From the sequence record NC_061449.1: a stretch of 64,000 bases of DNA; one strand, 5' to 3'. The position numbers and the translations under genes were made by a program. This document shows, one piece after another, positions 1-64,000 of the stretch. A model generated the notes under the pieces. That model worked only from the letters and a program-made list of their open reading frames with translations. It was not told where the DNA came from and searched no databases. How positions within the stretch are numbered: position 1 is the first letter of the stretch; each line of letters starts with the position of its first letter.

Positions 1-1509
1 ATGGAAATGTTTTCGCTTGGCCTTGAAGTTAGGGCCATTCGAACAGTAACGAACCCAAAGATTAAGGAAGCATACAGGACGGCCATGATGGGCCGTCTTG
101 GCGTTTCTCACTTTAGTTCGGAAGTCACGCGCAAAGCATTCCGCCGCATAACTAAGCTGGTGGAAGTTAAGAGCGAAATAATTGAATGGGATGACTTGTT
201 GGAAGATCCTAACCTGAGCGAGGAGTTCAGGGATAGTCTGCGTGAGGCAGAGGAAACACCAGCGAAGACCATGAAGGGGTTCGATAAGATCTACGACAGT
301 CTGGAGAAGTATCGCCAGCGTCGTGATATCATGAACCTGGGTAAGATGATTGCCAAAGACTTCGGGGAAGCTGACCCGGAAGAGTTTGACGAGCAGACGT
401 ATATGCAAGAGCTGGCAGATAAGCTCGGGCAAGCGCAGCGTGGCACACGAACGACAGAGAAAGTCTGGACGTTTGGTGGCAAGAAGTCGAACGCAACCAA
501 GTTAGCGAAGCAGGTAATCACTAACCCGAAAGAAGTGATGTACAAGACTGGCTTCACAAGCTACGACAAAAAGAACGGCGGTTGGCCGACTACTGGCGTG
601 GTGTTGTTAGCTGGTTCAACGTCCGGCGGTAAGTCTGTGTTGTCGATGAACATCGCAGACCGCATGGCAAAGATCAATGGCATTCACTGTCTCAAGGTCA
701 CTCTCGAAATGACCGCCGAGCAGGAAATGAAGCGTATGCTGTCCATGATCAGTGGCATCGACTTCTGGAAGATCAAGCAAGGCAAACTCTCGCAGCGTGA
801 GCAGAAAGAACTGCTGAAAGCCGCGAAGAAGTACGACAAGCTCATGAGCAAGTCGAAGGGCCGTAACTCGTTCACCTCACCTGAGCGCGGCATGTCGATT
901 GATGACGTTCTGTATATGTCGATTCCATATGGCGTACACGTAACTTTCATCGACTACGTTGGTCTGCTTGAAGGTATCGACAACGACAACCAGTGGCGCG
1001 AGCTGTCTACAGTTGTTCGTAAAGCGAAAGTACACGCGTCAGCAACAGGTCAGCTTGTTGTTATCCTGTGTCAGCTTGATGATCAGTCTGGACGTATTCG
1101 TTACTCTGGCGGTATGCGTGAGCACGCCGACGTTGTATGGGCATGGAACTACTCTGACCCAGAAGTGCGTGAAGGTAAAATCATTCCTGTTCAGGTAATG
1201 AAAGCGCGTGATGGTGAGCTGTTCGAGATGCCTCTGAAAGACGTGTTTGAGAAAATGCGTGTTGAAGATGCAGAAGAAGGCACAGAAGTTCCGAAATCGA
1301 AAGCTATCTCTGCTGATGATATGGAGGGTGGCGGAGAGTCCAAGAAGAAATTCGGAAAAGGTAATTTCAAGAAGAAGGATAAGATTGAGATTAAGAAGTC
1401 TCGTCGTGGCGCTGCTGCGTTCCTCAATTCAGGCAACGATAGCGATGACGACGATGATGACGACCTACCGAAGAAAAAGAAAAAGCGTAAGTCGTATGAC
1501 GTAGCTTAG
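1..1509 (+). CDS. DnaB-like replicative helicase (SF4); true start may lie at or before the window edge
   Basis: Walker A GSTSGGKS, 'TLEM' motif, Walker B FIDYVGLL, 'LCQL', 'SGGMREHADVV'; Lys/Asp-rich low-complexity C-tail. Confidence 0.85.
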   Translation: MEMFSLGLEVRAIRTVTNPKIKEAYRTAMMGRLGVSHFSSEVTRKAFRRITKLVEVKSEIIEWDDLLEDPNLSEEFRDSLREAEETPAKTMKGFDKIYDSLEKYRQRRDIMNLGKMIAKDFGEADPEEFDEQTYMQELADKLGQAQRGTRTTEKVWTFGGKKSNATKLAKQVITNPKEVMYKTGFTSYDKKNGGWPTTGVVLLAGSTSGGKSVLSMNIADRMAKINGIHCLKVTLEMTAEQEMKRMLSMISGIDFWKIKQGKLSQREQKELLKAAKKYDKLMSKSKGRNSFTSPERGMSIDDVLYMSIPYGVHVTFIDYVGLLEGIDNDNQWRELSTVVRKAKVHASATGQLVVILCQLDDQSGRIRYSGGMREHADVVWAWNYSDPEVREGKIIPVQVMKARDGELFEMPLKDVFEKMRVEDAEEGTEVPKSKAISADDMEGGGESKKKFGKGNFKKKDKIEIKKSRRGAAAFLNSGNDSDDDDDDDLPKKKKKRKSYDVA

Positions 1510-1517
1510 GAGTCTTC

Positions 1518-1760
1518 ATGGACAATATCGAATGGCTCGTCTTTGATGACGAAGCCCGTAATAACATAGACAAGGATTATGTCTATCACGTTCGCACCAA
1601 GGAGGGTGCTGAACTCTCTGGCATGTACCCTAATGGCAACGGGTTCCACTGTCAGAATCCAGGCGAACCTAATCGTACTGATATGAGTGACGTTTCTCAC
1701 TATGCAGTGCAGATGACGTTCGACGATCACGCCGACAAGTACGTGTTCAAACGTGAGTAA
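1518..1760 (+). CDS. hypothetical protein
   Basis: 80-aa ORF, AGGAG RBS upstream, tight packing. Confidence 0.6.
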   Translation: MDNIEWLVFDDEARNNIDKDYVYHVRTKEGAELSGMYPNGNGFHCQNPGEPNRTDMSDVSHYAVQMTFDDHADKYVFKRE

Positions 1761-2556
1761 GCGTTACGAAGGTCCGTACGGACTCGTCGAGTCCGACAAC
1801 ATGGTTCCTCGCTGGACGTACCCTGTTAAGCATGGACAGATACGCCGAGTAGAAGCGTGGGAACTTGATACAATGCCAAACACCACTATGCGTGTGCGTA
1901 TGGTGAATGACATTCATGCAATCCACAGTACACCTGTAGAGGAACACGATGACGACTCACTCGACCTCGACGAAGAAGCCGCAGCGATCTCAAAAACTGA
2001 GTCCCGACTTCTTATCAAGCCTCGACTCAATGAAGTCCGTTCCCGTAAAAATAAAGACCACGTTGGTCCAGAAAACGTCTTCACAGTCCCAGCCGAAGTA
2101 ATCGACGGTACACTGGACAGTGTTGACGAACACGCGCAGACGTTCCGTGACTATCTGCTGCATCAGGTATTCAGCCCGATACTTGGGTTTGATATTGCAG
2201 CCGGTGAAGTAGAAGCGATCTCGAAAGACTGCCTCAAAACAGACCTAGAGATTGACAGTGAGCTTGTGCCTTATATTGAGCGCGTAGGGCTTGCTAACAT
2301 CATCGGTGTGATGCTGTCTAAGTCGCAGTCAGTGCCTGAGTCTGTGCGCAGTGATGTGCTGAAAGACTGGCTAATCAAATCGTTTGATGACGTGCGAGCA
2401 GAGCACAAAGCGAAGACAGGCAGTAATACGTTACGTGCCCAACTTCGTCGCTTGATGCACGGTAACGACGAGCTGGTTGCTAAAGGTGCTGGCATAGGTA
2501 CAACCCGCGGATTTACTGAATACAGGAAGAAGCAGAACGAGAATGGCCAAGCCTAA
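1753..2556 (+). CDS. hypothetical protein (position would fit terminase small subunit)
   Basis: 267-aa ORF overlapping the terminase large subunit start; function inferred from position only. Confidence 0.55.
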   Translation: MSKRYEGPYGLVESDNMVPRWTYPVKHGQIRRVEAWELDTMPNTTMRVRMVNDIHAIHSTPVEEHDDDSLDLDEEAAAISKTESRLLIKPRLNEVRSRKNKDHVGPENVFTVPAEVIDGTLDSVDEHAQTFRDYLLHQVFSPILGFDIAAGEVEAISKDCLKTDLEIDSELVPYIERVGLANIIGVMLSKSQSVPESVRSDVLKDWLIKSFDDVRAEHKAKTGSNTLRAQLRRLMHGNDELVAKGAGIGTTRGFTEYRKKQNENGQA

Positions 2557-5371
2557 AAAAGGCCCAGCATTCACGATACGTCCGAAACGAATAGCTGCAT
2601 TCGATGCGCTGCTTGGTGACGACGTTAAGGCGGATGCCGCATCCGATATGGATTTCTTATCGGAGAATAGTTCGAGTGGGATTAACTTTCTCGAAAAGGG
2701 CGAGGTTAACATTGTTGACCTCGTTGAAGGTGCTTTAGAACAACGCACACTTGTGCCGCGTGATTTGAAGTTTGATGACAGTTCGATGCCCCGCGCCAAG
2801 AACTTCCTTGAGTGGTGTACTAGTCCAGACTTCTTAAAAGCCGACCCGTATCTCGAACAGGCCATGATTGGTCTGCGCTTGTTTGGTGAGATCTGCGTTA
2901 AGTGCTCACCGAACTTGCAATGGATGTACACTGAAAACCATGAGCCACAAGAAACGACAGCCGCGATAGAGACACACTTACACCTACTGCATAACGGTGT
3001 GTGCCCTCATTGCGGCGCTCGTCGTTCTGAGATGATTCGCAGAAAAGAGATGAACTTCTACAACGAGCTGGCTGTGAACGCCGGACAGCGTTGTGTGATT
3101 GCTTCAACTCCTGTGTTGACCTCTCGTGGTATCATGCCTATCGGACACATGATGATTGGTCATGACAGTCCTGGATTCCATAAGCCGCAGCGTAACTTCA
3201 ATGCGCACAACGGCCGTGAGATCAAGAACGTCAGCCAAGTCTACGTGTCAGATGAAGCACCAACCAAAGTCGTCACGCTCGCTAATGGCATGTGGATTGA
3301 AGCAACTCATGAGCACCCTGTGCGCACTGAGCAAGGCTTTAAGAAAGTGTCTAAGCTGCGTGGCGGTGAGCGTATCGAAATCAAACTCGGTACGAACTCG
3401 TGGGGCAAGATACAGCGTCCAGTCTCTATCTATGATGCTGGTCTATCTACGCGAGAAGAAGCGCTGCGTTATATTGCTGAACGTAGTGTGCCTCTTGGCG
3501 AAAAGATGCAGTACGTTACCGAAGACCCAGACGCACTTCAAATGGTGTGGTCGATTCTAATCAACGCTGGCCACATGCCGCAGATCGTTCACGGTACGCG
3601 CATGTGGAGCTTGGTGTATGACTTGACTGAACAACCCGAGTGCCGTTCTGTTCACGTCGAGGTAATCTCCGTTGATGATGGTACGCCGCAGGTCACGTAT
3701 GACTTGCAGATGGAAGGACTGCCGCAGTTCGTTGCGTCCGGCCTTGTGCATCACAACAGCGGGAAGTCGGTTGTAGTAGCGATGATCTCGACCTATCTGA
3801 CGCACAGACTGCTTATGTCGCAGTCGCCTACCGGCATCTTGGGCATCGACAGCACAACCGTATTGCACGGTACGTTCGTTGCCCTGACACAGAAGCAAGC
3901 GTCTGATACACTCTGGACTCCGTACTTCAACTACATCATGGGTAGTCCGTGGTTCCAAGCATATCATGATCTGATTCGCAAACACGAACGCCGTTACGGC
4001 ATCGAGGTGATGAAGATTCGTGATACGTTCGTTCTGTACGGACACAGGAACTTCGTTATCTACCCTGCCGGGCCTGATGGTCGTATTCTTCGTGGTCGAA
4101 CCCGTGTACTTGCGGTAATCGACGAAGTGGCGTATTTCGATAACGACGCCCAATCCAAGAAGATCAAAGTCAGTGCTGGTGCTGTGTACGGTGCACTTGA
4201 CCGTTCACTTGCAACTGTTCGTTCTGCCGAGATGCGGCAAGTCGAATCTGGTTATGATGAAGCATTCACGGGATATTTCTGTAACATCAGTAGTCCAGTT
4301 CACGCCCGTGATAAGATTAACGAATTGCTTCGTATGTCAGTAGGCTCTGAGAAGCTGCTGGGTATTCATGCTCCTACATGGAAGATGAACCCGACAATGC
4401 CTCGCACCTCTGAGTTCTTAGTCGAAGCGTTTCGTCGTGACCCGGTAGGTGCAGCCCGAGATTACGGAGCAGAAGCACCGTTGTCAGCTAACCCATTCAT
4501 CACGCAGCCTACGTTTATCTCAGATGCTATACGTGAGAAAGGTCGTTCGATGTGTACTTATACCCACCACATCATTCGACACAAAGACGGTGAACGCCAG
4601 CGCTATGGTAGTCTCGTCAAAGCGGCAACGACAACCAAAGCGTCGATACTTGCAATTGACGCAGGCTTCTCGAACAACAGCTTCGCACTCGTTACAGGCT
4701 CACGCGATGAAGCCGGTATTATCAGTGTCGATTGTCTGGTAGAGATCGTACCGAAGCCTGGCATCCCTCTGAACTACACCCTCATATTTGACGAGCTATT
4801 GATTCCGCTATGTCGTGCGCGTAACGTCCGCGTAATGCTTGCTGACCAGTGGCAGTCACTCAAGTTGTTGCAGGATGCAAAACTGAAAGTGGATTCCATT
4901 GAGGAGTCCGACCAGTACAGCTTGAAGTATCAGGATATGTGGACTGTTAAGACGATGTTCGAATCGCAGCCTAGTCGTATCAGTCTGCCTCGAATGACTC
5001 ACGCGAAAACTATCGCTGACACGTTGAAATACGACGGCGATGAATACCCTCAGTGCTTCGAGAACAAACCAACAGAGCACTTGATCATGCAGTTGCAGAC
5101 TGTGCAAGATACAGGCCGCAGCGTAATCAAGAACACAGGGGCAACCGATGACTTGTGGCGAGCAATGGCACTCATGGTCTACGGATTTGAGTGTGGTGAG
5201 TACGACGAGTATCTGACGAAAGCGCCAGAAGTCTCAGTCAACCGTGACCCGAATCGCTTGGGTCGCGTAGCGCATAGACTCAACTCAGGCTCTGCTGGTA
5301 GTTCACGACAGGCGCTCACTGGTGGTCGAGTTCTTGGTTCTGCTCGCACTCGAATGATTGGCCGTAAATAA
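2543..5371 (+). CDS. terL: terminase large subunit, intein-containing
   Basis: After removing the intein, Walker A reads NAGQR-SGKS; Walker B VIDEVAYF; nuclease motif LAIDAGFSNNSF; C-terminal DDLWRA; CxxC pairs in the N-terminal part. Confidence 0.85.
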   Translation: MAKPKKGPAFTIRPKRIAAFDALLGDDVKADAASDMDFLSENSSSGINFLEKGEVNIVDLVEGALEQRTLVPRDLKFDDSSMPRAKNFLEWCTSPDFLKADPYLEQAMIGLRLFGEICVKCSPNLQWMYTENHEPQETTAAIETHLHLLHNGVCPHCGARRSEMIRRKEMNFYNELAVNAGQRCVIASTPVLTSRGIMPIGHMMIGHDSPGFHKPQRNFNAHNGREIKNVSQVYVSDEAPTKVVTLANGMWIEATHEHPVRTEQGFKKVSKLRGGERIEIKLGTNSWGKIQRPVSIYDAGLSTREEALRYIAERSVPLGEKMQYVTEDPDALQMVWSILINAGHMPQIVHGTRMWSLVYDLTEQPECRSVHVEVISVDDGTPQVTYDLQMEGLPQFVASGLVHHNSGKSVVVAMISTYLTHRLLMSQSPTGILGIDSTTVLHGTFVALTQKQASDTLWTPYFNYIMGSPWFQAYHDLIRKHERRYGIEVMKIRDTFVLYGHRNFVIYPAGPDGRILRGRTRVLAVIDEVAYFDNDAQSKKIKVSAGAVYGALDRSLATVRSAEMRQVESGYDEAFTGYFCNISSPVHARDKINELLRMSVGSEKLLGIHAPTWKMNPTMPRTSEFLVEAFRRDPVGAARDYGAEAPLSANPFITQPTFISDAIREKGRSMCTYTHHIIRHKDGERQRYGSLVKAATTTKASILAIDAGFSNNSFALVTGSRDEAGIISVDCLVEIVPKPGIPLNYTLIFDELLIPLCRARNVRVMLADQWQSLKLLQDAKLKVDSIEESDQYSLKYQDMWTVKTMFESQPSRISLPRMTHAKTIADTLKYDGDEYPQCFENKPTEHLIMQLQTVQDTGRSVIKNTGATDDLWRAMALMVYGFECGEYDEYLTKAPEVSVNRDPNRLGRVAHRLNSGSAGSSRQALTGGRVLGSARTRMIGRK
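3092..3757 (+). mobile_element. intein (222 aa, mini or degenerate endonuclease) in the terminase Walker A motif
   Basis: Starts CVIASTPVLT (block A), block B ATHEHPV, ends GLVHHN followed by Ser +1. Confidence 0.9.
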
Positions 5372-5414
5372 AAAGCTAATTTAGACGAGACAAGTTATTA
5401 CGAGGAATAAGATC

Positions 5415-5630
5415 ATGAGTAAGCACTACAACCCGTTGCTGAACAACAACTCTGTAAAGTCAGAGTCAAGCGCTACACAGGTGGACAGTACGAGTGCCGC
5501 GTTCGTAGTTGAAAGCGCTAACGTCTGTCCTAAGTGCAGTTCTTCTACAGTGCCGACACAATTGCTCTCAGGTGAGGGTGTTATGTTTTGCACTAGCTGC
5601 CGCGTGAGTCTCGCAATCCCTTTGAAGTGA
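5415..5630 (+). CDS. small zinc-ribbon protein
   Basis: CPKC…CTSC pairs, GAGG RBS. Confidence 0.65.
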   Translation: MSKHYNPLLNNNSVKSESSATQVDSTSAAFVVESANVCPKCSSSTVPTQLLSGEGVMFCTSCRVSLAIPLK

Positions 5631-5637
5631 GGTAAAG

Positions 5638-7572
5638 ATGGGTATTCAGGTTGGTCGTCGTCAACTGGGCGGCGCACCCCAAGAGCCTGCGAAGAAGAAA
5701 CAAAGTTCTCTCGGAGCAGCCTCTTTACCACGCGAGATAGGCAAAGCAATCCGCAGTGAGAGTTCGCGTCGTCACACAGACTTCGTATCTCAATCTGCGG
5801 GTGGCGCAGGAATGGCTGCCGGTAATATGCAAATTGGTACCGTGCCTCTTGATATCGACTTAGAGCCGATGATGGAAGGTATGGACTATGATGCTGACGA
5901 CCGACAGCTATTCAACGTCTACCGCGATATGTATCACTTCGACCCAATCTGCGGTTCATACGTAGACTTGTTCTCAACGCTGCCATTCTCCGATGTGAGT
6001 TTCAGTGGCGCGAAGGACAGTGTGCTTGAGCCGTATTACGAAGTGAACGAACGTCTGTCACTGACCACCAGTATGCCGAACATCACGACTGATATTCAGG
6101 TTACTGGCGCGTTCGTTGGCAGTATGATCTACAACAAAGACCGTAAGAAGTTCATTGACCTGATGACGCACCGTTACGACAACATCGACGTAACGCCACT
6201 GCCGTTTATCAGTCAGGACCCAATGTTTGAGCTGCGCATCCCTCAGTATGTGAAGTCTGCTTTCGCTAAAGAAGGTAAACGTATTGACGCGCTGAAAAAA
6301 GAGCTGGGCAGTGGGTTCGTTGATAAGTTGATGAACGACACGACGATGGAACTCGATCCCATCGGCACAATCTACATTCCACGTAAGACGTTCAGCTTCG
6401 GCGAGGGTATCTCGGTGTTACGCCGTGTGCTGCCGATCTGGCTGATCGAAAAGAACCTGTATCGTGGTACGCTGATTGAGTCTGGTCGTCGTCAACGCGG
6501 TATCTTACATGCCCAGCTGGGTGATGGTGATCAGTGGGAACCGTCGCAAGAAGAAATGGACTTTATGACCGACCTTCTTCTGTCTGCGGATAGTGACCCG
6601 ATTGGATCTATCATCACAACGCGTCTGGGTGTGAACATCAGTGAGTTCCGTCAAGGCGGTGACTTCTGGAAGATTACGGACATCTGGGACCAGACTGCTC
6701 AATTCAAAATGCGAGCTATGGGTATCAGTGAGGCCTTCCTTAGCGGTGAAGCGAACTATGACTCGGGTGCTGCTGGCCTGACGATTTTCGTTGAAGCGAT
6801 GCGAGCGTTCCGTGATCATCTGACGCGTAAAGTCTACTACGAGAAAGTCTTCCCTCTTATCAGTATGATGAACGGCCTTGCTGTTCAACGTAACGGTAAG
6901 ATCATCAAGAAGAACAATCTCATGGAAGGCGGCCTGACCGAAGTAATGTACAAACTGAATGACGGTAGCAAACTGTTTATTCCGAACGTGCATTGGTCTA
7001 AGCAACTGCGTCCTGATGTTGACCAAGCGATGATGGAAAACTTACGTGCGATGACTGAACTGGGTGTTCCGGTTCCATTACGTGCAATCGCTGCGGCTGG
7101 CGGGTACAACTTCGACCAGATTCTTATGGATCAGGATGAAGACCTCGCAATGCGTCGCAAGCTGATGGCGTATCGCAAACGTCAGTCTGAAATCGACGCC
7201 GAGTTCGCTCCGCCTGAACCTGGTGCTGGTGGTGAGGGTGATAGCTTTAGCTCGACCAGTAGCCTGTCTGCTGATCTGAAGCGTCGCCGTCGTCACGTAG
7301 CGGGCATTGGTCTATCGTCTGCCGTTCTCGGTGGTGAGCCGCGTAAGCTGCTTAATCGAGACTGGGGTGAGCGTTCTGAAATCTTCGAACTGTCCAAGAC
7401 AGGCAAGAAGAAGCACGTCTTCCGTCAGTCTGTCGCTAACTCAAAAGCTAACGACCAGATCTGGAAAGCGGCGAAGAACTACGAAGCCAACAAAACGATG
7501 CCTCTTGACAACGGCAAGGTGTCATTCCAGCCGACTGCTCATGAGCTTCGTGCAATGTCGAGAATCCGTTAA
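5638..7572 (+). CDS. probable portal protein
   Basis: 644 aa, just downstream of terminase; RRQRGILHAQLG resembles the T4 gp20-type clip region; helical character. Confidence 0.6.
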   Translation: MGIQVGRRQLGGAPQEPAKKKQSSLGAASLPREIGKAIRSESSRRHTDFVSQSAGGAGMAAGNMQIGTVPLDIDLEPMMEGMDYDADDRQLFNVYRDMYHFDPICGSYVDLFSTLPFSDVSFSGAKDSVLEPYYEVNERLSLTTSMPNITTDIQVTGAFVGSMIYNKDRKKFIDLMTHRYDNIDVTPLPFISQDPMFELRIPQYVKSAFAKEGKRIDALKKELGSGFVDKLMNDTTMELDPIGTIYIPRKTFSFGEGISVLRRVLPIWLIEKNLYRGTLIESGRRQRGILHAQLGDGDQWEPSQEEMDFMTDLLLSADSDPIGSIITTRLGVNISEFRQGGDFWKITDIWDQTAQFKMRAMGISEAFLSGEANYDSGAAGLTIFVEAMRAFRDHLTRKVYYEKVFPLISMMNGLAVQRNGKIIKKNNLMEGGLTEVMYKLNDGSKLFIPNVHWSKQLRPDVDQAMMENLRAMTELGVPVPLRAIAAAGGYNFDQILMDQDEDLAMRRKLMAYRKRQSEIDAEFAPPEPGAGGEGDSFSSTSSLSADLKRRRRHVAGIGLSSAVLGGEPRKLLNRDWGERSEIFELSKTGKKKHVFRQSVANSKANDQIWKAAKNYEANKTMPLDNGKVSFQPTAHELRAMSRIR

Positions 7573-7907
7573 TGTACAACGTGTCAACGTGTCCAATTGA
7601 CGGTACTGAGAAGGTGGTTGTGTATCGCCACCCTATCTTTACCGATTACGGTTTAGGCTTAAAGATTAATCGCGACGGCGAGATGACAGTTGTAGAATGC
7701 AACATCGTCACTGGCGTAATTGACGGTCAGTCTAAGCTGGAAACCATCACAGATCACAGCGCACCACTTGATGTTCAATTGTGGTGTTTTACGTGTATGG
7801 TGACTCTGCGTGAATCTGTAAATAGACAGAGCCTATCATTAGATGCCTCATTCCCGAATAACGGAGGCATCGTTTATTATAACCAAAATCAGGAGAGTAC
7901 ATCGTGA
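7572..7907 (+). CDS. hypothetical protein
   Basis: ORF overlapping both neighbours (coupled). Confidence 0.55.
   Translation: MYNVSTCPIDGTEKVVVYRHPIFTDYGLGLKINRDGEMTVVECNIVTGVIDGQSKLETITDHSAPLDVQLWCFTCMVTLRESVNRQSLSLDASFPNNGGIVYYNQNQESTS
7816..7824 (+). promoter_or_regulatory. CTGTAAATA motif (putative phage promoter element)
   Basis: Exact copy about 80 nt upstream of ORF 7904. Confidence 0.5.
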
Positions 7908-8290
7908 GTGGATTATTCCCGCATCGCGTTATCGATCAAAAAGAAGGTTTCGTATTCATCGTTCAGCCTGCTGACGACAACGATCCTGATGCAGTAGAAG
8001 CAGCACAGGAAGTTGAAGCCATCCTGGTAGAAGCGTGGCCGACTGCTCCTTCTGAACTGACCGTTGAAAACGTGAAAGACCCAGAAGAAGCAGAACTGAT
8101 CTACGCTGACATTGCGCAACTGCTGGAAGAAGCAGAACGCGAAGAAGCGAAACAGATCGTAATCACCAGCGTCGTTATTGCTGGCAATCTGGCAATCGTC
8201 AACTGTATGCTCACTGGTGAGGATCTGGAAGACGAAGATGAAGACGAAGACGATGATTCCGTTGAAGCCGACGAAGAAGACTTCGATTAA
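7904..8290 (+). CDS. highly acidic hypothetical protein
   Basis: 128 aa, D/E-rich C-terminus, GGAG RBS. Confidence 0.7.
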   Translation: MSGLFPHRVIDQKEGFVFIVQPADDNDPDAVEAAQEVEAILVEAWPTAPSELTVENVKDPEEAELIYADIAQLLEEAEREEAKQIVITSVVIAGNLAIVNCMLTGEDLEDEDEDEDDDSVEADEEDFD

Positions 8291-8299
8291 CGTCTGTCG

Positions 8300-8319
8300 T
8301 GAGGACCTTCGGGTCCTCA
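8300..8319 (+). promoter_or_regulatory. perfect C(UUCG)G hairpin overlapping the RBS/start of the next ORF
   Basis: TGAGGACC-TTCG-GGTCCTCA; the stem contains GAGGA and the A of the ATG at 8319. Confidence 0.7.
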
Positions 8320-8453
8320 TGAATCTAGCCGACGCGAATGTCGCATACGCAGCAAAGTTCCTTACGAACAAGACAGACGATGAAGCCCGTGCTCTGCTTG
8401 CTGCGCTCAAGAACGAGGAAGTAGAATCACTGTATAACTTCTTGGTGGCGTAA
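8319..8453 (+). CDS. small hypothetical protein (44 aa)
   Basis: ATG at 8319 in frame with track ORF 8178..8453; its stop overlaps the next ATG. Confidence 0.55.
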   Translation: MNLADANVAYAAKFLTNKTDDEARALLAALKNEEVESLYNFLVA

Positions 8454-8950
8454 TGGAAACAAATTCAGTGGACGAAAGTCCTAATAACGCAAGGCATCGC
8501 ATCTTCTTTAAGCAGCCGAAACGAGTCCCTCCCTTCGATACAGCTTTCGTTCGTTCCTCAAACAAGGAAGGTCTGAAAGTTCTCCTATCGGCTGCTCCTG
8601 AACATTGTCAGATTATTTTGTTTACGGACGGTCCCGGCGCCGCTTACGCCTTGAAACGCCTCTTTAAGCGCAACTTCAAACTCTGTTCGCAAGCTCCACA
8701 ACTTGACCTTAGGACACTTACGTTCACCGGTCAGGTCGTTCTACAGTTCGTTCGCGGTGGTGCAGTCGTAGACCCACTCGCTCGTTACTTCTGCGCTGGT
8801 GATAGCTATCTGCATGAGCTTGCCCAGACGACGAAGATTGCCGAAGTCGATACAGACACGATTGATATGTTCTGTTGCGGCTTAGGGTTTCATCGTGCGT
8901 TACGTGAGCGTGGTCGAGGTCGTTCTCTCGTATTCGCGGAGGAACAATGA
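8453..8950 (+). CDS. hypothetical protein
   Basis: 165-aa coupled ORF. Confidence 0.6.
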   Translation: METNSVDESPNNARHRIFFKQPKRVPPFDTAFVRSSNKEGLKVLLSAAPEHCQIILFTDGPGAAYALKRLFKRNFKLCSQAPQLDLRTLTFTGQVVLQFVRGGAVVDPLARYFCAGDSYLHELAQTTKIAEVDTDTIDMFCCGLGFHRALRERGRGRSLVFAEEQ

Positions 8951-9978
8951 GTGGTAGATCGTTTGCCAGTATAGGGAAAACCCCTACACCCGGCTCAGTA
9001 CCAAAGATGAAGATCAAGTACGGCAAGAAGCCGATGCTTCACGTTGTTGATGCGTCGAACTGGATGTGTCGTGCTTACTTCGCTACGCAGAAAAGTCCTA
9101 CGTATGCAAAAGACGGTACGCCGACTTATGGCCTGCGCCAGTTCCTGTATATGGTTAAGGACCTGATTGATATTGCTGCGAAAGACCCGAACGGTGCGTA
9201 TCTCGCTTTTTGCTTCGACCCAAGCTCAAGCGATACGTGGCGTTATCGTGCAATTCAACAATGGGCTGCTGAACACAAGAAGAAATACATTCGTCAGGTG
9301 TTCAAGAAGTCGAGCGACTACAAGGGTAACCGCGACCGAACTCAGACAGTAGAGCTTGGTCCGCAGATGACTCTTGCGCGTGAGATCTTGCAAATGGCAG
9401 GCTACTACGTAGGGATTAAAAAGCCTTACGAGTGCGATGACCTTGTAGGTACATTGAGCGACCGCTTCAAGCATGACTATCTGATCAAGCTGTATTCGCG
9501 TGATAAAGACTATGTGCAGTTGGTCGATCACAAAAACGTTGAGCTTATCATGCAAGCGCAGTCGAACGCTCCTGAACGCCGCTTCGATTTCAAAACAGCA
9601 CAGGGTTTCTTTGGTGTTCCTGCTGATCGTGTTATTGATATGCTCGCACTCTGCGGAGACGGCGTCGATAACGTTCCAGGCATTCCTGGGCTTGGCGAGA
9701 AGACCTCGATTGAGCTTATCAATAAGTGGGGAGGCGCGTTAGGTATTCGTGACGCTCTGCTCAGTGGTAAGTTGAAATCAAATGCCGGTTGGGCGAAAGC
9801 ACTGACCATGCAAGTACCGGCTATGGATATTGAATTGCAAATGGAGCTTGTAACTATCGACCGTAACGTTCCGTGTTTGCCTCGCAACATCGAAGCGTTC
9901 GCTCCGAGCAGACCAGACATAAAAGCGCTGAAAGCTACTAAGAAGCGCCTGGCTCTGCCTCAACTATTACACGTCTAG
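8947..9978 (+). CDS. 5'-3' exonuclease / flap endonuclease (PolA N-terminal, T4 RNase H-like)
   Basis: VVDASNWMCRAYFA, YKGNR, YECDDLVGTL, SRDKDYVQL, LCGDGVDNVPGIPGLGEKT (helix-hairpin-helix). Confidence 0.92.
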   Translation: MSGRSFASIGKTPTPGSVPKMKIKYGKKPMLHVVDASNWMCRAYFATQKSPTYAKDGTPTYGLRQFLYMVKDLIDIAAKDPNGAYLAFCFDPSSSDTWRYRAIQQWAAEHKKKYIRQVFKKSSDYKGNRDRTQTVELGPQMTLAREILQMAGYYVGIKKPYECDDLVGTLSDRFKHDYLIKLYSRDKDYVQLVDHKNVELIMQAQSNAPERRFDFKTAQGFFGVPADRVIDMLALCGDGVDNVPGIPGLGEKTSIELINKWGGALGIRDALLSGKLKSNAGWAKALTMQVPAMDIELQMELVTIDRNVPCLPRNIEAFAPSRPDIKALKATKKRLALPQLLHV

Positions 9979-9989
9979 AAGAGGACAGC

Positions 9990-10532
9990 ATGACGGAAAA
10001 GATTACGCAGTTGGAGAAATGGTTTGATGCAGCGAAAGTCGCATTCAAGATGGGGACAGTCAACCCTGATGGTGATGCTGCGTTGCTGTTGGCAATCCAT
10101 AAACGTCTGGTGAAAGAAGCCGAAGATTCAGGTGACGAAGATACTGTGACCGCAGCTCGGGTAGATCTGGAGGAATTTCTTGCAGACCTGCGCAAAGAGC
10201 TTCGCATGTACGACCTGATCTGTCGTCGCTTCAACACTGACCTGTACCCGAACATCAAAGTCGGTGATGACGTCAAAATCTATATCGCACTCATGGCACA
10301 AACGCCGGGTAGTGCTGTAATGGCAATGACGTACCTGTATCTCGCTCGCTGCTACACGCTGCAAGACATGATTCTGAACTTTCTCCCGAACGGCTTCCCT
10401 GCTAACGATGCTCTTGGCCTTACGTGGAGCATTCAGAAAGGGAACAGTGATTCGTTTACCGGAAATCTGGTGGACGATATTGAAACTGTAAATAGCCTGT
10501 ACAATAAGATGTATAGCTCTGGAGATAAGTAA
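9990..10532 (+). CDS. hypothetical protein
   Basis: 180-aa ORF with GAGG RBS. Confidence 0.65.
   Translation: MTEKITQLEKWFDAAKVAFKMGTVNPDGDAALLLAIHKRLVKEAEDSGDEDTVTAARVDLEEFLADLRKELRMYDLICRRFNTDLYPNIKVGDDVKIYIALMAQTPGSAVMAMTYLYLARCYTLQDMILNFLPNGFPANDALGLTWSIQKGNSDSFTGNLVDDIETVNSLYNKMYSSGDK
10486..10494 (+). promoter_or_regulatory. CTGTAAATA motif
   Basis: Exact copy 37 nt upstream of ORF 10532. Confidence 0.55.
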
Positions 10533-11125
10533 TGGATTTGTCTGCTATCGGTTACGCCCCGAAGCAGTTTCGAGTAATTCCCGTCGAGAAGGGCAATCTC
10601 GTTACTGACTTCATTCAAGGTAAGTTTCGCGTTATCGGCGTTGAGTGCAACGCTCGCGGTGCTTACGGTAGTCCTATTCAAAAGAGTATTGCACGTCGCT
10701 TCCCGGAAGTTGTGCGCAAGGTCGAATCAATCGACTACGAACACGAACTGACAATCGGTAAGACGCACATGATCCGTGTCGGTACTCAATATCGCCGCAA
10801 TATGTTTGTTGCTAACATGCACATTGCTCGCGGTTTTGGTCTGGGTCTCAATGGATCTTCTGCTGGAGCCCACAAGCCCATCAATCGTTTCAGTGAGAAG
10901 TTCCTCACGCGGGCGTTTGAAGACTTGTTGGAGCAGTGCGATAAAGAGAATGTTGCACTTGACCGACAGATCGCTATTCAGCGTTTCTATGGCGGACTCG
11001 GCGGGGTTTCGTGGGAAGAAGTATGTGTGGTGCTCGACGCTATCTGCGAAAAGTATCAGTTCAACATGTACGCTTATCTCCCTCGTAACTACAACACTAA
11101 CTTTGTGCGGGGCGTTGCGCAATAA
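10532..11125 (+). CDS. macrodomain-like protein (Poa1p / phage type)
   Basis: KGNLVTDF…IGVECNARGAYGSPIQKSIARRFPE…YGGLGGVSWEEV, matching the macrodomain pattern GD/N-L…CN…G…IA…FP…GxGGxxW. Confidence 0.7.
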   Translation: MDLSAIGYAPKQFRVIPVEKGNLVTDFIQGKFRVIGVECNARGAYGSPIQKSIARRFPEVVRKVESIDYEHELTIGKTHMIRVGTQYRRNMFVANMHIARGFGLGLNGSSAGAHKPINRFSEKFLTRAFEDLLEQCDKENVALDRQIAIQRFYGGLGGVSWEEVCVVLDAICEKYQFNMYAYLPRNYNTNFVRGVAQ

Positions 11126-11140
11126 CTCTGGGGTGTATTG

Positions 11141-11482
11141 ATGAATACAATACGCGGATTTGATTGGCTCTTTTACGGAGATGGAACCGATAGTGGCCAA
11201 CACTCAATTTTAAGTATCGTCGTTGAACAAGCGACGAAATCAATACAGGTAGAAGTGAAGCCAGGATGCGCCGTACCTGTAATTCAAGCGATTCAGGAAA
11301 ACGAAGTCCTGTACGCTCAGGCAGATAACGGTCTGTATCGAGTTCGCTATAGCTGTTCGTTCCGCAATCTTGATGCTAACGTTTTCCCGAAAGACAAAAC
11401 AACCTTCCGTTTGAAACTCATTGCATGTGATTTTCTTGCGGGCGTAACAACGCACGATAAGATGTCGGAGTACGTGCCATGA
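11141..11482 (+). CDS. hypothetical protein
   Basis: ORF in tight array. Confidence 0.55.
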   Translation: MNTIRGFDWLFYGDGTDSGQHSILSIVVEQATKSIQVEVKPGCAVPVIQAIQENEVLYAQADNGLYRVRYSCSFRNLDANVFPKDKTTFRLKLIACDFLAGVTTHDKMSEYVP

Positions 11483-12240
11483 TTACTGTACAGAAAATTG
11501 AAGCCCGTTTAAAGAGACTGGACTATACTCGGCCCTCACCTAGTCGTGAGATGCTTGAGGGACTTATGAAAGATGGACGCACTCGCATTCTAAGCAAATC
11601 AGCTTCGAGTGACTTGTGCAAAGACTCGTTGGAATACTTCGAGTTCTGTCTTTCTCAGGTCGGCTCTTTCTGTACTGCTTCGTATAATGCTGTAGAGATT
11701 GGTCTTTCTCTCAACATTCAACCGATCTACATAGCTGCTGCAATTAATCTTTACGGCAGCGACTGGCAGTTCCGTTTCCTTGAGCTTAAACGCTTTGGTC
11801 AGTTAGCTAGGGGTGACTACTCTGTGTGGAAATCGGCTGGGACATGGTTCGGTTTGGGTGAGTGTCGTCGTCGTTTGGTACGCGCTGGTACAACATCTGA
11901 GATCTCAACCGGCCAGTCTATCCTGCGTATGGCAGTACGCAAAGGTGAGATGGACAAGATACGTCAGATTGCAGAAACGCATCCACATCGCATGATGTCC
12001 ATTTTGGATAGAAAATGCGAGCCTTTGTATACTGACCCACGTATCGTTGCGTCAAAGAAAGCGCGTGAGAAAGCAAAAGCTGATGCCGCCGCTGCTGGCA
12101 AAAAGTTGGCGGAACCTCGCGCGTACAATGATCTAGCTGCTGTGTTCAACGGTCCTATTACACCGCCAGATAAGACGCGTGGCTTTAGTGATTCCTCGGA
12201 AACACGAGGCACTGTTAGCGGTCGTCGTTTTCGTGTTTAA
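11479..12240 (+). CDS. hypothetical protein
   Basis: 253-aa coupled ORF. Confidence 0.65.
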   Translation: MITVQKIEARLKRLDYTRPSPSREMLEGLMKDGRTRILSKSASSDLCKDSLEYFEFCLSQVGSFCTASYNAVEIGLSLNIQPIYIAAAINLYGSDWQFRFLELKRFGQLARGDYSVWKSAGTWFGLGECRRRLVRAGTTSEISTGQSILRMAVRKGEMDKIRQIAETHPHRMMSILDRKCEPLYTDPRIVASKKAREKAKADAAAAGKKLAEPRAYNDLAAVFNGPITPPDKTRGFSDSSETRGTVSGRRFRV

Positions 12241-12250
12241 GGAAAAAATA

Positions 12251-12634
12251 ATGGATAAGAAGTTAATCAGTACCCTCGTAAACAGTCTAAGTTCAGAGCC
12301 GCGTGGTCTTGCTGGAAAGTATGCAGACAAATCTGTTGGTCAGATCGCCAAAGAAGAAATTGGCATCTCGTTTATCGTAAATAACGCATTTGCCATGGAG
12401 CATCTTCTCTGGATGCCTGACCTTGAAGACAAATGGTTTGTACCTACAGAATCTCTCAACGATCTGTCTGCTGGTCTTATCGGTCATGTGGGTGCCGTGC
12501 CTGTCTATAGTGACTGGTATTATGGCCGCCCTGAGGACCGTATGCGTCCTTGCGATAAAATCCCGCGCGTCGGTGTTGTTCAAAATAACACGAACGAAAT
12601 TTTCCTGCTTACTGTCGAGCAATTTCGTCAGTAA
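12251..12634 (+). CDS. hypothetical protein
   Basis: ATG after AAGGA RBS, in frame with track ORF 12179..12634. Confidence 0.6.
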   Translation: MDKKLISTLVNSLSSEPRGLAGKYADKSVGQIAKEEIGISFIVNNAFAMEHLLWMPDLEDKWFVPTESLNDLSAGLIGHVGAVPVYSDWYYGRPEDRMRPCDKIPRVGVVQNNTNEIFLLTVEQFRQ

Positions 12635-12685
12635 AGGCTGCGAACGGTAATTTCGAGCGTCAAAACAAATAACGGAAATCTAATC

Positions 12686-13456
12686 ATGAGCAACGTTGAT
12701 AAAACAATGCCAGAAGGTCGCTGGGAGTTCAATGAGCCAGTTGCTGCTGTGTTCGATAACATGCTGCAAAACTCAATTCCTTCCTATGATCGTATGCGCG
12801 ATCTGACCTATCGTCTCGGTCGCCAGTTCGTAACTCCTGGTTCAGCTATCGTTGACCTGGGCGCTTCACTCGGCCGTGCTATCGAACCGTTCTGTGCTGA
12901 GTTCGGCGAGTACATGTATCTTCACGCTGCTGATCGTCCTGAGCCTGATCGTGAAGTTGGCAACATGTATTGCTGCTACGAGGTCGCGCCAGCAATGCTG
13001 GAGCGTCTGCGTGAAAACCCTGTGCTGAAAACGGCTAAAGCGAAAATCAGTAGCGAGTCGCTGGTGGAAGTAGACACGTTCCGCTTCGGCGAGCAGGTAG
13101 AGTGTTCGCTCATTCTGTCTGTGCTTACTCTCCAGTTCACGCCGATTGAGCACCGTCAGCACATTTTGGAGAAAGTGTACGACTCGTTGCAGAAAGGCGG
13201 TGCGTTCATTCTCGTTGAGAAAGTGTTGGGTGACGACAACTTCCTCGACCGTCTGCTTGTTGATACTTACTACGGCATGAAGGGCGACAACGGTTATTCG
13301 CAAGAGAGCATTGCGACGAAACGCAAAGCGCTTGAAGGTGTACTCGTACCTGTCAAGGCCGCGTGGAACGAAGAACTGCTGCGCAAAGCAGGCTTCGACC
13401 GCGTTGAATGTTTCTACCGCGATCTTAACTTCGCCGGATGGATCGCAATTAAGTAA
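12686..13456 (+). CDS. cmoA: carboxy-S-adenosyl-L-methionine synthase (CmoA family)
   Basis: WEFNEPVAAVFDNMLQNSIPSY, DLGASLG, TLQF, LVEK, NGYSQESIATKRKALEGV parallel E. coli CmoA ([51 protein letters not shown]), including the Arg199 equivalent. Confidence 0.9.
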   Translation: MSNVDKTMPEGRWEFNEPVAAVFDNMLQNSIPSYDRMRDLTYRLGRQFVTPGSAIVDLGASLGRAIEPFCAEFGEYMYLHAADRPEPDREVGNMYCCYEVAPAMLERLRENPVLKTAKAKISSESLVEVDTFRFGEQVECSLILSVLTLQFTPIEHRQHILEKVYDSLQKGGAFILVEKVLGDDNFLDRLLVDTYYGMKGDNGYSQESIATKRKALEGVLVPVKAAWNEELLRKAGFDRVECFYRDLNFAGWIAIK

Positions 13457-13463
13457 GGGAAGT

Positions 13464-14729
13464 ATGATGAAAGTAAACGGGCGTATCTTAGCAATCGTGC
13501 CACACAAGACCCTCCAGGACAGGACTAAGTCTGGTGTTGGTGCGTACATTGATGGACTTGAAGCGTACGGCTTCTGCGACTTCATCACTGACGGTGAAAA
13601 CAGCTCTGTCACCAAGAGCCTGTGGTTTAACTACGGTGATACCACTCTAAGCGACGGTTACAAAGTTGGTCACATCCAGAGTGCTCTGCTTGAAGCGCTC
13701 GACCGCATTCCGTATCGTGCAATTATTTGTAGCACCTACGAAGCTGTCGAAGCTGCTGTCGGTCTTGGTCTGCCTAAGATTATGCCCGTTTACTATCGTT
13801 CACACAACAGCTTCCTGTTAACGCAGGACCTGAATGGGCTTGGTGCTGAGAAGATGCACCGTGCGTTGCTGCAAGCGCCTGTGACTGGTCTGCGCATCTT
13901 AGCGAACTGTGATTCAACTGCGCGTGTGCTGTCTGAGATTTATAAAACTGAGGCTGCTGTCGCGTATAACGCATTCAGTGTATCTGACTACAATCCACCT
14001 GCGAAACGTAAACCTTCGCTGTTGATTATCTGTCGCTACGAAAAGGTTAAGCGTCCTGCGTTTGCTGCGCGTATCGCTGCTGCGTCTGGCTTACCTGTTC
14101 GTGTTATGACCGGCTCTGATCGTCAGGTCAAAAGCTGGGAGAAAGAGCTTGCTGATGCAGGCGTAAAAGATTACCAAGTCGTCAGTGGTTTGTCTGGTGA
14201 CGAGAAGATGGCGTTCATCGGACAATGTACCGTAGCGCTGTCATGTGCCGAAGTAGAGTCATTCGCTAACGGTGTGCGTGAGACTATCCCGTACTGCCCG
14301 ACGTTCGTTGTGCAAACTTCTAAGTACGATTGGGCGCGAGACTATACGCGCTTCTGCTCTGAGAACAAGCACATCCACATTCGCACTGTTGATCGTGTGA
14401 CTGCGAAAGAGGTGGAAGAACTGGGCAATGAGATTGCTTACTGGGCCCGCACCAAGTATCTGACTAAAGCTGAACGCGTTACGCTGCTGACCGAATGGTG
14501 CAAGCGCGTGGACAAAGGCTGGGCCGACTTCATGAAGAATGCAGTCGTGCCTGATGACGGCAAGCCGATGAAGACCGACCTGTCGAAAGAACTCGAAGAA
14601 AAAGGCGTAGTAGATTGGTCGAAGACGCAGACGTTAATGCGTACTGTAAAAGCTATACACAAGTGTCATGCTCGTATGGGCTTGACGTTCGATGGCACCA
14701 AAATCAAAACGAAAGGGAGGAAGAAATGA
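13464..14729 (+). CDS. GT-B fold glycosyltransferase (GT4-like)
   Basis: N-terminal SGVGAY, LLIICRYEKVKRP (R…K donor-binding pattern), ESFANGVRE (E-x7-E motif). Confidence 0.75.
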   Translation: MMKVNGRILAIVPHKTLQDRTKSGVGAYIDGLEAYGFCDFITDGENSSVTKSLWFNYGDTTLSDGYKVGHIQSALLEALDRIPYRAIICSTYEAVEAAVGLGLPKIMPVYYRSHNSFLLTQDLNGLGAEKMHRALLQAPVTGLRILANCDSTARVLSEIYKTEAAVAYNAFSVSDYNPPAKRKPSLLIICRYEKVKRPAFAARIAAASGLPVRVMTGSDRQVKSWEKELADAGVKDYQVVSGLSGDEKMAFIGQCTVALSCAEVESFANGVRETIPYCPTFVVQTSKYDWARDYTRFCSENKHIHIRTVDRVTAKEVEELGNEIAYWARTKYLTKAERVTLLTEWCKRVDKGWADFMKNAVVPDDGKPMKTDLSKELEEKGVVDWSKTQTLMRTVKAIHKCHARMGLTFDGTKIKTKGRKK

Positions 14730-15757
14730 GCGTGATTGGTGATATCTATAATATTCCGCAACCGTACGCGATGTTCTGTGGTAACGCCACGACGAAAGCA
14801 ATGGCGAAGATCACTGCCGGTATGGTTGAGTGGGCGTCAGAGAAAGTCTGCTGTGTAGTTGACGATGCTAATAACCTGTTCCCTGAAATGCCTCACGTTG
14901 AAATTCGTGACCTCAATAAGACCGATGCAGAAACTCTGGTCATCGGGTTTGCGCCTTTTGGCGGTCAGATTAACGAAGACATTGATCGCGCTATCTGCGA
15001 AGCATTGAAGCGTGGCCTGAACGTTGCTGCTGCTCTGCACGTCAAGCTGTCTGACAATCCTAAATACTTCGCTCTAGCTCGTGAGCATGGGGTATCGCTG
15101 TATGACTTCCGCCACCACCCTGAGCAATATCCTCTGGGCACTGGTCTTCCTCGTGCCGGTGTTCGTGTTCTTACTGTTGGTACTGACTGTTCGTGCGGTA
15201 AGAAATTTACTGCACTCGCACTGACTAAGAAGCTGACCGAGCTGAAACAGAAAGCTGTGTTCTGTGCTACCGGTCAAACTGGTTTTCTGATTAGCGGTCG
15301 CGGCATCAACAACGACACTGTGGTCGCTGACTTCCTTGCTGGTGCTGCTGAGTGGCTGTCACCTGCTGACGAAGAAGCTATCTATCTGATTGAAGGTCAA
15401 GGTGCGTTACGCCATCCGGCGTACACTGGTGGCAGCATGAGTCTGATTGCTGGCTCCCAGCCCGACGCTATCGTTGTCTGCCACACTGTTGGCCGTAACT
15501 TCATGATGAACACCGAGCGCGAGATCAACATCGTTGACGAGATCTCTGCTAATCTCGCTGCTGCCGCAATGCACGACTGGTACCCGAAAGTCGTCGGTAT
15601 CAGTATCAACTTCTGCGAAGTGAAGATGACGAAGAAAGAGCGCGAAGTATATTTGCGTAATCTTTCTAAAAGCAGTGGTTACGTGGCGTTTGACCCACAA
15701 GCTGGCGGTGAAGAGTTTGACCGTGTTGCGCACTACATCACGACGCTCAAACGCTGA
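14726..15757 (+). CDS. DUF1611 family protein (DgcN-like, P-loop)
   Basis: VLTVGTDCSCGKKFTALAL, ATGQTGFLI, DFLAGAAEWL, IEGQGALRHPAY, GSQPDAIVVCH; ATGA overlap with the GT gene. Confidence 0.85.
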   Translation: MSVIGDIYNIPQPYAMFCGNATTKAMAKITAGMVEWASEKVCCVVDDANNLFPEMPHVEIRDLNKTDAETLVIGFAPFGGQINEDIDRAICEALKRGLNVAAALHVKLSDNPKYFALAREHGVSLYDFRHHPEQYPLGTGLPRAGVRVLTVGTDCSCGKKFTALALTKKLTELKQKAVFCATGQTGFLISGRGINNDTVVADFLAGAAEWLSPADEEAIYLIEGQGALRHPAYTGGSMSLIAGSQPDAIVVCHTVGRNFMMNTEREINIVDEISANLAAAAMHDWYPKVVGISINFCEVKMTKKEREVYLRNLSKSSGYVAFDPQAGGEEFDRVAHYITTLKR

Positions 15758-16701
15758 TGAAAGTCTTAATCGACAATGCCGCGTTAGCGAGTAATGCGGC
15801 CTATTTAAAATCACTCGCTCCGTCCATGATTCCGGTTGTGAAAGGTAATTTCTACGGTCATGGTTTAGATTGTGTGAGAGCATTCTCCTTAGGGTTTGAG
15901 GTGCTCGCTGTCCATAGCGACCGCGAAGCACTTGCGCTGCGTGAACTCGAACTCGACCACACGCTGTTAATTCTCGGCGGTGTATACGGTCGCATGTGGA
16001 ATACAGTGCCTGTTCTGAACGCAAAGCAAGTCGGCAAGTATGAAGGACGATACGCTGTGTTTGCTGATTGGGGCTGTCGTCGCATCAACGTCAAGCCCGA
16101 AGATCTCACGCACCCACCCGCGTTGATTCTTGTTCACTCGGATGACTATCGTGTGCCTGTGTCTGAGTACGACGCTAATGAGATCGCACAACGCTACAAC
16201 GTGCCACTGTCTATGCTGTCTGTAGGCTCAAGCATGAACGTGCTCGATCAATATTCACCGAAGTTGAAACCTCGTGTCGGTATGGCAATTACCGGATATA
16301 GTAGCGATGAAACTGTGAACGGTAATTTGTGTGTAGCGAAGACAGTGCTTGCTCGTACCTGCGATAAGCTGGATGCGGGTCGAGTATTCGGTTACGGTGC
16401 GTTGGTGCCTAACAGCGCAGACAAGTTCCTGTACTCGATTGATGTTGGTTATTACGATAACCTGTATCAGTCCAACAAGAACACACCTGTGTATTGTCCT
16501 GATGCACCACATGCACAGGTCACGCTTCTCACAGGCGTTGCCAACGCAATCAGCATGAACCATGCCTTCGTATTGTCAGATATCGAGCTACCGTTTGACT
16601 CTGAGATTGAAATACTCGGACCTAACGTTCGCGCAGACTATCTGGCTAAACTCCACGGAACAACAACTGCGAATATTTTAAGGCTGGGTAATCATGGCTA
16701 A
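15757..16701 (+). CDS. alr: PLP-dependent amino-acid racemase (alanine racemase family)
   Basis: PVVKGNFYGHG (PLP Lys), EALALR, FGYGA (catalytic Tyr), GYYDN, ISMNH. Confidence 0.85.
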   Translation: MKVLIDNAALASNAAYLKSLAPSMIPVVKGNFYGHGLDCVRAFSLGFEVLAVHSDREALALRELELDHTLLILGGVYGRMWNTVPVLNAKQVGKYEGRYAVFADWGCRRINVKPEDLTHPPALILVHSDDYRVPVSEYDANEIAQRYNVPLSMLSVGSSMNVLDQYSPKLKPRVGMAITGYSSDETVNGNLCVAKTVLARTCDKLDAGRVFGYGALVPNSADKFLYSIDVGYYDNLYQSNKNTPVYCPDAPHAQVTLLTGVANAISMNHAFVLSDIELPFDSEIEILGPNVRADYLAKLHGTTTANILRLGNHG

Positions 16702-17563
16702 ACACGTTTTGCGCAAGCTGTTTGAACAGCACGTTAAAGCAGAGGTCAAAGATGACAAGGTGGCAGTGCTGCTGTCCAGTGGTCTTGACGGACTTGTTAG
16801 CGGGCTTGCTGCCCATGACTTAGGAAAGAAGGTACACGCCTTTACTTTCCAAATGGGCGACAACGAAAGTTTCGACAGCAAACACGCACGTAAAGTCGCA
16901 GAGAAGATGGGATGGGAGTTCACGCTTGTGAAAGTCCCTACGTCTGACAGCGCTATCGTACAGGGTTGGAAAGCGCTTCACGCGAAGTACCGTTGCGTTA
17001 AGAAGCGCGACTATGAGTGCGCATATCCTATGGTGTATTGCTACAAGGCAATCAAGGATGCAGGTTACAAGTATGTACTGAGCGGCCTTGTCGCTGATGC
17101 CTACTTCTGTTTTGCGCGTAACACTCACATCGCTAAAATCAGCGGACCGCACAGCGTACTCGAAAAGTTCGACGAGTACCGCAAAGCATATTGGGCACCG
17201 TGGTTCAAGAGCGGTAAGAAGTCTCTCGGCGTTGATGGATATAACCCTAGCGGTATGCTGCAACACGAAATGCTGTGCGACTCTTTCGGTCTGACGCACG
17301 TTAACCCGTGGCTGATAAAGAAAGTCCATGACTACTTCATTGGTCGTTCATGGCAAGAACTAAATCAACCCAAGCAGAAAATGCCAATAACAGAAGCATG
17401 GGCTGATCACATCGCGGTTGTAGGCCATCGCCCGCATCGCGGTTATCAAACAGAAGCTGGAGTACCTGCGTACTTCGAACGCTTACTGGATAATCCTGAG
17501 ATCAACTTCAACGGTCGCAAGCGTGTTATGGACCTTGCCCGTGATTGGTCAACGAGGACTTAA
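16694..17563 (+). CDS. asparagine-synthetase-like ATP-dependent amide ligase (synthetase domain only)
   Basis: VAVLLSSGLDG PP-loop, HAFTF…DSKHARKVAEKMG, YVLSGLVADAYF (cf. VLSGEGADELF); no N-terminal glutaminase domain. Confidence 0.8.
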   Translation: MAKHVLRKLFEQHVKAEVKDDKVAVLLSSGLDGLVSGLAAHDLGKKVHAFTFQMGDNESFDSKHARKVAEKMGWEFTLVKVPTSDSAIVQGWKALHAKYRCVKKRDYECAYPMVYCYKAIKDAGYKYVLSGLVADAYFCFARNTHIAKISGPHSVLEKFDEYRKAYWAPWFKSGKKSLGVDGYNPSGMLQHEMLCDSFGLTHVNPWLIKKVHDYFIGRSWQELNQPKQKMPITEAWADHIAVVGHRPHRGYQTEAGVPAYFERLLDNPEINFNGRKRVMDLARDWSTRT

Positions 17564-17564
17564 C

Positions 17565-18185
17565 ATGTTAGTACACATCATTGACGGAAACGTGGGCGGT
17601 AACTATGTGTTCCACAAGCTGCAAGAGTCTGGTATCAACGCGCGTGTCCATGCGCCTAGTGACCCACGCCGCCGTGCAGTAGCAGCAACCTACCCTTCGC
17701 TGTCTATGGGATTTACTCCCGAAGAGATCGAGAAGCATATCGGTAATGTGCTTGGCACCTATCGAGGCCTGTTCTTGATTAGCAGTTATGTAGGTTCGCT
17801 GGTGGCTCGTAGCATGATTGACCAGTGTGGTCAGAGTCATAACATCATTTATTGCGATGATCTACAGTGTGGGTCTATGCCTGTTGTTGCTTCCTCAATT
17901 TCTGTAAATGTATATCAGAAGCAACGACGACTCGGACGTATTGCAGGTAGACTCAAACACTTCGACCTCGACCACGAATTTATTATCGCTGATAAATCAG
18001 TGCGATTTGCGTCAGGTTCAGAGTTTGATGAACACGGCGCGCGTGAAGAACTGGACGATACGCCTAAGTTTCTATCGAGTCCGTCAATGATTGTTGCTGC
18101 ACACAAACTCGGTGTGAAGCGCAGCATGTATCACAACTATGCAGGTCTGGTGCGAGAGTTCCTTGAAAAGCGCCAGCAGCAATAA
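17565..18185 (+). CDS. hypothetical protein, possibly degenerate Asp/Glu racemase (MurI) fold
   Basis: N-terminus HIIDGNVGGNYV resembles MurI IFDSGVGGLSV; the canonical catalytic CNT is not present (ISSYVGS instead). Confidence 0.55.
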   Translation: MLVHIIDGNVGGNYVFHKLQESGINARVHAPSDPRRRAVAATYPSLSMGFTPEEIEKHIGNVLGTYRGLFLISSYVGSLVARSMIDQCGQSHNIIYCDDLQCGSMPVVASSISVNVYQKQRRLGRIAGRLKHFDLDHEFIIADKSVRFASGSEFDEHGAREELDDTPKFLSSPSMIVAAHKLGVKRSMYHNYAGLVREFLEKRQQQ

Positions 18186-18197
18186 CGCGAGGGCACG

Positions 18198-18461
18198 ATG
18201 ATTAATCGCTTTCAGTTAAAACGAGTTCCAGTGATTGAAGCCTGTCAGTGGAACGGTGAGAACGTTGAGGAGATGAATGAGTTTCTCAACGGCAGCGGTT
18301 ACGTTGTAGGGCGTTACGTTCAAATCGGTATGACGGACCAGTACGGCAAGCCTACTCTTGCGAACGTGGCAGTTGGCAACTATGCAATAAAACACGAAGA
18401 TGGTAAGTTCGATGCAATCACAGCATCCGAGCTGCACACCAACTACGTGTTGGCAGATTGA
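18198..18461 (+). CDS. small conserved phage-type protein
   Basis: VIEACQWNGENVEEM…GNYAIKHEDGKF pattern common in phage small proteins. Confidence 0.65.
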   Translation: MINRFQLKRVPVIEACQWNGENVEEMNEFLNGSGYVVGRYVQIGMTDQYGKPTLANVAVGNYAIKHEDGKFDAITASELHTNYVLAD

Positions 18462-18468
18462 GGGCACG

Positions 18469-18924
18469 ATGAACCTGTTTTCTATTTTAAAGCAGCAAGT
18501 GAAGAAAGCGCTATCAACCGAAGCGAACCACGAGCCTGAGATTCGCTCTCTGTTCGACTGGCGTTACTCTGTGGAAATCAAAGGCCAGATGTATATCGTC
18601 GGTAAGACTGGCGCTAACACCTGCTTCTATATCGAGCCAGGTACTTCTGAGCCTATCGCTTGTTACCCTGATGCGTTACTCGAAAAGATCGACGAGTGGG
18701 GAGCGAGCAAGTACGTGTCGTATTCGATCTTCTTCAAACGCTTCGATAGCCCTGTTGCTGAGAACATCAAAACTCTCGAAAAGGCAATGAGCGGCAAACC
18801 GAAGACCTTTAAGAAAGGCTACTTCATCTGTGGTGTGACACCGAAAGGCAAGCGTGAGAAACTCTATCGCTTGCAGCAAGGTCTGTCAGGTATGCAGTGG
18901 GTAGCTGTGGAGAAACAAGCATGA
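18469..18924 (+). CDS. hypothetical protein
   Basis: ATG after GAGGG RBS. Confidence 0.6.
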   Translation: MNLFSILKQQVKKALSTEANHEPEIRSLFDWRYSVEIKGQMYIVGKTGANTCFYIEPGTSEPIACYPDALLEKIDEWGASKYVSYSIFFKRFDSPVAENIKTLEKAMSGKPKTFKKGYFICGVTPKGKREKLYRLQQGLSGMQWVAVEKQA

Positions 18925-19130
18925 GTAAGCGCATTCAATTCCTTTTGTCCTGTAGCGCGTTTGTCTCAGGCTTGCTTCTGACGCTGGTGATCTTCGCTCT
19001 GATTGTGTTCAATGTTGTTATGGACATATCAAAGGAAGTAACCACACCTCTGCTGATCGTTCTCGTTGTTTGTTTTATTAACAACATGTCAACGGTGTTC
19101 TTGATGCGGACCAACAACTCTAAATCGTAA
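18921..19130 (+). CDS. small membrane protein (2 TM)
   Basis: Two hydrophobic stretches, ATGA overlap. Confidence 0.6.
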   Translation: MSKRIQFLLSCSAFVSGLLLTLVIFALIVFNVVMDISKEVTTPLLIVLVVCFINNMSTVFLMRTNNSKS

Positions 19131-19159
19131 CGCACGGTCTGTCCGTGTGAGGAGCAAGT

Positions 19160-19453
19160 ATGATTAGTGACATTACAGTCGGCCATATCTACAAGTCGCC
19201 TAGCGACAAGCCATTTATTGTTGACTGCATTGCTGCACACGGACAGGATTGCTCATTGCCTATGGTTGTCTATCGTAATCTCGAACCTACGTCAGACAGA
19301 CCTGCGGATAGCGTGTGGGTAATCCCTGAGTCGTTGTTTGTGATGCAGTTCTCTGAGTACGAATCAGGAGAGCACCATGAACACAACGAGCTTGTATCAT
19401 CATCTGGAGTCAAGGGGGTTTGCTCCTTCTTTCTATCACTGCTGGCTAAGTGA
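19160..19453 (+). CDS. DUF1653-like small protein
   Basis: GHIYKSPSDKPFIV…PMVVYRNL…VWVIPESLF pattern. Confidence 0.6.
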   Translation: MISDITVGHIYKSPSDKPFIVDCIAAHGQDCSLPMVVYRNLEPTSDRPADSVWVIPESLFVMQFSEYESGEHHEHNELVSSSGVKGVCSFFLSLLAK

Positions 19454-19890
19454 AACGCAAATGACCGTGCCGCTGTTTGGCTTCGACCGAGCTATGCGTG
19501 GTCTACAGGTCTACACACCAGATGCACCAAAGCATGATAAGAACCCGAAAGCGTGTCGCTACTTCACGCGAGCATTCGGCGGCAAGCAGTTGGTGTGGGG
19601 ATCGGAAATTAAACCTGAACGGGTCGACCGTCTTCTTAACTGAGTCTGTGTTCAAGGCGTGTGCTCTGCATCGCGTTGGACTCAACGCTTGGTCCGTTCT
19701 AGGTTCAGATGTTAGTCTGCACCTTTATCGTCAGTTGCGTCTTCTCGGTCTACGTTTCGTCTGTCTTGGTGACAACGATGCCGCAGGTGAAAAGTTTAGT
19801 CAGACGTTTGGACTAGGCACCACCAGCAAAGACCTTGACGAAATGACTGACAGTGAACTTCTCGATTTAACTCTCCCATTCGTAAGGTAA
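19377..19890 (+). pseudogene. TOPRIM (primase-like) gene split by a +1 frameshift near 19597-19608
   Basis: Frame A ends …KQLVWGSE; frame B continues LNLNGSTVFLTESVFKA…SVLGS…LGDNDAAG (TOPRIM E and DxD motifs); removing one base gives about 170 aa. Confidence 0.75.
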
Positions 19891-19895
19891 CTGAA

Positions 19896-20348
19896 ATGCC
19901 AAACGTAAATGAAGCACAAAAGAAGCACAAGATCATCGTGCGTATTCTCGGTGATGTTGGTAGTGGTAAGTCGGCTGCGTACTGCCGCATTGCAGCGATG
20001 TTGAAAGACAGTGGTGCGACCGTTGTTCACGCTGACGAGAAAGCATGGAACATGTTGCAGAATGCTGGTGAAGCAGCCTCGGCTCAAGCTGATCTGTATC
20101 AGTTTGCTCCAGAAGTTGTTCTGGAAGAGGCCTGCATTCGCACTGACTCGGCTATGTCGAAAAATCAGATCATGCAGTATTTCGCGTATGCCCATCTGCC
20201 TACGCATTTGCAGCGTGTAAGTAAACCGTTCGCGCTGCTGGCTCAAGAGATGGACCAGTATCTGCCTGACGGTGCTGAGAAGTCTGCTGGTCTGCGTAAA
20301 CTTCTCGAAGCTAAAGACTGCGCTGTTCGTGCAGTAGTCGCCAAGTAA
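19896..20348 (+). CDS. fusion: N-terminal P-loop-like segment plus C-terminal helical hairpin (Acb2/Tad1-like)
   Basis: ILGDVGSGKS; C-terminal YFAYAHLP…LPDGAEKSAGLRKLLEAKDCAVRA. Confidence 0.6.
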   Translation: MPNVNEAQKKHKIIVRILGDVGSGKSAAYCRIAAMLKDSGATVVHADEKAWNMLQNAGEAASAQADLYQFAPEVVLEEACIRTDSAMSKNQIMQYFAYAHLPTHLQRVSKPFALLAQEMDQYLPDGAEKSAGLRKLLEAKDCAVRAVVAK

Positions 20349-20362
20349 TCTGGAGGACAAAC

Positions 20363-20746
20363 ATGCCTCGTTTTATTCGACCGCCTGTGATCGTTAAGTC
20401 CGTACCTACTGTATCAACTACGTCAGCTACTGACTTTTTCGGTCAGCTCGCTCCTGTTAACCACGTTGTTAATCTTGACGCAGTGCAGGCGTTGCATCGT
20501 GAGATGATTGGCGCAGGGCACATCGAACAGTTCACTACTGATATCGGTCTGCACCCGAACGACGTTCTGCCTGATAACGAGAGTCACGTAAGTGTGCCAG
20601 CTCTTGCTTTCTTCCTTGAAGGTGGTGAGTGTGAAATCTGGTACTTCTGCGGACCTGAGCGTACTCTGGCTGAATGGGCTGCTGTGCGCGATAAGGTTGA
20701 GCAGGCTGTGTTCGATAACTCGTACTATCATGAGATCGAAGCCTAA
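20363..20746 (+). CDS. hypothetical protein
   Basis: GGAGG RBS, 127 aa. Confidence 0.65.
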   Translation: MPRFIRPPVIVKSVPTVSTTSATDFFGQLAPVNHVVNLDAVQALHREMIGAGHIEQFTTDIGLHPNDVLPDNESHVSVPALAFFLEGGECEIWYFCGPERTLAEWAAVRDKVEQAVFDNSYYHEIEA

Positions 20747-20773
20747 TAACCTAAACAGCTAAAGGAGGCGATC

Positions 20774-20800
20774 ATGAGCGATTGGTTCTACGACTGGTAA
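20774..20800 (+). CDS. putative 8-aa micro-peptide MSDWFYDW
   Basis: Perfect AAGGAGG SD about 6 nt before ATG, directly followed by a terminator. Confidence 0.35.
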   Translation: MSDWFYDW

Positions 20801-20806
20801 TAAACA

Positions 20807-20832
20807 AAGGGTGGCCATTTGGCTGCCCTTTT
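20807..20832 (+). terminator. intrinsic terminator
   Basis: AAGGGTGGCC-ATTT-GGCTGCCCTT then T residues. Confidence 0.75.
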
Positions 20833-20870
20833 CTGATCTTAGACAACTAAAACAAGCCCATAAGGACCAT

Positions 20871-20920
20871 GTAGAACCGTGCGTAGACAGTATAGAACCA
20901 TGCGTAGGCAGCGTAGAAAC
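20871..20920. repeat. imperfect 21-bp tandem repeat (about 2.4 copies)
   Basis: GTAGAACCGTGCGTAGACAGT / ATAGAACCATGCGTAGGCAGC / GTAGAAAC. Confidence 0.7.
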
Positions 20921-20957
20921 ACCACCTTTTTCTTGAGCAATGGGAAGCGCTTAAAAA

Positions 20958-20966
20958 CTGTAAATA
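20958..20966 (+). promoter_or_regulatory. CTGTAAATA motif
   Basis: Intergenic, 18 nt upstream of the dam ATG. Confidence 0.65.
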
Positions 20967-20984
20967 CTGATAAAGGAGAGAAAA

Positions 20985-21827
20985 ATGACCGTAATCAGTC
21001 CAATCCGTTATCAGGGCAATAAGCGAAGCCTTATCCCTCTTATTCTTGAGCACACACCAAGCGTACAAGACTGTCCGCGTATGGTCGATGTGTTTGGTGG
21101 TAGTGCCACTGTGTGCGCTAACATGCCTCAGAAGTTTCGTGTGTACAACGAGCTTAGTCCTCAGGTGTTTGAGATCGTTAAGATGCTGGTTGAGCAAGAC
21201 CCGAAGAAAACTCTCGGTCAAGTCAAGCGTCTGGTAAAACACTGGTGCCTGACAAACAGCAACGAAGCGAACTATGATGCGTTTCGAACTGTCGTCCAGA
21301 AGAAGCGTACACCGATATTGCATTACGTTGCACACAGACATGCGCACTCGAATATGCTGCGCTTCAACCAGCAGGGTGTGTACAACGTAGGCTTTGGTGA
21401 TCGTGGTCTGATTGGAAAGTTCGACGAGCTGGAGCACGAACTCACTACTTTCCACAGTCACATGCAGGGTGTCCACCTGACGAACATGAAGTACGGTAAG
21501 TTACTGAGTCGCTTAGGCCACCAACTGAACTACAACACGTTCTGTTACTTCGACCCGCCGTATCTGGCGAGCGGTGCAATGCAGTACGGCAAGTGGACTG
21601 AAACGAATGAGCGTAACCTGCTTGCTACTCTGGAGCAACTCAATCGCTTAGGCGTACCGTGGATGTTGAGCAACGTAACCGAACACCGACACTTCTCAAA
21701 CGATTTGTTGAAGCGCTGGTTAAAGAAACACGCAACGACCGTGTTGTACCCGAACAAAAGCTATGCGATGAACAATGGCCAGAGTGGCTCGCATGGTACT
21801 GTTGAAATTCTGGCAATGAACTACTGA
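20985..21827 (+). CDS. dam: DNA adenine methyltransferase (Dam / D12 class)
   Basis: SPIRYQGNKRSL, DVFGGSATV, YFDPPY; GATC specificity not established. Confidence 0.88.
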   Translation: MTVISPIRYQGNKRSLIPLILEHTPSVQDCPRMVDVFGGSATVCANMPQKFRVYNELSPQVFEIVKMLVEQDPKKTLGQVKRLVKHWCLTNSNEANYDAFRTVVQKKRTPILHYVAHRHAHSNMLRFNQQGVYNVGFGDRGLIGKFDELEHELTTFHSHMQGVHLTNMKYGKLLSRLGHQLNYNTFCYFDPPYLASGAMQYGKWTETNERNLLATLEQLNRLGVPWMLSNVTEHRHFSNDLLKRWLKKHATTVLYPNKSYAMNNGQSGSHGTVEILAMNY

Positions 21828-21905
21828 GGCTGCTGTGTCTCCACTAAGAAGTAATCTGTAAAACAATAACGTACCAACCATTTGACTACATATTAAGGAT
21901 ATAAA

Positions 21906-22487
21906 ATGAAAGAGTTCCTGTCTAAGTATTTCGACCTGCGTGAGTACGATAGCTGGCCACTGGCTGCGCTGTTCTTCGGTGCTGCGTTCTCAATCGTTAG
22001 TGACTTCCTGTTCGACTATAATGCGCTCTGGCCTGTTCTGGTTGTCTTCGCAGTTTATTCGGTCGCTATCATCCTTGATACACGCAAGATCATGGATAGC
22101 GGCCACACGGCACCATCATGGGGATGGCTGTTCTTCGTGCCTGTCTATCTGTGGAAACGCGACACGCTTACGCAAAAGAAAAACCGCAACATTAGCTACG
22201 CGTGGTTGATTCTGTGTGTTCTGTCTTTTGGCAGTGGCTTCTATGCTATGAACAAAGACAATCACACTGCGGTAGAGCAGGACGTGTGCAGTGTGCTCGA
22301 TACGCTCGATAGCATGAAAGCAAACAACGTGACCTGCGTTCGTGCGTACAACATGGAAGAACAATACGACGGTTACTGGAAAGGCAGTGCGCATCTGTCC
22401 AACAACCGCGACGTAAACGTAAGTGCCGACTACAACAAAGAGAAAGGCATGGTGTACGTTCAAATTCACAGTCTGCTTGGAGAGTAA
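21906..22487 (+). CDS. membrane protein
   Basis: Several N-terminal TM segments plus a soluble C-terminal domain with a Cys pair. Confidence 0.7.
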   Translation: MKEFLSKYFDLREYDSWPLAALFFGAAFSIVSDFLFDYNALWPVLVVFAVYSVAIILDTRKIMDSGHTAPSWGWLFFVPVYLWKRDTLTQKKNRNISYAWLILCVLSFGSGFYAMNKDNHTAVEQDVCSVLDTLDSMKANNVTCVRAYNMEEQYDGYWKGSAHLSNNRDVNVSADYNKEKGMVYVQIHSLLGE

Positions 22488-22488
22488 C

Positions 22489-23187
22489 ATGGAACAGGAA
22501 CAAGATCTGCGAGATATGCCTCAGCATATCGTTAACGGCTTCTCCTTCCGCGAGGGTTCAGCCAAGCTCATGTCTTTCGCACTTGACGTTGTACGCCTCG
22601 GTGGTAAGATCGAAGAATCTTTCTGGGAAGATCATCTCGTGGAAGACCTGAACAAGATTGATCTCATGAGTCTTGTCCACATTACTGGCCCTGTGATTGA
22701 TCGTTGTCAGTTTGATTTGTTTGAGTCGCTGGAGCGCTGTCGCAGGAACGCGCACGTCCTGCTTGAAGCGATTATCTACGGTTACGATCTGCTGATGCAG
22801 GAACTGGAGACTGCTTTCCTCGAAGAAGATGGTGCCTCTCTATTCATTCGCCGCAACAAAACGAACATGTTTAGCCGCGAACTGATTCAGTACCTGACGC
22901 GTCCTGCCGAAGAGAAAGACATTCTGATGCTTCACGCGTATCGTCGTCAGTCTGCCGGTCTGTGTGACGCCGAGCCTGTTGTGTTGGGCATTCGCACCAC
23001 TGATAGCAATCAGTTCGTTTGGAACGGTGAGTGGCGGGCGTATCTGACGATGCCACTGGAGATGCGCAAGATGCACTTCCGCAACTGGTACTACAATCAC
23101 GCTCTGACCGAGCATCGCATGAAAGCGATGATCAGCGCGTATCTGCATCACAAATTCCCCGAGCAGTTCGGAGGTAAGAGTGCATAA
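22489..23187 (+). CDS. hypothetical protein
   Basis: ATG after GGAG, long ORF. Confidence 0.65.
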   Translation: MEQEQDLRDMPQHIVNGFSFREGSAKLMSFALDVVRLGGKIEESFWEDHLVEDLNKIDLMSLVHITGPVIDRCQFDLFESLERCRRNAHVLLEAIIYGYDLLMQELETAFLEEDGASLFIRRNKTNMFSRELIQYLTRPAEEKDILMLHAYRRQSAGLCDAEPVVLGIRTTDSNQFVWNGEWRAYLTMPLEMRKMHFRNWYYNHALTEHRMKAMISAYLHHKFPEQFGGKSA

Positions 23188-23653
23188 CTTCGCTGAACTG
23201 CGCGAGCGTCTGGTGCAGGCGCTCGATATGTCTATCGTGAGTAGCGGACAGTCTGCTTGTTACGTCGATGCAACAGGCAAACCCATGGGTCTGGTAAGTC
23301 ACTGGTGCCCTGAGTCTGCTGAAAACATTCTGCTTGTGATCGAGCGTTACGGTCTGCATGTAGAACGTACAGTCGACCCGAAACACAAACCTAGGCCTGG
23401 CGAAGAAGACAGAATTGTGTGGCAGTTCAACGTGTGGTCACGCAATCCGATCTATCGCACACTGTCTCAGGACTACGGACGCATCTTGCAGCACGGTCCG
23501 CGTATCGTCGGTCCGGACCTGACTACTGCTGTGTTTACGTGGGCAGTGCTTCGTGCCGAACGCGTTAAGCAATTACGTGAGTCTAAAACTGAAGGGAAGC
23601 TCTACAACTTCGGTACGCTGCGGGAGAAGGTGTATGTATCACCAGCTCAGTGA
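23180..23653 (+). CDS. hypothetical protein
   Basis: GTG after GGAGG. Confidence 0.6.
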   Translation: MHNFAELRERLVQALDMSIVSSGQSACYVDATGKPMGLVSHWCPESAENILLVIERYGLHVERTVDPKHKPRPGEEDRIVWQFNVWSRNPIYRTLSQDYGRILQHGPRIVGPDLTTAVFTWAVLRAERVKQLRESKTEGKLYNFGTLREKVYVSPAQ

Positions 23654-24044
23654 CGACGCAACGTCCGATGAAATCCGCCAGTATTACGAACGGATTCATC
23701 AGGACGCCGAAGCGATCATGCAGCAGGTGTGGGCGCTTCGTGGTTGGACGGTGCGTTGGGAATGGCACAATGGCATTTGCGACGATTGTGAGTTTGTCTT
23801 TGACGAGACAGGCAAGTGTCGTGGCACTAAGTCAGATGCTATTCCTCAACAGGTTGGTATAGCTGACCGCATCGACGCGCTAAAGCTGACGGTTACGCAT
23901 ACCAAGAAATCTGTAAAGATCAGTAACAAACTTGCTGATACGCCAGTTGAAGGAAAAGGTCGTAATGTACGGCTTGCATATCTCGACTGGTTGCTTAACC
24001 TTGAAAAGCAAAAAGCTGAGGAGAAAAAGTGCGCTGCAACTTAA
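23634..24044 (+). CDS. hypothetical protein
   Basis: ATG after GGAG in frame with track ORF 23553..24044. Confidence 0.55.
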   Translation: MYHQLSDDATSDEIRQYYERIHQDAEAIMQQVWALRGWTVRWEWHNGICDDCEFVFDETGKCRGTKSDAIPQQVGIADRIDALKLTVTHTKKSVKISNKLADTPVEGKGRNVRLAYLDWLLNLEKQKAEEKKCAAT

Positions 24045-24550
24045 ACGAATTACCGATGAACCTCGATCAGGCTGAACACATCATGGCCAGTGTGTTTACG
24101 CTTGCTGGCGCATCGAAGTCTAAACGCCGCGCTACCGCTGCGATGTTGATTCACTTCCACAATGGCTTCCCTACTGTGATCAGTAGCGGTGTTAACGGTA
24201 CTGAGCCTGGTGCAAGCAACGTCATGGAGAACGAAGACCTGACTCTTTCTCTCGACACAGTTATCCATGCAGAGGTGAACTGCCTCAACCGCATGGAAGA
24301 ATACAGCATGTGGGCGAACGAAGAAGACATTCTGTTTTGCACCGACTCACCGTGCCCGAACTGTCTTGCTGACCTCGAAGCCGAAGGCGTTAAGACCGTT
24401 GTGTACGCGCGTGAGTATCGCCTGACTGATCATCTGGACGCATCTCCCATCAAGATGTTCTGTCTGGATATGGACAGCGTTGTCCAGCGTATGCAGCACG
24501 GCATCGACCGCATCAAAGAAGTGATCGCAACAACACCAGCGTCTAACTAA
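24029..24550 (+). CDS. dCMP deaminase-like zinc deaminase
   Basis: SSGVNGT, HAEVNC and SPCPNC zinc motifs, VVYAREYR. Confidence 0.85.
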   Translation: MRCNLNELPMNLDQAEHIMASVFTLAGASKSKRRATAAMLIHFHNGFPTVISSGVNGTEPGASNVMENEDLTLSLDTVIHAEVNCLNRMEEYSMWANEEDILFCTDSPCPNCLADLEAEGVKTVVYAREYRLTDHLDASPIKMFCLDMDSVVQRMQHGIDRIKEVIATTPASN

Positions 24551-24575
24551 GACCAATAACTGAGAGGCTCTCAAC

Positions 24576-25328
24576 ATGGAAAGCAAATTCGAATCGGGTT
24601 TTAAATGCCGCCCTCTGACTAAAGAGCAACAGGACGAAGCGTTCCGTGCGTTCGATAGGCAGCAACAAGAGTCACTTGAGCGTCTTGTGCAGATGATTGA
24701 ATCTGATCCCGTGTTGAGGGCCCAGCACGAAGCGGCTCGTCGCTATGACCACCAGCAGAAGTTTGGTAACTTAGACTTCTCCAAACTCGAAGACAGGGTT
24801 ATGGCTAATGCTGTCATGGGTAGCATGTCTTCACCGCGCAGTAACATCGAAGAACTTTCTGGTACGCTTGAACATTCGTCAGGTGTTGTTCGTGGTGTTG
24901 TGCAGCGCTTCCCGCGTATGTCAGATAACCTGCCGCGTGATGGTCGCATTAAAGTTGACGTAGCACCAGGGAAACGTATGCTGCAAACTGATATTCATTT
25001 GGGTAATGTGAAGACTGCTGATTTGACTGACGCTATTGCCGCAGTTGCATTCGGTCTTAGTGGCGAACAACTTGGCGTTATTCCTGCTGAGTCTGGTGGT
25101 GGTCAATCTACACCAGAACATCTCCCTCTGCATTATCTGCAATCTGAGAAGGGTCCAGACTACGTTACGGTGGATGCTAAGACAGGACAGACCGTTCACA
25201 TCCAGTACAAAGCGGGTGGTGGGTGGTCTGCTGAACGTCGTGATCGTGCTGCAACGTCAACTTCTGACCGCAAGAAGCTCCGTGCTAAAACACGCGCACA
25301 AAAGAAAGCGCGCCGTAAACAACGTTAA
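24576..25328 (+). CDS. hypothetical protein with basic C-tail
   Basis: 250-aa ORF. Confidence 0.65.
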   Translation: MESKFESGFKCRPLTKEQQDEAFRAFDRQQQESLERLVQMIESDPVLRAQHEAARRYDHQQKFGNLDFSKLEDRVMANAVMGSMSSPRSNIEELSGTLEHSSGVVRGVVQRFPRMSDNLPRDGRIKVDVAPGKRMLQTDIHLGNVKTADLTDAIAAVAFGLSGEQLGVIPAESGGGQSTPEHLPLHYLQSEKGPDYVTVDAKTGQTVHIQYKAGGGWSAERRDRAATSTSDRKKLRAKTRAQKKARRKQR

Positions 25329-25337
25329 GGTATTGCT

Positions 25338-25826
25338 ATGTCTGATTTTAATGAGTTCAAAGATAGTTTTCTTCGAGCTGTTGGTGTAGACCCAAAACTG
25401 CTCGACTTACCCGAAGACCCAGATGGTGCTGAGATCTTTAACAGCCTATCCTCCAACGATCAACGTAAAGTCCGAATAGGTCTTGCGTTGATGCAACTTC
25501 AAATCCCTGATGAAGTTCGTTATGAGTTGCTAACGAACCATCTGGACGAAACTGAGCGTCTGGTTAATACTGCGTATCAGGACCTGGGTGCCTCGCTTGT
25601 GAACAAGCTGGCTCAAGCAGGCGACGCGGAAACTAAATCGACACTCGGTAGTGTTCGTCTGGCTATGCTGATGAACATTCTGGGTTTTGATGATGCCACT
25701 CTCACTGGCGTCTTGACCGACCCTATTCTCGCTCGTCGTGCCAGCCTTGTTGCTGTGACGTGCATGAACGAGATGGGTCAGAAAATCCAACAATTGTACG
25801 ACGAGAAAAGCAATGAGCCAACCTAA
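25338..25826 (+). CDS. hypothetical protein
   Basis: 162-aa ORF. Confidence 0.65.
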   Translation: MSDFNEFKDSFLRAVGVDPKLLDLPEDPDGAEIFNSLSSNDQRKVRIGLALMQLQIPDEVRYELLTNHLDETERLVNTAYQDLGASLVNKLAQAGDAETKSTLGSVRLAMLMNILGFDDATLTGVLTDPILARRASLVAVTCMNEMGQKIQQLYDEKSNEPT

Positions 25827-25977
25827 CAATCCATTAGCAGATTACTTCAACGCAGACGCAGTTATCCCAGGCGTAGACGACGCAGAAGATCGTGTCGAAG
25901 CTATGCGCGACGGAGGCGGCGAAGTCGTTGACGATAAAGATGCTGATGGTTGCGAAAGCGGCGCCTGTAAAATCTAA
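25813..25977 (+). CDS. 54-aa protein mimicking the C-terminal redox tail of ribonucleotide reductase alpha (NrdA)
   Basis: Translated by hand: MSQPNNPLADYFNADAVIPGVDDAEDRVEAMRDGGGEVVDDKDADGCESGACKI*; E. coli NrdA ends …TRDG…QDDGCESGACKI; below the ORF-track size cut-off. Confidence 0.75.
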   Translation: MSQPNNPLADYFNADAVIPGVDDAEDRVEAMRDGGGEVVDDKDADGCESGACKI

Positions 25978-25980
25978 CTC

Positions 25981-26003
25981 ATGGGGCCTAGTGCCCCATT
26001 TTT
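25981..26003 (+). terminator. intrinsic terminator
   Basis: ATGGGGC-CTAGT-GCCCCAT then TTTT. Confidence 0.7.
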
Positions 26004-26015
26004 GTTTTGGGGAAC

Positions 26016-26546
26016 ATGATGCAAACAGCTTATCGTTGTAAGCACTGCAAGTACGTTCATATCGGTAAAGTCAGTAGCTGCGACTGTCAAGGCAGTAAGA
26101 AATTTGAATACACGTTGGTGAAAATCATCGACGTGCCTGAGAACGAAGACGGTGTTCCTGACTTCAAAGATCTCAAACACTCACGCGCTCAACGTTACGT
26201 CAACGTAAAGAACGGAACGTATGGCAACGGCATTTATGAGCTACGTGAAAAGCGAGAAGGTGAGCGCTACTGGTGGACGCATCTGGGTCAGATGCAAAGC
26301 GGTCTTGACAGCACTGACGCAGGCTATAAGATGTGCGAAGACAACCGCAAAGCTAACTGCGTTCTGGCTGCGGCCGGCCCTGTGATGCTCGAAGCGTTGT
26401 ACATGACCTATCAGTATTTCCATCGTAAGCGTTTGGTACAAGGCGATACGCCACAGACCGCTATGCGACTCTCCATCATCGCAGATGCAATTCGTCAAGG
26501 CACAGACCTGTCTGTGTTCGATACGCCTCAAGTACCTAAGGAGTAA
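26016..26546 (+). CDS. hypothetical protein with Cys-rich N-terminus
   Basis: YRCKHC…CDC. Confidence 0.6.
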   Translation: MMQTAYRCKHCKYVHIGKVSSCDCQGSKKFEYTLVKIIDVPENEDGVPDFKDLKHSRAQRYVNVKNGTYGNGIYELREKREGERYWWTHLGQMQSGLDSTDAGYKMCEDNRKANCVLAAAGPVMLEALYMTYQYFHRKRLVQGDTPQTAMRLSIIADAIRQGTDLSVFDTPQVPKE

Positions 26547-27188
26547 GTGATGTTTTACGATATTCTGAAAGCGATACCTGCGATCATCCTGTGCTATATT
26601 CTTTGGCGTTATGTCATGAACAAGGTCGAACGTGACCGTCACCTGATTAAAGCACAGGAGCACTATAACTGCGGGCGTCTGGATCGTGGCAACGTCTGGG
26701 TACATTTGAAGACAGGCCGACCGTATACTGTGCTGTGTCTAACCAATACAGGTACTTCAAAGGCCGGGTGGGAAATCAATGTCATCTACACGAATGACTT
26801 CCAACAGATCTTCAACAGGCCATTCAGCGAGTTTTGCCACAAGTTCACACACGTTAGTCGTGGTGAAAATAAGGAACAATTCAATACCACTCTTGCGTGG
26901 ATGCAGATGGAGGCTAACACGCGAATCACTCTGCCGAAAGAGGGTGAGATTTGGGTTGAGAGTTCTCGACGCAACGAGCCTCCACAGAAACTGGCAGCAC
27001 AAGGACATGTCGCAAAAGTCTTTCCACTGCGTGTCCGCATTGATCTTGTGTTGGGTATTGGTCAAGCCCATCCTATCGTTGTGTATACTGTAAATGAAGA
27101 ACACCAAACAGCGATGTTACTTTCGCAGTTTATCTTCGTTTATCACAAAGAGGTCGAAGCCAATGACACAGCAAGCGCTAGTGTTTAA
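26547..27188 (+). CDS. hypothetical protein with DUF1653-like domain(s) and N-terminal TM
   Basis: GNVWVHLKTGRPYTV…VIY…NRPFSEF; second similar unit GEIWVE…IVVY…LLSQF. Confidence 0.6.
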   Translation: MMFYDILKAIPAIILCYILWRYVMNKVERDRHLIKAQEHYNCGRLDRGNVWVHLKTGRPYTVLCLTNTGTSKAGWEINVIYTNDFQQIFNRPFSEFCHKFTHVSRGENKEQFNTTLAWMQMEANTRITLPKEGEIWVESSRRNEPPQKLAAQGHVAKVFPLRVRIDLVLGIGQAHPIVVYTVNEEHQTAMLLSQFIFVYHKEVEANDTASASV

Positions 27189-27510
27189 GTACGTGATGTT
27201 CGTCCGCACTCGTAATAAAGAGCGCACGGACGGCGTACACATGCCAGTGATATTCCCGTCGCATATCATGCACTCTGATATGGATGAGGCAATGATTGGT
27301 TACGCGGTATATAATGGCCACGTGGAGAATCACTACTACCAGCAGATGAAAGCTGTGTCTGCTGGCTTCATCGATCTGCGTACCCTTCAATGCTTCGGCG
27401 AGTCTGAGTCTCTGGAACTGAAATCACGTCCAGAAGACAGCGCGATTATCGCAGAGTACATGAAGACTCAAGGCAAAGGCGCAGAAGCACCGCCGGAGGT
27501 TGACGAGTGA
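27163..27510 (+). CDS. hypothetical protein
   Basis: ATG after GAGG; MKAVSAGF…CFGESESLELKSRPED phage-type motif. Confidence 0.6.
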   Translation: MTQQALVFKYVMFVRTRNKERTDGVHMPVIFPSHIMHSDMDEAMIGYAVYNGHVENHYYQQMKAVSAGFIDLRTLQCFGESESLELKSRPEDSAIIAEYMKTQGKGAEAPPEVDE

Positions 27511-27848
27511 TGGACATTCTCAAAGCAATCTGGAACAGTCCGTTTTGGGATAGCCCCGCCTCAGCATTCGTCGTGCCTGTTGTTCTCATTGGTTTCTTTG
27601 TGCTGACCGAGTACCTTGAGCGTAGAACGTTTCGCCTGTCACGCAAAGCATTTGCAGACGGCTGGGACCCACAGAATGACACGCGCTTTCGTCACAAGTG
27701 GTTTCCGTCCATGACGTGTCGCCTTGTATATTACTCGAACAGTCCGAACGACAAGTTCACACCGTCGGTATTGGTTCAAAGAAGCAGCGGGCGTTACGTT
27801 GAATTGCCAGCCTATGTTTTACGTTATCGCTATAACGAGATCAAATAA
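27507..27848 (+). CDS. hypothetical membrane-anchored protein
   Basis: One N-terminal TM. Confidence 0.55.
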   Translation: MMDILKAIWNSPFWDSPASAFVVPVVLIGFFVLTEYLERRTFRLSRKAFADGWDPQNDTRFRHKWFPSMTCRLVYYSNSPNDKFTPSVLVQRSSGRYVELPAYVLRYRYNEIK

Positions 27849-28198
27849 TGCCTCCTGTAATTCGTTTCAACGAACAAACCTGCGAACTGCTGAAAAAGAC
27901 TTTCGGCATTGATTCACCTTTCATTGTCGTGCGTCGTGAGCGCATCATCGAAGACGGTAAGCCTTTCGGTGAGCGTGTCTATTTGAACAACGGCATTCAC
28001 ACCGTGACTGTGCCTAACGTACAGGGTCTCGACTTCGGCGATAAGCTGTATCTCGCCGAAGATATGGAAGTGTATGAGTGGCACCCGCACTTCGGCCTTC
28101 ATCCTACCATTCATCATTCTGTAAGCAATAACCAGAAGACTGCGCTCTCGTTCGGCCTTCATCCTATCATCTACCATAAAGACAGTCGGAACTCTTAA
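27848..28198 (+). CDS. hypothetical protein with duplicated C-terminal FGLHP motif
   Basis: 16-bp direct repeat TTCGGCCTTCATCCTA at 28091 and 28151. Confidence 0.6.
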   Translation: MPPVIRFNEQTCELLKKTFGIDSPFIVVRRERIIEDGKPFGERVYLNNGIHTVTVPNVQGLDFGDKLYLAEDMEVYEWHPHFGLHPTIHHSVSNNQKTALSFGLHPIIYHKDSRNS

Positions 28199-29298
28199 TG
28201 AACAAGCAACCTCTTGATCTGCGCGATCCAAATCAATACGAAGTTTACTCTCTGCACTGCGTAGACGAACAGTACATCAACCTAGGCAACGCTATTCTGG
28301 CGTGTGGTACTGACGAATCAGATCTCGGTCGCACCGAAGATACGTGGCGTACTCTGATTGGCGTCGGCTTCCAGTTGTCTAATACACTGATCGCTTTCCC
28401 TGCGCTGCTGTCTGCACGTAAGAACTGGTTCGCTGCTGTGGATGAAACCTGCTGGTTCATGCGCGGCGACACGAACATCAGCACTCTCCAGTCTAAAATC
28501 TGGAACGAATGGGCAGATGAAGAAGGCGAATGCGGTCCTATCTACGGTGAGATGTGGCGGCGCTGGCCTGACCTGAAAGCGTACTACGACTACACGCAAC
28601 CACAGCACTCTGAGCCTACTGCTGAGATGATTCGTGTGCGTAACGAAATCCTGCGTATGCGCGAAGACGGGTATATCGAAACGCAACTGACTGACGGGCG
28701 CATTCTGTTCGAAGGTCAGATTGACCAGTTCGCTAACGCACTGCATCAGGTTATGGCGCGTTCTCGCTCTCGTCGTATTCGCGTTCAGGCATTCAACCCT
28801 GCGTATCAGAACATGCAGGGTCTGCCTCCGTGTCACACCGAATTTGAGTTCAATGTGACTCAGCCTACTCAGTACGAGATCGCACAGATGGAAGCGCGCG
28901 GTATGGCTCCGTCTGACGCATCGTTGCATATCGTTGTGACCATGCGTTCCAATGATGTGCTGCTCGGGCGCCCGTTCAACATCATGGGCTACAGCGCGAT
29001 GCACCAACTGATTGCCAAGTGGGCTGGGTTGAACGTAGGTAGCTTTACGCTGAACACGACGAACACGCATCTGTATACGCATCACTTCGAAGCGTTCGAA
29101 CAGCAGAAGCAACAATGGGCGGCGCTCAGTGACCTGATGAAGAAAACTGGTCAGCCTATTCAATACCCGCTGCTCGAAATCAGCGACGACATTCTCGGCC
29201 TAACGCCAGAAGAGTTGCTGGACAACGCAACGGTCGAGTGGTTCCAACTTCTCGACTACTCCCCTGCACCAGCAGTCAAAGGGCGTGTTACCAAATGA
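28198..29298 (+). CDS. thyA: thymidylate synthase
   Basis: IWNEWADE…GPIYGEMWRRW, RR, LPPCH catalytic Cys, RSNDVLLGRPFNI, HLY. Confidence 0.92.
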   Translation: MNKQPLDLRDPNQYEVYSLHCVDEQYINLGNAILACGTDESDLGRTEDTWRTLIGVGFQLSNTLIAFPALLSARKNWFAAVDETCWFMRGDTNISTLQSKIWNEWADEEGECGPIYGEMWRRWPDLKAYYDYTQPQHSEPTAEMIRVRNEILRMREDGYIETQLTDGRILFEGQIDQFANALHQVMARSRSRRIRVQAFNPAYQNMQGLPPCHTEFEFNVTQPTQYEIAQMEARGMAPSDASLHIVVTMRSNDVLLGRPFNIMGYSAMHQLIAKWAGLNVGSFTLNTTNTHLYTHHFEAFEQQKQQWAALSDLMKKTGQPIQYPLLEISDDILGLTPEELLDNATVEWFQLLDYSPAPAVKGRVTK

Positions 29299-29945
29299 AT
29301 AACGATAACTTCATTTTGATTAAACGCCTGAGTGCGTTCCTATATGTGGGGTATGCAGAGCAGGAGCTGTATATCCCACGTCGTGGCGTTCAGAGCATTC
29401 ACGTTGTCATTCCTGATCCGAAAGGTGATGACGAACCTATTCTGGACATGCAGGCGCGTTGCATCTATCATCTGCCGCACAACTGTTTCATTCTGCAAGC
29501 AACGCAGAACGACGAAGCCTCTGAGTCAATGTGTGCTATGAAGTCGCATTGCAAGTACAACGAAGGTCTGTTCCAGAAGTCAGTACACGGCCGCGAGCAA
29601 GCTGCCCTTAACCTGATTATGAACGAGCTGCGTGACGCAGAAACAGATCACCCGACGTGGCCGGAAGAATGTATTCACGCTGCGTCCATTGTCGTCGAAG
29701 AAGCAGGTGAGTTGCTGCGGGACTGCGCTACGTTTGAAGAAAACGGTGATGAACGTCTGATCGTTAACATGCAGTTGGAAGCGGTGCAGACAGGTGCAAT
29801 GGCAGTGCGCTTCATTAAGAATCTGCCGTTCAGCCAGAAGCGCACTATCCCACACAACGCTCTGCGTTCTATCCTCGAATCTGAAATGTCGCCAGAAGAA
29901 CAACTGATTGAGTTGCGTCGTCTGGTGCAAAATGGAGTGAGCTGA
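29295..29945 (+). CDS. protein with C-terminal MazG-like (all-alpha NTP pyrophosphatase) domain
   Basis: HPTWPEE…IVVEEAGEL…LEAVQTGAMAVRF. Confidence 0.65.
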   Translation: MNNDNFILIKRLSAFLYVGYAEQELYIPRRGVQSIHVVIPDPKGDDEPILDMQARCIYHLPHNCFILQATQNDEASESMCAMKSHCKYNEGLFQKSVHGREQAALNLIMNELRDAETDHPTWPEECIHAASIVVEEAGELLRDCATFEENGDERLIVNMQLEAVQTGAMAVRFIKNLPFSQKRTIPHNALRSILESEMSPEEQLIELRRLVQNGVS

Positions 29946-30835
29946 TGAAACTGTTAGGCTACGCTGCCTGTGGCGGCACACCCTTTCGTATTCTGCGTGT
30001 AGAAGACGCAGGTAAACTCACTGACGGTACGCACGAACGTATTGACCTGTTCGACTGTATCTTCACTAACGTTGACGTGTCGCACGACATTGATACAGGT
30101 CATGCTATTCTCTCGCTGCCTGAACCTACTGACTGGCGTGTCGATATGACCAGTAAGATGTTCACTAAAGAATACATGGACTGGTTCAACGGTTACACAC
30201 CGACAATCGAAGTCCTACTGAACGCCCACAAGCTGAAAGCGATTCTGCCGAACATCACGCAGGAGTTTGACCAGTTCGTTGTGTGGCTGAAAGAGCAAAT
30301 AGCGAAGATGCCAACGCTCGAAGTTGAGTTTAAGCACGACACACTGAAAGCTGTTAAGACAGGCAACAAGTACGACATTTGGATGTTGTACAAACACTAT
30401 CTGATGGTTGACGGCAATCTGATTGTGACGCGTAACCCTGAAGGTGATGTTATCTTCCACGATGCGCACATCTCTGAAAAGGGTACGCAACATTGGTTGC
30501 TTGAGCACAACAAAGAGATGATGCGCCTAGCAGCAGAAAACGATCTGCTTGCTGCATACATCACGTTCGGCGTTGACCGTGGTGCGCCTAAGTACCAGTA
30601 TACGTTCGTTGCCCGCGACGGTGGTTACACGACTCGTCCTGTAGATGATGCAGAGTTCACGCACATCTCAATTCGCGGTCAGATGCCTGTCGTGTTGTTC
30701 AAAGACGAAGGCGCTAATCTGAATCTCACTGTGAGCATCGAACAGCACTTCCCTCAGAAGTATCTGGACTTTGAACGCAGTGCTCGGCCAACAATCGGCT
30801 ACAACCATGCACTAAATCTGATTCGTTTCATCTGA
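29945..30835 (+). CDS. hypothetical protein
   Basis: 296-aa coupled ORF. Confidence 0.65.
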   Translation: MKLLGYAACGGTPFRILRVEDAGKLTDGTHERIDLFDCIFTNVDVSHDIDTGHAILSLPEPTDWRVDMTSKMFTKEYMDWFNGYTPTIEVLLNAHKLKAILPNITQEFDQFVVWLKEQIAKMPTLEVEFKHDTLKAVKTGNKYDIWMLYKHYLMVDGNLIVTRNPEGDVIFHDAHISEKGTQHWLLEHNKEMMRLAAENDLLAAYITFGVDRGAPKYQYTFVARDGGYTTRPVDDAEFTHISIRGQMPVVLFKDEGANLNLTVSIEQHFPQKYLDFERSARPTIGYNHALNLIRFI

Positions 30836-30885
30836 GGCGCTGTCTCTTGTTCAGCATAATTTGATTATCTAACAGGAGACTTGCC

Positions 30886-31221
30886 ATGAAATATGATCCG
30901 AAGAAAGACTTTCACCCTTTTCAATATCTGGGTGCACCTAAAGTTCCGCACACAGGCTTCTTAGGCAGCACAGTGAACTTAGTCGAGAACGACGTAAACA
31001 TCGGTCAAGACGAATGCACGTTTGAGTTTACTGTCGCCCAGATGAATGAGATGGACAGAGGTACTGTTACGTTCCGGGCGAAAGACTCGGGCGGAGGTAT
31101 CGACATTAAGAAATGCTCGGTCTCTGGTCTGAAAATGGTAATTAAGCTGGACCGTCGTGTTGTGCAGTTCGGCAAAGTTCAGGTCGAATGGCAAACGACA
31201 CCCCGACACTATTACTACTAA
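30886..31221 (+). CDS. hypothetical protein
   Basis: AGGAG RBS, 111 aa. Confidence 0.6.
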   Translation: MKYDPKKDFHPFQYLGAPKVPHTGFLGSTVNLVENDVNIGQDECTFEFTVAQMNEMDRGTVTFRAKDSGGGIDIKKCSVSGLKMVIKLDRRVVQFGKVQVEWQTTPRHYYY

Positions 31222-31263
31222 TCTGTAAAGACAGAGAAAGAGCAACCGAAAAGAGATACGACA

Positions 31264-31974
31264 ATGGCAAAAACTGCTATCAAAGCAAAGGAAGGGAAAA
31301 AGAAAAAGAACGACGGACTAAAGTTTGAGTTGAAGAAACTCAACTCCGTCGCCCAGTTGAAAGGTGCAGCGTACAACCCACGCTTCATTACAGACAGTCG
31401 CCTGAAAGCGCTCGAAGGTTCTTTGGGTAGTTTCGGTGACCTGTCTGGTATCGTGTTCAACAACAACGTCAAATCGGGCGTGTTGATCTCTGGCCACCAG
31501 CGCCTGAAATCAATCGAGGGCTGGAAGACTCGCATCGAGGTCCAGAAGTCTGTTGATAAGCACGGTACAATCGGTCTGGGCTACATTCACGCAACGCATC
31601 CAAAGAAAGCTGATAAGGTGATCAGCATTCCTCTGCGTATCGTGAACTGGACCGATAAGAAAGCTGAGTATGCTGCAAACATCGCGGCGAACGCTCACGG
31701 CGGTGAGTTCGATAACAAGAAACTCGCCAAGCTGGTTGAACAGCTCGACCTCAACACAATCAAGCCTCAGTTACTTGGTCTTGACCCGTTAGAGATTCGC
31801 GGCCTGCAACAAAAGCTGAAAGTACAGGCTGTTGTGCAGGACGAAAAACGCGCTGGCAAGACTACCGGCCAGATGAACGGTAGTACCGGTAAGTTCAATG
31901 AGTACAACGCCGATGATGTTGGCGATACTCTGAACTGCACCTGCCCGCGCTGTGGATTTAAGTTCGAGGGATAA
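31264..31974 (+). CDS. ParB/sulfiredoxin-like N-terminal domain protein with C-terminal CPxCG zinc knuckle
   Basis: LKGAAYNPRFI…SLGSFG…LISGHQRLKSI; ends CTCPRCGFKFEG; directly upstream of the C5-MTase. Confidence 0.8.
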   Translation: MAKTAIKAKEGKKKKNDGLKFELKKLNSVAQLKGAAYNPRFITDSRLKALEGSLGSFGDLSGIVFNNNVKSGVLISGHQRLKSIEGWKTRIEVQKSVDKHGTIGLGYIHATHPKKADKVISIPLRIVNWTDKKAEYAANIAANAHGGEFDNKKLAKLVEQLDLNTIKPQLLGLDPLEIRGLQQKLKVQAVVQDEKRAGKTTGQMNGSTGKFNEYNADDVGDTLNCTCPRCGFKFEG

Positions 31975-31975
31975 T

Positions 31976-34105
31976 ATGATCATCAAGCCGCCTACGATGA
32001 AGGAAATCAACAAGCTGGATAAACCCTGGCGTGGTATGAGTTTCTTCGCAGGTTGCGGTGGTTCTTCTACCGGCCACAAGATGGCCGGTATCAACATCTT
32101 GCTGAGTAACGAGTTTGTTGACCCAGCAAGAGAGTCATATGAAGCGAACCACCCGACAACTAAAGTGCTGCCTCATGACATTCGCCGCCTCGATCCCGGT
32201 AAGCTGTTACGTTACTGCGGTCTCGATAAAGGCGAACTTGATTTACTTGACGGTAGTCCTCCATGCTTCACCGAAGACACTATCATTCATACAGCAGACG
32301 GCATGAAGTTCATCTCGGACATGAACGTCGGCGACAGAGCGATGACCAGTGTCGGGCAGTATTACCCCGTATACGACACAATGGTCAGACCGTATGTCGG
32401 TACGATGCACAAAGTTGAAACGCTGATCAGCAGTAACAAGGCGACGCCAGAGCATCCGTTCTTCGTTAGACGTGCTCTGGCCGAAGGTGGTTACTCTGAC
32501 CCGTTCTGGTGTGATGCGAAAGACGTGCAGGAAGGCGACTTGCTTGGCACTCCTCGAGTTACTCCAGACCAACAGCCGGGTGTGTATTACGATCAGATTG
32601 CGCAACTGCCTAAGACGATTCAGCAGTGGGTGAGCATTCCTGAGTTCTGGTGGATGGTGGGGCACTGGTGCGATCGGGGTTCAATCGAAACCGTTAGCGG
32701 CATTGAAGTCGTTAGCTTCGAATCGCATACCAGTCTTGAGAACGCGATGATTGAGCAGGCGTTTGACGCGCTCAAACTCAGTAGCCTGAATCGTATCGAC
32801 ACGATGACTGCGCAACGTAAAACGTTCCGTACTGTTATCGATGCAGAGCTGGTACAGTTCTTGCGTCGTTTCGTAAGTCAGGGCAACAACACGTTCTCCC
32901 GTCGTCTTCCTGCAATGATGTTCCACATGAGCGCCGAGCTGAAACAACAATTCATTCTCGGTTGTGCTGGGCATGACTATGTGACTGCTATGGGCACGGG
33001 TCTAGCGATCACATCAAGCAGCAAACGCTTCCTGCTTGAGCTTAACTACCTGTGCTGTTCTGCTTTCAATCGCCCTCTGTTTAACGGTATGATTTGGGGT
33101 GATGTTTACTTCGGTAGCACCATGACACCCCGCGAGCGTAACAGTTCGCGTGAGCATATAGGCTACCTGTTCCTGCAGGACGAGCACAACTTCTTCCACG
33201 AGTTCAGTGATAGCGATTCGCATCTCTGGACCGAAGTGATTGAGAACCTTGCGTATCAAGCAACGTGCGACGTGTACAATTTCTCTGTTGAAACAGACGA
33301 AACGTATGTGGCTAACGGTGTTGTAGTCCACAACTGCAAAGGCTTCTCGACTGCTGGTGTAAAAGAAGAAGGCTGGGGCAAAGAGGTTAAGTACAGCGAC
33401 AATAAATATCAGCAGGTGGATGACCTGTTCGATCAGTATTGTCGTATGCTGCAAGGCATGATGCCTAAGGTGTTCACGGCAGAAAACGTTAGTGGTCTTG
33501 TGAAGGGGATCTCGAAAGGGTATTTCCTTGAGATCATGAAGACGTTCGACAAGCTCGGTTATTATGTACGAGCGCCAATGCTGAATGCCTGTTGGCTAGG
33601 TGTACCTCAGTCGCGTGAGCGTATCATCTTCATGGGTGTGCGTAAAGACATAGCCCATGCGCTTGGCTATAAGTCGGCTCGCGAGGCTGTGCCTGATGTT
33701 ATCCCGTGCGATACGCAAGCCTTCCTGGGTGATGCGTTGCCTCACATCTTACGATACAAGACGACGCAGAAAGACCTGATCAAGTATCTGCCTGCAATTA
33801 ACGGACCGATGCCTACGATTACAGCGTCTGATGCAATCGCGTATGAAACCGCGCGTTTCTCGTCTGCTGGGTTTATCGAAGATAACAAAGGCCATCGCCG
33901 TAAACTGACCATCGACGAACTGCTGGTAGTATCTGGAATGCCGTCTGACTATAAGCTGGTTGGCAAATTCGAAGAACAGTGGGAACGTCTTGGTCGTGTC
34001 TGTGTGCCAGCAATGACACACGCAGCATCGAAGGCTTTCATCGAACATATTCTTTTGCCTTACGCGAAGAAGAAAAAGAAAAAGCCCGGCGATATATTTA
34101 AATAA
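31976..34105 (+). CDS. C5-cytosine DNA methyltransferase family, intein-split; candidate carboxymethyltransferase
   Basis: Motif I FFAGCGG, IV GSPP-C (split by intein), VI AENV, VIII QSRERI, IX RKLTIDEL, motif X ERLGRVCVP (Arg where GN[AS]V has Asn); ATG at 31976 after GAGGG. Confidence 0.9.
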   Translation: MIIKPPTMKEINKLDKPWRGMSFFAGCGGSSTGHKMAGINILLSNEFVDPARESYEANHPTTKVLPHDIRRLDPGKLLRYCGLDKGELDLLDGSPPCFTEDTIIHTADGMKFISDMNVGDRAMTSVGQYYPVYDTMVRPYVGTMHKVETLISSNKATPEHPFFVRRALAEGGYSDPFWCDAKDVQEGDLLGTPRVTPDQQPGVYYDQIAQLPKTIQQWVSIPEFWWMVGHWCDRGSIETVSGIEVVSFESHTSLENAMIEQAFDALKLSSLNRIDTMTAQRKTFRTVIDAELVQFLRRFVSQGNNTFSRRLPAMMFHMSAELKQQFILGCAGHDYVTAMGTGLAITSSSKRFLLELNYLCCSAFNRPLFNGMIWGDVYFGSTMTPRERNSSREHIGYLFLQDEHNFFHEFSDSDSHLWTEVIENLAYQATCDVYNFSVETDETYVANGVVVHNCKGFSTAGVKEEGWGKEVKYSDNKYQQVDDLFDQYCRMLQGMMPKVFTAENVSGLVKGISKGYFLEIMKTFDKLGYYVRAPMLNACWLGVPQSRERIIFMGVRKDIAHALGYKSAREAVPDVIPCDTQAFLGDALPHILRYKTTQKDLIKYLPAINGPMPTITASDAIAYETARFSSAGFIEDNKGHRRKLTIDELLVVSGMPSDYKLVGKFEEQWERLGRVCVPAMTHAASKAFIEHILLPYAKKKKKKPGDIFK
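32264..33334 (+). mobile_element. intein (357 aa) with degenerate LAGLIDADG-like region, inserted at the catalytic Cys
   Basis: Starts CFTEDT, block B ATPEHPFFV, block F/G VYNFSVETDETYVANGVVVHN, +1 residue Cys (the catalytic PC Cys). Confidence 0.92.
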
Positions 34106-34113
34106 GGGCGTCT

Positions 34114-34218
34114 ATGTTCTACGTAGGCTTAGGGTTAGGTGTCGTGATTGGAATCGTTCTCACGATATTCTGTCTGTGGTTTTTCTTCCTGAAGGACTTC
34201 GCGGTATTTCGACCGTGA
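34114..34218 (+). CDS. 34-aa single-TM protein
   Basis: MFYVGLGLGVVIGIVLTIFCLWFFFLKDFAVFRP; below the track cut-off. Confidence 0.45.
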   Translation: MFYVGLGLGVVIGIVLTIFCLWFFFLKDFAVFRP

Positions 34219-34251
34219 CCAAAGAGGACAAGGAAGTCCGGGAGATTTAAA

Positions 34252-34815
34252 ATGGCATACTGTTTAGTTCGTTCTATGATGATTGCGCATGTGCAAGATG
34301 GTCAGTTGGTTTGTTCTAAGTACAAGATCAAACTGGGAGGCGCAAACTCTACAGAGCTGTTCAACTTCATGCAGCGTGTGTTCTATGAGTACAATGGCCG
34401 CATTCTACTCGAAGACGAACAGGACCGTGATGTTCTGCCTACGCTCAACTACCGCAAGCAGGCTAAAGTGCTTGAAGGTACAGGCAGCGTGTTCTCGCGT
34501 ATTGTTCAGCTCGCGGTAAAACACAACATCACGAATTGTCGTCTGGTCAATTGCTTCAAAGACAGCGACGTGGGCTTCATGTTCTATCTACTGCAACCAA
34601 CCGTAGTCGCCTGTCAGATTCTTGAGACAGACAAAGAAGAACTGGTCGGTAAAACGTTGCTGGTGGGCGCCGACGCTGACGTTGATTATGTCGGCCGCAA
34701 TGTCGTGCCTGTTATCTGCGGTGAAAACTTCGACGTTGATGATAAGCTGTTAGGCAACAACATGTTCTCGCTGTATGACGATAGCAGCAAGCTCATGGTA
34801 ATGGTCGGTAAGTAA
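34252..34815 (+). CDS. hypothetical protein
   Basis: 187-aa ORF, GGAG RBS. Confidence 0.6.
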   Translation: MAYCLVRSMMIAHVQDGQLVCSKYKIKLGGANSTELFNFMQRVFYEYNGRILLEDEQDRDVLPTLNYRKQAKVLEGTGSVFSRIVQLAVKHNITNCRLVNCFKDSDVGFMFYLLQPTVVACQILETDKEELVGKTLLVGADADVDYVGRNVVPVICGENFDVDDKLLGNNMFSLYDDSSKLMVMVGK

Positions 34816-34816
34816 C

Positions 34817-34987
34817 ATGATACGCTACCCGATAATCTTCTTCGCTACATGGATTCTGGTAGCGTATGCGTTATCCACAGTGGACGTTACTTACGAGTGG
34901 TGTGAAAAGATTGGCATGGTGTCTGGTGCTATCATCACTCACTTTGAAATGAAATGGCAGCGCTTCATCAAGGAGCAAAGCCGATAG
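34817..34987 (+). CDS. small hydrophobic protein (56 aa)
   Basis: MIRYPIIFFATWILVAYALS…; directly after the previous stop. Confidence 0.45.
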   Translation: MIRYPIIFFATWILVAYALSTVDVTYEWCEKIGMVSGAIITHFEMKWQRFIKEQSR

Positions 34988-35057
34988 CCGCCGAGTAATC
35001 GGCATCTCGGTGTGTAGCACAAACGTGACTACACCCTCTACCTAAAAGGTATGTACT

Positions 35058-35726
35058 ATGACTAAGCAACACACTTCCTATAGTTCTGCATTCGCAATCG
35101 GTGAAAAGGCCTTGCTGTCTCTCGATAACTTCGGACAAAGCAAAGTACCGTACGGTGTTATTGAAGGCTGCATGTTCTACGGCGAGCAGCGCATGTTTCG
35201 CGTCAGCCTGTTTGTGAACGACGGACCAGAGAATAAACCGTCAGCGTTCTTACATCAAGGTCGACCTGTTGATGGTTTCCTTGCGGACGATCTGAAAGCT
35301 ATCACCGACTATCAGTACGCAGATCACATCGGACATATCGGTCGCTTCGAAGATCCAAAGCACGAAGCAATCGGTGATACTCAGTTCAAAACAGGCCAGC
35401 TGGTGGAAGTTGATATTGACCTTGAGATCCCAGGTGAGTACGACAAGTTCAACATCCCTGTGCTGATTACAGGCGTTACTTATGTTGAAGGTAAGGTGCT
35501 GTACGAAGTGAGTATTCAACGTGCTTACTACACTGACGGTCGTATTACTGGAGGTCGTTTAGTTCGTGATACTTTGAGCAATATCGACAGCATCTACATT
35601 AAGCCTATGCACGGCTGGCCGAAGACTTGCCTCGAAACAGAAGGTGACTTCCGATTACAGGGAACCGTCACAGGTCGTGTGAGTTGTGCGACTGAGAATC
35701 AGAGCGCTAAACCGCGTTCTAAGTAA
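35058..35726 (+). CDS. hypothetical protein with two similar small beta-barrel-like units
   Basis: FAIGEKALL…VIEGCMF…FRVSL and FKTGQLVEV…LITGVTY…YEVSI. Confidence 0.6.
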   Translation: MTKQHTSYSSAFAIGEKALLSLDNFGQSKVPYGVIEGCMFYGEQRMFRVSLFVNDGPENKPSAFLHQGRPVDGFLADDLKAITDYQYADHIGHIGRFEDPKHEAIGDTQFKTGQLVEVDIDLEIPGEYDKFNIPVLITGVTYVEGKVLYEVSIQRAYYTDGRITGGRLVRDTLSNIDSIYIKPMHGWPKTCLETEGDFRLQGTVTGRVSCATENQSAKPRSK

Positions 35727-35733
35727 CATCATG

Positions 35734-35770
35734 TGGGTGGCCTAGGCTGCCCATTTTTGTTTTTTTTTTT
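35734..35770 (+). terminator. intrinsic terminator with long T tail
   Basis: TGGGTGGC-CTAG-GCTGCCCA then TTTTTG and an 11-T run. Confidence 0.8.
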
Positions 35771-35809
35771 ATGTATAATTTTATTGTACATTTCTTCGTT
35801 CGAGGTACG

Positions 35810-36811
35810 ATGTTCATGCAATTCGCAATAGCAAATACATTAGGGATTCCAGCAGACGTTCTAGCTTCGGCGAAAGCACGGCTGCTGTTATTCGACGCGT
35901 CTGTAGACCCAAAGCTCGCCGTAAAAGATTGGACACGATATGCCGTTCAATGTAGAGGAGTAATAGCAAGTCTTGTTGGCAGTGTGTATACCACAGGACA
36001 GATTCAAGGTGTGCGTGACAGAAAACATTATCCTGCAACTGGTGGTGCTCTTTCGTCTTCTGCGCAAACAACACCTCTGGCCGCTACTAACTACACAACT
36101 CTGGCAGATCTCGATACGAGTAATTCCAGTCTCGGTATCAAGTACGGAAATCGAATAAGACTACCATCCAGCACAGTCGCACCTCCCACATGGGATAGTG
36201 ATGGTTACGGACTCCCACAAGATCTGATGATCATTTCTTCCAAAGCAGGTGAGTTGAAGGCTGAGGTGAGTGCAAGCGTCAGTTGTTATTTCACCAGAAC
36301 GTTCAAGCCCGATCCGAATCGCACCATAACTCGAACGAACACTATAAATAGCTATTCTGTTCTTCGTGGTATCAAGTTAAATAAGACTGCGGTCAACTTG
36401 AATTTTCGTATAGCTCCCGCAGTGTTGTCACAGTCTAAAGTCGCAGATCTGCCTGCAGGGATCTTTCTTGCCAATAGAGCAATTCAGGGAGTCTACTACG
36501 AAACTGAGTATTACAAAACAAGCTATGCACCTGTAGATAAATTTCAGAATGGTGACGCTGGATATATTCCTCTAGGGACCGTTAGTAAGATTCCAGTTTA
36601 TCTGGACTCAACAGAAGAGGATGAAACCGTGGTGCCGACTTGGGCGGCGCTGCAAGTTGACTCAATTGGAGGCGAATCCATTCTGAGATTCACTGTAGGA
36701 GAAGATGGAGATTTTATTCCTACGTCATCTTGTGTTCCTGGCAAGTACATGAAGCTGGTGGAAAATCCAAATAGGATGCTGCGCATCCGTCAACATCTAC
36801 AGAACCTGTGA
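35810..36811 (+). CDS. virion-fibre-family paralog (related to the 47-58 kb array), isolated cassette
   Basis: KARLLLFDASVDP resembles RQRMFLFADNVEPP / RRRMFLFSDDVEPP of ORFs 57658 and 56595; T/S-rich; bounded by terminators. Confidence 0.55.
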   Translation: MFMQFAIANTLGIPADVLASAKARLLLFDASVDPKLAVKDWTRYAVQCRGVIASLVGSVYTTGQIQGVRDRKHYPATGGALSSSAQTTPLAATNYTTLADLDTSNSSLGIKYGNRIRLPSSTVAPPTWDSDGYGLPQDLMIISSKAGELKAEVSASVSCYFTRTFKPDPNRTITRTNTINSYSVLRGIKLNKTAVNLNFRIAPAVLSQSKVADLPAGIFLANRAIQGVYYETEYYKTSYAPVDKFQNGDAGYIPLGTVSKIPVYLDSTEEDETVVPTWAALQVDSIGGESILRFTVGEDGDFIPTSSCVPGKYMKLVENPNRMLRIRQHLQNL

Positions 36812-36818
36812 AAAATAA

Positions 36819-36843
36819 GGGTGGCTTCGGCCGCCCATTTTTG
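36819..36843 (+). terminator. intrinsic terminator (UUCG loop)
   Basis: GGGTGGC-TTCG-GCCGCCC then ATTTTT. Confidence 0.8.
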
Positions 36844-36853
36844 TATCTGAATA

Positions 36854-36862
36854 CTGTAAATA
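36854..36862 (+). promoter_or_regulatory. CTGTAAATA motif
   Basis: Intergenic, immediately after a terminator, 16 nt before ATG 36879. Confidence 0.7.
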
Positions 36863-36878
36863 TCTGACAGGAGGAAAC

Positions 36879-37220
36879 ATGAAAGATGATCTGCATGGTA
36901 TTCGAGACTTCATCAAAGGTCGCCTAGATGAAGAAACGAAGGACATTGCTATGAGTGATGACATGGTGCTTAGCCGCACTCGTGACATTGCTGGTGGCGT
37001 TGTCCGAGCTATCACTCGCACGGTGCGTAATGACGGTTTCAGCATTACCTGTGACAGCACCAACAACACGCAGGAGATGATTGATAACAATGTTCTGGCT
37101 GTTAACATCGTTGTCAACGATCCGCATTTAATAAATCAATTACTCAGAGGGAACGACAATGCTAAAACGTCTATTAGCCTTGTTCTGCCGCAAGAAGAAG
37201 CCAGTCCAAAAGACTTTTGA
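36879..37220 (+). CDS. hypothetical protein
   Basis: AGGAGG RBS. Confidence 0.6.
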   Translation: MKDDLHGIRDFIKGRLDEETKDIAMSDDMVLSRTRDIAGGVVRAITRTVRNDGFSITCDSTNNTQEMIDNNVLAVNIVVNDPHLINQLLRGNDNAKTSISLVLPQEEASPKDF

Positions 37221-37611
37221 AGAAAAGCTGCACAAACTCGGTGGCTATCAACCTGCCGAGAAGACCAGCGACTATGATCTGACTGCGCGAGTTGATCGTC
37301 ACGGCCGAACGCATTTCGCCAAAGACGAAAAGCCAGTCAAGACTACGCCTATGCCTCCGCGTAAAAACTTCAACGGTCAGACTCGTCGCGGTATGACAGT
37401 CAATCAGGCTTCTTCTAATCGTGCTCAGACAGACGATTTGATGCTCGCTATGATGATGCAGCAAACCTATGTTGCGCCGTCACCCATTCGTTCACACGAC
37501 GATAACTGCCGTGTAGATCACACGCCAAGCTATCGCCATAGTGATCCTGATCCAAGCCCGTCATACGATGGCGGTTCTGATTCTGGCTACAGTGGAGGCG
37601 GTTGTGATTAA
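37159..37611 (+). CDS. hypothetical protein with S/G/D-rich tail
   Basis: GAGGG RBS; ends SYDGGSDSGYSGGGCD. Confidence 0.6.
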   Translation: MLKRLLALFCRKKKPVQKTFEEKLHKLGGYQPAEKTSDYDLTARVDRHGRTHFAKDEKPVKTTPMPPRKNFNGQTRRGMTVNQASSNRAQTDDLMLAMMMQQTYVAPSPIRSHDDNCRVDHTPSYRHSDPDPSPSYDGGSDSGYSGGGCD

Positions 37612-37945
37612 ACGTCTAATGAACTGGATAGGCTTGATGCTTATCTCAGAAAAGAACAAGCGCAAGCTGCGTCAGCACGAAGCAATGATGCGCGCCTGCA
37701 CCGACGTGTATGACTGGTGCGGTGCAGACCTACCGCAGACGGCAGAAGCGGTTGAGTACGTTCGTACACGCGCTCTCGGTTATGAGAACCGATTGAACAT
37801 TCATAACGGTAAAATCATGACGCCGTATGAGTGTCACACAGGTATCAGCGATTGGCGTGATGCTATGCGCCGTAAGTATCTGCATAGCGAAGTGGACTTT
37901 GACGGGCATACGTTCACTGCACCAAAGAACGAATCTGTAAACTAA
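37604..37945 (+). CDS. hypothetical protein
   Basis: GTG after GGAGG. Confidence 0.55.
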   Translation: MIKRLMNWIGLMLISEKNKRKLRQHEAMMRACTDVYDWCGADLPQTAEAVEYVRTRALGYENRLNIHNGKIMTPYECHTGISDWRDAMRRKYLHSEVDFDGHTFTAPKNESVN

Positions 37946-37976
37946 GAACACAATCAACATATACCGAGAATAAACT

Positions 37977-38441
37977 ATGGAACGTAACACTGACGAAAAG
38001 ATTGTGGTACTGGACGCTGATGTGTATCGCACTCTTGTACAATACGCAGAATGCGGTGAACGCGACTGCGGGACTAACTTCTTTGGGAAATCCGTGAAAG
38101 AACTCGAAAAACACGCGCGACATTTCAATTCGCACTTACGTCCTCCGTTTGAGCGTATGCTTGAAAACGAACGTCTGGGTAAAGCAGAGCGTCGTCGCCT
38201 CGTAAAGAAAGCTCGTCGCCTGAGTTCGCAGCGCGAGCCTGTACGTTTCCTTGTTGACCACCAGCACAAGGTCATCTACCCTATCATCATTACCGGCGTG
38301 TCGTCTGATAATCAACTGCGTTTGAAGTATCACGCACTGTCAGATGGATGGGACTCATGCGCTATGGTCGACCGCATCTTCGAAACACCAGAAGAGTTGC
38401 CTCAGTCGTATCGTATGCTCAAGGAAGGGGAAATGGTCTGA
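37977..38441 (+). CDS. hypothetical protein
   Basis: 154-aa ORF. Confidence 0.6.
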   Translation: MERNTDEKIVVLDADVYRTLVQYAECGERDCGTNFFGKSVKELEKHARHFNSHLRPPFERMLENERLGKAERRRLVKKARRLSSQREPVRFLVDHQHKVIYPIIITGVSSDNQLRLKYHALSDGWDSCAMVDRIFETPEELPQSYRMLKEGEMV

Positions 38442-38842
38442 TGAAAGCACTGTCTATTCGCCAACCGTGGGCATGGCTGATTACTCAAGGCCACAAGAAG
38501 ATTGAGAACCGTACGTGGGATACAAAGAAGCGCGGACGTTTTCTCATTCACGCCAGCTCGAAGCGTCCTAGTGACGATGACATGCAGGCTGCTAAAGAGA
38601 TCTGCGATAAGCTGCACATCAAGCTACCGGAGAAGCACGAGTTTGTGCTTGGTGCTATCGTTGGTTACGCTACGTTGTGTGGCACGACAACGAAGTCTGA
38701 CGATCCATTCTTCTTCGGCCCTGTCGGTCTACAACTGAAAGACTGCCGTGCCGTTGAGCCTATCCGCTTCAAGGGCGCTCTCAGTTTCTTCAACACACCG
38801 TACTGTGTCGTAGGCGGTAATGTGATCTTGTCTCCACGATGA
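38441..38842 (+). CDS. ASCH domain protein
   Basis: MKALSIRQPWAWLITQGHKKIENRTW…RGRFLIHAS…GAIVG…KGALSFF. Confidence 0.9.
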   Translation: MKALSIRQPWAWLITQGHKKIENRTWDTKKRGRFLIHASSKRPSDDDMQAAKEICDKLHIKLPEKHEFVLGAIVGYATLCGTTTKSDDPFFFGPVGLQLKDCRAVEPIRFKGALSFFNTPYCVVGGNVILSPR

Positions 38843-39054
38843 GGCCCATACTGGTTGTTCATAGAGGCAAATTGCTGCTTGCTCAACTGGTAAACGAAGA
38901 TCGCAATGACGTGTACTTTGTTCGGCATATAAAAGTGCGGAACGTGAACATGTACGTTACAGGACTCGCACCAGTTGCTACTGTTGTGTTTCTCTATGGC
39001 TACTCGCCTACTGCTGATGACTATGAGGTTGTCAGGCAGATGCGGGGTATGTAA
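38839..39054 (+). CDS. small hypothetical protein
   Basis: ATGA overlap, ends just before a terminator. Confidence 0.5.
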   Translation: MRPILVVHRGKLLLAQLVNEDRNDVYFVRHIKVRNVNMYVTGLAPVATVVFLYGYSPTADDYEVVRQMRGM

Positions 39055-39057
39055 AAC

Positions 39058-39083
39058 AAGGGGTGGCCTCGTGCTACCCTTTT
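39058..39083 (+). terminator. intrinsic terminator
   Basis: AAGGGGTGGC-CTCGT-GCTACCCTT then TT. Confidence 0.65.
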
Positions 39084-39100
39084 CGCGTTTAAGGAGCACC

Positions 39101-39517
39101 ATGTTACCGTTTGCACCTAAGACCCGTGTAGTTAGTATGCGTAATGGCAATAAGGATTACGACGTGCGTATCGACCGTGAGACTAAGTGGGGAAATAAAT
39201 TTTATATGACCCATGAGTCTGTGGCCGAGCGTGATAGGGTATGCGACGAACACGAAATAGATTTGTGGTTAAAGATCTATGACGGTGAGATACGCATAAG
39301 TCATTTGCTTGAACTCTACGGCAAGCGACTGGGCTGCTGGTGTAGCCCGAAGCGCTGTCACGGTGACGCATTAGCAAGAGCAGCAGAATGGGCGTACAAT
39401 GCAAACTGTAAATGGGAGCGTATAAAAGCCACTTACAGGAAACGCCGTCGTGCAGCAGCCAAAGCCAATCGTCAAAAAGACAGGAAGAAAGTTTCTCGCC
39501 GCAAGTCCATCTCTTAA
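39101..39517 (+). CDS. DUF4326 family protein
   Basis: VRIDRETKWGNKF…LYGKRLGCWCSPKRCHGDAL. Confidence 0.85.
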   Translation: MLPFAPKTRVVSMRNGNKDYDVRIDRETKWGNKFYMTHESVAERDRVCDEHEIDLWLKIYDGEIRISHLLELYGKRLGCWCSPKRCHGDALARAAEWAYNANCKWERIKATYRKRRRAAAKANRQKDRKKVSRRKSIS

Positions 39518-40016
39518 AGCAGTCAATTGGGAAGTGTATGTGAGTCCGTTTAGCGGTACTGCTTACGGGCAGTTCGCTGTAGCGTGGGGAGATTCCTACG
39601 TTGTGATTCACACGCTCGACGCAACTGATGCGCTCCGTGATACCTGTGATCAACTCTATCTGGACAAGTTAGACAAGATCATTATCAGCCTTAGCACATT
39701 CATGGATCTATTGGGTACCACAAATATCGGCCATAGTCGTGAGTGGTTGAACCCTATTGAAACTGGAGCCACAGGGAGCGTGGCATTCTGCTATTCAGTC
39801 ACTCCTACAGAAGCCACCATATATTTCGAACTCGCATCTTGTACGGAGAAGATCCGCTTCTACCCTGCACCTACAGGTCGCAGCAGGCTACGCAACCTCA
39901 AGACCTATCTTGGTCGTCTGCACAAAGAGCTGGTGGTACATAGACAGGCCATGTCTGAAACTATGAGCGTAGTTAACGAAACAAGGGCTATGTTGAAATC
40001 TGTAAATAAAGCATAG
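39450..40016 (+). CDS. hypothetical protein (start uncertain)
   Basis: Long ORF filling the gap. Confidence 0.55.
   Translation: MQQPKPIVKKTGRKFLAASPSLKAVNWEVYVSPFSGTAYGQFAVAWGDSYVVIHTLDATDALRDTCDQLYLDKLDKIIISLSTFMDLLGTTNIGHSREWLNPIETGATGSVAFCYSVTPTEATIYFELASCTEKIRFYPAPTGRSRLRNLKTYLGRLHKELVVHRQAMSETMSVVNETRAMLKSVNKA
40000..40008 (+). promoter_or_regulatory. CTGTAAATA motif
   Basis: 37 nt upstream of ATG 40046. Confidence 0.55.
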
Positions 40017-40045
40017 AATCACTATACCTAGAATAAGGACCTATT

Positions 40046-40372
40046 ATGGCAATGACAGAATTGCAGTTTGCTCTTTCCATGTTTGCTCAGAAATGTACTG
40101 AGGCAGCATTGCTGGCCACAGAGGCGCAGCAGTTTGGTATGGAACACAAAGACGGTGGCGGCAAGACAGTCGAGGAACGTCTGTACAGCAACATGCGTGA
40201 TATTGATGCGGCTCGCTATCTGCTCGAAGAAAAGACGCGCGGGTTTGAGTACGTTCCTGATCTTATTCGTTCTTTGGACCGTACCGACGAATTGAGAGCG
40301 CTCATGGAACAGGCCAAAGATAGCGGCCATGTTATGCGTGAAGACGAAGACGACGAAGACGAGGATGAATAA
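40046..40372 (+). CDS. hypothetical protein, acidic tail
   Basis: AAGGA RBS. Confidence 0.6.
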   Translation: MAMTELQFALSMFAQKCTEAALLATEAQQFGMEHKDGGGKTVEERLYSNMRDIDAARYLLEEKTRGFEYVPDLIRSLDRTDELRALMEQAKDSGHVMREDEDDEDEDE

Positions 40373-40887
40373 TGAGCTATTCATTTGTTGTTGAGTGGAA
40401 CATCCGCTTAAAGCCTGATACGCCGAAAGAAGTTATCAGCATGTTGAAAGCGTGGCACAAGCACCCACACCGCTTCGACGAGTTTTTGCATCTCGGCGTT
40501 GACGTTAGTGCTGCGCTGGGGTGCCGTGATAGTGAAGGCTTCGCAGGTGTTGTGCCTGAGCGCAACTTCATTCACGGTAGTGGTGTGGTATCTTATATTC
40601 GCACCTGCGCTAACTTCTCTCGTCGCTCTCAGGGGACAGACCGTCTGTTAGGATTCATCAACTGGCTTGAGCCCTACATCGACCATCGCGACGACGTGAT
40701 TGGTATCATGCGCGGCGAAGACGACCTGTATGATATTCACGATGATCGCGTGAACATGTGGTCTGACGAACCTCATGTTCCTACTAAAACTTATTACGAA
40801 ATTCGCGTCGTTAACAACCATGCTCAAATCAAATACGCGCGTGGTGATCTCTACAACCTCTATCCGTGGGTACAACATGCTTACTAA
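40372..40887 (+). CDS. hypothetical protein
   Basis: Coupled ORF. Confidence 0.6.
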   Translation: MSYSFVVEWNIRLKPDTPKEVISMLKAWHKHPHRFDEFLHLGVDVSAALGCRDSEGFAGVVPERNFIHGSGVVSYIRTCANFSRRSQGTDRLLGFINWLEPYIDHRDDVIGIMRGEDDLYDIHDDRVNMWSDEPHVPTKTYYEIRVVNNHAQIKYARGDLYNLYPWVQHAY

Positions 40888-41551
40888 TATCGCTCGCCTC
40901 GTCGCTACACAAGCACACACAGGTCAGGTACGCAAGTACACTAACGAACCCTACATCAATCATCCGCTGCGTGTTGCACAGTGGTTGTCGCAGTTTCACG
41001 TAGGTGAACTGATTGAAGCCGCTGCTATCTGCCACGATGTTATCGAAGACACAGGCGTTGGCCACAGTGCTCTCGAAATGACTGTCGGCACACAGGTTGC
41101 TGATCTGGTTCTCGAAGTAACCAACAACGAATACCCTGAAGGTACGCCTCGTATCGAGAAGTTTTGGGGCAACATCATTAAGTTGCTGAACGCCAGTCAT
41201 CAGGCGCAGACGCTCAAGTGCGGTGACTGCTATGACAACTGCAAAGACGTGTACGAGCTGGACCCGTCGTATGCTGCGCGTTACATCGCAGAGAAGTTCT
41301 TCATGATTCGTTTGTTCACTCGCGCTCAGGGTGACGTGCGTTCGGCCGTGCTGCAACTGCTGTCTGATATCTTCAACAAAATGTCCGACGGGCATCGCAT
41401 CTACTGTCTGGAGTATATGCAGCGTCTGGAACGTGAATGCCCAGACAGCCTGTTGATCCATTTCCACAATGCGCTGGCCGAAGCACAGAACTACAACGGC
41501 TACACGCTGCGTATCGGAGATTCATATGGAACTGAAACTGCCTCCGTTTAA
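40877..41551 (+). CDS. HD-domain hydrolase, RelA/SpoT-hydrolase (small alarmone hydrolase, Mesh1-like)
   Basis: AHTGQVRKYTNEPYINHP, AICHDVIEDT, VLEVT, KCGDCYDN. Confidence 0.85.
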   Translation: MLTNIARLVATQAHTGQVRKYTNEPYINHPLRVAQWLSQFHVGELIEAAAICHDVIEDTGVGHSALEMTVGTQVADLVLEVTNNEYPEGTPRIEKFWGNIIKLLNASHQAQTLKCGDCYDNCKDVYELDPSYAARYIAEKFFMIRLFTRAQGDVRSAVLQLLSDIFNKMSDGHRIYCLEYMQRLERECPDSLLIHFHNALAEAQNYNGYTLRIGDSYGTETASV

Positions 41552-41888
41552 AACGCGTGACACCCGCGTCGAGCACATGGCCATTCAAGACAAACAAGCC
41601 ACTGCTATTATGCGAGTCAATGAGACTCGCTGGTGGGGCTTCAAGAAGCGTGAGTTGTGTATTGTTATCAACTGCCGTAAGATAACACGCAAAGAACCTG
41701 AATGGGCATCGTATGTTAAATGGGAAGACGGTTACATGGTCGCTCCTGTTTGCAGCGATAGCGATGTGCTTGAGGTGGCGAACCGTACGCTGCGGGATAT
41801 GCGCAATCTGCACTTCAAAGACTTTGGCCAGTTGCTGGCCTATCGGTTGTCTATTCACATAAGGAAGAATCATGGCAGAACAGTTTGA
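41526..41888 (+). CDS. hypothetical protein
   Basis: ATG after GGAG. Confidence 0.55.
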   Translation: MELKLPPFKTRDTRVEHMAIQDKQATAIMRVNETRWWGFKKRELCIVINCRKITRKEPEWASYVKWEDGYMVAPVCSDSDVLEVANRTLRDMRNLHFKDFGQLLAYRLSIHIRKNHGRTV

Positions 41889-42519
41889 GTTGACGGCCAA
41901 AGATGTTGAAGCGTATTGGCGAGGTCGTGCGTACATTGAAGCTGCTCGTTTGGCTCATGATGCGCACGATGACAAGACTGCTAATACCATGACGTATCAG
42001 GCGATTGAGCCTTATCTCGAACAAGGCCGTGCTGCTATTGCTGACGAACAAGCGGCGCATACAGGTGATGATTTGCCTGACGCAGTGTTTGAAGAAGGGC
42101 AGACGCTTGAAGCACGTTTCGTTGTGCTGCTCGCTCTGATGCTGGACAGTGATCGACACGAAGTTGGCGGGAAAACGATTCTTTCTATGGCGCATCTGTC
42201 TGCGGCCGCGCGTGATAAGAAGATCGTGCTGGTGCTTAATGGCCACAACACTGCGCTTGCTCGAAGCCTTGCGCTTGAGTCAGGTTACGAAGTGCGTGAT
42301 TCTGGTTTGATTGAAGCTGCTCGCGCTATGAACGATAAGCTAATCAGACGCACCGAGATGACGGGTTTCTTCGAACTCGATACACCTCGTGTACGCAAAG
42401 AGCCTGACCCTAATCTGAAAGCCGTTCGTCAGAAGCATAATCGTGTAGGCAGACATTCAGGCCACCAGCGTTTCAGCGCGAAGCCTGCTCGTCAGAACTT
42501 CAAAGGCCGAGGCCGATGA
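41872..42519 (+). CDS. hypothetical protein with basic C-tail
   Basis: AAGGA RBS, 215 aa. Confidence 0.6.
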   Translation: MAEQFELTAKDVEAYWRGRAYIEAARLAHDAHDDKTANTMTYQAIEPYLEQGRAAIADEQAAHTGDDLPDAVFEEGQTLEARFVVLLALMLDSDRHEVGGKTILSMAHLSAAARDKKIVLVLNGHNTALARSLALESGYEVRDSGLIEAARAMNDKLIRRTEMTGFFELDTPRVRKEPDPNLKAVRQKHNRVGRHSGHQRFSAKPARQNFKGRGR

Positions 42520-42896
42520 TTCACGAAATGTATGCGATTGAATACGCGAACAATATTCCTACTCGTATTCACGTATTTAAGGCGGAAGCAGACTCGCAGC
42601 AATCTGATTACCGTGCGCTAGTCAGCATGGGCGCTTTCGATAGGCGTATGGGTTTGATTTGTGCTCGCGATCTTACGGCCAAACGCTTCTGGCTGAAACG
42701 CAAGTTTGAGTGGGAACAACTGGTGGAGAGCGACCGACGTATGATGCGTCTACGTCATTCTCCTATTTGGATTAATCTTCCAAAGCAGATACACGAAGAC
42801 CTATGGTCGTTCTATCGTGCAGTCGGCTGGGATTACAAGCAGAAGAAATTCGTTGACCAAAAATCCACTATCTCTGCCACAGCAGCATCCGCTTGA
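42516..42896 (+). CDS. hypothetical protein
   Basis: ATGA overlap. Confidence 0.55.
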   Translation: MIHEMYAIEYANNIPTRIHVFKAEADSQQSDYRALVSMGAFDRRMGLICARDLTAKRFWLKRKFEWEQLVESDRRMMRLRHSPIWINLPKQIHEDLWSFYRAVGWDYKQKKFVDQKSTISATAASA

Positions 42897-43009
42897 TGTG
42901 GTATCGACGCGCACGGGAGTCTTTCTCGATGTGCTTAATAATGAAAAGACGCCAGCAGGTGAATGTATCAGTAGTGTTGTAGATGCTGTCCTTGCTCAGG
43001 GGAGTGACA

Positions 43010-43363
43010 ATGTTGAAAGATTGGTTGATAACAACGGAGACAGTCGTACACACGCTGACTGTTGATCTCAAAGAGGGTACAGCAGTTGGTGTTGTCGAAA
43101 CTATCTACTACGGTCCTAAACGCTTAGGCAAGCGCCTCATCCACAGCACAAGCATAGCCTGCATGTGTCACGATATTTATCGTCGTCATTTGACGTGGAC
43201 AGAAGCAAATAGCATGTCTGACTTGCTTCCTAAGTACAACACAGCGAAGTCATTGAGTCGTAGACTGCGCACTGAACTTAACAAACTCGTTGCAGAAGGT
43301 AAAGTACATGGCGAGTCCATTAGCGGAAATCAACATCGGCAGCCCGTTGCCGGACAGCAGTGA
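43010..43363 (+). CDS. hypothetical protein
   Basis: ATG after GGGAG. Confidence 0.5.
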   Translation: MLKDWLITTETVVHTLTVDLKEGTAVGVVETIYYGPKRLGKRLIHSTSIACMCHDIYRRHLTWTEANSMSDLLPKYNTAKSLSRRLRTELNKLVAEGKVHGESISGNQHRQPVAGQQ

Positions 43364-44036
43364 CCTGATCTTCAAACAGATTCTTGATGGTAGCATTGAG
43401 ATTCTGGACAGCACACTCGACTTGCACAAGCAAAGCAATGTGCTGCTACGTAACACCAAAGAGTTGGGTATTGATATACTCAACGGTACTTGGACCTATA
43501 CGCCTAAGTATACGTATGAGAACAGACATCCTCTGGCATATACGTTCGGTCACATGATGGCTGATCCAAATAGCACGTATCAGGAACTGGCCAAAGAGCT
43601 TACGTCCAAAGCGGAGCAAGACTTGTTCTATGGTCCGTTGCGTAAGCTCCGTGCGTTCTTGATTAACCATGACACAGCTACAGGTAAAACTAATCTGCGT
43701 CTGCCTGATGCGTGGGAAGTTCGCATTGACGACAATCTGAATATGCGTGACTTCATGGGTATCGTCGAAGGCTATGTCGCCACGCAGATGCGTCAGGAAA
43801 TCTCTGCGCTTGTGTATGAGCGATACTATGCGTCAGGTGATACTGCTAAAGACGCCAAAGCCCGTCTACTGGTCAGCAACGGTAAAGTGAACATGGTAGA
43901 CCCTGAGCGCAACTACACCGTCTGCGCTGCTACCTTGTTTGATATGACGCCTGTGTTCAAGTTCATCTCTCGTCCGTGGGATCACGGTCTGACGCAAGAG
44001 CATTTGCGCGCCTATCGCAAGTTAGTAAATCTGTAA
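43308..44036 (+). CDS. hypothetical protein
   Basis: Long ORF. Confidence 0.6.
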   Translation: MASPLAEINIGSPLPDSSDLIFKQILDGSIEILDSTLDLHKQSNVLLRNTKELGIDILNGTWTYTPKYTYENRHPLAYTFGHMMADPNSTYQELAKELTSKAEQDLFYGPLRKLRAFLINHDTATGKTNLRLPDAWEVRIDDNLNMRDFMGIVEGYVATQMRQEISALVYERYYASGDTAKDAKARLLVSNGKVNMVDPERNYTVCAATLFDMTPVFKFISRPWDHGLTQEHLRAYRKLVNL

Positions 44037-44039
44037 ATA
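44031..44039 (+). promoter_or_regulatory. CTGTAAATA motif
   Basis: 54 nt upstream of ATG 44094. Confidence 0.6.
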
Positions 44040-44093
44040 CTAACTGCTAAAGTTATCTGTCTAAACTAACTATCATCAAAAGAGGAACAAAGC

Positions 44094-44801
44094 ATGGCTT
44101 CTAAAGAACGTGGCGGTGTTGTGGACAATTCAAGCAAATCAGCAAAAGCTGGTGGTGCTGGTAAACGTGTCACTGCGCCTGTATATAACGGTACTCAAAC
44201 TTCTGCGCACGTAGCTTCTGCTGCATCTACCGCAAGTAGTCCAGTGGCGGGCGGCCTGTCGCTTGCTGCACAACTCTACAGCCGGGCTGATAGCCTGCGC
44301 TATGCCACATCCACTCTGGCCGATACGTTGCAGCGTCTGGGTCTGTACGAACCTGCTCCTGCTAAAGGCGAGGATCTGGCATCAGGCGCGCACGATAACG
44401 TGCTGCGTGTGCTCAACGAAGACCTGAACAGTGCAATGCGTTTCGCCAATAACGTTCTGTTTGAGTCTGTTCACGGTAGCGACGAAGAGGAAATCAGCGA
44501 AGACTGCGAACAAGAGAAAGAAGTTCAAGGTGCTATTCACAAAACGCAATTCGGGCGCAGCGTTTACGGTGACGCACAGACAGCTATCGCTCGTCTGCTG
44601 AGTATTCAGAGCATGGCTAACCGCATCAATCTGTCTCTGGTCGGCGTTGAAGGTCCTGTTGATTGTCGCGCTTCTCAGGTAGTTGACAGCGTTCACAACT
44701 GCCTGTGCAATCTGGCGGATCACATCGACGATACCGTCACGACGCTGCATCGCGTTAACTCTGACCTGTCCATCAACCTGCTGGGAGCTATTTCAGAATG
44801 A
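44094..44801 (+). CDS. hypothetical helical protein
   Basis: GAGG RBS; low-complexity N-terminus. Confidence 0.65.
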   Translation: MASKERGGVVDNSSKSAKAGGAGKRVTAPVYNGTQTSAHVASAASTASSPVAGGLSLAAQLYSRADSLRYATSTLADTLQRLGLYEPAPAKGEDLASGAHDNVLRVLNEDLNSAMRFANNVLFESVHGSDEEEISEDCEQEKEVQGAIHKTQFGRSVYGDAQTAIARLLSIQSMANRINLSLVGVEGPVDCRASQVVDSVHNCLCNLADHIDDTVTTLHRVNSDLSINLLGAISE

Positions 44802-45790
44802 TCGATTTCGCTGCTGTTAAATTCGACGAAGATCGTATGCCGTATATTGTTGAGCGCGGCGAGAAGGGTAAGTTTAAGCGTCGCTACCTGAATGATGCGG
44901 AACAACAAGCACACAAAGAGTGGGACGCCGAGCGTGTTCGTAAACTGAACGAAGCTGCCGTTCGTCCTGCTCGCGGCCAAACTGCATCGTTCCAGAACGT
45001 TGATACTGTCGGTGCTGATCGTGCCGCTGCGCGTAACTCTACTCTGCGTACCGGTTACGGTCCGACTGATGGTCCTACTGGTCCTGTCGGACCTGGACCT
45101 TGCCCTGCAGGTGAGTTCTCTCCGATCCCTCCATCAATCGAAAGCGGCTCAGACACAGACGTCCCTGTTGGTCCGCGTGTTGCGCGCCGCTCTGTCAGTC
45201 TGATGGATAGCATTGCGCATCTGACCATCGCGCTGTATGAGTTCGGCGCGATTGACAATGCCTGTGTTGCTGATCTGCGTTCGCGTATCATCGATCTGTT
45301 TGAAGGACAGAACGAAGACAGCGCTGGCACCATTCGTGAAGAAGGCGCACTGATTCCAGCCTACGACTATGTTCGTGGCATGGCGCACTACATGCACAAT
45401 GCGTACTTCGAGTCACGTACTCAGGCTCCATTAAAAGTTGTGGGCTGGCACGCCGCACCGATCATCACTCTGACTCAGTTCCTGATGGGTCAAGTATTCC
45501 CTGACGGTGATATGGCATCTCGCGCCCAGTCTGGCGTACTGCTCAACCGTGCGGATGAAGATATTCGTGCGCTCGCTCTGGACATTGTGACTGTCTACAA
45601 CAACATTCAGGCTGACATTAGCGAAACAGGTAATCGCCTGCTGGGTGAAGCACCTACCGAAATCGGTGAAATCAACGTAGGCTTCGGTGAACTGTCCAAG
45701 CTCGATGTTGTGCGTGGCGTTGATGAAATGCTGGAGTATCTGGTAATTCGCATCGACAGTCTGACACAGATGCTGCGCGATCAACTGTAA
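44798..45790 (+). CDS. hypothetical helical protein with Pro/Gly linker
   Basis: ATGA overlap; GPTDGPTGPVGPGPCP linker. Confidence 0.65.
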   Translation: MIDFAAVKFDEDRMPYIVERGEKGKFKRRYLNDAEQQAHKEWDAERVRKLNEAAVRPARGQTASFQNVDTVGADRAAARNSTLRTGYGPTDGPTGPVGPGPCPAGEFSPIPPSIESGSDTDVPVGPRVARRSVSLMDSIAHLTIALYEFGAIDNACVADLRSRIIDLFEGQNEDSAGTIREEGALIPAYDYVRGMAHYMHNAYFESRTQAPLKVVGWHAAPIITLTQFLMGQVFPDGDMASRAQSGVLLNRADEDIRALALDIVTVYNNIQADISETGNRLLGEAPTEIGEINVGFGELSKLDVVRGVDEMLEYLVIRIDSLTQMLRDQL

Positions 45791-45806
45791 TCTGCTATAG
45801 AAATAG

Positions 45807-45846
45807 AAAAGGGCGGCCCTCGTAATTGAGAGTCGCCCTTTTTTTT
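45807..45846. terminator. bidirectional intrinsic terminator between convergent gene blocks
   Basis: AAAAGGGCGGC…GTCGCCCTTTTTTTT, A-run on one side and T-run on the other. Confidence 0.85.
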
Positions 45847-45848
45847 CG

Positions 45849-46313
45849 TTATAGCGCTAAACCTATACCGATAGCTGCTGCAATGCGCGTCAACCACAAT
45901 TGAAAATCGGCAGACTTCTGATCTTCAATACGTGCCTTACGCTCTGCTGATAAGTCATCGGATAGTCCGTTCGCCCTCACCTCTTCGGCTTGAGCCAAAC
46001 GCAGTAGTTTGTTGCGTTCTTCAATCGTCAGGTTCAACACATCGAGTAACTTGTTTCGTTCTTCGGTGCGCGTCTTGTCTGACTCATACAAATTGATCAA
46101 ATCAACCATTCCCTTATTGTCGAGCACTGCAACCTTCTTGTCGTCTACAACTTTGACAACGACTTGAGGCTTGGCAGGAACGGCTTCCTTTTCCCACTCA
46201 ACACGATTGATCTGCTGAATGTCTTGCATGGTTGTTTTCTTGGTTGGTTCGATGCCAGACAACGAACTACAACCAGTAACTAGCAAGCACAGGAGTAACG
46301 TGATTATTTTCAT
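45849..46313 (-). CDS. spanin-like lipoprotein (o-spanin or unimolecular spanin)
   Basis: Lipobox LLVTG|C, coiled-coil, hydrophobic C-terminus WLTRIAAAIGIGLAL. Confidence 0.6.
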   Translation of the reverse strand: MKIITLLLCLLVTGCSSLSGIEPTKKTTMQDIQQINRVEWEKEAVPAKPQVVVKVVDDKKVAVLDNKGMVDLINLYESDKTRTEERNKLLDVLNLTIEERNKLLRLAQAEEVRANGLSDDLSAERKARIEDQKSADFQLWLTRIAAAIGIGLAL

Positions 46314-46606
46314 AGCTTATTGTACCTGTCCACCAGCTCGTCCATGCTGTCTTCTTTGGTCGGAGGCTTAACATCAGTCTCAGGCTTCCGCGTGTTCAGT
46401 TCTTTCACCGCCTCGTTGACAGTCTTGCTGTCTTGGACTTGGTTCTCGATTGCTGCTTCACGCGTATTGTCAGCGGCTTTCTGTTCACCTGCGGTAGTTG
46501 AAGGGCTTGTCTTCGGACGACGGAACAACAACGCCGTAACGACAAGCACAATAACAGATGCGAAAACCTTCCAGTATTTTCTCACGATCTCAATAGCCTT
46601 AGACAT
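46310..46606 (-). CDS. i-spanin-like inner-membrane protein
   Basis: N-terminal TM (VFASVIVLVVTALLF) followed by a polar periplasmic-type segment; overlaps the lipoprotein gene by 4 nt. Confidence 0.5.
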   Translation of the reverse strand: MSKAIEIVRKYWKVFASVIVLVVTALLFRRPKTSPSTTAGEQKAADNTREAAIENQVQDSKTVNEAVKELNTRKPETDVKPPTKEDSMDELVDRYNKL

Positions 46607-46620
46607 AATCACGCACTCCA

Positions 46621-46929
46621 CTATTCTGCTTTGTCTTTATCCTGCTCCTGCGCTTTGGTTGTCTGCATGTTGACAAGGTTCTCAACTGTGAACGCCAAAG
46701 AGAAGTAGGTAAGATGGTCTGTCTGGCCGTTCATCAGTAAACCAATGAACATACCTGTAGACACAAACACTGCGGCTACGGAGGAGATTGGATTCAGCGT
46801 CCAATACTCTTTCCAGTTTAAGCCTTCTCGCTTGGTCTTGACCACATAGTTCATCAAGACGCCGCCAACATATGAAAGAAAGAAGGCTACGATTTGAATC
46901 GTTGGCATTTGTGATAAAACATCACCCAT
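46621..46929 (-). CDS. holin-like membrane protein
   Basis: 102 aa, 2-3 TM, charged C-terminus, next to spanin-like genes. Confidence 0.5.
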   Translation of the reverse strand: MGDVLSQMPTIQIVAFFLSYVGGVLMNYVVKTKREGLNWKEYWTLNPISSVAAVFVSTGMFIGLLMNGQTDHLTYFSLAFTVENLVNMQTTKAQEQDKDKAE

Positions 46930-46950
46930 GTTTAATACTCCCTATTAGAC

Positions 46951-46980
46951 AAAAAGAAAGGGCAGCCGAAGCCGCCCTTA
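46951..46980 (-). terminator. intrinsic terminator (UUCG loop)
   Basis: Minus strand: AAGGGCGGC-TTCG-GCTGCCCTTTCTTTTT. Confidence 0.8.
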
Positions 46981-46984
46981 TCGA

Positions 46985-47224
46985 TCAAAGTTGATCAGCT
47001 GTGATCTGACCATCTTGATACAGTTCACGCTTGCGCGTTTTCCATGCAGAGGAGACTTCTGAGAAGAACTCCTTCATACGGTCGTCGTCAAGTTCAAACG
47101 GTTGCTGTACGCCATACTTCTCGCACATACCGTTAAACGTTGTCGCGTACTCTTGTTGAAGCAGAGATTTGTCAGCGCTCACGCTCGTGTACTGCTGCGC
47201 TTTCAGGGCTACTGTTAGTTGCAT
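46985..47224 (-). CDS. small hypothetical protein
   Basis: KYGV…ELDDDRMKEFF…WK phage-type motif; GAGG RBS. Confidence 0.6.
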   Translation of the reverse strand: MQLTVALKAQQYTSVSADKSLLQQEYATTFNGMCEKYGVQQPFELDDDRMKEFFSEVSSAWKTRKRELYQDGQITADQL

Positions 47225-47259
47225 GATACCGTCCTCTTAATGTGTACTCGCATAAATTA

Positions 47260-47859
47260 TTATACGAATTTCAAAATGAGGTCGTTGACGATCACTGCTT
47301 TCGACTGGTCGGTAGGTGCAGTGTTGTTTGCATACACCTTGCCTCCAACGAGTTTCAAATCAGCGTTCGAGTTCTCATTGCCTACACTACAGATAGCGAG
47401 GAATGCAGCACCTACATCGTTGTTGCCTGTCTGCAAGTTTACCGTATTCGAGTACGCACCTACAACGATACACCAAGTAGGCGTAGCGTCTTTCAGGAAG
47501 TAACACGAACGGTTATCACTGTACGAAACAGCAAGACGCATGTTCATCGCAGACGCAAGCAGCACAGGAACGTTAGCAGCATTAAGCGTCATCGCAGCCT
47601 TGTTGCCCGTCACACCACCAACATAATCAGCAACACGCGCAGACAGCAGTGGTCCCATACGCGTGTATATAGCGTTGTTACTCGCCAACTGAGTTGCCTC
47701 TGCAAGCAGAGCCTGAACTTCTGCTTTAGTAGGCATCGTGCCAGTATAAAACAGAATTGAGTTAGCAGTCGTGGTGAACGCTGTAGGGACTGAGGCACTC
47801 ACGAGGCTACTGTACGCGTTACGCATCATTGCGTTTGCCGTCGCAGGGAGCATTTTCAT
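47260..47859 (-). CDS. virion structural/fibre paralog (short type)
   Basis: FYTGTMPT…ATPTWCI…SVGNENSNADLKLVGG. Confidence 0.65.
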   Translation of the reverse strand: MKMLPATANAMMRNAYSSLVSASVPTAFTTTANSILFYTGTMPTKAEVQALLAEATQLASNNAIYTRMGPLLSARVADYVGGVTGNKAAMTLNAANVPVLLASAMNMRLAVSYSDNRSCYFLKDATPTWCIVVGAYSNTVNLQTGNNDVGAAFLAICSVGNENSNADLKLVGGKVYANNTAPTDQSKAVIVNDLILKFV

Positions 47860-48770
47860 TACACACCCTCCAGGAAGTTATCTGCGATACGAATAGTTAA
47901 ATCAGATACGGCCATAGTGCCATACTGACCAATAGACGACGTACCCAGAGTAATGTCAGCACCTACATCAAGCACCATGCCGTAGTAATCTTCTGGCACA
48001 GAACCCATATAAGCAGCAACGCCAGTTGGCACTGCGAGAGTCAGCGGAACAAGCACCACATGCGTGAATGCAGCAACAACAAAGTCACTTGCTTTCTCTG
48101 CGTAAGGTGTGAACATCAACTGGTTGGTAGACGCCGTACCGTTCATGCTCAAGCGCAGTTTACGGGCCACGATATCCAGACCGTCATTCATGCCTGACAC
48201 CACAGTAATGCGCGTCCAGACAAGAGTAGTAGGGTCCTGATACTCAAGACGGATATTGCCTGTATTGATCGCGCTTGCATTAGGTACGAAGATAGAACGA
48301 AAACGCAGAGTACGACCATAATCGTATTCTACAATATCGTTAGAATCCATAGAAGGACCTACACTGACAACCGTGTCAGAGCAAGCAGCAATGTTTGCCA
48401 GTACCTGCTGAGGAGTCTTCGACCATCCAGCTTGCGGTGTATAGCGAGAATACTCGGGATAGACAGCATACGTCTGCACAGCTTGTTTGGTCACAGGGTC
48501 AAACATCATACGACCTTGACCATACCCGCCGATAGGCATCAGACTGCGCACACGCGAGAACTGACGACAAAGAATACCGTTAGCATCTGCTACTTGTGTC
48601 TGATACTTTAGCTCGACAGCGGCGCGTGAACTCGCAACCAAATCGACGAACGATTTAGGTACGCTGCTACTACTACCAGTGCGGAAGAACGCTGCCCACC
48701 CACTGGAGTTAGCCAACGTACCGACTGTTTGCAGTAGCTGATACAGCGCTTGCTTTTCAGAGGTAATCAT
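47859..48770 (-). CDS. virion structural/fibre paralog (long type, discoidin-like insert)
   Basis: VEYDYGRTL…LEYQD…WTRI…ARKLRL. Confidence 0.6.
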   Translation of the reverse strand: MITSEKQALYQLLQTVGTLANSSGWAAFFRTGSSSSVPKSFVDLVASSRAAVELKYQTQVADANGILCRQFSRVRSLMPIGGYGQGRMMFDPVTKQAVQTYAVYPEYSRYTPQAGWSKTPQQVLANIAACSDTVVSVGPSMDSNDIVEYDYGRTLRFRSIFVPNASAINTGNIRLEYQDPTTLVWTRITVVSGMNDGLDIVARKLRLSMNGTASTNQLMFTPYAEKASDFVVAAFTHVVLVPLTLAVPTGVAAYMGSVPEDYYGMVLDVGADITLGTSSIGQYGTMAVSDLTIRIADNFLEGV

Positions 48771-48779
48771 AAATCCTCC

Positions 48780-49313
48780 TTAGAATTTGATACGCAGATC
48801 GGCAAGGCGCACAGGCTGGTTGAGAGCAACAGTACCACCGAGGATGCGCATATCAGCATTGGAGTTTTCATCGCCCACAGTGCCTGTAATGATGACTGTG
48901 GCGATGTTACCGTTAGAGAAGCCTCCCCACGCGTCCGATGTTTGTGCCGCTGTTGTCATACGCAGCATGAACCACGTAGGAGTTCCAGCAGCAGCCACAG
49001 TAGCAAGGCTAGACTGACCGCCGAGAGGTAACGACAAGATGTTGTTGTCGTAGTCCATTGTTGGCGTGATTGCCTGAACAGCGCAGTTGGCCAACATCTG
49101 AGATTGCGCCGCGAACGCCGAAATAGTGCTGGCTGTCCACGTAAACTGAGAAGCGGTTGTTGTGTTAAGTGCAGTTAACTGGTCGTCAGTAGGAGGCGTA
49201 CCCGAGAACAGCGCAACATGGATCAAGTTAGCTGCGATGCTAGACCCTGGTGTCATGCGTTGGAAAAGAGCGGCCATTGCCTGAGTGCTGTTGTATGCTT
49301 TAGACGCGCGCAT
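48780..49313 (-). CDS. virion structural/fibre paralog (short type)
   Basis: LFSGTPPT…AGTPTWF…GTVGDENSNADMRILGG; start reassigned to ATG 49313. Confidence 0.65.
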   Translation of the reverse strand: MRASKAYNSTQAMAALFQRMTPGSSIAANLIHVALFSGTPPTDDQLTALNTTTASQFTWTASTISAFAAQSQMLANCAVQAITPTMDYDNNILSLPLGGQSSLATVAAAGTPTWFMLRMTTAAQTSDAWGGFSNGNIATVIITGTVGDENSNADMRILGGTVALNQPVRLADLRIKF

Positions 49314-49314
49314 A

Positions 49315-50379
49315 TTAATAAACCTCCAGTGTTGCAGGACGATACGTAACAGTAAACGCACCAACAGCCTGTTCTTGGCCAGGTACGACGGTAGCATCGT
49401 TAAGCAGAAGATCGAAGTTCGCACTCTGCTTGAGATCGTCAGTGACGGTCAGACCGTAATGTGCGAAGATACGACTGTACGACACAGGGTTAATGTTAAT
49501 ACCAATTGAGATAGAACCCCATGAAGAACCGTAGATGACAGGCATCATCACCGCATGTTGGATCTTACCAAGAGTACGAGGAGAAGTACCAGCAGCATAG
49601 TCTCCGTAGAACTGAAGGGCAAAGGCACCATAGCCTGTAGATGCAAACGGGTTAGCAGCAGCTTTAGAAACAAAGCGGAAGCGACGACCTTGAACAGTCG
49701 CAGGCAGTTGATAGTATCGCTCAACGTTCGAGGTGTTGATTGCCAGATACGTAGTCACGTTAACAACATCGGTCCAAGTGCTACCATTCTGTACCTGCAA
49801 GTACAGAGCATTTGCAACAGCGGAATTGAGAACGTTGTTTGTACCAGTAGTCAGCGTAAGAGCGCCGAGTGAATTGAGAACAATCTCGGCGCCGAAGTCA
49901 TACTCAGCAATAGTCCACGAACCATCAGCGTTCGCAGTCTTGACCGGAATCACAGAAGAAGTAGATGACGGCGCAGCACACGCAGACTGAGTAGCAGATG
50001 TTGTAGAGCAGCAACGATGCAGCAGAATAGTAGCAAACAGCATGTCCAGTTGATACTGGAAGTTAGTGATGTTGGCTGCCACGTCCTGATATACGGCACT
50101 GTAGCCTGCAAAGGTAACTTTAGGCAACACACGTTTGCCGCGATACCCCTGAGCAGTAGTCCATGCTGGTGGGGGTGACGTCTGATAGCTGGTGGTGTTA
50201 GGAATAAGGTTCTGTTGTCCGCCTCCTGCTTGTGACTGCAAGAACGCACGACCAGATACCATGTTGTTCAGCAGCGTTTGCAGATCGTAGTTGACAACAG
50301 CAGGAAGATTCCCTTCCATAAATGCACCGTACATGACTGTAAGTGCGTTTTGATAAATCGGTAGGATTTTCATATTCAT
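49315..50379 (-). CDS. virion structural/fibre paralog (long type, discoidin-like insert)
   Basis: WTIAEYDFGAEI…LQVQNGSTWTDV…GRRFRFV. Confidence 0.65.
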   Translation of the reverse strand: MNMKILPIYQNALTVMYGAFMEGNLPAVVNYDLQTLLNNMVSGRAFLQSQAGGGQQNLIPNTTSYQTSPPPAWTTAQGYRGKRVLPKVTFAGYSAVYQDVAANITNFQYQLDMLFATILLHRCCSTTSATQSACAAPSSTSSVIPVKTANADGSWTIAEYDFGAEIVLNSLGALTLTTGTNNVLNSAVANALYLQVQNGSTWTDVVNVTTYLAINTSNVERYYQLPATVQGRRFRFVSKAAANPFASTGYGAFALQFYGDYAAGTSPRTLGKIQHAVMMPVIYGSSWGSISIGININPVSYSRIFAHYGLTVTDDLKQSANFDLLLNDATVVPGQEQAVGAFTVTYRPATLEVY

Positions 50380-50410
50380 ACCCTTGGTTTAAAGACAGTT
50401 CAAATTAATG

Positions 50411-50434
50411 ACGTGGCAGCCGAAGCCACCACGT
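50411..50434 (-). terminator. UUCG hairpin, probable terminator or processing site
   Basis: Minus strand GTGGTGGC-TTCG-GCTGCCAC; no clear U-tract. Confidence 0.5.
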
Positions 50435-50439
50435 GTGTC

Positions 50440-50964
50440 TTACAGTTGAATGGTAAGATCGAGGAAGCGATATGCTTGACCTGTCTTAATCGTACCGCCA
50501 ATGAACTGTAGTTCTGCATCACTGCCTTGAGCGCCAACAGAACCAATCCAGAATGGACCGCTAATGTATGCGCTATTTGCAAATCCGATCCAGTTGTTCG
50601 TAGCATTAGCAGGACAGATACGTGCGACGTAGAACGTAGGAGTACCATCGGCGACCCCCACAAGAGTGGATGCTTGGCCCGCAAGAGGCAAAGTAACTGT
50701 TCGAGTGCCTACGTTGACAATAGGTGTGATTGCGGCAGAGGCCAACACACCTAAGCAGTCAGACGAGCTAAGTCCGAGGTTGTTGCACACGAAACCCCAG
50801 TTAAGCAGGCTGTTAACAGCATTTGGGCCCATAGCATCTAATGCCTTGCTGATCTTCGGTGCAGTGCCTTTGAACAGACCGATATGAAGTGTGTTCGCAG
50901 CCAAAGTCGAAGCAGGAAAAGCTGCATTCATCTGAGCGAGCGAAAGACCTTTGTTACTAATCAT
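50440..50964 (-). CDS. virion structural/fibre paralog (short type)
   Basis: LFKGTAP…DGTPTFY…GSVGAQGSDAELQFIGG. Confidence 0.65.
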   Translation of the reverse strand: MISNKGLSLAQMNAAFPASTLAANTLHIGLFKGTAPKISKALDAMGPNAVNSLLNWGFVCNNLGLSSSDCLGVLASAAITPIVNVGTRTVTLPLAGQASTLVGVADGTPTFYVARICPANATNNWIGFANSAYISGPFWIGSVGAQGSDAELQFIGGTIKTGQAYRFLDLTIQL

Positions 50965-52037
50965 GCGCCCCTCCCGACGATAGCATCTTGTTTAACGCGA
51001 AACATCGGTACAGGTGCTTCGCCAAGCGCAAAGCTGTACGTTGTGTCTGGCATCAGCACGTCATACGAACCTGCCTGTTTGATATCGTCTGTGACAGTAA
51101 GGTGCGTCATACCAAAGTAGCGACCAGCGGCAGTTGCCTGAGCTGCGGGCACGTTGAAGTTCCACGGTGTGCTATTTGCATAGCTTGCGTAGTGCATCAG
51201 GTTAAGTACAGACATGTGCTTGTACTTACCTAACGTTCGTGGCTTAGTTCCTGTGTAGTTACCGTAGAACTGTAAGCTGAACGGATAGTGCCCTGTAGTT
51301 GACCACGGCCATGATGCTGTTTTGTTGATTAAACGGAACTTCTGTGCTTTGATTGTAGCAGGAAGCGTGTATGCCATAGGCGACCAGTTAGTCGTTGTGC
51401 GTACATTCGCATAACAGTCAACAGCATCTACCCACTGACCATCAACATAGGCTTGCAGCCAAGTACCATTAGTACCCAATGCCATAAGCGAACTTACAGT
51501 CGCTCCTACAGAGATTCCCACCAGACCTTTAAGTTCCATCTCGGCCCCGAAATCATATTCTGCAATCAACCAGTTACCGGCTTCTGTCAGATTGTATTGG
51601 GGGCTTAGATAGTAGCCTGTGCCTGTAGAGAACTGAGTACCGTAAGTACCCATTTTATGTGCCAGAATAGTTATTGCCACACTTTCGTTATATGCGTTGA
51701 CGATGTTTGCAAAACGAGCGTCCAGCGCAGGCAGACGGACCTTAGGTACTATGCGGGTGAGAGCACCGATAGCAGCTCCGTAACCCAAGTTGCCACTGAA
51801 CTCTACCCACGCAGGATAGAAGTTCGTGCCGAGAAAAGTTGAGGCAGTTACAGGAGTAAATTGCCAACGAAACGGTGCGACTGATACTGGCTGCTTTTGA
51901 AATAAGCGAATAGTGATAGCATCATTGAACGTGCTGTGAATACCGCGTTCGCCGCCAGCAGGCACATCCGTGTCATACAACAGACCTAGAGCGAACACAG
52001 AAGCTACGTTCGCTGCCTGATACGGAAAGAGTTCCAT
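50961..52037 (-). CDS. virion structural/fibre paralog (long type)
   Basis: WLIAEYDFGAEM…LQAYVDGQWVD…AQKFRLI; clearly paralogous to 49315..50379. Confidence 0.65.
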   Translation of the reverse strand: MELFPYQAANVASVFALGLLYDTDVPAGGERGIHSTFNDAITIRLFQKQPVSVAPFRWQFTPVTASTFLGTNFYPAWVEFSGNLGYGAAIGALTRIVPKVRLPALDARFANIVNAYNESVAITILAHKMGTYGTQFSTGTGYYLSPQYNLTEAGNWLIAEYDFGAEMELKGLVGISVGATVSSLMALGTNGTWLQAYVDGQWVDAVDCYANVRTTTNWSPMAYTLPATIKAQKFRLINKTASWPWSTTGHYPFSLQFYGNYTGTKPRTLGKYKHMSVLNLMHYASYANSTPWNFNVPAAQATAAGRYFGMTHLTVTDDIKQAGSYDVLMPDTTYSFALGEAPVPMFRVKQDAIVGRGA

Positions 52038-52046
52038 AATGCGTCC

Positions 52047-52625
52047 TTAGCTGAATGTGATGTTGTTGAGGGAGATAGTGCCATTCAGGTTGAACGTACC
52101 ATCACCGTTGTCTGTTAGTGGTGCACCCATGCTAATAAGGTCTTGCGGGGTGAACTCAAACACGGAAGCAATCGCCGCAGTACCTGTAGACATAACAGTT
52201 GTGTTAGTGCCAATCATCAGGTACATACGGTTGAATGCTTTCGCGTAACTGAAACGGCCAAGCGAGTTATTCAGGTCAAGTGTGCGCTTACCTCCACCAA
52301 CGTTGATTACGCGGACGATGCCAGAAGAAGCAAACGCAGTGTCCATTACTACACCCGGTGCGTTTGCTGCCAAATAAGTACGCAACGTGCTAAGACTGAA
52401 CAGGGCTTGCGCTTGGTTGCTCCATACATCATCTGGTACAGTGTCTCCCGAAGAGAACACAATGATTGCTGTAGGCTCAGTTGACGTAGGCATACCGCCT
52501 GACTGCAAATTACCAGAACTGTATCCAGTAATGGAATATGGCGACCATGGCCATTCTATTGTAGGGTTGATGGTAGACCCTAAAGAATCGCCGCGCATGT
52601 TGAGCATCGCTTTGGAGATATACAT
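52047..52625 (-). CDS. virion structural paralog (short, diverged)
   Basis: IIVFSSGDTVP; same size and position pattern as the other short members. Confidence 0.55.
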   Translation of the reverse strand: MYISKAMLNMRGDSLGSTINPTIEWPWSPYSITGYSSGNLQSGGMPTSTEPTAIIVFSSGDTVPDDVWSNQAQALFSLSTLRTYLAANAPGVVMDTAFASSGIVRVINVGGGKRTLDLNNSLGRFSYAKAFNRMYLMIGTNTTVMSTGTAAIASVFEFTPQDLISMGAPLTDNGDGTFNLNGTISLNNITFS

Positions 52626-53527
52626 CAGCTACTCCTCTGTGTGAAGCGAAGTTTAGGACAATACATCATGTTCTTCTTACTCGGAATAACCTGTTCAGTT
52701 AACTTGAACGGCCCCTGAGTACCGACAGCTCCGGCAGTGAACATGATTTCATCACTGTAGTTTATGTCGCCGTGGGTGAACGTGTTGCAGTGTGCGAGCG
52801 CTGCCCACGTAGGCGAAGTCACAGCAGCAGAAGACGGCACATCCACATCAGACAGGAACACATGAGGAACATGCGGACCGCCAGATGCGTTGTACTTGTA
52901 GCGATACTTCTTAGAAGCAACAGGGGATGAAAGCACACGACAGTTTGCATCCCCAGCCAGAGCAGAAGTAGCACCGAGTTGGATTTCATCACCGTTATCA
53001 TTCACCGCCACAAGGATGAAGCTATTGTTCGGAGTAGCGTTGTACTTCAGGTATTTGATCGTCACTGGAGTATCAAACTCGAAGTCGATATCCATCTGAG
53101 GGAATCGTGCCAGAGGTGCGCCGATACTTCCAGCGCCAATCAATGGTGTGATGTTACGATCAGTAGTGACTGAACGAGTGATACGATGAGGCACAAGTTG
53201 AGATACCACAATAGCAGCAGTGCCAATGGTCCCATAGTACGATACCCCTTTAGGTATGTACTGAGATTGCAGAGCAAGTGCAATGACGTTGCCGTTCTCA
53301 ATCCCAGTAATGGGGTTTCGCACAATACCGATAGCCTGATTATACATATCGGCAAGTGACTTATTGTTGAAGGCCGCTTCGAAGCCCTCTTTTGACGTAG
53401 GCAGTTTGCCACTGAACGCGAAGATATTCCAGCCTGCACCAACATTAGGATCATTGATCAGGCCGGCAGTATTCGTGATAGAGCCTAAAACTGACTGCGC
53501 CATTATACGTGTGTTAATGATCTTCAT
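52625..53527 (-). CDS. virion structural/fibre paralog (long type)
   Basis: IFAFSGKLPT, IDFEFDTPV…SKKYRY, GAVGTQG. Confidence 0.6.
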   Translation of the reverse strand: MKIINTRIMAQSVLGSITNTAGLINDPNVGAGWNIFAFSGKLPTSKEGFEAAFNNKSLADMYNQAIGIVRNPITGIENGNVIALALQSQYIPKGVSYYGTIGTAAIVVSQLVPHRITRSVTTDRNITPLIGAGSIGAPLARFPQMDIDFEFDTPVTIKYLKYNATPNNSFILVAVNDNGDEIQLGATSALAGDANCRVLSSPVASKKYRYKYNASGGPHVPHVFLSDVDVPSSAAVTSPTWAALAHCNTFTHGDINYSDEIMFTAGAVGTQGPFKLTEQVIPSKKNMMYCPKLRFTQRSS

Positions 53528-53982
53528 TAGCTCACCACCGGTGCAACAGATTTGTTATTTGCTTTCGTGTCGGACAGATCAAGCGCAGGCACCGACACAC
53601 GGAACACGATGTTATCGTACAGAGGTTCGATCGTTTGGTCTGTGACGAAAGACCCTGTGACGAGCGGTGCGTCTATACGAGGCGCGGCTAGATTAGACGC
53701 GAACGTCCGTGGCGTAAACTTAGACTGCACCTGAGTAGCGAGAGCACCCACCAGCACAATCTGATCAACCATATTGACCTGCTGCGCCTTTATCTGAGCG
53801 CGGCTATAAGTAACAAGGTTAAGCTGGTCCGCATCCGTTAGACGCTGACGGGTTGTTGTCGAAATACCCTCGGCAGTGCTACGCTTGTATGGTTGAGAGT
53901 CAGAACTGATCTCAATCTGAGACAGGACGAACACGAAGTCTGCAAAGAGATCTGGGTCATACGCAATAACTGGTACGAACAT
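53527..53982 (-). CDS. hypothetical structural protein
   Basis: Coupled ORF inside the array. Confidence 0.55.
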   Translation of the reverse strand: MFVPVIAYDPDLFADFVFVLSQIEISSDSQPYKRSTAEGISTTTRQRLTDADQLNLVTYSRAQIKAQQVNMVDQIVLVGALATQVQSKFTPRTFASNLAAPRIDAPLVTGSFVTDQTIEPLYDNIVFRVSVPALDLSDTKANNKSVAPVVS

Positions 53983-53983
53983 G

Positions 53984-55072
53984 TTATACTCCTTGTCTCA
54001 CGCTGTATCTGTTAATGATAGGCGTGTATGCGGCATTGCCTCCACCGTAACCACCAGTTACCTGCTGTATTGTTGCCGACACAGGTTTCTGAATTGCGTA
54101 GACAAACTGGTCAACTTGCTCGCCATCAAGGAAGACTGTGTGCGTGTTGGTGTTTGCGTCGTACACATACTTGAAGTGTACAACACGGCCCGACCACAAG
54201 GCAGCGTATGGTGATATAGGACGAACCACTTTTGCAGGCGCACTGCTTTGGTTTGCATTGTTCCAAATCAGCAGGCCTTTCTCATTGGAGCGGTCGAATG
54301 CGATAGCCAGTCTGTCTGTTAGGCTTGTGCCAATTTTAATCAGCGACCATTCAGCGTAGTCAGCAGTACCTGACTGGCTGTAGTCACACTCAATAGTGAA
54401 CGATTTGCTGCAATCAAAGTTAGGTACAGACGGTGTGGATATTACACCAGCAGTCCCGAGATCAATACCCTGACTGTCTGTAGATACTTTGGCGCCCGTG
54501 GATGTGTACGCAAGGCCAACATAGTCCGTGAAGGCTCCAGTGTTGAAGCATCCAAGGTCGAACGCTGTATACTCAGATCCAGTAAGCCATGTAGCACCCG
54601 TAGTTTCAGTCCACATCTGCGTCAGGCTAATCGAGAACGCGAGAATAGTAATCTGCGTCTTGTAGCCGTTCGGGTCGAACTTAACGTTCAGGTCAGGATA
54701 GAGCAGCGTAACGTCTGTACCAACAGTGAGACATATAGGCAGGATGCCACCGAGAATCAAATGTGTCGGTACACCCTCAGCCGTAGCAGTAAGAGAGCAA
54801 TCAGAGATAGACAGCTTGTTACGGTCGATAGTACGAACGCAGTTGGTACCTTTGGCAATCACGGTACAAATGCCTGTAGATGCAGCAAGAGCAGCATCAA
54901 ATACGTAACCGGCACCTGTAGCAGCCTGAAAGTTCAGACACTTGTTAATGTCTGCTTCTGTGTAGCCGCTATTGAGTTTCACCAGATAGCAGGACTTATC
55001 GTCCGCTGCGCTCTGGGCAAACAGTCGTGATAACTGAGGCACAGCAGAGTTTGCGAATAACTTATAGTTCAT
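53984..55072 (-). CDS. structural protein with C-terminal LamG/ConA-like domain
   Basis: FTIECDY…HFKYVYD…VFLDGEQV; start reassigned to ATG 55072. Confidence 0.6.
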   Translation of the reverse strand: MNYKLFANSAVPQLSRLFAQSAADDKSCYLVKLNSGYTEADINKCLNFQAATGAGYVFDAALAASTGICTVIAKGTNCVRTIDRNKLSISDCSLTATAEGVPTHLILGGILPICLTVGTDVTLLYPDLNVKFDPNGYKTQITILAFSISLTQMWTETTGATWLTGSEYTAFDLGCFNTGAFTDYVGLAYTSTGAKVSTDSQGIDLGTAGVISTPSVPNFDCSKSFTIECDYSQSGTADYAEWSLIKIGTSLTDRLAIAFDRSNEKGLLIWNNANQSSAPAKVVRPISPYAALWSGRVVHFKYVYDANTNTHTVFLDGEQVDQFVYAIQKPVSATIQQVTGGYGGGNAAYTPIINRYSVRQGV

Positions 55073-55073
55073 G

Positions 55074-56030
55074 TTATACCTCTGTAGACAGGCGAAGCTG
55101 GGCGACAGAAGCGAACTCACCTGGGCCCAGAGCGGTGGACAACAACTCGATAGGCTTGCCGCTACCGATAGCACCGACTTCACATGCGAAGTAAGTAGGG
55201 ATATAGCTGCCGTTGGCAAGAGCACCATAGTTAGTGTCTTGAATAACCACAAGCGCTGTCCTGATTGTCTTGTACGCAGCATTGCGGCCAACATCGGATG
55301 CAGTCACAGGCAGCACACGACGAGAGCCTGACGTCTGGATGAACCGATAGCGCTTTGAAGCAGGAACAGCAGAGGCAATCATGTTACCTTCTTGGTTCGC
55401 ACCGAGAGTCCACGCAACAGCAGTCCCCACGACACCGGCAGCATCGATAGGAGCAATCGTACCGGCACATGCAGTAGACATATCACCAACATCAGACAGC
55501 ACTGCATCAATTGTCACTGTGTAGTCATACGTCAGGTCAACTGTGGACAAATGTATGCCCGGCATCAATGCGTCGTGAGGAATACCTGCGTAGTCCCAAG
55601 GTCGATAGCCAGCAGGACCAACGCCCCACAGAGCTTTATTGCCCGCGTCGTTGCTGGTGGCATACGCTGTTTGAATCTGAACAGAAGCAGCACCGCTATA
55701 CCCTACCGGACGAGCCTTAGACGGATAGTGAACAGTCACACCGTTCTTGATTTCGTACACATGACCGGAACGTGCTTTCCAACCTTCCTGTTGGTCCATC
55801 AGAGGCAATAGACCTTCTGTGGTAGGACGCAGCACAAGACGAGTAGCAGCAACAGCGTTATCAAACAGGTTGCGCATATCGAGCAGGTGCTGAGAGAAAT
55901 TACCCTGATCAGCCATCTCTGTGTCAAAGAAGAACACGTTGACACCGTGACCATTAGCCGCATTTGATGCCCAGCCTGAGCCAAGCGACAGCACACTGAA
56001 GGGCAGTAAGTTGTGTCCTAAGATGCGCAT
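55074..56030 (-). CDS. virion structural/fibre paralog (long type)
   Basis: VDLTYDYTV…SKRYRF…CEVGAIGSG. Confidence 0.6.
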   Translation of the reverse strand: MRILGHNLLPFSVLSLGSGWASNAANGHGVNVFFFDTEMADQGNFSQHLLDMRNLFDNAVAATRLVLRPTTEGLLPLMDQQEGWKARSGHVYEIKNGVTVHYPSKARPVGYSGAASVQIQTAYATSNDAGNKALWGVGPAGYRPWDYAGIPHDALMPGIHLSTVDLTYDYTVTIDAVLSDVGDMSTACAGTIAPIDAAGVVGTAVAWTLGANQEGNMIASAVPASKRYRFIQTSGSRRVLPVTASDVGRNAAYKTIRTALVVIQDTNYGALANGSYIPTYFACEVGAIGSGKPIELLSTALGPGEFASVAQLRLSTEV

Positions 56031-56527
56031 TAGAACTCCTTAGAATCTTTGACAACGGTAGCGAGGAACTTACCGTTACGCAGGTTGGATGCAGACAGAA
56101 TTAAGTCTGCACCTGAGCCAGCAGCACCGATAGTCAGAATCAAGAAGCCTCCGTACGGCGTGCTTGAGATATCTTTGTTGAAGACAATCACGTTGTACTT
56201 GCTCAACAAATCGCTGATACTACCAGCGAATGTACCTTGCAGCGTAGCGCTCAAACGGAACTTATACTTGTTGTCCTGACCGTGAATCCAACGCACAGGG
56301 TTAACAGTAACAGAAGTCAGGTCAAGCACCGCAGTAGCACCGATTGCAGCCTGCACTGTAGTGCCGTCGGCAACAACAATGTTTGCAGGGTCAGGTACTT
56401 TAGCGAGGCAGATCGTCTTCTGCATATTCGATAGGCCATACTTCAACGGCGGATCAGAGGCAGGACGTTTGCCCGCATCTGGAATCACAATGCCGTTGGC
56501 GACCAAAGGGAATGAAACTATTTCCAT
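56030..56527 (-). CDS. virion structural paralog (short type)
   Basis: C-terminal IGAAGSGADLIL. Confidence 0.6.
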   Translation of the reverse strand: MEIVSFPLVANGIVIPDAGKRPASDPPLKYGLSNMQKTICLAKVPDPANIVVADGTTVQAAIGATAVLDLTSVTVNPVRWIHGQDNKYKFRLSATLQGTFAGSISDLLSKYNVIVFNKDISSTPYGGFLILTIGAAGSGADLILSASNLRNGKFLATVVKDSKEF

Positions 56528-56594
56528 TGTATATCTCCAGTTGACTCGCTTTAAATTACTGACAAGTTGAATCTTATAGGAAGTAGAACTTGTC

Positions 56595-57647
56595 TTACAT
56601 CAAAAACCGACGCTCTACCACATGAGGGCTGTAGGTGTTCATTGAAGCAACAGGCACCTCGTTGGGATCTATATCGGATGCAACATCAAAATCAACACCC
56701 GACTTAGACACGACAACATACACAGGAGCTGTACGCTCGAATGCTATAGGCATCGCACCCCACTTAATTCCATAGCTAGGTGTGTCTTCGTGTGTACCTT
56801 GACCGAAATAAACAGCGTCAGCCTGTGCAGCAGAACTACCGATAGCTGCGCCAGAATATGACGTTGTATACGACCAGCCACCTCCAGAAAAGTAATACGA
56901 ACCGTACGTCGATGATGCGTAAGGCTGAAACAGTCTCGGGAATATCGTGTTAGCAAATGTTTGATGGTCGTAAGGCGTACCGGCATAAAGTGGATCTAAG
57001 GTCATGACGTTGGTTGTCACGGTTGCTGTATCAGCAGCAATATTCAACGAGGTGATGCCGATGTTTTGTAGGTATGAAGTTTCTGAACGTGACCATCTGC
57101 CTATACCACTGCCCCCTCCTCCATAGATAGTGCCGCCACTGCTCGACGTCATACCAGCAGACGTTGTAGGCACAGAGTACAGAGACTTGGTAAACGTAGA
57201 CCCGTCGAATGCAGGTAGAACCATATCATAATAGGCGGGCACTATTGGATTGATGCTGCCATATGAATCAAGCAGACTCCCTCTACCTTCTTGTGCGGTG
57301 CTGGCACCTGCATCTAACTTACCGATAGCATAATATCGACAGAACATGTCAATAGCGCTTACGGTAGGGCTGCCATAATTCTGAGAGAAGCCTGACTTGC
57401 GAATAGACGGTGCGTAGTTGTAGTAAAGGCGATTGCCTTTCCACCCTGCACCTCGAACACACTGCATCTTATTCTGCGCATTGACGAGAGCGCAAAAGGA
57501 ACGTGACTTGTTAATCGTGTCAATCATCTCAGGATAAGACGATTTGTCTGTAGGTGGTTCTACGTCATCAGAGAACAGGAACATACGGCGTCGAGCCATT
57601 TCGATCTTCTTCTCTAACAACTGAGCCCCGTTGGATATGAAAAGCAT
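56595..57647 (-). CDS. virion structural/fibre paralog
   Basis: N-terminus nearly collinear with 57658..58701 (RRRMFLFSDDVEPP…FCALVNA…CVRGAGWKGNRLYYNY). Confidence 0.65.
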   Translation of the reverse strand: MLFISNGAQLLEKKIEMARRRMFLFSDDVEPPTDKSSYPEMIDTINKSRSFCALVNAQNKMQCVRGAGWKGNRLYYNYAPSIRKSGFSQNYGSPTVSAIDMFCRYYAIGKLDAGASTAQEGRGSLLDSYGSINPIVPAYYDMVLPAFDGSTFTKSLYSVPTTSAGMTSSSGGTIYGGGGSGIGRWSRSETSYLQNIGITSLNIAADTATVTTNVMTLDPLYAGTPYDHQTFANTIFPRLFQPYASSTYGSYYFSGGGWSYTTSYSGAAIGSSAAQADAVYFGQGTHEDTPSYGIKWGAMPIAFERTAPVYVVVSKSGVDFDVASDIDPNEVPVASMNTYSPHVVERRFLM

Positions 57648-57657
57648 ACTCAGTACC

Positions 57658-58701
57658 TCACATTAAATATTTCCTACTCATTTCCAACTCAGGCAGTTGT
57701 TTCATCTGCATTACAGGTTTGGTTCCAGGCGTCGCTAAACCTGTCTGTTCAAAATCTTCTTCCGCCTTTAGAATGACTGCATACATAGGATCGTTAGGCG
57801 TTTGACCAACGATAGGCATCATACCCCACACCAGAGGGTAATTGGCCGTATTAGCTTTGTTGCCTATGCCATAGATAAGACTCGCATCATCTGTCGCAGA
57901 TCTTCTGTACGGACCATTACTATAGGTCGTACCCGAACCGATTACGCTATCACTGTAGGGGCTGCGTGTGACAGTATACACCTTAGTGAACATAGTCATC
58001 GTTCTTGGCCCCACAGTCTGAGGGGATGTATCATATATAGCCCCAGATTGGGTTGAAATGGTTCGCGTAATAGTGGCGCGATCTAACGCAGCATTCAGCT
58101 CTGTGACTTGGATATGTTCAGCAAGAGTCGTAGTAGTCTCCTCGTGTCTGCCTGTAACTATCCCCAAGCTGGTGGTTGTATTCCAGTTCCGGGTATAGGA
58201 TAATGATAGACTAGGATATGTGACCAGAGGCGTAGATAGAGCAGACAGGGCAGAGCCGTCACAAGGAGGCAGTATCATTACTTTCTCTAGAGGACTCGTT
58301 GGCCGCGAATCATCTACGTTCTCAAGTAGACTTGACAACACGGTTAACCAGGTTCCGCCTCGAAGACGTCCGATGCTATAGTATTTCCCAAATACATCGA
58401 ATATAGTCTGCGTAGACGTGGCGTTCGAAGTCTCTATCGAGTTCGTAGGAACACCCAACGATGGGACGTAGTTATAGTAAAGATAGTTGTTTCTCCATCC
58501 AGCAGAGCGCACACATGACATACTCAGATCTGCATTGACCTTAGCGCAGAAGCCTCGTGACGCATTGATTTTAGTCAACACATCAAACATCGCTGTATTG
58601 CTATGCGGAGGCTCCACGTTGTCTGCAAACAGAAACATTCTCTGCCGTGCGATACTCACTTTCTTTTTCAGCACAACTGGTGCCCCGGATACGAAAATCA
58701 T
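57658..58701 (-). CDS. virion structural/fibre paralog
   Basis: RQRMFLFADNVEPP…FCAKVNA…CVRSAGWRNNYLYYNY. Confidence 0.65.
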   Translation of the reverse strand: MIFVSGAPVVLKKKVSIARQRMFLFADNVEPPHSNTAMFDVLTKINASRGFCAKVNADLSMSCVRSAGWRNNYLYYNYVPSLGVPTNSIETSNATSTQTIFDVFGKYYSIGRLRGGTWLTVLSSLLENVDDSRPTSPLEKVMILPPCDGSALSALSTPLVTYPSLSLSYTRNWNTTTSLGIVTGRHEETTTTLAEHIQVTELNAALDRATITRTISTQSGAIYDTSPQTVGPRTMTMFTKVYTVTRSPYSDSVIGSGTTYSNGPYRRSATDDASLIYGIGNKANTANYPLVWGMMPIVGQTPNDPMYAVILKAEEDFEQTGLATPGTKPVMQMKQLPELEMSRKYLM

Positions 58702-58768
58702 CAGTCACTCCTTGAAAATGGCAGCACAAGGTAAAAAGGCCCGTACCGTTAAGATACAGGCCTATATG

Positions 58769-59350
58769 TTACACTAGCAGACGACCTGCGATAGTAATTG
58801 CAACGCCGTTCAGTGTAGTGTCCGCGGTGTCAGGCGCAATAACACGAAGCTGGTCACCTGCAACCAGAATGATCTCTTGGTCCTGATAGGGAGCGAGAGG
58901 TGCAAACACACCGGTCTTAGAGCCAGCACCGAAAGTGATCGTACCAAGCTGAATAACAGCCTGAGTATTCGTATCATACACGCTTACTTTGAATGCTGCG
59001 AGTGCAGTAGCTGCAACATCGGCAGTGGCCATAGAGCCGGCAAAGTTTTTAATGATTGCGGTTGTGCGCACAGACAGGTAGCGAGCTATCTCCTGACCGC
59101 CAGCGTAGCGCTTGAGAACACTCATGCCTACGTCATAGGGATTTACAGACTGTAGTTGATTAACCCACTTGTTACGCACTTGAGAGTACGCATACAGACC
59201 AGGCTGATTAGAACCTGACACAGCAGTCAGATTCCACACACGACCATTGGAAGGGTTAGACGGAAAGGTAGGGCCAGATGAATTAGGGTCACCTGGTGCG
59301 CGGACGATCTGCGCTTGTTCGCCTGCGAGTTGAAGACCATACGTTAACAT
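58769..59350 (-). CDS. structural protein (tail/fibre associated)
   Basis: GPTFPSNPSNG N-terminal motif, beta-rich C-terminal domain. Confidence 0.6.
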   Translation of the reverse strand: MLTYGLQLAGEQAQIVRAPGDPNSSGPTFPSNPSNGRVWNLTAVSGSNQPGLYAYSQVRNKWVNQLQSVNPYDVGMSVLKRYAGGQEIARYLSVRTTAIIKNFAGSMATADVAATALAAFKVSVYDTNTQAVIQLGTITFGAGSKTGVFAPLAPYQDQEIILVAGDQLRVIAPDTADTTLNGVAITIAGRLLV

Positions 59351-59361
59351 TGTTTATCTCC

Positions 59362-59583
59362 TTAGGCGATTCGCACTTGACCCGTAACTGCATACGGGAA
59401 AATAACTTTGACAGTATTGTCATCGACGATAACCACATCGAGCGGAAGAACCTGATGAAGTCTCCCGTCAGGCTGCATCGTTGCTGTAGTAATCGCGACC
59501 ATACGCCCGAAGTTATGCGTAATCGTCCATTCAGAAGCGGCCTCTTCCTGTTTAAAGGTACGACCCATCGAATAGTTGATCAT
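59362..59583 (-). CDS. single 'THNxG' beta-repeat domain protein
   Basis: WTITHNFG…PLDVVIVDDNTVKVIF…GQV. Confidence 0.65.
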   Translation of the reverse strand: MINYSMGRTFKQEEAASEWTITHNFGRMVAITTATMQPDGRLHQVLPLDVVIVDDNTVKVIFPYAVTGQVRIA

Positions 59584-59594
59584 GCGAATCTCCC

Positions 59595-60191
59595 TTAGTA
59601 CAGAATAACAGTACCAGACTCAGGATTCTCGAAAGTAATCGTAAGCTGGTTAGTGCTATCATGCACGATAGATTTCGGCTGCACTTCTTTAGTGCCTTGA
59701 TAGACACGCACAGCAGGATTATAACCGAGGTTGTGAGTTACTACCCACGACGCTGCATCTTCGAAAGATGCAGTGAACGCAACGGTAGGTGCAGGCTGAC
59801 CGTTCTCAACACCAGACAGCAGCACAGCAGTACCGGCAACAGGCTCAGGCCACAGAATCACTGTAGTGTCAGCGTCCTGCGCATGAATAGATGACGGCAT
59901 GACAACATCACCGTTCTCGTCATAACACTGAACGATAGGCGTTGCGATGTTCATGTTGTGCTTCACTTCCCAGCGCGAAGACGCAGACGCTTGTGCGTAG
60001 CGGAACATCGTCATCTGCTGAGTCAGCGGCACCCACACAGGGAGGTCAAGCAACTCTACACAGAACATCAGGCGCTTGTCCATGAAGATAGCCATACCCG
60101 GCTGCGGGTTTTCAGGCCAATCTTGAACTTCTGCAAATTTGAAGTTCTTGATCGAACCAAACTCTAAATCGAGCGTCCCGAGGACTTTCAT
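59595..60191 (-). CDS. protein with two 'THNxG' beta-repeat domains
   Basis: WEVKHNMN…DADTTVILW and WVVTHNLG…STNQLTITF; start reassigned to ATG 60191. Confidence 0.65.
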   Translation of the reverse strand: MKVLGTLDLEFGSIKNFKFAEVQDWPENPQPGMAIFMDKRLMFCVELLDLPVWVPLTQQMTMFRYAQASASSRWEVKHNMNIATPIVQCYDENGDVVMPSSIHAQDADTTVILWPEPVAGTAVLLSGVENGQPAPTVAFTASFEDAASWVVTHNLGYNPAVRVYQGTKEVQPKSIVHDSTNQLTITFENPESGTVILY

Positions 60192-60210
60192 AAATCTTCT
60201 CCCGAAAGGT

Positions 60211-60240
60211 AAAAAGGGCAGGCAGATGCCCACCCTTTAT
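60211..60240 (-). terminator. intrinsic terminator
   Basis: Minus strand AAAGGGTGGGC-ATCT-GCCTGCCCTTTTT. Confidence 0.75.
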
Positions 60241-60257
60241 TAGGCTACTTAATCGAA

Positions 60258-61886
60258 TTACGCTTCTGGTTCAACGTAGGCGTTAGCACCAGTTACGAAT
60301 GCGATTGCGACTTTCTTCGCAGTAGTCAGCTCGACACGCAGGCTGTTAGCGTCGATGAACACGATTTCATCAGGGATGATCTGATAACCAGTGTCATCAA
60401 CAACGGTAACAGTACCGTACTTAACGCCAGCGTTGTGCGTGAAGGTGTGTGCAGTCGCAGCAGCATCACCAGCAGAAGTCTTGTTGTACTGGTACAGTTT
60501 TGCAGCAGAGCCGCCTGAGCCAGCAGCGATAGCGTCGTCAACGTACTTCTTGGTAGGAACGCTGGTATCAGTCAGCGGGTCAGTACCAGTCAGGGTCAGC
60601 GCTTTGACAGAACCACCGGTCGCGTCGATGAAGCCACCAGCAGTTTTAACAGCAGCAACATCAACGATGATTTTGCTGTTTTCTGTATCTTGTTTCAGAC
60701 CCGCGCCCAGGGCAGCGGCAGCAATCTGTGCGTAACCAACACCACCGTCAGCGATTGCCAGACCATCAACAGAACGTGCCAGAGTAGCGCCGTCGAGTTT
60801 AACGCGAGTGCTACCAGCGTTATCTTCCAGACCACCGGCAGCATCCAGCTTCGCAGTTACAGCGTTATCGGTAATCTGAACACCAGCACCAACTTTAACG
60901 TTAACAACGTTGCCGTCTTTTTCCAGACCGGCGCCAGCGTTGAACTCAGAAGCACCGCCAAAGGTAGTCCACTGAGTACCATCGAAGCGACGATACTCTT
61001 TGATCGCTTTAACCCAGGTCACAGCGCCGCCAGCTTCGCTGTCAGTCGGATCGAATACGATTACGAACTTGGTACCGTCGTAACGCACGATCATGTTGTC
61101 AACCAGATCGGTAATGCTACCGAAGTTCGGGTTGATCTGGTCAGCGGCCAGAATGATATACTGTTTGCCAGCTACCAGCTCTGGGTCGAGGGTGCCGTCC
61201 TGCTGGATAGCATCAGAGTCGTGCAGCCAGTCGATACCAGCGATAGCGTTTTCGATATCGATCTTACGAGCGGCATCGTTCGCGTTCACTGGAGCAGCCA
61301 GGTTAGCTACGGTGTTACCGTTAGCATCGAGGTCGCCAGTCAGTTGGCCGTTAGCAGCATTCAGCTTACCAGCAAGAGCAGTTTCGTTCGCGTTAGCTTT
61401 GTTGCTAACAGCAGTGATCTGAGACTGGACGTTTGAGCTTACACCAGACAGATAGCCCAGTTCAGCGGCAGTGACGTTGGAGGTTTGCAGTTCGCTGTCT
61501 GCTCCAGCGATCACAACACCGTTCTCAGTCAGGCCGGAGATTTTGTCTTGCTTGGTAGCAACAACGGTTTCAACGTGTTTCTTAGAAACAGCAGCGTTAT
61601 CACCAGAAGCAGACTGGTCTGGACCAGACAACAGCAGGTCCGCAGTCATCGGCACAGTACCGTCGGCAAGGATTACGCCTTCTACCGGACCGCTACCAGC
61701 ACCGAACTCTTTGATTTCAGTACCGTCGAAGTATTTGTACTTCTTATCGGTGCTGTTGTACCAGATACGGGCTTCTTGCGAAGCAACCAGATCACCTACA
61801 GCCGGGTCAGCAGCCAGAACTTCTGGACGGAAGTTCTTAATCTGGGCGCCGAGCATTAAATCAAGATTACCAGTACGCATTGTCAT
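60258..61886 (-). CDS. tail fibre / virion appendage protein
   Basis: DAVSKKHVE / DAARKIDIE / PTKKYVD fibre motifs, AGAGLEKDG / VGAGVQITD beta-spiral-like repeats, C-terminal THNAG domain. Confidence 0.75.
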   Translation of the reverse strand: MTMRTGNLDLMLGAQIKNFRPEVLAADPAVGDLVASQEARIWYNSTDKKYKYFDGTEIKEFGAGSGPVEGVILADGTVPMTADLLLSGPDQSASGDNAAVSKKHVETVVATKQDKISGLTENGVVIAGADSELQTSNVTAAELGYLSGVSSNVQSQITAVSNKANANETALAGKLNAANGQLTGDLDANGNTVANLAAPVNANDAARKIDIENAIAGIDWLHDSDAIQQDGTLDPELVAGKQYIILAADQINPNFGSITDLVDNMIVRYDGTKFVIVFDPTDSEAGGAVTWVKAIKEYRRFDGTQWTTFGGASEFNAGAGLEKDGNVVNVKVGAGVQITDNAVTAKLDAAGGLEDNAGSTRVKLDGATLARSVDGLAIADGGVGYAQIAAAALGAGLKQDTENSKIIVDVAAVKTAGGFIDATGGSVKALTLTGTDPLTDTSVPTKKYVDDAIAAGSGGSAAKLYQYNKTSAGDAAATAHTFTHNAGVKYGTVTVVDDTGYQIIPDEIVFIDANSLRVELTTAKKVAIAFVTGANAYVEPEA

Positions 61887-61904
61887 TCTCCTGAGTGCGT
61901 GGGA

Positions 61905-62648
61905 TTAGAAGTACAGGCTATCACAATCATCTAAGCTACAACGTAGCTTTTGATATGCGGCAACTCGTGCTTCTGTTAGATTGATATACTTATCATCAAT
62001 ATTGTACTTCACTCTGACAGGTACATCGTACCCATCAAGCAAGCCGTGACGTTGATATACTTCGAGGCGAAGTACCGGGGAACTGACCTGACAGCGTTCC
62101 ATGATGTTCAGGTCAATTTTATCTGCATAGATGAACGGTCGTTCGCGCTTACACATGATATAATCTATCTCGTGTAAATTAAAGAGTGTGAAGTTCATAT
62201 AGCCAATAATGAACTCAGCAATCAAACGGAACGATTCACTCATGTCCTGCCGAAACTGTTGTGTGAGAATCTGGTCAACATAGGGCCTGATAGCCATACG
62301 CATCTCATACCAACTCTCACAAAACAGCGCGGGGAAGTCTTCAGGGTGATGGGCCATGAGACCCAGCACACCATTTTCTGTATCTGCGAAAGAGCTTAAA
62401 ATGTCCGCAGCGTCAATGTCCGTTTCGACACCACAGCCTGTTGAAATAAATCGACGTTCAATCTCTCTCAACCAAGACTCTGATGCAGATAGGTATTGAA
62501 GTAGTGTTTCTCTGGCGGCAGCCGTGAACTCATGCCTGTTGGAATCTAAAACTTCTCCAAGCATGAAGGCTTTCGCTTTGTAGAAATCACAATAGCGTTC
62601 GGCAGTAAAGCGTCGAAACCCTATGTTATTCCTCAAATAGCCCATCAT
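61905..62648 (-). CDS. hypothetical protein
   Basis: 247-aa ORF. Confidence 0.6.
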   Translation of the reverse strand: MMGYLRNNIGFRRFTAERYCDFYKAKAFMLGEVLDSNRHEFTAAARETLLQYLSASESWLREIERRFISTGCGVETDIDAADILSSFADTENGVLGLMAHHPEDFPALFCESWYEMRMAIRPYVDQILTQQFRQDMSESFRLIAEFIIGYMNFTLFNLHEIDYIMCKRERPFIYADKIDLNIMERCQVSSPVLRLEVYQRHGLLDGYDVPVRVKYNIDDKYINLTEARVAAYQKLRCSLDDCDSLYF

Positions 62649-63163
62649 CGCAATGCCCTCAAATCATTCAACTCCGTATTGCCTTGAGCATTAGGGGTTG
62701 TATAAAGAGAACTGGATATGCTCTGCAAACGCAGACCGAGTTTCTCAAGTTCTTGCTGGTTTCCGCCCAACTTCTCAAGAACCTCTCGCATCAACTCGAC
62801 AGACCCTTGATGGTCGCGGGACTGTTGAGAGATGATTCGTTCGAAGCGCTGCATGGCACGAAGAACAGAGTTCAAGCCCTCTTTCATATCCAAATTATCA
62901 ACTGGCGCAGAATCAGAGATTGACTGTATCATCCGCATCATCTGTGCCAAGTCGGCTTGCAGCAATTCACCATCAGGGTTGATGGTCGATGCTGCTGCTT
63001 CCAGCTCTGCGTTCCGCTCTTTCAATTGCTCCAGTTCTTCAAGCTGAGGCAGTAGCTTCCACCAAACGTAGGCACCGCCCGCGATCAGTAGAACAACAGA
63101 GAAGACAGTCGCATAGTTGGACGCGAGCAACTTGTCTAAAATATCCGCCCACATTATATTCAA
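62645..63163 (-). CDS. membrane-anchored coiled-coil protein
   Basis: N-terminal TM followed by heptad-like helices. Confidence 0.6.
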   Translation of the reverse strand: MNIMWADILDKLLASNYATVFSVVLLIAGGAYVWWKLLPQLEELEQLKERNAELEAAASTINPDGELLQADLAQMMRMIQSISDSAPVDNLDMKEGLNSVLRAMQRFERIISQQSRDHQGSVELMREVLEKLGGNQQELEKLGLRLQSISSSLYTTPNAQGNTELNDLRALR

Positions 63164-63444
63164 CCCTTACAGGTGTTATCGTTCAGGTCAACGATGACCC
63201 GTTCGGCACCTGGTTCGTTTACGTCAGTGGTTTTGTACGTGTGCGCCATCCGAGGCTTGAACTCTAAGCAGCTTTGTCCGTAACGTCCATCGACAACACA
63301 AATGGCAGACAAGCAGCTAACATCTTCCTTGAGTATTAAATTTTCAGGAGACTGGTTAACACTCCTAACAGCAGTGATCACGAAACCAACCACAGCGAGA
63401 GCAATGACAACCACAATGGCAATCCTAATTCGCTTGGCTTGCAT
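63160..63444 (-). CDS. small membrane-anchored protein
   Basis: N-terminal TM, three Cys in the soluble part. Confidence 0.6.
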   Translation of the reverse strand: MQAKRIRIAIVVVIALAVVGFVITAVRSVNQSPENLILKEDVSCLSAICVVDGRYGQSCLEFKPRMAHTYKTTDVNEPGAERVIVDLNDNTCKG

Positions 63445-63509
63445 TTCGGGTTCTACCTCATGGGTCCTTTTATATGTCTGAAATTAGCGAACCACTTACG
63501 TATTGGAGG

Positions 63510-63998
63510 CTATTCCTCCAATACGCCGCTAATCTCCGAAAACATATTCTTGTACACTAAAGAACCATTCAGCTTGTCCAGTCTCTCAGGCAGAACGTAG
63601 AGGTGAGGCGATGTGCGCATGTTAGCCCACGTCTTCTCGTTACGATCCAGACCTCCAAGCATAGGTACGATAACCATACTCAGGTTCTTGTTTGCCTTGA
63701 CGAAACCAATGTCAATATGTTTCCTGTTTATGCTTCTGAACAACTTGTTGATTGCGTCCAAACCAACAGGTCGATTAAATTCCGTATCACTAACAGTATT
63801 GACAAGGCTGATAAGAAAACCTTTATCTTTGCTTTCAATGTCGAATAGGTCAGACTTTAAATCACCAACAGTGGACGCAGCGAAGTACGACACGTCATGC
63901 CCATAGTCTTTGAGACAAGCACCGAGCGCACGAGCTGATTCGATGTGCGCTACGTTGTCATCTCGTAGAATGTAAACAGGAGCATCAGCTTGGTACGT
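63510..63998 (-). CDS. hypothetical protein, 5'-truncated by the window edge
   Basis: The frame of track ORF 63510..63893 stays open to the window end (TYQADAPVYILRDDNVAHIESARALGACLKDYGHDV…). Confidence 0.6.
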   Translation of the reverse strand, partial: TYQADAPVYILRDDNVAHIESARALGACLKDYGHDVSYFAASTVGDLKSDLFDIESKDKGFLISLVNTVSDTEFNRPVGLDAINKLFRSINRKHIDIGFVKANKNLSMVIVPMLGGLDRNEKTWANMRTSPHLYVLPERLDKLNGSLVYKNMFSEISGVLEE

Positions 63999-64000
63999 GC

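Follow-up and report, generated by a model that had tools for sequence, protein, structure and literature searches.

The gene gp049 of Erwinia phage pEa_SNUABM_17 very probably encodes a phage DNA cytosine-C5 carboxymethyltransferase orthologous to CmoX, an activity suggested by homology, and its reading frame is interrupted by an intein that sits exactly before the catalytic Cys. The window analyzed in this study comprises bases 1-64000 of this 264-kb Alexandravirus (NC_061449.1). In RefSeq, gp049 is labeled only as 'hypothetical protein'. Its ATG start codon at 31976 agrees with the N-termini of homologs, motifs I, IV, VI, and VIII typical of C5-MTases are all intact, and removal of the intein from the 709-aa precursor leaves a mature protein of 352 aa. 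The wording 'spliced enzyme' in an earlier note on this DNA was thus correct. The features of the gene are as follows:

31976..34105, + strand: gp049, cmoX precursor gene, 709 aa, intein-interrupted C5-MTase fold (Pfam DNA_methylase E 2.3e-36, Intein_splicing, Hint_2)
31976..32263, + strand: N-extein, 96 aa, with motif I FAGCGGSS, ending in ...DGSPP (alignment with SpCmoX)
32264..33334, + strand: intein, 357 aa, with Cys1 (CFTEDT...), block B TPEH, and the C-terminal ...VVVHN (Pfam; intein-free orthologs)
33335..34105, + strand: C-extein, 256 aa and stop, starting at the Cys codon TGC 33335-33337 (aligned to SpCmoX Cys98)
33482-33490, + strand: ENV in the C-extein (invariant in alignments)
33608-33622, + strand: QSRER in the C-extein, with R547 and R549 of the precursor (invariant in alignments)
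33995..33997, + strand: CGT, motif X codon, Arg674 of the precursor and Arg317 of the mature enzyme (in-frame translation, alignments)

The CmoX enzyme class was first described in December 2025 in a study with 5,615 CmoX candidates (Yang et al., Nat Commun 2025, PMC12783734). SpCmoX, the enzyme of Synechococcus phage S-B43 (PDB 8YF3), accepts only carboxy-SAM (Cx-SAM) and forms 5-carboxymethylcytosine (5cxmC) in double-stranded DNA, and native phage DNA holds the glycine amide of 5cxmC (PMC12783734). Arg350 touches the carboxymethyl group in the 8YF3 crystal structure and, according to the same study, mirrors the engineered N374K exchange of M.MpeI (PMC12783734). The inference of a carboxymethyltransferase from an Arg at this position is therefore no longer new. 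Two features described here are absent from the 2025 paper, namely an intein that interrupts CmoX at its catalytic Cys and, between cmoA and cmoY, a conserved set of genes for glycosyltransferase-like, DgcN-like, and racemase-like proteins. No mention of Erwinia, SNUABM, Dickeya, intein, racemase or jumbo was found in its supplements. We found no publication that deals with modified DNA of Alexandravirus, Y3, AD1 or PaBG, or with inteins in phage cytosine methyltransferases.

The starting point was the observation that Arg replaces the Asn of motif X. The codon CGT at 33995-33997 is in frame, and QWERLGRVCVP can be read directly from the sequence (cag tgg gaa cgt ctt ggt CGT gtc tgt gtg cca). 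The proposed comparison with M.HhaI bore this out: an 87-member family profile aligned to PDB sequences places the Arg on N304 of M.HhaI (QFGNSVV) as well as on the Asn of M.HaeIII (IGNAVP). This equivalence was derived from the family profile and not from the search with the C-terminal 58 aa, for which 8YF3 was the only PDB match. In phmmer and BLASTP alignments Arg317 falls on Arg350 of SpCmoX (ERLGRVCVP vs ERVGRMVPP), and phmmer also aligned it with the Asn of DNMT1 'VGNAVPP'. M.MpeI (4DKJ) was matched by phmmer against PDB at residues 87-211 of gp049 only (E 7e-7). Among the 120 nearest database homologs and the query, the motif X column holds Arg in 116 out of 121 sequences, Asn in 4, and Met in 1. 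The Arg is kept in 45 out of 45 related phage records and over five genera, which rules out a sequencing error or a lineage-specific oddity.

The closest PDB sequence to gp049 is that of SpCmoX (8YF3; E 2.5e-58 by phmmer, 2.6e-104 by profile search), with 35% identity over the full length by BLASTP (E 5e-67). An AF2 model of the enzyme, for which the S-B43 sequence was left out of the underlying alignment, reached a pLDDT of 93.5 and a pTM of 0.92, and its top Foldseek match was again 8YF3 (E 1.4e-26, TM 0.74/0.78). Besides the fold and the Arg at the R350 site, both proteins share the cofactor-contacting residues and the catalytic Cys: F24, E46, F47, D68, and C97 of gp049 correspond to F25, E47, F48, D69, and C98 of SpCmoX, with F24, E46, and D68 being invariant and F47 nearly so in the family alignment. 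The active-site Glu and Arg, which contact N4 and O2 of the cytosine in CmoX (PMC12783734), are represented by E146 (ENV) and R190/R192 (QSRER), all of them invariant in alignments. The SPPC motif (S95, P96, P97, and C98 in SpCmoX) is formed by S94, P95, P96, and C97 after intein removal. Since SPP, which ends at 32263, and the Cys codon at 33335-33337 are separated by the intein, this motif comes into being only through splicing. Between the two proteins the alignment of the target-recognition region is poor, and this region of gp049 has diverged from that of SpCmoX. Thus, GC specificity should not be assumed for gp049.

The suggestion of the earlier note that the enzyme transfers carboxymethyl rather than methyl groups gains support from homology, as the Arg is equivalent to both N304 of M.HhaI and Arg350 of SpCmoX and a CmoA homolog is encoded in the window. 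Gp049 might instead be an ordinary SAM-dependent 5mC methyltransferase that tolerates Arg as a variant residue in motif X. The intact motifs I, IV, VI, and VIII would fit such an enzyme, and four Asn-bearing proteins scattered within the Arg-type clade indicate that the motif X position can change. This is nevertheless very unlikely, because the Arg is nearly invariant in the clade (the 116 out of 121 sequences given above), the nearest characterized relative takes only Cx-SAM, and the phage CmoA and the CmoY-like ligase would be left without a substrate. On the contigs of Asn-type homologs, which are merely 5-6 kb long, ParB-like genes were present and neither CmoA nor CmoY was detectable. 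CmoA was also absent within ±10 kb on the Arg-type contigs L014 and L016, in agreement with the separation of cmoX and cmoA by about 18.5 kb in the window itself. An R-to-N revertant, which had been proposed as a test, would be poorly suited, since the R350N variant of SpCmoX was inactive with SAM and with Cx-SAM (PMC12783734); loss of activity rather than 5mC formation is to be expected.

Other C5-MTases are more distantly related to the predicted carboxymethyltransferase gp049. M.HhaI and M.HaeIII share its catalytic architecture, align with it over the full length in the profile comparison, and gave Foldseek TM values of about 0.67-0.75. In contrast to gp049, they have the motif X Asn, transfer methyl groups from SAM, and lack both an intein and a CmoA partner. 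M.MpeI N374K is an engineered CpG carboxymethyltransferase reported by Wang and Kohli in 2021, work to which PMC12783734 refers. Like gp049, it has a basic residue in place of the motif X Asn, which enables the use of Cx-SAM. It differs in being engineered and only distantly related, in having Lys instead of Arg, in still taking SAM, and in targeting CG.

Class 1 inteins occur at enzyme active sites, e.g. in phage terminases, helicases, and ribonucleotide reductases. The gp049 intein resembles them in Cys1, TxxH, HN, and the +1 Cys, in its location within the most conserved catalytic motif, and in a large central domain. Unlike in other class 1 inteins, the host protein is of the CmoX type, and the Cys encoded at 33335-33337 would serve both as the +1 nucleophile of the intein and as the motif IV nucleophile of the transferase (SPP|C). 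A further difference is a middle domain of about 220 aa without a known endonuclease family. This domain had no match in Pfam or PDB, including no homing endonuclease family, and is under purifying selection (dN/dS 0.09-0.12). It may possibly represent a homing endonuclease.

Database matches of the intein were marginal: Intein_splicing scored 34.7 bits at a Pfam cut-off of 35.8, Hint_2 and PT-HINT were weaker, and the PDB search yielded only a marginal bacterial intein-like match (E 0.18). Its boundaries are well defined by the intein-free orthologs of PaBG, P0001, and S-B43, which lack exactly residues 97-453. Cys1, TxxH, and HN|C are kept in nine intein-bearing homologs, and carriers of the intein motifs were found in Alexandravirus, Sasquatchvirus, Yoloswagvirus, a Yersinia phage, and metagenomic relatives. 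The interruption of the catalytic motif, the marginal Pfam score, and the lack of a recognizable homing endonuclease family in the middle domain could point to a dead or conditionally silent gene, whose intein no longer splices and which yields no active enzyme. This is extremely unlikely given that the intein-bearing lineages keep Cys1, TxxH of block B, the C-terminal HN, and the +1 Cys, that the ORF is intact in 45 out of 45 related phage records, and that dN/dS values are the same for the intein (0.09-0.12) and the exteins (about 0.1). Splicing of the 709-aa precursor would remove the 357-aa intein and join ...GSPP to CKGFS..., thereby creating the catalytic motif IV Cys.

As the earlier note had stated, the genome encodes CmoA. 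This gene and further genes that probably belong to the same pathway or adjoin cmoX are located in the window as follows:

12686..13456, + strand: gp017, CmoA homolog, predicted carboxy-SAM synthase (TIGR00740, 4GEK, SpCmoA)
13467..14729, + strand: gp018, GT-B-fold glycosyltransferase-like, putative accessory role (predicted structure, homolog P0126)
14726..15757, + strand: gp019, DUF1611/DgcN-like, accessory (Pfam DUF1611 E 4.8e-49)
15757..16701, + strand: gp020, alanine/serine-racemase-like PLP protein, accessory (Pfam Ala_racemase_N E 1e-9)
16694..17563, + strand: gp021, CmoY-like AMP-forming amide ligase of the asparagine-synthetase C-domain family (Asn_synthase E 8e-15)
17565..18185, + strand: gp022, conserved hypothetical protein after the ligase gene (no family match)
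31264..31974, + strand: gp048, ParB-like, stop 1 nt before the cmoX ATG (PHROG 620 'ParB-like partition protein' E 3.8e-32)

CmoA converts SAM and prephenate to Cx-SAM. Gp017 matched TIGR00740 with an E-value of 2.2e-42 and 145.4 bits, which is below the equivalog cut-off of 193.3 bits, and E. coli CmoA (4GEK) with 5.8e-30. It is 30% identical to SpCmoA (E 1e-28), which is experimentally active and itself shares only 27.9% identity with E. coli CmoA. The ligase gp021 shares 34% identity with SpCmoY over 276 aa (E 2e-53).

The three genes between cmoA and cmoY were assigned with differing support. For gp018 there was no match in Pfam, NCBIfam or PHROG; its homolog P0126 gave a weak Glycos_transf_1 match, and the best PDB matches of its AF2 model (pLDDT 82) were GT4-type glycosyltransferases (E about 1e-10). 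Gp019 matched NCBIfam DgcN with E 7e-89 and 298 bits, below the cut-off of 480 bits. Within the phage collection this type was found in Alexandravirus only, always after cmoA. Matches of gp020 to NCBIfam alr and VanT were below the cut-offs, and PDB alanine racemases were found at E 7e-6. Gp022 has homologs in AD1 (89% identity) and Y3 (59%), in both cases after the ligase region.

Phage S-B43 and pEa_SNUABM_17 both have a phage CmoA, an asparagine-synthetase-like ligase, and an adjacent ParB-like gene. The latter was identified in gp048 via PHROGs, since Pfam gave no ParBc match at E ≤ 0.01. In Y3, Yoloswag, fHe-Yen9-02, PaBG, and metagenome contigs, a homolog of it immediately precedes the MTase gene, and ParBc genes occur in many CmoX contigs (PMC12783734). 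As a point against a CmoX function, cmoX of pEa_SNUABM_17 is not next to cmoA and cmoY as in S-B43 and PaBG but lies some 18.5 kb away, and compared with S-B43 three extra genes separate cmoA from cmoY.

This distance, together with the RefSeq name 'tRNA methyltransferase' for gp017 and the tRNA genes located ≤5 kb from the cmo cluster of PaBG, would be compatible with a phage CmoA that serves tRNA cmo5U34 together with host CmoB, apart from gp049, which would then act on nucleotides, RNA or another substrate. Such a separation of functions is extremely improbable. There are no tRNA genes in the 64-kb window, and cmoA adjoins cmoX and cmoY in PaBG, L015, and S-B43. In L018, an intein-bearing cmoX directly precedes the accessory genes that follow cmoA in pEa_SNUABM_17. 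Moreover, SpCmoX acts on double-stranded DNA.

Assuming that gp049 is a CmoX, the phage CmoA gp017 would produce carboxy-SAM from SAM and prephenate for gp049. The mature 352-aa enzyme would flip out the target cytosine, Cys97 would attack C6, and the carboxymethyl group of Cx-SAM would be moved to C5, with Arg317 in place of the motif X Asn pairing with the cofactor carboxylate. Subsequently, the CmoY-like ligase gp021 may amidate 5cxmC in the phage DNA, and the three neighboring genes, whose products resemble a glycosyltransferase, DgcN, and a racemase, may contribute further elaboration of the amidated base. The pathway would end in a hypermodified cytosine that protects the phage genome from host nucleases.

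The presence of these three genes between cmoA and cmoY suggests a different final base, and modification may not end at 5cxmC or its glycine amide. An example could be 5cxmC that carries an amino acid other than glycine (possibly a D- or hydroxy-amino acid) in amide linkage and is then glycosylated or acylated. We tentatively propose, as a possibility to which we give somewhat less than even weight, that the Alexandravirus-type set of cmoA, GT-B-like, DgcN-like, racemase-like, and cmoY genes makes a new, larger hypermodified cytosine, and that the intein is a post-translational switch delaying or conditioning DNA modification.

According to our results, a predicted 5cxmC system is shared by a large group of jumbo phages that can be cultured and infect plant-associated enterobacteria. 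This group includes Alexandravirus, Sasquatchvirus, Yoloswagvirus, and a Yersinia phage, together with Pseudomonas phage PaBG. In current databases the respective genes of this group are labeled 'hypothetical protein', 'tRNA methyltransferase', and 'DNA cytosine methylase'. DNA modified in this way likely resists many restriction enzymes and, in phages developed as fire blight biocontrol agents, may have consequences for sequencing and cloning. Whether further amide-linked cytosine hypermodifications exist was raised as a question in the 2025 paper (PMC12783734), and the variable genes between cmoA and cmoY provide a tractable route to new ones. The intein at the catalytic Cys represents a natural example of putative splicing-gated activity, which could become a switchable carboxymethyltransferase.

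The gene gp049 (31976..34105) of Erwinia phage pEa_SNUABM_17, an Alexandravirus with a genome of 263,916 bp (NC_061449.1 / MZ443777.1), carries only the label 'hypothetical protein' in RefSeq, where a 'ParB-like partition protein' adjoins it upstream. A sequence search with the gp049 region matched this phage genome with 100% identity and unchanged coordinates, and retrieved 45 related jumbo-phage records with at least 80% coverage of the 2.3-kb query. The gene product has a C5-cytosine methyltransferase fold (Pfam DNA_methylase, E 2.3e-36) that is interrupted by an intein:

up to 32263: N-extein, with the terminal residues ...LLDGSPP
32264..33334: intein, 357 aa, from CFTEDT... to ...VVVHN
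from 33335: C-extein, beginning with TGC, CKGFSTAG...

The earlier note had reported the motif QWERLGRVCVP with a CGT codon at 33995 and had spoken of a spliced enzyme. In-frame translation of cag tgg gaa cgt ctt ggt CGT gtc tgt gtg cca confirmed the motif, and the intein fits the wording. The CGT codon (33995-33997) lies in frame with the gp049 ORF and encodes residue 674 of the precursor, or residue 317 after splicing to the 352-aa protein.

The same note had taken this Arg to replace the near-invariant Asn of motif X and had proposed transfer of carboxymethyl rather than methyl groups. In an end-to-end alignment on an 87-member family profile, the Arg indeed fell on N304 of M.HhaI (QFGNSVV) and on the corresponding Asn of M.HaeIII (IGNAVP). 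A phmmer search of spliced gp049 against all PDB sequences gave 8YF3, entitled 'DNA cytosine C5-carboxymethyltransferase in complex with Cx-SAM', as top match by far (E 2.5e-58), followed by M.HaeIII (E 1.2e-17); in this search the Asn of DNMT1 'VGNAVPP' also stood opposite the gp049 Arg. ERLGRVCVP of gp049 was paired with ERVGRMVPP of 8YF3, whose Arg opposite Arg317 is position 350 by a chain count that also recovers F25, E47, F48, D69 and C98 as named in PMC12783734. BLASTP left the Arg pairing unchanged (35% identity to the S-B43 gene over 353 residues, E 5e-67). The AlphaFold2 model of the spliced protein (pLDDT 93.5, pTM 0.92) likewise had 8YF3 as its closest PDB structure (E 1.4e-26, TM 0.74/0.78), with HaeIII and HhaI ranking behind.

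CmoX of Synechococcus phage S-B43 was described by Yang et al. (Nat Commun, 7 Dec 2025; PMC12783734). It accepts Cx-SAM, supplied by the phage's own CmoA, as sole cofactor and forms 5-carboxymethylcytosine (5cxmC). In its 1.9 Å structure Arg350 takes the place of HhaI Asn304 and touches the carboxymethyl group, and the R350N variant is inactive with either cofactor. CmoY, an asparagine-synthetase-like ligase, adds glycine after 5cxmC formation, and the glycine amide is found on ~10% of cytosines in native S-B43 DNA. The authors defined 5,615 database candidates by SPPC and R350, in whose vicinity CmoA, a ligase and a ParBc protein are frequent (PMC12783734). No Erwinia phage is named in that article or its searched supplements. 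The earlier inference was therefore right in substance, but its principle is already published; what is left as new is the intein, placed at the catalytic cysteine, together with an extended accessory module.

gp049 has all sequence-level CmoX features, namely SPPC (once spliced), the key Arg, the Glu of ENV and the arginines of RxR. Among 121 aligned sequences (the 120 nearest homologs and the query), 116 carry Arg in the key column, 4 Asn and 1 Met; in a maximum-likelihood tree each exception is a lone tip surrounded by Arg-type sequences. Judged from this alignment, the key Arg is a family trait. Homology to the experimentally and structurally characterised CmoX supports carboxymethyl rather than methyl transfer, and gp049 is very probably a Cx-SAM-dependent DNA carboxymethyltransferase. 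The Asn homologs (P0057, P0065, P0071, P0102) and the Met homolog (P0024), all inside the Arg-type clade, have a ParB-like neighbour on their 5-6 kb contigs, on which neither CmoA nor CmoY was detected. These five may have reverted naturally to methyl transfer or may be inactive copies.

Splicing would restore catalytic motif IV as SPPC. Since the +1 Cys doubles as the catalytic nucleophile, the precursor would be inactive before splicing. The insertion site is identical in AD1 (Alexandravirus), Y3 (Sasquatchvirus), Yoloswag, Yersinia phage fHe-Yen9-02 and the metagenomic proteins P0006, P0030 (a mini-intein of ~155 aa) and L018; PaBG, the homolog P0001 and S-B43 are without intein. Cys1, the block B T-x-x-H, the terminal H-N and the +1 Cys are kept in every intein-bearing homolog compared. 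Against AD1 or Y3 the dN/dS of the intein, including its middle domain, is 0.09-0.12, equal to that of the exteins, which indicates that the intein is maintained and not decaying. This middle domain (~220 aa between the HINT halves, approx. 32834..33493), itself under purifying selection, matched no homing endonuclease family and no Pfam or PDB family. It may be a homing endonuclease of a type not recognised so far, or serve another function.

The terminase large subunit gp004 (2543..5371) is unusually long (942 aa), and a weak Intein_splicing match at residues 226-405 (E 1e-4) marks a candidate that would be a second intein within the window. This agrees with reports of inteins inserted in terminases of PaBG-like phages (PMC7412058). 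The window also encodes the thymidylate-synthase-family protein gp044 (28198..29298; 366 aa), the dCMP deaminase gp035 (24056..24550) and the Dam-like D12 N6-adenine DNA methyltransferase gp030 (20985..21827). Compared with the Pfam model, gp044 contains large insertions (341 residues on 264 profile positions), and it may be a true thymidylate synthase or a pyrimidine hydroxymethylase. The trio is also located upstream of cmoX in two related contigs, L014 and L016.

Candidate pathway partners of gp049 are encoded in the window:

12686..13456: gp017, CmoA homolog (TIGR00740, E 2.2e-42, under the equivalog cut-off)
13467..16701: gp018, gp019 and gp020, three genes separating cmoA from the ligase gene
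16694..17563: gp021, CmoY-like ligase, 34% identical to SpCmoY of S-B43 (E 2e-53)

Matches of gp017 to E. coli CmoA (4GEK, E 5.8e-30) and to SpCmoA (30% identity) substantiate the earlier statement that the genome encodes CmoA. The 64-kb window contains no tRNA gene, which weakens a tRNA-related role for this protein. The gene just before cmoX matches PHROG 620 (E 3.8e-32) and is ParB-like. Y3 and pEa_SNUABM_17 share 87% identity in CmoA and 73% in CmoX, whereas the Y3 'asparagine synthase' (L005 1938..2810) is barely alignable with gp021 (34% over 109 aa). These otherwise syntenic phages appear to have exchanged the ligase gene.

No family match was found for gp018, but its model shows a GT-B glycosyltransferase fold (pLDDT 82) with GT4-type enzymes as best PDB matches (E about 1e-10), and a homolog 40% identical to it has a weak Glycos_transf_1 match. 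gp019 is DUF1611/DgcN-like and gp020 alanine/serine-racemase-like. Close relatives fill this slot differently: Y3 combines cmoA with a divergent Asn synthase and, slightly further along, an 'oxygenase'; AD1 has cmoA, DUF1611 and ligase; PaBG has ParB, cmoX, cmoA, a hypothetical gene and ligase. Two divergent metagenome contigs retain the linkage in other arrangements, L017 (SRR26596593_43232) with CmoA, a small ORF, GT-like, DUF1611, racemase-like, CmoY and DAHP synthase, and L018 with ParB, intein-bearing CmoX, GT-like, DUF1611 and CmoY. DAHP synthase, the first shikimate-pathway enzyme, acts upstream of prephenate, the co-substrate of CmoA. Hence, the L017 phage, which encodes it directly after the CmoY homolog (12162..13025, PF00793), may boost its Cx-SAM supply. 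These arrangements argue for the accessory genes as part of the modification pathway and for a final base in these phages other than the S-B43 glycine amide. The linkage recurring in L017 and L018, together with the differing slot content of Y3, AD1 and PaBG, suggests that the final cytosine hypermodification has diversified.
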